From Wallemia ichthyophaga EXF-994 (lineage: Eukaryota > Fungi > Basidiomycota), in NCBI RefSeq assembly GCF_000400465.1, contig NW_008806277.1, positions 150,001 to 182,000 of the forward strand: DNA of 32,000 nt. Direction: 5' to 3'. The translations under genes and the position numbers were made by a program. Positions 1-32,000 of the stretch are shown here, one piece after another (within the stretch, counting starts at the first letter, position 1; each line of letters begins with the position of its first letter). Below the pieces are notes generated by a model, which was given only the letters and a program-made list of their open reading frames with translations, did not search any database and was not told where the DNA came from.

Positions 1-1
1 A

Positions 2-701
2 AGGTTTGTGGGTGCTTCACCTGAAACGCTCTGCAGGGTAGAGAACAACAAGGTGTTTAACCACGCAATTGCTGGTACTGTCAAAAGAGGTAAAACTAAA
101 GAGGAAGATGAGAGGCTGGGAGAAGAGTTATCTCAATCTGAAAAGGATAGAGCTGAGCACATTATGCTTGTCGATTTGGCGAGAAATGACGTCAACAGAG
201 TCTGTAAACCAGAGACTGTCAATGTCGACGAGCTGATGAAGGTCGAAAGATTCTCTCACGTCATCCACCTAACTTCACAGATATCTGGACAGCTGCGTGA
301 AGGAAAGTCTCGCTTCGATGCTTTCAGATCCATCTTTCCAGCTGGGACCGTGTCCGGTGCACCAAAAGTCAAGGCAATGGAGCTGATCGGTGAGCTGGAG
401 GGTGAACGCAGAGGAATATACGCCGGTGCAGCTGGTAGATTTGATTTTGCAGATAATGAAATGGATACGTGTATCGCTATCCGCACCATGACATTTAAAG
501 ATGGCGTAGCATACCTGCAAGCAGGTGGTGGGATTGTGTATGACAGTGTTGAAGAGGACGAGTATATCGAGACTATAAACAAGCTTATGGGTAACGTCAA
601 ATGCATAGATCAAGCCGAAGGTAGGTTGTTGTTTTCCGCGTTTGCCTGATACTTCTAACACGCACACAGAATACTATCGTATGCTTAACGGTGAACTATA
701 A
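2..701 (+). CDS. TRP2: Anthranilate synthase component I, 3' part only (gene begins before the window)
   Basis: Chorismate-binding domain motifs [34 protein letters not shown] and [10 protein letters not shown]. Intron 621-669 (gtaggt...ctaac...cag) gives the C-terminus [12 protein letters not shown] with TAA at 699-701. Confidence 0.95.
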
Positions 702-799
702 AAAGGACGCTATGTAATTAATGTATGAATACAGATAACATGGAAACATGGCCGTGCTCGATGGATGCGCGATGGTGAAAATTTCCCAAACATCACCAC

Positions 800-1579
800 T
801 CATCTGCCTAATATCTGGGCAGCCTTTCCAATAATACCTTTTTTTTCAAGTACACGCTCGACGGCACGCTCAACAAAGCCTTCCAATGCGATTCGCTTTC
901 CCTGTGGCGTGCTCTTGCCCTCTCCATCAACGTTCTCAGCCTCTTCGAAGAGAGCTTCGACTGCATTTTCTACGTACTTGCCAACCATATCGACTTCAAG
1001 GTTGACGGTATTGCCTGGCTTCTTGGCAGAGAGGGTAATTTGAGATTGTGTGTAGGGTATGAGCATCACTCCGAAGCTCTTTTCGCGAGTATCGACGTGT
1101 GTGACGGTGAGAGAAGCACCATCTATAGTGATATAACCTTTAGGAATGATATAAGGTGCAATGTTATCTTTACCGTGTTGCTTCGGTGGAATTTCCATCT
1201 TGTAGCGCAACGACGCGCCATCGCTATCGACCTGCATAATGCGCGTAGTGGTATCGACGTGGCCCTGAACAATATGACCACCCAGTCTAGTCCCGACTTG
1301 CATTGCCCTTTCGAGGTTCACCTCATCGCCAACTCTCAGCTCGCCAAGGTTCGTGCGCTGTAAAGTTTCCGGGGCTAAACCGACTTTGAAGCAAGTGGAT
1401 TCGAAGCTTACAACGGTAAGGCAGGTGCCATTTATAGCGATACTGTCACCGTTGTGGCAGTCACTGAGTAAATCGTGCGTGGTGCTGAGTAAAACACTCC
1501 AGCCACCATTCTCAGATTCATCCATCTGCTCAATTCTTTGTACTTTGCCTACAGCCTCAATTAAACCAGTGAAAACCAT
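800..1579 (-). CDS. RIB5: Riboflavin synthase (alpha chain)
   Basis: Intronless 259-aa ORF starting MVFTGLIE. Two lumazine-binding repeats (GDSIAINGTCLTV, VNLERA, GGHIVQGHVD; KGYITIDGASLTV, VNLEVD). Confidence 0.96.
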   Translation of the reverse strand: MVFTGLIEAVGKVQRIEQMDESENGGWSVLLSTTHDLLSDCHNGDSIAINGTCLTVVSFESTCFKVGLAPETLQRTNLGELRVGDEVNLERAMQVGTRLGGHIVQGHVDTTTRIMQVDSDGASLRYKMEIPPKQHGKDNIAPYIIPKGYITIDGASLTVTHVDTREKSFGVMLIPYTQSQITLSAKKPGNTVNLEVDMVGKYVENAVEALFEEAENVDGEGKSTPQGKRIALEGFVERAVERVLEKKGIIGKAAQILGR

Positions 1580-1696
1580 TTCGCTGTGAGTGAGTGTGCT
1601 GAGCCAAGAGCCAACGTCAACTTGATGATATGCGTGTTATTGAAATATTTGTGGATTTAATTCATTTCTTTATTCTTAACCACCAACAGCTATCAA

Positions 1697-3753
1697 ATGT
1701 CAACAGCAACGGCAACACCAGCAATCCCGGCGACAACGAGAGATGAAGCAACTCAGAGCAACTACGAGGAGATTTCATCCACGCATCTCCATTTAGACTG
1801 GCAAATCGTCTGGGAGATGTCCGAGATAACCGGTGTCGTCACTCACTCACTGGTTGCGCACAAGCACGGCGTGCATGAGGTGCACTTAGATACGAGTTAT
1901 TTGAAAATACGCCGTGTTTCCACTGCAAGGCATAATCAAAGTCTCAACTTCAAATTGCAACAGCGAGATGCCACAATGGGGAACAAATTGGTTATCTACC
2001 TCCCACACAAGCTCAACGAGAGTGAAACGATTGATATCACAATCAACTACTCGACCACCAAGTATTGCACTGCACTGGCTTGGCTTGGGAAAGCCCAGAC
2101 TACTGGTGGTGACTACCCCTACGTCTACAGTCAGTGTGAAGCAATTCACGCTAGATCACTCGTCCCCTGCCAAGACACGCCTGCGCGCAAGTTTACCTAC
2201 TCTTCCAAGGTCAGAAGCACCCTACCTGCCCTCATGTCAGCTCTGAGAGTGGCACCTGCGAAAGACACGCCATTAGATGAGTTGCTTGGGAAAGACGTCG
2301 TTTATGAGTATAACCAGCCCATCCCAATGCCCTCATATCTGATTGCAATCGCGTCTGGGAAGCTAGCCTTTAAGTCTTTCGATGTACCAAGCGGTGTGGT
2401 GTGGAACGCGGGTGTATGGACCGAACCAGAGTAAGTTTGAGCCAAAACTACTATTCGCAACTTCCTAAACATTTCTCAGACTTCTTACGTCGTCTTACGA
2501 CGAATTCAATGAAGACATACCAAAGTATATCCAAAAAGCAGAACACTTGACTGGTTCAGAGTATGCGTGGGGGACATACGATATTCTCGTCCAGCCAAAA
2601 AGCGCACCATTCGGAGGTATGGAGAATGTCTGTCTTACATTCGCAACACCAACTCTCCTTGCTGGAGATAGAAGCCTGACGGACGTGTTAGCGCACGAGA
2701 TTAGTCACTCGACATTCGGCAATGACATCACTTGTTGTCAATGGAACCACTTCTGGGTCAACGAAGGCTTCACAACGTACATGGAAAGACTCATCTTGCA
2801 GTTCATGCATTCAAAAGCAGATCGCGACTTCTCATACATTATCGGAAGGAAGGCCTTGCAAGAAAGTCTGGAGGAGATGGAAAACGAGCGCAGATACCAG
2901 AAATTGGTCATACCTTACCGCGCTGGAGAAGATCCAGATGATGGGTTTTCCAGCGTACCTTGTGAGTTTGTGTCATTTTGAGTGCTCCTCTAACACTCAA
3001 GCTAGACGACAAAGGCGCAAATTTCCTCTACTACCTTGAAAAGACTGTTGGAGGCTTAGACGTGTTCCTGCCATTCGTCAGGAGCTATGTTCAGACATTC
3101 AAAGGAAAGAGCATTGCTACTGCAGACTTTCACACACATCTATTTGATTTCTTCAGTGGAGATAAGGCGGCAACGGAGCAACTCGACAAGGTTGATTTTG
3201 ACGCTTGGTACAATGGCACAGGATTGGTAGGTAATAGCTTTTGCGAGCTATGATACTAAAATATAAGCAGTCCCTGCCAGTCGAGTTGGACTACGATACA
3301 TCATTAGCTGATGCTGCCTTTGATTTGTCGGACAGGTGGAATCAAAGGCGCAACGCAAGTAGCAAAGAGTTAGAATCAACCTTTCACGCAGACGATATAA
3401 AAAACTTCAACTCGAACCAAAAGGTGGTGTTTTTGGAGAAGTTGCAGTCCTATCCAGCATTCAAAGAGGAGGTACCGAAAGCCATTGCTAAGGTGTACGG
3501 TTTCGATGAGGCACAGAATGCTGAAATAAGATTCAGATTCTACATCCTCGCTCTCAACTGTGGTAAGACTTATGCTAAAGCTGCGGCAGAATGGGTAGCA
3601 CACCAAGGTAGAATGAAGTTCTGCAGACCGTTATTCAGATCGTTGAACAAGGTTGATAGCTCACTAGCTTTGAAGACGTTTAAAGACAATGAGAACTTCT
3701 ATCACCCAATTGCAGCCAAGCAGATTAGAAGAGATTTGAAGTTGGATAAGTGA
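1697..3753 (+). CDS. LAP2: Leukotriene A4 hydrolase-like M1 zinc aminopeptidase
   Basis: YSQCEAIHARS, PCQDTP, GGMEN, HEISH...NEG (HExxH-x18-E), SSVPYDKG and GRMKFCRPLFR motifs. Introns 2431-2479, 2962-3005 and 3227-3270 join four ORF-track fragments in frame. Confidence 0.93.
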
Positions 3754-3824
3754 ATGCTATTTGACTGCTATGCAATAATGTATAAATCAATACAGGAAGA
3801 AACATTACAATTTAAGTTTTGCTA

Positions 3825-5649
3825 TTACTTGCTACCAGGCAACTTGTCGCCTTGTTGTGGAATATGTGTGAAAGCGCCTTTTGCAAACCACTTATCATTC
3901 GCCGCTTTGAGTTTACGCTCATTCTCGGCGTTTTGATTAGGATTAGCCAACTCAATACCCTGGAATGGAGTAATGGACAGACTAGACGCAGTACCACTAG
4001 TTGCTGTTCCTGAAGTTGCCTTCGATGGACCACCTAGCAATTGAGTGCGAATTTTATTTTGTTTGCTCATTTTAGCTCTACTTTTAGAATCAATTGCACT
4101 AGCTCTCAATTTACCAGATTCTTTGCCCAGCATACCGAGACCTCTAGTCTCACCACCGAAAGCATCAGTCTCTTGCTCTTGTTCACCAAATTTGACGCGG
4201 TTGCTGAGTTGACGGAGCTCTGTCATACCATATGCTTCCTTAGCTTTACGTGCTCTTCTTCCACCCCTCCTCTTCTTCTTTCCGTCTTCGGATGGTACTG
4301 GAAGTGCTTTTGTTACTTTCAAAGGAGGAGGTTCAGCCATTTTTTCGAAATGCTTTTCTAGTTTAGTTCTTAGCATATCTCCGTAGTTGCCTTCTTTGCT
4401 ACCACCCTCGAGGTCCACTCTAGCGGCTAAGACCACCTTACCGGAAACAGTGCGCTGAGCTTTAAGCTTGTGTTCTGGTTCGCAAGACTGCACAAGATCA
4501 GACTGGAAAATGAAACCAGTATGTCTGTTCATAGTTGCTGTGGATTGGCCTGTCGGTGTCTTCTTCATAGCACCTAGGAGGTAGACATTACACGAAGGCA
4601 TCTTAGCTAAAGCTTGCAGACCACCCGCTACACCTATCAGCTTTGCTGCGGTTGTCGTACCAACGATAGCAGACACGTTGGGCGAGAGTATATTCATACG
4701 CGACTGAACATATTCGAATATCTGAAGGTAGTGAGTGAGTGTGAGTGTGAGTGTGGTGAAGTAATGCAAATATATTCACCTTCCGTTTGGCATCTTCTAG
4801 CTCTTTGTGCACTTGACATGCAGCGTCTACTCTGTGCCACTCGTCGTGCGATAATTGACGACCATCTGCAGTTGTAGCGCTGACAGTAATGACCATGATA
4901 GTATGGCCTTTAACGACATCCTTCAGTGGAGCTTGTGAAATGTCTTGCAAGTTTCCAATAGCTTGTACAACGCGTAAGTAGACTGTAGGTTCTGGTACGA
5001 GAGTGTCTAGACCGGGAAACTTAGCGTGATAGTGATCTCTAACGAATTTGTGTACGATGAGAAGCTCATTATCAACCTCGACAGCTAAATTGTTAGCTTT
5101 AACGATGATATCGTATTCAGGGTTATCGGCGAGTGAACCACCTTTGACAAGCTTTGGGTGAAGGAGGAATTCGTCAATGCCCTGATGATTTGTTAGTGAG
5201 TTGTAAAAGGATAGACTGGTGACTCACCTCAAGTACGTCTTTCATGCGCTTTGAGGATGTTAGAGGTGCTACTTTCCTGACATCTAGAACCTTTTCAAGC
5301 TTGAAGCCTTCAACAGCTTCTGCATCAAGCTCATCTGCTGGTCTGACACCACCTGTTGGTACGTATAGCTGACCATCCTGGAGTTGTACCTGGTTTGGAT
5401 CTTTGGGTTGGTCATCTTGATCCATTTTCACATCGTCCTGATCAGCTCTTAGTGGGGATATTGCTGATCTTTTGCCATTTCCATTTGTGGTTGTGGTTGT
5501 GGCAGTGGCAGTGTCTTCTCCAGTGGCATCTTCACCGGCATCACCGGTTTCTTCATCAGATAAGCCATCTAGATCGTCGATAAGCTCTTGTGCGAGTGAC
5601 TGATAGGCTGTTAGGTGGTTTAATCGGTAAAAGCGCTGAGACAGACCAT
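3825..5649 (-). CDS. PRP31: U4/U6.U5 tri-snRNP splicing factor Prp31 (~557 aa)
   Basis: [19 protein letters not shown]-terminus, NOP domain ([21 protein letters not shown]), [15 protein letters not shown] and [14 protein letters not shown]. Exons 5649-5647 (ATG only), 5599-5228, 5181-4780 and 4721-3825 sum to 1674 nt. Confidence 0.93.
4731..4756. repeat. Short (GTGA/GT)-type microsatellite inside PRP31 intron 3
   Basis: gtgagtgagtgtgagtgtgagtgtgg lies within the 4722-4779 intron. Confidence 0.6.
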
Positions 5650-6153
5650 CAAGAACGATCGATGATGAAAGTTCGGGACCAAAGATAATCAGAGATAGCG
5701 GGAAGGGGGAGTGATTGATGAGATGTAGTTTATTCAAGTCCTCGTGGTCGTTTCAATAACCCTAATCAATAGGATATCAATGGCATTGAGATGATTAAAG
5801 TTATAGACACAAACTAACAACGTAGATTGATGTTATTTAGTTTTGTAATGTATATCTATCAATATTTTTACAAAATCCGCGCCGAATAAAGCCAAAAAGT
5901 AGCATCGGAGATAATCGCGTTTATTTGAGGTACGCGGGTAATAAAGGGTATTTTGAGGGGAATGGAGGTGGATTAGAGGTGAATTCGAGTATAAATACGT
6001 AATTTCTAAGTAATACATTGTAATTTATAATCAATGGTATCCAAAATCCAGTCAAATGATATTCAAATGACGTTATTACGACGCCAAAAGCGTATTAACG
6101 AAGGGAATGAGAGCAAAATTGGGATAAGTATGGTTTAATAGAGGCTGGTATTG

Positions 6154-6187
6154 TATAAAACTCAAAACCAATCTCCCCCGAACAAAT
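6154..6187 (+). promoter_or_regulatory. TATA-like element and CCAAT box matching the CSAAT-N12-RWT CBC/HapX motif upstream of aconitase
   Basis: TATAAAA at 6154-6160; CCAAT at 6168-6172, a 12-nt spacer, then AAT at 6185-6187, about 60-90 nt before the ACO1 ATG. The motif is short and could occur by chance. Confidence 0.3.
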
Positions 6188-6246
6188 TACATAAACACTG
6201 AAATTTGATTCGTGAGGCTCAAACTTGTTTCATTAAAACATCCAAC

Positions 6247-8783
6247 ATGTTCTCACGCGGTGTAAGAAACTTGCGGCAATTCGCCACCCAAGCCAAACGT
6301 ATTGGTGATCAGAAGGTGGATATGTCCTTGATGTGAGTACTTGAGTATTCCTTGGTCGCTGATCCTGATCTCACTCCAAATCCAGCGAAGCAGGTCAAGG
6401 CAAGTACATTAATTACCAAGTGAGTTTCGTTTGAATCTAGTAAGAATCCCCGCTTACTCATTTACAGCGCATCGAAGACAACCTCAACGTTGTTCGTTCT
6501 CGGTGAGATTTACCGTAGCCGTCTAACCAATCAAATCTTACCAATTACCAGCCTCAATCGTCCTCTCACTCTCTCCGAGAAGATCGTCTACGGCCACTTG
6601 GACAACCCAGAAGAACAAGATATCGAAAGAGGAAAGTCTTACCTGAAGCTTCGTCCGGATGTGAGCAACTCAGCCAATCAGATGTTCTTAATTTCTAACC
6701 CGTTTTACAGCGCGTTGCTTGCCAAGATGCTACTGCTCAAATGGCTCTCCTTCAATTCATGTCTGCTGGTCTCCCAACCACAGCTGTACCAACTACCGTC
6801 CACTGTGATCACTTGATCGAGGCTCAAGTTGGCGGTGTTGCCGACTTGGCCCGTGCCAACGACCTCAACAAAGAAGTTTTCGACTTCTTGTCAACCGCTA
6901 CTCAGAAGTACGGTATTGGCTTCTGGAAGCCTGGTTCTGGTATCATTCACCAAATCGTTCTTGAAAACTACGCCACTCCTGGTTTACTCATGATTGGTAC
7001 TGACTCCCACACTCCAAACGCCGGTGGTCTCGGTATGGTTGCCGTGGGTGTTGGTGGTGCTGACGCTGTTGACGTCATGGCAAACCTCCCATGGGAATTA
7101 AAGTGTCCAAAGGTTATCGGTGTTAAGCTTGAAGGTAAAATGAGTGGTTGGACTACTCCAAAAGATATCATTCTCAAGGTCGCTGGTATTCTCACCGTTA
7201 AAGGTGGTACCGGTGCTATCATCGAATACTTTGGTCCAGGTGTTGACTCGTTATCTTGCACTGGTATGGCAACCATCTGTAACATGGGTGCTGAAATTGG
7301 TGCTACCACCTCTCTCTTCCAATTCAACGATCGTATGACTTCATACTTGACTGCAACTGGTCGTAAAGCTCAAGCTGACTACGCTAAACAATTCGCTCCA
7401 AACCTCGTACGTGACCAAGACGCTGAATACGATCAAACTATCACCATCGACCTTAACGAGCTTGAACCACACATCAATGGTCCATACACTCCTGATCTTG
7501 CAACTCCACTCTCTCAATTTGCTGGTGAAGTTAAGAAGAACAACTGGCCACAAGAACTCAAAGTTGCCTTGATCGGTTCATGTACTAACTCTTCATACGA
7601 GGACATGACTCGTTCAGCTTCTATCGCCAAGGAGGCACACGACGCTGGTTTGTCTGCCAAATCTAGATTCACAATCACTCCTGGTTCTGAGCAAATTCGT
7701 GCAACCATCTCTAGAGACGGTGTTATTGAGAACTTTGAAGAAGTTGGTGGTATCGTTCTTGCCAACGCATGTGGTCCATGTATCGGTCAATGGGATCGTC
7801 AAGATGTTAAGAAGGGTGAAGCAAACTCTATCATCACTTCTTACAACCGTAACTTTACTGGTCGTAACGATGCCAACCCAGGTACCCACGCCTTTGTTGC
7901 TTCCCCAGACCTTGTCACTGCCATGGCCTTCGCTGGTGATCTCACCTTCAACCCAATGAAGGACACCCTCAAGACTGAAGATGGCAAGGACTTTAGATTC
8001 TCCGACCCAGCTGGTTATGAACTTCCACCAAAAGGCTATACCGCTGGTGAGAATACCTTCCAACCACCATCAGAGCACCCAGAACAAGTTTCGGTCGCTG
8101 TTGATCCAAACTCACAACGTTTGCAACTTCTTGAGCCATTCGACAAGTGGAATGGTGAAGACCCACAAGATCTCCCAGTTCTTATCAAAACTCGTGGTAA
8201 GTGTACCACTGATCACATCTCAGCTGCTGGTCCATGGTTGAAATACAGAGGTCACTTGCAAAACATCTCACAAAACTGTCTGATTGGTGCAATTAACGAC
8301 GCCAATGGCAAGGCTAACTCTGTAGAGAACCTTGAGACTGGTGAGTGGGGCCCAGTTCCAACTGTTGGAGCTTGGTACCGTGACCACGGCATAAAGTGGG
8401 TTGTTGTTGGTGATAACAACTACGGTGAAGGATCATCTAGAGAACATGCCGCACTTGAGCCTCGCTACTTGGGTGGTACAGCTGTCATTACCAAGTCTTT
8501 TGCTCGTATTCACGAAGCCAACCTCAAAAAGCAAGGTATGCTTGCTCTCAACTTTAAGAACGAGGCAGACTACGATAAGGTGCAACCAAACGACAAGATC
8601 TCTTTGAAGGGTGTTAAGGACAACTTCCACCCAGGATCTGAGCTCACCATGGTATGCAAGCACAAGGATGGCTCTGTTGATGAGTTCCCATTAACACACA
8701 CATACAACCAAGAGCAGATCCAATGGTTCATCAACGGCTCAGCTCTTAACTTGATGAAGGCTCAAGCTGAGGGTAAGGCTTAA
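6247..8783 (+). CDS. ACO1: Mitochondrial aconitate hydratase
   Basis: Presequence-like [14 protein letters not shown]; [50 protein letters not shown] and [10 protein letters not shown] motifs. Four 5'-clustered introns: 6333-6385, 6420-6467, 6503-6551, 6661-6710. Confidence 0.97.
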
Positions 8784-8979
8784 AAGATGAACATAGTATA
8801 AGCGCATTAATCTGTTTTTCTAATTATTTACACTGATTTTACTTATTCTAACTTTGTATTGAATTATACACAAACAATATGTAACCTAAGAGCAGTTGTA
8901 TAGTGCGCAGTTTGTTATAAGATGAAAAGCGTGCAGTGTATTGTAAGATGAAAATATAGTGGTATCCTTCTATATTAAA

Positions 8980-10220
8980 TTACAGTAGAGTTTCCAGTCG
9001 AACACCTTGGTCTAGTACCCGCGACAGCTTAATAACGCGTTCCTTGAGAGAAAGTTGTCGCAAAGCCATTATTTTTTCTATTGCGTGAAGTTGAAATTTG
9101 AGTTTATGGGAAGCGGAAACCTTGATAGTGATAGCGGCAGCGGACAAAGACTCTAAGAAAGTCTTGAAGCATCTGTCATCCCGAGCGAAGACGTATGTGG
9201 GTATAGGTTCACCCTGTTGGTAGAAACATAGAACTTGTGACCAACAAGCCATCATGACTAGATCAGCTATACCATTACTGAGGTAGTCATCCAGACTGGC
9301 AATCGTAGATGCACTCTTATCTAATCTCCATGTAGCGAACTTTCTCAGTTCATCGGTTGCTGTTTGGACAGGTTTGCTGAGTTGAGGGTGGTTTAGAGCT
9401 GCTGCGACGAGTTGAGTAGCATCGTTGATGAATTTGTCGCCCTCTTTGGTGCGTCAGCGGGTGCTACTCGGAGAATCGCAAAACTTACCACTCATAACGA
9501 GAGTTTGGAGGTAGGAAGCGAGGAGATCAGTCTGTTGGTGGAGTGAGATAGGATTGAGATGTGCATATAGGCGAGCTACCTACCTGACCAGTTGACAAAC
9601 CATGATCAATGGCTAGTTTTAAGTTTGTTCTTAAACTCTTGAGTATATCGCGGTTTTCAGCGGTTTTGAGGGTGTTTTCATCCATAGTGTTAACCCATTT
9701 GGACATTGCACCGACGAGGACAATAGCGATACCGTCATACTCTTTACCAAGTCTCATAGCATGGACTAGTGGGGTAGTCCCGCCGACCTTCTTCAAAAGA
9801 AGTTGGAAGGAGTGATCACGGCATGTCATGATGAACATGATGTCCTTTGTTTCAATAGCTTTGAATAACTCCCAAGGCATCAAAGGTCGCTTTGGTTTGG
9901 TTGTAAGTTCACTCGATTTCTTTACAAGTTTCTTGCCAATTGGGCTGATTGAAGAGCCTTGTAAACTATTAGTCAACGCCTCATTTAAATTTGATTGCTG
10001 GTGCTTCACGGATATTTCACATTTGGATATAGCATCATACTCTAATGACTTGAGCGGCGGCAACTGCTTGGGAAGTGTATAGAGAGAAGGCAAAATATTA
10101 TTTATCTTATCAGGAATTGGATTGATAACTAATCTGCCGTCATCGATATCGTTATCTGGATTATCCAATAGATATTGATAGTTGGCCATTAACGAGTACT
10201 TCTTCACCGTCCACCATCAT
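8980..10220 (-). CDS. Uncharacterised protein (~363 aa) with a degenerate ankyrin-like segment
   Basis: Exons 10220-10208, 10155-9584, 9531-9489 and 9443-8980 sum to 1092 nt in one frame, with 45-52 nt GT-AG introns. Contains PWELFKAIETKD...GGTTPLVHAMRLG...LRTNLKLAID. The 5' exon is less certain; an alternative ATG lies at 10189. Confidence 0.75.
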
Positions 10221-12143
10221 GTACGATAAATTGAGACTGTAAGTTAATTCTATTAGATTATGTTAACTCCCTCATATCCATTGAACAGCCTGTCTTCCAA
10301 ACAAGCGTACACTCTCGAGCCTCTCAGTGGCACTGGACAGTCACTCACCATCGATAGAGCTACTCGTGAATTAAATCTAGTAAACTCGCCCAAGGATGTA
10401 CACAGTGATGTTGATAGCGTCATCACACTATACGGTATACTCGGTATTATTCACCTCTCCACTACTCCGTTCCTCATTGCTATCAGCGACCGTGAACTCG
10501 CTGGTACAATCAATGGCTGTGATGTTTACAGAGCCACTGACTTTAAAATGTTCCCTATAGACCGCTCTTCCACTCTGTCTGAAATCCTTAAACATCCCGT
10601 CGACGGTGTTTTACTAGGTCTACTCAAAGATCACTTTAGAGACGGTAACTTCTTCTTTTCTCATTCTTTCGACGTTACAAGCAGTTTACAGAGGCAGCAA
10701 CGACACAACCAAGGGCCACTCCATCACAGATCGGACGATCGCTTCTTTTGGAACAAGTTCCTTCAAATGCCTTTGCTGGAATCTGAGCTTGATCTCAGCA
10801 AATTTATCCTCCCTGTCATCTACGGCTTCCTCGAGATTAAGCCAACGAGTATCTTCGGTCAACCCCTCTCCATTACCCTGATTGCAAGAAGATGCAGATA
10901 CAGAGCAGGTACTCGTTATTTTAGCAGGGGTATAGATAGTCATGGAAATGTTTCAAATTTCAACGAAACTGAGCAGATTGTACAAATCGGCAATAATACT
11001 CTCTACTCACACGTACAATGCAGAGGTTCTGTGCCTATTTATTGGTCAGAGATCAACACTCTCAGATACAAGCCTGATCTTCAAATAATGGACTTACCTC
11101 AGATAACTGAGTCTCTCAGACTACACCTCAGCTCACTCGTTGACCACTATGGCAAGGTCACCTGCATCAACCTTGTCAATCAAAAGGGTTATGAAAAGCC
11201 AGTTAAGGAGTGGTTCGAAGCTGCGCTTGACAAGATTGACCACCCCAACACTGATTACTTGTACTTTGACTTCCACAGCGAATGCAGCAAGATGCGTTGG
11301 GACAGAATCCAGATCCTGATTGATCGCCTAGATGATGACCTAAAAGCACAAGGCTATTTCAAGAAGGATGCTCAAACCGTATCTAATACCCAACAGAGTG
11401 TCTTCAGAACCAACTGCATGGATTGTCTCGATCGCACCAATGTAGTACAGAGCGCAGTGGCTAGAGTTGTACTCACTGCACAGCTCGCTGACGCTAATTT
11501 GATCGGACCTAGCGATCAGCTCAGTGATGATATTGGATTCAATTATCTCTTCAGAAATATCTGGGCTGACCACGCAGATGCTGTCTCCGTCACTTACAGC
11601 GGCACGGGCGCACTCAAGACCGACTTCACCCGCACAGGTAGACGTACACTCCAAGGAGCGTTCTGGGATTTAGTCAACAGCATAACGAGGTACATTAAAA
11701 ACAATTACTACGACGGCAGTAGACAGGATGCGTTTGATTTTGTGCTCGGCGCTTGGTCACCTCGTGTGTCAAATCCACGTGCTGTGATCAAAGACGACAG
11801 GTCTGCAATAACGAAAGCCGTGCCTTATGTACTGACATATTCACTCCTCGTGCTCATTTCGGGTGTTGTGTTGCCGAAAGAGAGAGGAAGATCACTGCTT
11901 ACGTTCTACCTCCTCTTCTCTAACCTCGTCGCACTCTCGTCCGTGTACCTAGTCGCGAACGGCAGGGAGTACGTCGCATGGCCTAAACTCAACCCTCTAG
12001 ACAGTATCATCAACTATAAAGGACCGGGTTATAGAGGCGCCATGCACGGTAGAGGCTTCGCTTGGGGCGTTGGATCTAGCGGCTTGCGCAGCCAGAGTGC
12101 TTCCTCTGTCGATGAGATCGAGATGGGTAAGAAGGCTAGTTAG
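10219..12143 (+). CDS. SAC1: Phosphatidylinositol-4-phosphate phosphatase Sac1
   Basis: RYFSRGID, SHVQCRGSVP, catalytic RTNCMDCLDRTN (CX5R), YSGTGALKTDFTRTG and two C-terminal hydrophobic segments. Exon 1 10219-10238 (MYDKLRL), intron 10239-10288 (gtaagt...ttaac...cag), total 1875 nt. Confidence 0.95.
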
Positions 12144-13371
12144 TGTTGCTCCTTGTAAGCATGTATGCGATGCCCTTTGTTGTTTGTCTGTCTTTTGACT
12201 ACATATAAATGTCTTTTTCTTTCTATTTGGTTTGCTCAGCTCACCTCCCGAATTTAATGTCATGCTTTTGATCCAGAATTCAGGAATCGTGTGGTATTTG
12301 AGATTAAGACACTCTGATAACATTCTCGAGTCCTGAATGATACATCTTTATATCACTTCACGCTTATTCGCGGGCTTGATATACCTCACCGATGACTTCA
12401 AGACGTGTTTGTGAAATGAGAGGACACTTGAAGTATTTCTTTGGACTTTCAGACGCGTGTAGCAGTATAAATTATTCGATTAAATTGAATGTGCTCAAGG
12501 CACCCTAAAAATGACCAAGTGTACGCCATTAGCTGCGTGACTAGGAACGAGGGTATCCGGGTTCGTGAAACACAAAAACATAGAACGCTACAAAACGCTA
12601 GCAACAGTAAATCTAAAGAAAATCGTCAAAATCCTTGTGGAACTATAAGCTACATAATGATACCAATTGTTCGACTTCATGGTCGCGCACTCGTCAAACA
12701 TTTCATTTTTGGCCTGAAGGAGGAAAAGGTTAGCGAAGGGTTCAGCGTGTAGCTTTAAGACATTGTTTATATTCAAGAGCTAATGGCTAATGGCTAGACA
12801 ACCAATTAATCGTTGCTATTCAAATGACGTCGCAAATCATAGAGATAATGCGAAGAATTGCATAGTAAGGCGCCTTAGTGGTTTAAATGGAACAAAAGAG
12901 TGCTTCCAGCTGATCGCTCTTGCATGAGCCTAATCATGTAATCATCTACACATCATCTACGCGCATCATTGCAAAAATATTTGAGGATTACAAATGGTGA
13001 TTATTTGCAGTAAATTCTCAAACAATGTGTCCGAAATAAGCTGATGCCTTCCCTAGAAGTGAGTGGGCTGGAGCTATTTTTTATCAAACAATGCACTATC
13101 AACTGAAAAATGTAAAACAAATCCGAGACAGATTATTGAGTGTTATTAATAATTGTTGATAATTTTAACAATTATCTCATGTATACACTCTATGCAAATG
13201 CAATAAGTCGCTATTGTGTGGGGCGAGAGTGGGGGCAGACCTAAGAGCGTCTTTGTTTTCATCGTATTTCATAATTAAGCTTCATAAATTTTGCAACTGT
13301 GTAATATTATGCTCATGAAGTGAGATAGTATCTTTACTCGATCATTTCTCCCACTTACTTGAACCACCACC

Positions 13372-13983
13372 ATGCGACTTCAAGAACTACCACACGATGT
13401 TATTGTAGAAATTTTCAGCTAACTCGATGGTGACGACCGGTACATGCTACGCTTCTTCAGCAGTATTTTATACAACGCAATCCCAAAGTCGCAAGTGTTG
13501 ATGCTTACAGGGCCGCGTTCGAAATCCGTTGAATTCGTCACACTAGCCGAGGCAGATGAGTTGCTCTTCTTAAGCAACGTATTAAGGAACAAAAAAAAAC
13601 ATCGGAAAGAACAGTGTACGTCATCTGCCTTTAAAAAAAAAAGGCAGGCTAATTGTTTGTCGGGGGAGAAGAGCTCAAAGCTATACAAAAGAGTGTTAGA
13701 GCCATAAAGAATCGATAATTCCTCTATGCATGCCCGCCAGATGGCTCACAAAAGATATTACCGAGGTGTCTTGGATCCTCGTGAAAGATATTGCTCTACC
13801 ACGACCACACTTGAAGAATAATTCATCGCAGATGCAGATGAAGACGGATAGAGTGACAAATATATAGGCTAGTATATATACGTTGATTTAGATGAGATGT
13901 ATCACTTCGAAGTGATGGAATTGGAAGATGACTTACGAGAGCATTGCTTGGAGGATTTTGATGGTGATGTTTATTTTGACTGA
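13372..13983 (+). pseudogene. F-box protein pseudogene
   Basis: Frame opens with accaccaccATG and MRLQELPHDVIVEIFS*LDGDDRYMLRFFSSIL, an F-box pattern broken by TAA at 13420. The same frame has further stops at 13705, 13819, 13849 and 13870 and ends in an acidic tail with TGA at 13981-13983. Confidence 0.65.
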
Positions 13984-14140
13984 GTTTTAAACATCTTTGA
14001 TACCAAGTTTTGTCTTCATATCAAACCATGTTGTAGACAATTTGTAGATAATTTTAATGATTAGGGAGTAAAAAGTTATACATCTGTTTTTAGAATACAA
14101 TTATATATATCTCGTGCGGAGTGCGTTGTGGTATTTGACT

Positions 14141-15745
14141 TCAGATGACGCCATCTAGTTGATTAGCGAAATCAAAGTCGTCAAAGCTGTCACTGTGGTT
14201 ATCACTGGGGGTGTCTTTATCGAGGGAGTCAAGGTCGTCGGAGGTGTTGTCGGTTCTATGTCGCTTGGGAGTATCCGAGTTGGATTGGTTGTTAGTGTGA
14301 CTGTGCAAATCCTGCTCATCTATGCTTGGAGGTGTAGAACTCTTGCGAGATCTTTTCTTAGTGTTCTCTTTAACCTCCTCTCCTTTCTCTTCCTCGGCGC
14401 TGTCCTCATTAAGGAAATCTTCGAGCTCCTGATCGGCGGTATCCCAATCGACATGATCGGTAGTAGGTTTATCATTGAAACTTTGCACCTGTTTTGGCCA
14501 TTTAGGTCGAGAGTGTGAATCGAGATAGTAAGAATCCTCTTTACGACATTCCCACAAATTACACGAATCGATGAGCCACTGAGGGGTAACGACATGAGCG
14601 ACATCCTCCCGTCTCGCTTCGTCTACTTTAGCAGTACCCTTTTTAGCAGCGACGACGTGTGTGATGGCGGAGGAGTAGGTAGTGTGTACTTGTGCGCCAT
14701 ATCGCACGGCGAGGTGGTACAGAGGGCTGTGTTCGATGTGTGCACCGAGTGGGACGACTGCGCTGAATAACAAATGCACTCCGCGTAGCACTAGACGTTG
14801 CATGTGGGGGATTATCTCGGCGACGTCTGGATCATCGCCCGCGTTACGGTATGTGTAGTATGTAGAATGGATTTGGCGGAGAATGCGTAAAAGACGAGGG
14901 AGTTCAGCGTCGGGAGTGCGAGAGAGGAGTTGACGATGCTCCCTTTGTCGCTGGGCGAGTGGACGTTGATTGGCTTGTTGGGAGAGAGAGAGGTTGTGGT
15001 GATCACGATGGTCACTATCCTCACCCCCCTTCTCGCCAACCTCTTCATCAAAGTGAACCTCCTCCTCACCGGCGTTTATATCACCTATACCAACGAAGAA
15101 TTCAAAAGGGTTGCATTTGACAAGGTTTGGAGAATCAGACCAGACATCAGCGCGGTCATCGATAATGACACACATGGAAGTGTCGGTGGGGAAGAGGCGG
15201 AGGAGGGATTTAGAGGTGAAGCTACCAGAGTCATCGCGGGTGAGGATACGTTCAGAGAATAAGGAGCCGGTGGGGTCAATAAGTTGACATACTGCAGCAG
15301 CGTAAGACTTGGTTCCCATAGTGTAGACGTGTAGTTCGTATAGGTGGTTGAGTTCATGTAGGAAATCGATCAAACCGGGTCTGAATTTGACAAAGTAGGA
15401 GCAGCTTTGATTGAGAGGAGTGAAGTCATCTAATTTGAACTTGTGAATGTCGTCTAAGGCACCAGGATAGACCAAGGAAGGATCATCCAACCAGGATTGA
15501 ACAGTTGGGTCAACAGTGGCGTGAATTACAGTCTGATCGAGATCGACGATTAAGCTGAGCTTGGATGATTTTAATAGGGAATGCTTTGAGCGTGTGGAAA
15601 TCCGTTTAGCTTCGTCGTAGGTGACGGTGAGATTTGCGGTGGAGTGGGAGATGTGAAGAGAGTTGTTTACAGTGGAAGTAATATCTATACCACAGACAGC
15701 ACATAAACCAGCTAATTGTACAGGATGTGTACATGGATCAGACAT
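14141..15745 (-). CDS. FCP1: RNA polymerase II CTD phosphatase Fcp1
   Basis: N-terminal CTHP...GLCAVCG, HAD motif LIVDLDQTVIHAT, KFRPG, IIDDRADVW, a BRCT domain (THVVAAKKGTAK, WLIDSCNLW) and an acidic tail. Intronless, 534 aa. Confidence 0.95.
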   Translation of the reverse strand: MSDPCTHPVQLAGLCAVCGIDITSTVNNSLHISHSTANLTVTYDEAKRISTRSKHSLLKSSKLSLIVDLDQTVIHATVDPTVQSWLDDPSLVYPGALDDIHKFKLDDFTPLNQSCSYFVKFRPGLIDFLHELNHLYELHVYTMGTKSYAAAVCQLIDPTGSLFSERILTRDDSGSFTSKSLLRLFPTDTSMCVIIDDRADVWSDSPNLVKCNPFEFFVGIGDINAGEEEVHFDEEVGEKGGEDSDHRDHHNLSLSQQANQRPLAQRQREHRQLLSRTPDAELPRLLRILRQIHSTYYTYRNAGDDPDVAEIIPHMQRLVLRGVHLLFSAVVPLGAHIEHSPLYHLAVRYGAQVHTTYSSAITHVVAAKKGTAKVDEARREDVAHVVTPQWLIDSCNLWECRKEDSYYLDSHSRPKWPKQVQSFNDKPTTDHVDWDTADQELEDFLNEDSAEEEKGEEVKENTKKRSRKSSTPPSIDEQDLHSHTNNQSNSDTPKRHRTDNTSDDLDSLDKDTPSDNHSDSFDDFDFANQLDGVI

Positions 15746-15787
15746 GGTTGTTGGTTAAATAGGAACATTCAAGTAAAATTGAAGGAA

Positions 15788-16077
15788 ATGGAGAAATTAG
15801 AAGTCAATGATGGCCAAGAGAGGGTTGGTGGGTGGGTGGTATTAGAAATATTCTAATCTCACCAACCACAGCAAATCTCCTCAATAATCTCGATAAGGAT
15901 AAGAAGCAGGAGGAGTTTAGGAGAGGTGGTGGTTTGCCTGAATCTAGTGCATTAGACAGGGTGAAGGAGTTTCTGCCTGAGATGAAAAAATCCAATGAAA
16001 GTACGTTAAAGAGTATGGAGGATGTGGGTGAAGAGGATAAGCATATAGAGATGAATATATATAAACCATCTATTTGA
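15788..16077 (+). CDS. Small NOPCHAP1/C12orf45 (DUF4598)-like protein, putative box C/D snoRNP assembly chaperone
   Basis: ATG at 15788 and intron 15828-15871 (gtgggt...ctaat...cag) give MEKLEVNDGQERVANLLNN...SSALDRVKEFLPEMKKSN...IEMNI. This resembles the remembered family pattern, but the protein is short. Confidence 0.6.
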
Positions 16078-16837
16078 ATTTGTGTATCAAGTATTTAGAT
16101 TTAAGTAGGTTGTAAACGAGGCTGTTGAGTGGGTGTGGCTGGTTGAGTTCATTGGCAATGTCCACTATGAAACCACTGAGGAAGTTGATGTCTGGATATC
16201 GGTGTTGTTTAATTTGCAAGTCAAGGTGGTTGTGAGCGTGTTTATTGGTGAATATACAGTCACTCCCCAGTCTTCTATTTGTGGAATGGATTAGATTGTT
16301 AGTTAGTAATTTTGAAGGGAATGTTAAACTCCTATTGAGGTAATAGTGGTGGAATATATTCGAAGATTCCTGTATTATGTCGTGCAGTAGCACCTTTGAA
16401 GGGATAGTCGTTGTTAGACTGGGTAGACTGGTGTTTAGTAGAGTGGATATGGACTGAATAGCTGAGTGGATGATTATATTCTCAATAGACGTTGCCTCTA
16501 GTTGATCTATATTGGTTGAAGGGATCGCCAAATCCAACTGATTATCACCGTGTATCCGTGTAAGTGTGTTGTTGTACTCAATGAATAGCGTATAATTGAT
16601 ATTACTACTTCTCAATAAATTGTAATAGACTCCCAAGTAATTTATACTGTTAACCACCACGCTACTCCCATCCACCCTACTATTCCCATCCAATGCCTTG
16701 TAAATGCTAGTCAAACTTGAATTTAAATAGAGTACATCAATTCTATTGTAATTCATTAGCGATGACTTGTAATTTACCCCTGTTAAATTCATTTTTTTAA
16801 AATTCTTGGATAACCTTCCAATCCTATGTAAATTCAT
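16070..16837 (-). CDS. Degenerate ketopantoate reductase (PanE/ApbA-fold)-like protein, probably non-catalytic
   Basis: Intronless 255-aa ORF. The C-terminus DINFLSGFIVDIANELNQPHPLNSLVYNLLK aligns without gaps to the ApbA_C pattern [31 protein letters not shown]. No GxGxxG motif is visible. Confidence 0.65.
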   Translation of the reverse strand: MNLHRIGRLSKNFKKMNLTGVNYKSSLMNYNRIDVLYLNSSLTSIYKALDGNSRVDGSSVVVNSINYLGVYYNLLRSSNINYTLFIEYNNTLTRIHGDNQLDLAIPSTNIDQLEATSIENIIIHSAIQSISTLLNTSLPSLTTTIPSKVLLHDIIQESSNIFHHYYLNRSLTFPSKLLTNNLIHSTNRRLGSDCIFTNKHAHNHLDLQIKQHRYPDINFLSGFIVDIANELNQPHPLNSLVYNLLKSKYLIHKFK

Positions 16838-16854
16838 CTTGGTCGTTGTCCACT

Positions 16855-19800
16855 ATGTCGATGCACAAGGATAGATTTGAGGCTATTAGAGATGGCAGGG
16901 ATATTGACAATCCTGTCATTTCTAATGTGCTGGGAAGTGCCAACCCTTCAACCACCTTGAAATCCCTCCACCTCCAATCCAACCAAAGGATTTCAACTAA
17001 ATTTCTAACTTGCCCTTCAAATTTAATAGCCTGGTCTATTAACGGGGAGTATCTATTTATTGCCAATGAATCCTCTATTGATATCTTTAACCACTCCACT
17101 TTAATCCATTCCATCAACAACGCACACAACTCAAAGATCACCTCCATTCAAACACTCCACTACGATCCACACAAGATTATCACCGCTGGCTTAGACGGTG
17201 CTATCATCCTCTGGGATATCCTTGAATCCACTCCCATCAAGCACATCACCTACCACTCCCCAATCACTCACCTACTCGTCCACCAGAATTCCTCCGGCAG
17301 ACGCCAATCTACCATATTTATCACCCTAAACAAGCTGGCTGCCAGGTCCAAGGCCGCCGACGGCTCTGATCGTCCCCCTGTCATCAATTCCATCTACTAC
17401 AAGCTCATTTGGCCCCACTCGGCTTCTTCCAACTCTAAACTCCATTCCACTCTCCTCGGCCAATCCCGCCCTCCTACTTCCATCTCAGTCGATGACAACC
17501 TCCTCATCGCCCAGTGCGCCAGGAAGACCAATGTCTCACACCACAACGTGCATTCCTCCCACAGGAACGCTTTTGTTAAATTTATAAGTGGTGAAAAGCA
17601 CAATTTGTGTACTGTCGATCCTTTGAAGCAGTTTTTTGTCACCTCGGAAGCAAATTCCGGTAAAATTCACCTCTGGCCCTACAACAAGCTAGATGAGATG
17701 AAGGCGATGAAACCACAGACGGCGCCAGACTGGCACGGAGGGTACCAGAACAACTGTCCGACCGAGATTCTTCACTGGCACGCCAACGCTGTCCGAGCGC
17801 TTACATTCACCCCTCAAGGCTCTTTCCTCCTCTCTGGCGGTGAAGAGGGAGTACTGGTTCGCTGGCACATCCGTCAGCAAGGGGGGAGGTTAACGAAGCG
17901 CGACTATCTCCCTCGTCTTGGCGCTCCTATCGTCTCCATCACCTGCCACGACGAATCGCGCTGGGTGGTCGGGCTCGCTGATTCCACCAAGCTCTTCGTT
18001 GACGGTGCGCAATGGCGCGTAGAGCATGCTATACGTGGCGTACTTGTACCAAATGTGGACACAAGCTCTGATACTCCCCTTACCGTCACTCCCTCTCCTC
18101 ACAACGTCATCCTCCCCTCCTCGAACCCCGCCGTGCTGCAGGTGTACGATATGGCGTCGAATAGCACAAACGAGCTTGAGGTCTCCCCTACTAATAGGAT
18201 TCAGGGTAGATATGCTGATGGTGATGCTCCGCGCGTTCTCCAGGCCATTACTGCGAGTGGGTGGCTCGCGACGCGCGATGAAGCTGCCGTTAAAATTTGG
18301 CAAGTCGTTGATGGACGTTACACGCTCAACACTCGCATTGATAAGCCGCACGGGGGCTATGCTGTGACTGGAATTGCCTGGAGTGGGAGTGGGAGTGGGA
18401 GCGTCAGTGAAAGTAACACCAACACACCACCCACCCTCGCCACCGTCGGCACCGACCGTAAATGTCGTCTATGGCTTGCCGAGCCGCTCGAGCATCGTCC
18501 GCGAGCTTTGGGAAAGATCAAGAGTGTAATCCGGGAAGGCCAAGGTGAGTGGGGTGTTTTAGATGCGTGCAGAGCTTATCACTTACTTGCCCATGCGTAA
18601 CCACACAGTCTCATACTCTCTTTTCGCCACTGTGCACTACAAAGATGAATGTATCAAACAGATACTCTTCTCACCCGACAGCTCACTCATGGTGCTCGTC
18701 CATGAAGGAGCTCTATCGCTGTGGGATCCTACAGCCGTGCATAGTGGTCGTAATGCCCCGTCTTTCCTTAAAGTACTCCCAGGTGAAGGCCTCGCACTTG
18801 ACGAGGCTGTCTTTGCAGGTGCTAGCCATATCGCTGTGCGCGCTACGGCTGGTAAGAGAGATGCCAGTCATGGTGTGTGTGTGGTGTACGATTTGACTAG
18901 TTGTGAATGTGAGTTGGATTTGGATTACAAGTTGGAGTTAGCGGTTTCACTCATTCTAACACATTCATACTCACAGGTATCTACTCCCACTCATTCGTCT
19001 ACTCCACTCCGCAAATACTCGCTCATCCTTCCCTCCCCGCCTTCGCTGTTATGTCAGGTGCTACACGCCCACGCATGCATAGCGAGCACGATTCTGCGGC
19101 ACTCGAGCGCGAGAAAGTGATCAGTAGAAGTGCAGTATGTACGCAAATGACGACGTTTAGTGTGGGCGTCGGTGAGGGTGTTGTTAAACGACACGTTGCA
19201 GAATTCGATAACACCTACTTTAAGTATGCCGTCTTGCCTGAAGAGGTGGTGAGCAATTTGACCAACAACCACAACACTGACAAAGACACCAACACACACA
19301 CACACTCACCAGCATTCAACCTCATCGGCCTCGCTACCACTCACGACCAGGGCACGCGCGGTGAGCGCGACTCCTCCACACCGGCGCTGGGTAGTAGGGG
19401 AGCAGTGCTGATTGGTGCGGATGCAGCCAAGATGGATCTGCGTAGGGGAGATGGTGGATCTAAAGACAAGAAAAAGACACCAACGAGCAGCATGTTCGAA
19501 GAAATCTTTGGCCGTTTCGATGAACATGTCTTGCAGGCTGAGAAGAGGGCAGCGGGTGAATCTGACGCTGACACACACGCAAATACCTTGGTCAGCTCCT
19601 CTAACACCCCCTCTAACTCAGTCAAACACCTCTTTGACGGCCCTGCTCACCTCCTTCCTGGACCGCAGATGATGTATGGAGACTTTTTGAGCACGTGCCT
19701 GCCCAAACGTGCGCGGGACGGCGGCGACAGCGATACTGCCACATCCACCTCTGTACTGTGGGATGCGCATGGGATGGACAGTGAAAGCAAAGAGGGAGTT

Positions 19801-19917
19801 GATGTGGATATGCACACGGGTAATCAAGCTACCAACACTCATCCACCACCTTCCAACCGCCAGATCGGAAGCGCGGAGGTAAAAGCGATGAGTGAAATGT
19901 TCAAGGAGGTTGTATAG
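16855..19917 (+). CDS. UTP17: SSU processome t-UTP WD40 protein Utp17/Nan1/WDR75
   Basis: Characteristic LHWHANAVRALTFTPQGSFLLSGGEEGVLVRWH...LPRLGAPI, TRIDKPHG and LFSPDSSL segments. Introns 18545-18608 and 18909-18976 join three ORF fragments in frame. Confidence 0.85.
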
Positions 19918-20025
19918 AGTGTCAGATAAGTTAAACTTGTGAATTAAATGAATAAAAATGTATAGATGCTGGTAAATTATTCGATTACCTTGAATATTCC
20001 TTGTCTTCTCACTGTCATCGTCATC

Positions 20026-21987
20026 ATGGCCAATACGACTCACGACGATCTCGCCACTAAGCTGCTGACGCTTATCAACGTCTCTGCTAGTCGCTCAGAC
20101 ACTCCCAAGCGCATACGTTTAGATGCCCCCGCGGGTGAAAAACTCGGTAAGAAGAAGAGATTATCCACTGGCAGCGAAGGCGATGCACAGCAAGTGGATG
20201 CAGAGCTAGCAAGTGAGGACATGGATAAAGATAACAGCCTTGAAAATGCACCTGAGAATCCCCCCGATAATGCACCCGACGACGACGACGACGAAGAGAG
20301 CAAAGACACCCTCTACACGCACTTCGGCGTCTCACCTACAAGACTCACCGATGAGAATATCTCCAAAGCTACAGAGAAGCAGTGGTCCTTGAAGCACTCC
20401 ACCAACACCCTAGGCAGGTGCACTGAGTACTGCGTCGATGACACAGGCAAGGACAACCAGAATGTTTTTGTCAGTCCCAAGTTTGCTAATAAGGGCGACA
20501 CACACCTCCTCAACCTCCTCGGCAGCTACAAGGATGTCTTTGCGAACCACCTCAGCCATTCTGAGAACGAGAGCATGCGCGGTTCCCTGACGCTGCATAT
20601 GCACAACCATCTCCTCAGGTGGGTGATATTCGATACGTCTTAACTCAGCTAATCTCCCCCAAGAACTCGCCGTCGTGTGCTCAAGAACAATGAGAAACTT
20701 GCGCACTTCCATGCACAAGAGAACGATAAACAAGACCCACAAGACCAGCAAGATGCTCCCGAATGCCTCGACCAAGGATTCACCCGTCCAAAAGTCCTCA
20801 TCCTCACCCCTTTCCGCAACACGGCGCTTGCTTGGCTCAAGGACCTCATAGCACACTCCCCAACTTCCCAGACAGACAACAAAGCGAGACTTTTCCAGGA
20901 GTTCTCCCTGCCTAAAGATGCAATTGACAAGATCGCCCAAGCACCTCCAGGCACCTACCCAGAAGACCATGTGAAAACTTTCGTCGGAAACATTGACGAT
21001 AATTTTAAAATTGGTTTGAAACTCACACGTAAGTCGTTCAAGCCGTATGCGGATTTTTACTCTTCGGATATCATCCTCGCTTCTCCACTAGGTCTGAAGC
21101 TGGCGATGGAGAAGACGAGCGACACGGACTACCTGTCGTCGATAGAGATGGTTGTTGGTGATCAGCTGGATGTAATAGCGATGCAGAACTGGCAACATCT
21201 CACGGATATCTTTGCCTCCCTCAACGCCATCCCGAGAGATGGTCATGGGTGCGATTTCGCTAGAGTCAAACCGTGGTATCTCGACAATAAAGCCAAGTTC
21301 CTTCGTCAGTCTGTTTTCTTGTCGGCTTATGAAATACCAGAAATGCGCAGCTTGTTTGGTAGACATTGTCATAACGTAGAGGGGAAAGTGCGCACTGAGA
21401 CACGCTACGGAGGTGTCTTAGGTGGAGTTAGTGGTGGTATAAAGCAATCATTCTACAGATTTGACGTAGATTCTCTCCTAGATGAACCTGATAATCGTTT
21501 TGCAATGTTCATCAACAAATCCCTTCCCGCTTTGCAAAAGTCGGCAGTATCGTCCTCTCACACACTTGTCTTCGTAAGCTCCTACTTTGATTTCGTGCGC
21601 GTGCGCAACCATCTCAAGGCGACTGGTGTCAATTACGCTGCTTTGAGTGAATACTCAACTAACAAGGAGATATCACGTGTGCGTGGTGCTTTCTTTAGGA
21701 ATGAAGTCTCTTTCCTCCTCCTCACTGAACGGTTTCACTTCTTTAGACGGTACAGAATCAGAGGTGCGTTGACATCCTTCTTCTACAGCCTCCCGGACCA
21801 TGCTGCGTTTTATCCAGAGATTGTCAATATGGGACTCGACGAGAGCAAGGGAATCGATGAGAGTGATTTGCAGTCTATCGCTCTATACTCTAACTCTGAT
21901 TTTCTCAAGTTGCAGCGCATCGTTGGTTCTACTGACGCTGCTTTGATGGTTAAGCAGGGTACGGATGATAGATATTCGTATAATTAG
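20026..21987 (+). CDS. UTP25: U3 snoRNA-associated protein Utp25 (DUF1253/DIEXF)
   Basis: DQGFTRPKVLILTPFRN, FYSSDIILASPLGL, MQNWQHL, RVKPWYLD and LLTERFHFFRRYRIRG motifs. Intron 20619-20663. Confidence 0.93.
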
Positions 21988-22050
21988 ATTATGTACAGGC
22001 TATTATTTATCGTATAGACTAATATTCATTTTATACTTTTACTATTTAAA

Positions 22051-22634
22051 TTACTCCATATATCCCTCCAAAACCCTCTCAATATGCGTATAGAGAAGAC
22101 CATCTGTGATATCATGCAATTGCTCCGGTGAGAGATTAGAAAGGACATATCTAGCAACATCGCGCTTATCACCTGGTCTACCAATACCAATTCGTAGTCT
22201 ATCAAAGTCGAGGGATTGTTTGAGATACTGTGAGAGTGATTTGATGCCGTTATGACCGTTGGCCGATCCGCCATGTTTGATGGAGAGCTGTTAACAGTTT
22301 GTGAGTGTGTGCGTATATGTATTCTCACCACACTACGCACCTTCCCCCATTCCCGCTGCAGGTCATCATGCAAGACGAGTACACGGCGTGCGTTGACATG
22401 CTCGCAGTAGCGTGCCAGGCTTTTTCCACAGACGTTCATCAGCTGGTGGCTGTATATGAGGTCTGTGTGGCTGTTTATATGCGTGTAGCTGACTCCGTGC
22501 TTGGTGTTGCTGTTCCACTGCAGATGTCGCCGCTGGGCTAAGTGCTTAAGGACGAGCTGGCCCACTGAGTGGAATGTGCGCGGGTGCGTCGCATTGCCTA
22601 AGCCTGCAATTACGGTTTTCTCGGCTGTGGGCAT
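22051..22634 (-). CDS. PTH1: Peptidyl-tRNA hydrolase, bacterial Pth1 type (176 aa)
   Basis: IAGLGN, VLHDDL, GGSANGHNGIKS and RLRIGIGRP motifs after splicing intron 22288-22340 (gtgcgt...ttaac...cag). TAA at 22053-22051. Confidence 0.9.
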
Positions 22635-22669
22635 ATTCACCGTCTTCACCGCCAACACCCACCACCAAT

Positions 22670-24536
22670 ATGGCAGCGCTCGATGCTGACTTTATAAGAT
22701 TTGACGGGAGCGACGGGAGCGACGAGGAGATCAGCGGGAATAAGAGGACTTATGAAGATGTGGAGGGTGGTGTCGGCAATTCAGCCACTCCAGCGACCAC
22801 TTCCACCACTTGCACACCTTCCAAACACCCAAAAGGCGAAAATGGGAAATCTAGGAAAGAAATCGAAAAACAGCGTTCAAAGAAAGCGCCCTGGATGGCA
22901 GACGTTGATTGGGAAGGCTGTCGAACAGCACCAGAGATGTGAGTTTCAAGTTGAAGTTTTTCAGGTTGAAACTCACCACTTACATCACTCCCACTCCCCC
23001 AGGCTACACAGAGAAGTAGACGCTTTCACTCGCTTTATCAGCCCTTCGGTTATCGAACACAAGACACGCGAGTACACCATAGAGTGCATACGCAGGTGCA
23101 TCACCTCTAGATGGTCCGATGCCCATGTCTTTGCTTTCGGCAGCTTCGAAACTCGTCTCTACCTCCCCGATGGCGATATAGATCTTGTCGTTATGCGCAA
23201 ATCAGTCAACCAATACAACAAACAGTCAATGCTACACACCATGGCCAGTATTCTCCGCCAAGCAAACCTCGCACAGAGTATACAAGTCATTTCTAAAGCC
23301 AGAGTGCCTATTATTAAGTTCCAGTCATCATTCGGTGGTTATCCCATTGATATCTCACTTAATCAGACAAACGGTGTGGATGCGGGGAGGATGGTGAACG
23401 ATATCCTCGACAAGTACCCCGCTGCTAGACCCCTTTCCATTCTCCTCAAATGCTTCCTCGCTCAACGCAGCATGAACGAGGTCTATACCGGCGGCGTCAG
23501 CTCGTATGCTGTCATATGTCTCGTCGTCAGCTTTTTACAGATGCATCCTAAAGTGAGGCGAGGTGACATCGACCCTCTCAACAATCTCGGTGTACTTATT
23601 GTCGATCTGCTCGAACTTTATGGAAGGAATTTTAACTACGATAACACCGGCATCGCTATTGAGGGATCTGGCTACTACTTCTCCAAGTCAAGTAGAGGTT
23701 GGCATCAGTATGGCCAGCCGTACCTCCTTTGCATACAGGATCCACAGGATGTCGGCAATGACATCAGCAAAGGCTCGTTCAATATACTCAACGTGCGCAA
23801 GGTGATCGCCGGTGCATACGATATGCTCACCAATAAACTTTACGCTCAGGCAAGTGAAATTGACGCTAAGAAGACCGGCCGCCATCTCAGTCTTAGAGAT
23901 GAAGTGGAAGTGAAGGATGAAGAGAAGAGTTTGCTGTTGAGTTTTATGGGTATTTCTCAACTCGTGCTGAATAAGAGGAGAGTTACAATTGATCTCTATC
24001 AGAAGGGTATCCTCCAGCGCTATCTGAATCTACCACCCCCTGAAAAAGACGTGGATTTGAGCGTGAAGAGCGTGCCGAATAGAGTGTCGAATGGAACTAG
24101 TGCGGTAAATGATAGTAGCCCAATTAAACCCAAACATAAGGTATTCCCTGAGGACGACGAGGGTGAAGGTGACAACAGCGTAATTGACATACTCGATAAG
24201 GATAGAGAGGATGATGACTCGCGCTATTTACACGTACAAGCCAGTAGATCGGGATCTAACAAGCGTCCGCGCAGCAAAATCAGTAAGACGGATAAAGCAC
24301 CGACGTCTCAACTCCATTTCGTTGATTCATCGGAAGACTCCGATGTGGAGATTGTAGAGAAGACAGATAAACAGGCAGGCACACGTGGCACGCGGGAGCA
24401 AAGCAAGCAAACCAAAAAAAGTCAACCAGAACGACCAGTGAAAAAACAGAGACGTGAATCAAACGAACAAAGAAACTCAAGGTACGAGTACTGGGGGAAA
24501 AAAGGCAAGTCTATAGATATATCAGACAGTAACTAG
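22670..24536 (+). CDS. TRF4: Non-canonical poly(A) polymerase Trf4/PAPD5 (TRAMP complex)
   Basis: APWM...MLHREVDAF after intron 22939-23002; nucleotidyltransferase motif FGSFETRLYLPDGDIDLV, KARVPIIKF, NEVYTGGVSSY, IQDPQD and NDISKGS. Confidence 0.92.
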
Positions 24537-24646
24537 GCTTGTGATATAGATATTGTTATTTATCTTTATATTTATATTTGTTGTAAAAATTATTATCTTT
24601 CGTTCATCCCGCACGACATTCAACCATACGACGCCAAGTGTGTTGT

Positions 24647-26364
24647 ATGCTAAATAGGGCCTGTAGACTTATACTACGAATGAGCACGTCACCCGCATAC
24701 AAGAAACAGAAAGTTGAAGTTGCATTGGAGAAGCCGGAGATAGCAACGGCAGCAACGCCGGCAATATCGCCAGCAACAACGCAAATAACCCAACAGCCAA
24801 ACCACCCACCAAATAAACCCCCTAAAAAGGACAAGGCTGTAAAACAACAGGAGAAATACACAAAGCTTCAGCGCAAAGCCAAGAAGCAGGCAGTCGCATC
24901 CGGTGGACCTGAGGAAAATATATTTCTCGATGTCAAAGCAATGCTTGGTGAAAGCGTGGTAGATGAGCTCATAAAGAGCGATCAGTGTTTAGATGGTGGC
25001 TTTGAATTCGGTACGCAGCTACAGGTTGAAATTTCCTCAATCTCAAGCTCAGGCGATGGATTAGCTATCGTACCAGAAAATAATTGGGTTATTGCCGTTC
25101 CATTCTGTCTCCCAGGAGAGAAGGTACTCGCTAGAGTATACAGAAACTCATTCTGTCACTCATACGCTGATCTTGTTAGTGTACTCGATAAGAGGGAGAG
25201 CTGGAGAGACGAATCGAATATCAGCTGCAAGTATTTCGGCAGCTGCTCTGGATGTCAGTATCAAATGATTCCTTACCAGAGACAGCTCCTACTCAAACAA
25301 CGCGTCGTTGAAAAGGCTTACCAGAGGTTCTCACAACTTCCTTCACCCGCCATACCGACTATACTGCCTACAATCGCATCACCCAAGCAATACAATTACA
25401 GAACAAAGATTACTCCACATTTTCAAGCTGCCCCGAAAAGCGCTGGTAATGATTTTAATCCAGATATTGGTTTCGATATGAAAGGTCGTCGTGTAACACT
25501 GGATATCGAGGAGTGCCCTATCGCTACTGAAACTCTCAATGTAGGTATGCAACCTGCGAGAGCTAAAGTGAAGGAAACGATAAAGTCTTACAAAAGAGGA
25601 GCTACGTTGTTGTTGCGTGATTCTATGACACGTCCTGAAAATGCTGCGGATGCTACAAAAACTGATATCCCACCCGCTGATATGAGCACAATCAACCCCG
25701 ACGATAGAGAGTGTATTACGGATCACAAGCGCATCACGAGGGAGATTGTCGGCGACAAGTTGTTTGAATTCACTGCTGGCTCTTTCTTCCAGAACAACTC
25801 TAGCATACTCGTGCCCCTCACGCAGTACGTGTTGGATGCACTCCCGGAGAAAGGAGAGGAACCGATGTACCTAGTCGATACGTACTGTGGAGCCGGTCTG
25901 TTTTCTATATGTCTACATGAACGGTTTGATAAGGTTGCCGGTATTGAGATTTCGCAGCAATCAATACAATACGCCAAGCATAACGTCAAGTTGAATGGAC
26001 TAGATGAAAACAAGATTTCATTCAGGGTTGGAAAATCGGAAGCTATTTTTGACGTCGTGGGTGATTTACCACCTGCTAACACATCAGTCATTATCGATCC
26101 ACCTCGTAAAGGATGTGACGATGCTTTCATAACTCAGCTGAAAGACTTCAAACCTCATCGCGTCGTTTATGTGTCGTGTAACGTTCACACACAGGCTAGG
26201 GATGTGGGTAAATTGTGCGGTGATGATGGCCCATATTCCATTGAGAGTTTGAGAGGGTGCGTGGGGTATTTAATGGCTGCTCTTTCTCATAATAACTATA
26301 CAGATTTGATCTTTTCCCTCAAACAAGTCATGTCGAGGGTGTTGCCGTTCTTAAGCTCAAGTAG
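24647..26364 (+). CDS. TRM2: tRNA (uracil-5-)-methyltransferase Trm2
   Basis: TRAM domain, CKYFGSCSGCQYQ, YNYRTKITPHF, FFQNN, DTYCGAGLF, DPPRKG and VSCN. Intron 26257-26303 restores GFDLFPQTSHVE. In-frame ATGs at 24647 and 24680. Confidence 0.93.
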
Positions 26365-26555
26365 ATTGTAATACCATTGCACAGCACACGGAAGCATACG
26401 ACTAGCGCTTATTTATTGAAAAAAAGAGTGACAATAGTTTGATATACTGAACTTAGTGAGAGAATAGCTGGTCCTGGACTTGTGGTAAAAGAGTGATTGC
26501 TGCTACCATCCTGCAGCAGACAAAGACAATCAAAGCAGGTTGCTCAACTTGAACG

Positions 26556-27026
26556 TTATGCTGGAGTCCAAGTCAAGTCACACAAACCCTGAGCCATATT
26601 CCCATTGGTGAGTTCGCTGAAGAGACCTCTGCTCAAGTCGATCTGGTTGTCTTGGCAGGTAGGGCCTGAAGGGGGAAGTTAGAAGCTGTGCGCGCATCAA
26701 GCTACCAACCCACACAAATCTACAGCAGTCGCGTCCATCACTTTTCCAGTGTTGGTGTTGGTCACCGTGTAGTGCTTCCAGCAGTTGGCACCACCTGCGT
26801 AATGGGCGGTTGGGAGAGCAATGACCATGTCCGATGGCTGCGACCACGCACCACACGCGCCTAGGCCGACAGCGAAGAAGGATCCAATGCCGTTAACGAG
26901 CCCGCGTTGTGAAATTTCGTGCACCTCTGCATCCGTCTTTGCGACGGGTGCTGCAGTGGCCAGGCAGAGGATTGCGGAGAGCGAGAGGAGTGCCATGTGT
27001 ATGATGTGTGCTTGTGAGATGTTCAT
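26556..27026 (-). CDS. Secreted RlpA-like double-psi beta-barrel (expansin/loosenin-like) protein
   Basis: Signal-peptide-like MALLSLSAILCLATA, GLGACG, and VDLCPTC...IDLSRGLF after splicing intron 26666-26713. The start could be ATG 27026 or 26996. Confidence 0.85.
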
Positions 27027-27638
27027 GTTGTGTAGTATTGTGCAAAGAGTGTGGTGGCTGCTCAGCAGTGTTTGTATTGTGTTTGTTGTGTGTGGTGGCA
27101 GAAGTCGAAAAAGCACCGCCAGCTTATATAAAACTCAGGCGTGTTCTCGACTACAGGCACATATGTCACCACGCGCGAACGCTGTGACATTCCTGTCTGA
27201 ACTTTCTAGCTGAGCACGAGATAAAAGACAAAAGACCGAGATCGAAATAAGATGTTTGGAGTGTAGATGGATGTACCAGTACTTACATTCACTGATTTAT
27301 GCATTTGATAAGCGTGTGTCCACTCTCCCTAGCCGTTGAAATGGACCGTGCGTCTGAGCCAGGAAAGCAACGGATGGAGGAATAAAGAGGGACTTGTATT
27401 TCAATGAGCACACAAAATAACCTACTCTACTCAAACTGCAGAAACATGCATTCTGAAAGATGTACTTGAAAAATATCAGGCTTTAGAGAAGAATAAGCAG
27501 CAGCGAGAGCCAAACCAACAACCACACTCCCACATAAAAACAGAAACGCCTTGAATAAAATTTATATTTCAACTCGAATTCTGCTGCCTACCCGCCTACC
27601 TCACTCAACCCCGAACGACAAAACCTTTATACCTAAAA

Positions 27639-28707
27639 ATGTCGCTTGATGTCGGAGACGTTGACGCGTGGATAGACACTTTATCGCAGTGTAAACAACT
27701 ATCAGAATCTGACGTTAAATTGCTTTGTGACAAGGTGGGCGTCCTGCCAACACACACAGCAATTTCTAAGCAGATACACAGGCCAGAGAAATCCTTATCG
27801 AAGAGTCTAACGTACAGCCCGTTAGATGCCCAGTCACTGTCTGTGGTGATATCCACGGCCAATTCGTGCGTGTACCGCTTCCGTAGTCGTCTAGTCCCGC
27901 TTATCGACGTCTAGCACGATTTAATCGAGTTGTTTAGAATCGGTGGCAATTCCCCTTCCACTAACTATCTTTTCATGGGCGATTACGTTGATAGAGGTTA
28001 CTACTCAGTGGAGACAGTCACCCTCCTCGTTGCTTTGAAACTCCGCTATAGAGAGAGAATCACTATCTTGCGCGGTAATCACGAGTCAAGACAGATTACT
28101 CAGGTCTATGGCTTCTACGATGAGTGTCTCAGGAAATATGGAAACGCAAATGTTTGGAAATTCTTCACCGATCTATTTGATTACCTCCCACTCACCGCTT
28201 TGATTGATAACCAGATCTTCTGTCTCCACGGCGGTCTATCCCCTTCAATTGACACCCTCGACCACATACGCTCCATTGACCGCATCCAAGAAGTTCCTCA
28301 CGAGGGCCCGATGTGTGACCTCCTCTGGTCCGATCCAGACGACCGCTGTGGCTGGGGTATCTCCCCTCGTGGTGCTGGTTATACTTTCGGCCAAGACATT
28401 TCTGAAGCTTTTAACCATTCAAACGGCCTCACCCTCGTAGCACGTGCTCACCAACTCGTCATGGAAGGTTACAACTGGTCCCAAGACAGAAACGTCGTCA
28501 CTTTGTTCTCTGCACCAAATTACTGTTATAGATGTGGTAACCAAGCTGCGATTATGGAGATTGATGAGAATCTCAAGTACACTTTCTTACAATTTGACCC
28601 AGCACCAAGAGCTGGTGAACCAATGGTGTCTCGAAGAGTTCCGGACTACGTGAGTTGAGTGTCTTTCGTCTCACTTTCATGCTGACTCTCTCTTGCAGTT
28701 CTTATAG
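27639..28707 (+). CDS. PPH21: Serine/threonine protein phosphatase PP2A catalytic subunit (307 aa)
   Basis: GDIHG, GDYVDRG, RGNHE and [11 protein letters not shown] motifs, with C-terminal VPDYFL completed by a 9-nt last exon (28699-28707). Introns 27735-27781, 27866-27914 and 28650-28698. Confidence 0.97.
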
Positions 28708-28823
28708 GCTATTACTCACTGTATTTATGTTTGCACTGGGTATTTTACTTGTACAATGTGTAACTACGAAGAAAATGTAACGACGAAAACAATATCAACA
28801 GTTCATATATTATTAGCGATATA

Positions 28824-30470
28824 TCAATCTATTTCGATTACTTCTTTGTGTTTTTCTAGGTGGGTGGTTTGAGTATGGAGGGATTTGATGAGGGATATAC
28901 TCACTCTTATTTCTGCTACTACTACTACTACTACTTCCAAAACCTTCTTCCTTAATTTTTGGCTTGCAATCTACAATCTTATCGAGCGTAGATTGTTTGG
29001 TATCGAACGGCTCAACATCGTGACCAAGAAAAGCCTGCTTTAGGTGTTAGTATGTTGTGATTTGTCTAAGCCAACCCACATCCCACGCACTGCCCGTTTC
29101 TTCCCTATTTATGTGTCAATCTACAGTTGAAACAACTTCAACCAACTCACAGCTTCATATCACCCATCAGTTGTCTTCTGTCAGTGTCTGTTTCGGTAAA
29201 ATCAAGTTCGTCTTCTGTTGTAGAACCTGAATCTTCGTTTTCCGGTTTTGTCTTTGTCTGAGACTTGTTAGGGATAACAATTGATATTCAAGCCAGCATC
29301 ACCCACCATAGCTGCTAAGCGCTTTTCAGTTGCTTCGAGGCGCAACGCGCGCGCACTCTTAGACGTAGCACGTTTTCTATAGGTTGAATTAGGATCTTGA
29401 CCTTTTTCCAAGCCAAGAGAGGCACCATCGACGCGATTACCAGCACCAATAGTCATGCCTTTTCGTGTTAGTGGTTTCTTGCGTTTTTTTGGTTTCCAGA
29501 CGCTAGACTTTGAGCGCGATTGAGCACCACCTAGTAAGTGTGCGAATGTTAGCTGGCGAGTAGGCCTACAGACAAATCTCACCGCAAATATAGTCGGCAA
29601 AATCACCAGCCGCGAGTGCAGTCTGACCTTGAACAGTTGCGTTATCTGCCAAGCGCGTCCCAGAGGACCAGTAGCCGTCACCAAAGTAGCCTTTCTGCCT
29701 GAGAGCTGTAGCCTGTGATCGGAGGTCTTCGTTGTACTGCGTTTGTGTGAGAGTGGCTTTTTTTATGACTGTGGCACACACTTTGTGAAAAAATTTTGAG
29801 TGATTCATGTCTGTGATAGGTGAGTTTGAGTGATTTTTCTGGGTAGCTCATCAAAAACTCACGTTTTATGTGCTAGTGGCTTTATCAGTCGAATCGATGC
29901 CTAAAGACAGCCTCACTCACCGCGAGCTCATGGCAAAGGACATTACTGGGGCGTCTGTGAGTGCTGTTTGGGATGCTTGAAAGATTAAAATTCTCACAGC
30001 AAGAAAGGGAAGGGATAGAATTGGCCGCTTGGTCTTCTGAGGACGAGTTCTGTGATGTCGTCATAAATTGATATTGGCAGACGATGAGCTTGGGCATACC
30101 AACAACCTAATCAGAGTGTTGGATGGTTTTTATGCTACTAATTCCACCCACATCCCCTGCATTCCAATTTCTGCCTACAAATACTTGGTTGAACTGGTAT
30201 TCCTCCAAGCTATTCACCTTAAGCCCCTCAGACTTCATCACTGGCCTAACCTGGGCAGCTAAAGAGCGTAGCAGACTAGGCAACTCATTAGCAACTCCTC
30301 CACTCGCGCTGATCCGCTTCACTCAACTCCCTAGCCTCCTTCTGATTGCTGGCTGGCAATGCCGTAGTAAAATTAATTTCTGGGTTTGGATTCGCCTCCT
30401 TCTCGTTTATCCTGCGTGCATCACAATGAGCTATTATCTACACCCTGAAATTTCCACACCTCAGCACCAT
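28824..30470 (-). CDS. WLM-domain (Wss1-like) zinc metalloprotease, 14 exons, ~337 aa
   Basis: Spliced product MVLRINEKEANPNPEINF...LAAQVRPVMKSEGLKVNSLEEY...GRNWNAGDVVELVLR...LCHELAHIKHMNH...GYFGDGYWSSG...KEVIEID*. Thirteen GT-AG introns of 45-52 nt; exon total 1014 nt. Confidence 0.85.
28916..28935. repeat. (CTA)6 microsatellite encoding a poly-Ser run in the WLM protein
   Basis: ctactactactactactact reads as agt repeats (GSSSSSSSR) on the minus strand. Confidence 0.8.
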
Positions 30471-30983
30471 GAAGTAGAATGAAATAAAGTGAAGTTGATA
30501 CATTGTGCTGAGTAATCCAATCTCAAATATTTTCAAATCGTTCACCGATTACGCCATCTCTGCGATGCCTAGAAGTGGAGCTTGATAGGCATGCTTTATA
30601 GTCACATATCTGGAAATTGGCCGCGGGGATGACATGAAGGCTGTGTAAATTCAATATATACTGCACGTGGAGTCGCTCGCCTTTACTTGGTTGCCCGGTG
30701 CCCGAGTGCCCGGGTGTCTGTCGCAGCAAACACACAGGGAGTTCAGTAGACCAATGTAAGGGGCAAGTATACTCAAATATACGTTTATTATTCCATATGA
30801 CACCCTCAATGCTATCGCAAAACCGTGTTTTACCCTTGTTTCAATTTTTACTCCGCTTTGCCTTTAAAAGCGCACTAATTCACTCTTCTTTGTTATCAGC
30901 TATCAACTCGAAAGCAGCAGAGCTTCTTTCAAGAATAAAACATCTTTAAGTCTTCACAATCTCTTAATCTCACAGCAAGATCT

Positions 30984-32000
30984 ATGTTATTAACATCAAC
31001 ACTCCTTGCAATCGTAGCAACTGTCACAGCTCACGGGACTGTCAACCGTATCGACGTTGAAGGCGGACAGTCATTCTCTGGCCCACTAATCGGCTCAAAC
31101 GACAACAGCGGCCCAATCTGGCATGTCTCAACTAGCAGTCCAGTCACGGACCTCCAAAGCAATTCAATGTTCTGTGGTGTTGACGCTATCCCTGGTCAGC
31201 AATCACCTAATATCGGTGCTGGCTCGACTTTAACCATCCACTGGGGACAAGGTTACGCAGACAGTGGTGACCAATGGCCTCATAACACAGGCCCAATCAT
31301 GACCTACATGGCTAAATGTAATGGTGACTGCAGTAACGCAGACTCTGCCAGCTCCAACTTTTTCAAGATCTCCGAGCTCGGTATTGAGAATGGTGAATGG
31401 GTTCAAGCTCAACTCAAGAATGGTCAACCATACTCTGTTCAAATCCCAAATGATGTCCAACCTGGTAAGTGCATTGTGTGACTACTTAATATGGCTAAGA
31501 CTGTGACAGGTAATTACCTAATTAGAACGGAGATCGTTGCACTCCATTCAGGCGTTGAGAGTTACCCATCATGCTCACAGTTCACTGTGACTGGTGATGG
31601 CTCAAACTCATACGCAAGCGCTACAGCTAAATTCCCTGGTGCCTACTTAGCTTCTGATCCTGGTCTTCAAATTGCCGGTGGATCCGTATACAATATTCAA
31701 TCGAGTGTTGAATACCAATTTCCTGGTCCAGCACCCGTTACTGGAGTTCACTTGGGTGTACCTGTTGGTAGAAACGGAGGCAGCAAAAAGTTTGCTGCTC
31801 AACAGCCAAGCTCGGATTCATCACACTCAAGTTACAGCTCGGATAGCCAATCATTTAGCCAGCAATCGCAACAAAATGAATCAAAGTCGCAATCACAATC
31901 AAATGGACCAGACTCAGAATCTGGTAACTCTGGTTGCAACAACCAATACGAACAATGCCTTCAAGCATATGTTCCAGGCAGCGGAGACTTTGATTGTCAG
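30984..32000 (+). CDS. AA9 (GH61) lytic polysaccharide monooxygenase, 3'-truncated by the window end
   Basis: 16-aa signal peptide followed by His1 (31032), WPHNTGPIMTYMAKC, intron 31465-31509, GNYLIRTEIVALH...YPSCSQFTVTG, FPGAY and YQFPGPAP, then a Ser/Gln-rich linker and a Cys-containing tail. Confidence 0.9.

What the first reader, a model, noticed from the sequence alone, without database searches (positions are those of the whole stretch)
10156..10288. Two divergent genes whose start codons overlap in a single CATG palindrome
At 10218-10221 the sequence CATG can be read as the ATG of SAC1 (+, 10219-10221) and the ATG of the uncharacterised gene (-, 10220-10218; a second in-frame ATG at 10217). 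Each predicted first exon is tiny (20 and 13 nt) and is followed by a typical 50-52 nt intron that restores frame. There is no intergenic DNA, so each gene's promoter and 5' UTR must lie within the partner's first exon, intron and coding sequence, making the 5' ends mutually antisense. Even with the fallback starts (10189 on -, 10260 on +) the ATGs are only about 70 nt apart.
Basis: partly seen in the sequence, partly recalled or inferred. Interest (0 to 1): 0.72.

Follow-up and report, generated by a model that had tools for sequence, protein, structure and literature searches.

The report
Head-to-head genes 29 bases apart
In this compact genome of the salt-loving fungus Wallemia ichthyophaga, SAC1 and an uncharacterised neighbour point away from each other with start codons 29 bases apart, not overlapping in one CATG; this spacing is ordinary for the genome and already in the public annotation.

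Summary
The letters are as described: CATG at 10218-10221, ATGs on both strands, and GT..AG pairs of 50 and 52 nt that restore frame.

SAC1 starts at 10219. Its 20-nt first exon (MYDKLRL) and phase-2 intron (10239-10288) are conserved in three other Wallemia species, and the exon adds 9 bits to a basidiomycete SAC1 N-terminal profile.

The minus-strand gene starts at 10189 (MANYQY...). That methionine aligns with residue 1 of orthologues in three Wallemia species and 13 Agaricomycotina orthologues. The proposed 13-nt exon and 52-nt intron would delete these conserved codons, add no profile score, and use a donor (GTGAAG) lacking the +5 G found in all nine verified introns.

So 29 nt of spacer (10190-10218) exist. 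GenBank models for strain EXF-994 already show exactly this.

Spacers this short are common here: 29, 42 and about 35 nt among five divergent pairs in the window. The adjacency is specific to W. ichthyophaga, because its relatives carry another gene in between.

How both genes are transcribed from so little DNA (tiny leaders or overlapping 5' ends) could not be tested.

Interest is low.

The parts
10218..10221 (.). CATG palindrome. Its + strand ATG (10219-10221) is the SAC1 start codon. Its - strand ATG (10220-10218) is only an out-of-frame upstream ATG for the minus gene.
10219..10238 (+). SAC1 exon 1, 20 nt, encoding MYDKLR plus the first two bases of Leu7.
   Evidence: The window exons reproduce the 624-aa GenBank protein exactly (P0140, EOR02776.1). 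The exon is conserved in W. mellicola, W. hederae and an unnamed Wallemia. It adds 9.1 bits to an N-terminal profile built from 115 basidiomycete SAC1 proteins.
10239..10288 (+). SAC1 intron 1: 50 nt, phase 2, GTAAGT...TTAAC...ACAG. It contains an in-frame ATG at 10260, which the 627-aa gene models of some strains use.
   Evidence: Without splicing, the reading from 10219 stops after 7 codons. The intron sits at the same position and phase in L001, L003 and L004. The ATG-10260 N-terminus adds 0 bits to the profile.
10289..12143 (+). SAC1 exon 2, including the stop codon. It carries the Syja_N/SAC domain, with the CMDCLDRTN catalytic motif visible in the translation.
10190..10218 (.). 29-nt spacer between the two start codons (TAACGAGTACTTCTTCACCGTCCACCATC). 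Its last 9 nt (10210-10218) align in register with the first three codons of SAC1 in other Wallemia species.
9584..10189 (-). Exon 1 of the uncharacterised conserved basidiomycete gene (370 aa; J056_003337 in strain EXF-994). The start codon is at 10189-10187 (MANYQYLLDNP...).
   Evidence: The window exons reproduce P0145 exactly. The start aligns with residue 1 in three other Wallemia species. M1 is invariant and N3 is at least 90% conserved across 14 orthologues.
8980..9583 (-). Rest of the minus gene: intron 9583-9532 (GTAGGT..ACAG, 52 nt), exon 9531-9489, intron 9488-9444 (GTAAGT..AAAG, 45 nt), and exon 9443-8980 including the stop.
10156..10207 (-). It is not an intron: it comprises 18 nt of spacer plus codons 1-11 and the first base of codon 12 of the gene.
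   Evidence: The spliced model MMVDD... scores -0.7 bits, against +9.9 bits for the unspliced start. Its donor GTGAAG has A at +5, whereas all 9 verified Wallemia introns seen here have G.
10161..10220 (-). Potential upstream ORF (MMVDGEEVLVNGQLSISIG*). It would be read only if the minus-gene mRNA begins upstream of 10220. It overlaps the real start out of frame.
   Evidence: Whether it is ever transcribed is unknown.

Best explanation
The window comes from Wallemia ichthyophaga, a basidiomycete with a 9.6-Mb genome of which about 73% is coding.

The locus is a head-to-head pair of ordinary protein-coding genes.
- SAC1, a phosphoinositide phosphatase, starts at 10219. It has a conserved 20-nt first exon and a 50-nt phase-2 intron.
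- The second gene encodes a conserved basidiomycete protein of unknown function (370 aa). Its N-terminal tail is predicted disordered and the rest is all-helical. It starts at 10189 and has no 5' intron.
- The start codons are 29 nt apart. The CATG is incidental: its minus-strand ATG is an out-of-frame upstream ATG.

Inferred, not shown: 29 nt cannot hold two core promoters and two normal leaders, so each gene's promoter must use DNA that the partner transcribes or translates.
- The minus gene most likely has a very short leader, with its transcription start inside 10190-10216. A longer leader would include two upstream ATGs, one of them in strong context, opening a 19-codon ORF that runs past the real start.
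- The SAC1 leader may extend into the first codons of the minus gene. That stretch has no + strand ATG for about 170 nt, is AT-rich, and encodes the disordered tail.
- In that case the two 5' ends would overlap in antisense by some tens of bases.

Also inferred: the adjacency arose in the W. ichthyophaga lineage. Relatives carry another gene between the pair, and the SAC1 start codon has moved three codons downstream in this species.
For: Species and public models:
- The window encodes proteins 100% identical to W. ichthyophaga ones.
- GenBank models for EXF-994 are EOR02776.1 (624 aa, MYDKLRLLSSKQ) and EOR02775.1 (370 aa, MANYQY). Window exons with starts at 10219 and 10189 reproduce both exactly.
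- In two other strains the annotated CDS ends are 9971 and 10001, a 29-nt gap.

SAC1 start:
- The first exon and the phase-2 intron occur at the same position in W. mellicola, W. hederae and a Wallemia sp. assembly.
- Against a profile of 115 basidiomycete N-termini, the spliced model scores 61.8 bits, no N-terminus scores 52.7, and the ATG-10260 model scores 52.6.
- Without splicing, the reading from 10219 stops after 7 codons.
- The 1875-nt model GME1167_g is expressed at RPKM 94-111 (PMC3849046 Table S4).

Minus gene start:
- M-x-N-[YF]-[QE]-[HY]-L is conserved from residue 1 in three other Wallemia species.
- M1 is invariant across 14 orthologues.

The arrangement is common here:
- Divergent CDS gaps in this region are 117, 611, 29 and 42 nt.
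- A further pair appears to be about 35 nt apart.
- The 42-nt pair is 18 nt apart in W. mellicola and 45 nt apart in W. hederae.
- CDS makes up 73.6% of the genome.

Leader inference:
- The uORF is confirmed by translation.
- Upstream ATGs in both directions are listed.
- GC is 0.28-0.34 over 10100-10175.
- Residues 1-40 of the minus protein are predicted disordered.

Lineage specificity:
- An NmrA-like gene lies between the pair in W. hederae and in L004. An arylsulfotransferase lies there in W. mellicola.
- The window holds no NmrA remnant.
- The start-codon shift is visible in the alignment.
Against: No transcript-level data could be examined, so transcription start sites, leader lengths and any antisense overlap are inference only.

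Expression of the minus gene (GME1166) could not be read. The stored copy of the expression table is cut at about RPKM 68.5 (30% NaCl) and does not hold the gene, and it is absent from the differential-expression list.

Depletion of upstream ATGs near starts rests on only 23 gene starts.

The EXF-994 models are GeneMark-ES predictions rather than RNA-based, and some strain annotations use ATG 10260 for SAC1.

The direction of the synteny change (loss in W. ichthyophaga or gain in its relatives) is not resolved.
Confidence: 0.85

Rival explanations
1. Both genes initiate in the CATG. The minus gene has a 13-nt first exon (MMVD..) and a 52-nt intron (10207-10156), so there is no intergenic DNA.
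For: The ATGs, the GT..AG pair and the frame restoration do exist. The second upstream ATG (10217) has A at -3 and G at +4.
Against: - The 'intron' would remove codons conserved from residue 1 in three other Wallemia species and in Agaricomycotina orthologues.
- The spliced N-terminus adds no profile score (44.0 bits against 54.6 for the unspliced start).
- Nothing comparable lies upstream of the orthologues.
- The donor GTGAAG lacks the +5 G present in 9 of 9 verified introns, and no CTRAC-like branch site lies near the acceptor.
- Such mechanical solutions occur for 11 of 42 long ORFs.
- No public model uses it.
Confidence: 0.03
2. SAC1 is mainly translated from ATG 10260 (627 aa, MLTPSYPLNS...). 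The transcript either starts downstream of 10219 or retains intron 1. In the second case MYDKLRL* would be a 7-codon uORF.
For: Several strain annotations, and the model matching this window, use this start (P0001, P0143). The ATG is in frame with exon 2. Intron retention is the commonest form of alternative splicing in this species (PMC3849046). L004 also has an in-frame ATG in this intron.
Against: - Exon 1 and the intron position are conserved in four Wallemia species.
- The encoded h-[HY]-x-[RK]-L-x-L motif is general in basidiomycete SAC1 and adds 9.1 bits, whereas MLTPSYPLNS adds nothing.
- The intronic ATG is absent from W. hederae and W. mellicola.
- It remains possible as a minor isoform.
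Confidence: 0.07
3. The minus gene is losing function. After the rearrangement removed its upstream DNA, it is poorly expressed or not expressed, and the tight spacing is tolerated for that reason.
For: Its protein evolves about four times faster in W. ichthyophaga than in W. hederae: 31 lineage-unique changes against 8 (p = 2e-4). SAC1 shows 49 against 45. It is not among the roughly 2000 most expressed genes at 30% NaCl.
Against: - The three-exon ORF is intact and encodes the same 370-aa protein as public W. ichthyophaga models from several strains.
- The columns that are invariant across the family were computed with this protein included, so it retains them all.
- The model is confident over residues 100-370.
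- Other equally tight pairs include plainly essential genes, such as FCP1-like and Pth.
Confidence: 0.08

Closest known systems
Head-to-head (bidirectional) gene pairs sharing one short promoter region, as described in yeasts and other compact fungal genomes (from general knowledge)
   Same: Two divergently oriented protein-coding genes with 5' ends far closer than 1 kb. One nucleosome-free region presumably serves both.
   Different: The ATG-to-ATG distance is only 29 nt, far below typical yeast divergent spacers of several hundred bp. The promoter DNA must therefore be coding or intronic DNA of the partner. No transcription start data exist here.
Overlapping transcription in compacted eukaryotic genomes, such as microsporidia and nucleomorphs (Williams et al. 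2005, from memory; that title turns up in the text of PMC3629993)
   Same: Very high gene density with intergenic spacers too short for normal UTRs and promoters, so transcripts are expected to run into neighbouring genes.
   Different: Wallemia is a free-living basidiomycete with normal intron density (2.4 per gene). Overlap of the transcripts is not demonstrated here.
Public annotation of W. ichthyophaga EXF-994: J056_003337 (EOR02775.1) and J056_003338 (EOR02776.1)
   Same: Identical proteins and identical exon structure to what I derive from the window. The 29-nt CDS gap is seen in annotated strain assemblies.
   Different: Some other strain annotations, including the model matching this window, start SAC1 at the intronic ATG 10260 (627 aa). 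The comparative evidence argues against that model.
Inhibitory upstream ORFs that overlap a main start codon (from general knowledge)
   Same: ATGs at 10220 and 10217 open a 19-codon ORF that runs past ATG 10189 out of frame.
   Different: It is not known whether any mRNA contains it. Nothing similar lies at the same place in the orthologues, though short uORFs occur there.

Membership tests
SAC1-type phosphoinositide phosphatase (Pfam PF02383, Syja_N) | A SAC domain detected by the family profile | tested here: met
   PF02383 is precomputed for the window protein and for all 120 listed homologues, many of which their sources name SAC1 or phosphoinositide phosphatase.
SAC1-type phosphoinositide phosphatase (Pfam PF02383, Syja_N) | The catalytic CX5R(T/S) motif | tested here: met
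   CMDCLDRTN is present in the translation (RTNCMDCLDRTNVVQ). The motif definition is taken from general knowledge.
SAC1-type phosphoinositide phosphatase (Pfam PF02383, Syja_N) | The conserved N-terminal strand motif of basidiomycete SAC1 (h-[HY]-x-[RK]-[LF]-x-[LM]) | tested here: met
   It is present only in the spliced model that starts at 10219, where it adds 9.1 bits.
   The + strand ATG is supported. The - strand ATG is not: the conserved start is at 10189, and the spliced model scores -0.7 bits relative to having no N-terminus.
Spliceosomal intron (the proposed minus-strand intron 10207-10156) | Splice signals like those of verified introns in the same genus, and removal that does not delete conserved coding sequence | tested here: not met
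   The donor is GTGAAG, whereas 9 of 9 verified introns have G at +5. The proposed intron covers the conserved codons 1-11.
Bidirectional (head-to-head) gene pair | Divergent orientation with 5' ends less than 1 kb apart | tested here: met
   The CDS starts at 10189 (-) and 10219 (+) are separated by a 29-nt gap.
Bidirectional (head-to-head) gene pair | Transcription start sites mapped, and co-regulation or a shared promoter shown | not testable with these tools
   No read-level RNA data were available. Only RPKM for SAC1 (94-111) could be recovered, and the row for the minus gene is missing from the stored table.
5'-overlapping natural antisense transcript pair | Transcripts from both strands covering the same bases | not testable with these tools
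   This is inferred only from spacer length and the distribution of upstream ATGs.

The most novel reading that the evidence does not exclude
A deletion or rearrangement in the W. ichthyophaga lineage removed the gene and all promoter DNA between the two genes. Coding DNA now serves as promoter:
- The AT-rich first 30-40 codons of the minus gene, which encode a disordered tail, would drive SAC1.
- SAC1 exon 1 and intron 1 would drive the minus gene.
- The two mRNAs would overlap head-to-head.

The event would have left three traces: the SAC1 start shifted three codons downstream, the minus protein evolving about four times faster, and perhaps a short shared element (TCTTCACCG) recurring in ultra-short divergent spacers as a compact core-promoter motif.
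Probability: 0.25. Interest if true: 0.45.

Novelty: already known. Interest (0 to 1): 0.15.

Why it matters
The claim of two start codons sharing one palindrome does not hold, so nothing exceptional remains at this site.

What remains is a useful annotation point. SAC1 in this strain should start at 10219 with a 20-nt first exon, not at the intronic ATG 10260. The neighbour should start at 10189.

It is also a reminder that in Wallemia many divergent genes have start codons only 20-45 nt apart. How RNA polymerase II promoters and leaders fit into such spacers in a free-living, intron-rich basidiomycete has, as far as I could find, not been mapped. That question applies to the whole genome rather than to this locus.

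Tried and rejected
- Remnant of the intervening gene: a tblastn search of the NmrA-like protein from L004 against the window found nothing.
- RNA genes: Rfam and tRNA scans of the whole window found none.
- Identity of the minus protein: no Pfam family (only TetR_C_28 at E = 0.1), no PDB sequence match, and no Foldseek PDB match with E <= 0.001 for a decent AF2 model. The function remains unknown.
- Expression of the minus gene from Zajc et al. Table S4: the stored file is truncated and the row is absent. The gene numbering had to be inferred from CDS lengths (GME1165, 1167 and 1169).
- Spliced transcripts in Logan assemblies: the Logan members of the two protein clusters are unspliced genomic ORFs, so no transcript evidence came from there.
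- Conserved promoter motif upstream of SAC1: aligning four species showed little conservation upstream of the coding region.
- Shared 9-mer TTCACCGTC in two short spacers: P is about 0.0075 per pair by shuffling. One-mismatch copies are enriched in coding DNA, probably from codon bias, and the 9-mer is absent from the loci of the other three Wallemia species. I did not adopt it as evidence.
- GC profile: the junction is AT-rich, but the whole minus gene is too, so this is not decisive.
- Intronic ATG 10260 as a conserved alternative start: it is present in 2 of 4 species only, so I rejected it as a conserved feature.
Full report
**What is in the sequence.**
The stretch reads ...gttggCCATtaacgagtacttcttcaccgtccaccatCATGtacgataaattgagactGTAAGT....
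- CATG occupies 10218-10221.
- On the + strand, ATG 10219 is followed by 20 nt, then GTAAGT...ACAG at 10239-10288 (50 nt).
- On the - strand, ATGs at 10220 and 10217 are followed by GTGAAG...CCAG at 10207-10156 (52 nt).
- The fallback ATGs at 10189 (-) and 10260 (+) head long ORFs.

**Origin of the window.**
The + ORF is a SAC-domain protein. Its best matches are Wallemia proteins: 100% to an unnamed window-encoded entry, 77% to W. hederae and 70% to W. mellicola. The - ORF matches a W. ichthyophaga hypothetical protein at 100%. Two W. ichthyophaga strain assemblies align with window 219-22141 at 99.85-99.97% identity and are identical around the junction. W. ichthyophaga has a 9.6-Mb genome in which 73.6% is CDS, with a mean intron length of 61 bp (PMC3849046).

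**SAC1 start.**
- The 90% cluster of the window protein holds two kinds of model: 624 aa starting MYDKLRLLSSKQ (including EOR02776.1 of strain EXF-994) and 627 aa starting MLTPSYPLNS.
- Window exons 10219-10238 and 10289-12143 reproduce the 624-aa protein exactly.
- Without splicing, the reading from 10219 stops after seven codons.
- In W. mellicola (L001), W. hederae (L003) and a Wallemia sp. assembly (L004), the gene starts MS[FI][ILV]HDKLRL. A phase-2 intron interrupts it at the same place, after the second base of the last Leu codon.
- An HMM of the first 70 residues of 115 basidiomycete SAC1 proteins gives 61.8 bits to the spliced N-terminus, 52.7 bits to no N-terminus and 52.6 bits to the ATG-10260 N-terminus.
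- The motif h-[HY]-x-[RK]-L-x-L is general in this family.

The 1875-nt model (GME1167_g) is expressed at RPKM 94-111.

**Minus gene start.**
- Public models (EOR02775.1 and strain models, 370 aa) start MANYQY, which is ATG 10189.
- Window exons 10189-9584, 9531-9489 and 9443-8980 reproduce the protein exactly.
- tblastn aligns it from residue 1 in all three other Wallemia loci, whose ORFs start MPNYEHL, MHNYQHL and MHNFEHL. Their upstream DNA shows nothing like the proposed micro-exon.
- Across 14 orthologues, 13 of them from Agaricomycotina, M1 is invariant and N3 is at least 90% conserved.
- The proposed intron would delete MANYQYLLDNP.
- Its donor GTGAAG has A at +5, whereas the nine introns verified here all have G at +5. 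These are three in the window and SAC1 introns 1 and 2 in each of three species.
- A mechanical 'upstream ATG plus frame-restoring GT..AG' can be found for 11 of 42 long ORFs.

So the minus-strand half of the finding is a chance construct. From ATG 10220 the unspliced reading is a 19-codon ORF (MMVDGEEVLVNGQLSISIG*) that overlaps the true start out of frame.

**Corrected anatomy.**
The start codons lie at 10189 (-) and 10219 (+), with a 29-nt spacer at 10190-10218. The annotated strain assemblies show the same 29-nt gap (8762-9971 minus, 10001-11925 plus).

**Is it unusual?**
Not here.
- In the same 22 kb, annotated divergent CDS gaps are 117, 611, 29 and 42 nt.
- The 42-nt pair (FCP1-like and an 81-aa gene; window 15745 and 15788) also carries a CATG at its minus start.
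- That pair is 18 nt apart in W. mellicola and 45 nt apart in W. hederae.
- A further pair appears to be 35 nt apart: peptidyl-tRNA hydrolase at ATG 22634 and a Cid1/Trf4-like nucleotidyltransferase at ATG 22670. The Pfam Pth domain begins at residue 8 of the ORF from 22634. The start of the + gene in this pair is my own reading.

**Evolution of the adjacency.**
- In W. hederae and in L004, an NmrA-like gene on the minus strand lies between the orthologues. In W. mellicola an arylsulfotransferase gene lies there.
- The window holds no trace of NmrA.
- W. hederae is the sister species of W. ichthyophaga (PMC6738226). The direct adjacency is therefore specific to W. ichthyophaga, although whether it arose by loss or by gain elsewhere is not formally resolved.
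- In register, tcc acc atc ATG TAC GAT in the window aligns with ATG AGC ATC ATA CAC GAC in W. hederae. The SAC1 start moved three codons downstream (ATA/TTA/GTA to ATG) and the ancestral ATG was lost.
- The minus protein is accelerated in W. ichthyophaga: 31 lineage-unique changes against 8 (p = 2e-4). SAC1 is not: 49 against 45.

**How it probably works (inference).**
Twenty-nine nt cannot hold two core promoters and two ordinary leaders.
- On the minus strand, any leader longer than 27 nt would carry the ATGs at 10217 and 10220. The one at 10217 has A at -3 and G at +4, and the real start has T at -3. Both open a uORF that passes the real start, which argues for a very short leader.
- On the + strand there is no ATG for about 170 nt upstream of 10219. 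The stretch 10100-10175 has GC of 0.28-0.34, and it encodes a predicted disordered tail (pLDDT below 50 for residues 1-40). The SAC1 leader and promoter can therefore lie inside the first codons of the minus gene.
- In 23 Wallemia gene starts, upstream ATGs are depleted only within 25 nt of the start. The sample is small.

None of this was tested with transcript data.

**The minus protein.**
It has no Pfam family, no PDB sequence match and no significant fold match. Residues 100-370 form a confident all-helical domain.

**Verdict.**
The corrected arrangement is already in GenBank and is typical of this compact genome. Interest is low.

Noticed in passing
window 10260-12143 (627-aa model) versus 10219-10238 plus 10289-12143: Gene models for SAC1 differ between W. 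ichthyophaga strains (624 aa against 627 aa). In the three W. ichthyophaga sequences compared (the window, L005, L006) the DNA around the junction is identical. The 627-aa models start at an ATG inside intron 1 and miss the conserved 20-nt first exon.
   Followed up: yes
window 15743-15790 and 22632-22672: Two more head-to-head pairs have very short start-to-start spacers. The FCP1-like gene and an 81-aa gene are 42 nt apart, again with a CATG at the minus start. Peptidyl-tRNA hydrolase and a Cid1/Trf4-like nucleotidyltransferase are about 35 nt apart; the start of that + gene is my reading only.
   Followed up: partly
window 10203-10211 and 22636-22653: The exact 9-mer TTCACCGTC occurs only twice in the window, both times in the + orientation inside ultra-short divergent spacers. 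The second site has a tandem near-copy, TTCACCGCC. The chance of a shared 9-mer is about 0.0075 per spacer pair. It is absent from the loci of the other three Wallemia species and from the 42-nt spacer. It is unexplained and may be coincidence.
   Followed up: partly
window 8980-10189 (-): The uncharacterised 370-aa protein evolves about four times faster in W. ichthyophaga than in W. hederae (31 lineage-unique substitutions against 8 in exon 1, p = 2e-4). The neighbouring SAC1 shows equal rates. The family is conserved in Basidiomycota and has no Pfam, PDB or fold match. Its N-terminus is disordered and the rest is an all-helical domain.
   Followed up: partly
L003 4679-5945, L004 4110-5240, L001 3326-6000: Relatives carry a gene between the two orthologues: an NmrA-like gene in W. 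hederae and a Wallemia sp., and an arylsulfotransferase in W. mellicola. W. ichthyophaga has none. In the W. hederae annotation, the NmrA-like gene and the 370-aa orthologue are fused into one 733-aa model, which looks like an annotation error.
   Followed up: partly
window 10210-10221: The SAC1 start codon in W. ichthyophaga corresponds to codon 4 (Ile/Leu/Val) of the N-terminus in other Wallemia species. The ancestral ATG position now reads TCC, so the protein is three residues shorter.
   Followed up: yes
window ~10370-10385, compared with L001 ~6185-6240, L003 ~6135-6190 and L004 ~5430-5485: The other three Wallemia species have a second SAC1 intron, after ...K[LM]V. W. ichthyophaga lacks it, so its SAC1 has only the one 5' intron.
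   Followed up: no
window 12144-14140: About 2 kb downstream of SAC1 carries no annotated gene and no long ORF, and its GC is low (0.39-0.41). It has no Rfam or tRNA hit and no similarity to the corresponding gap in W. hederae. The same interval is only 74 nt in W. mellicola. This is odd in so compact a genome.
   Followed up: partly
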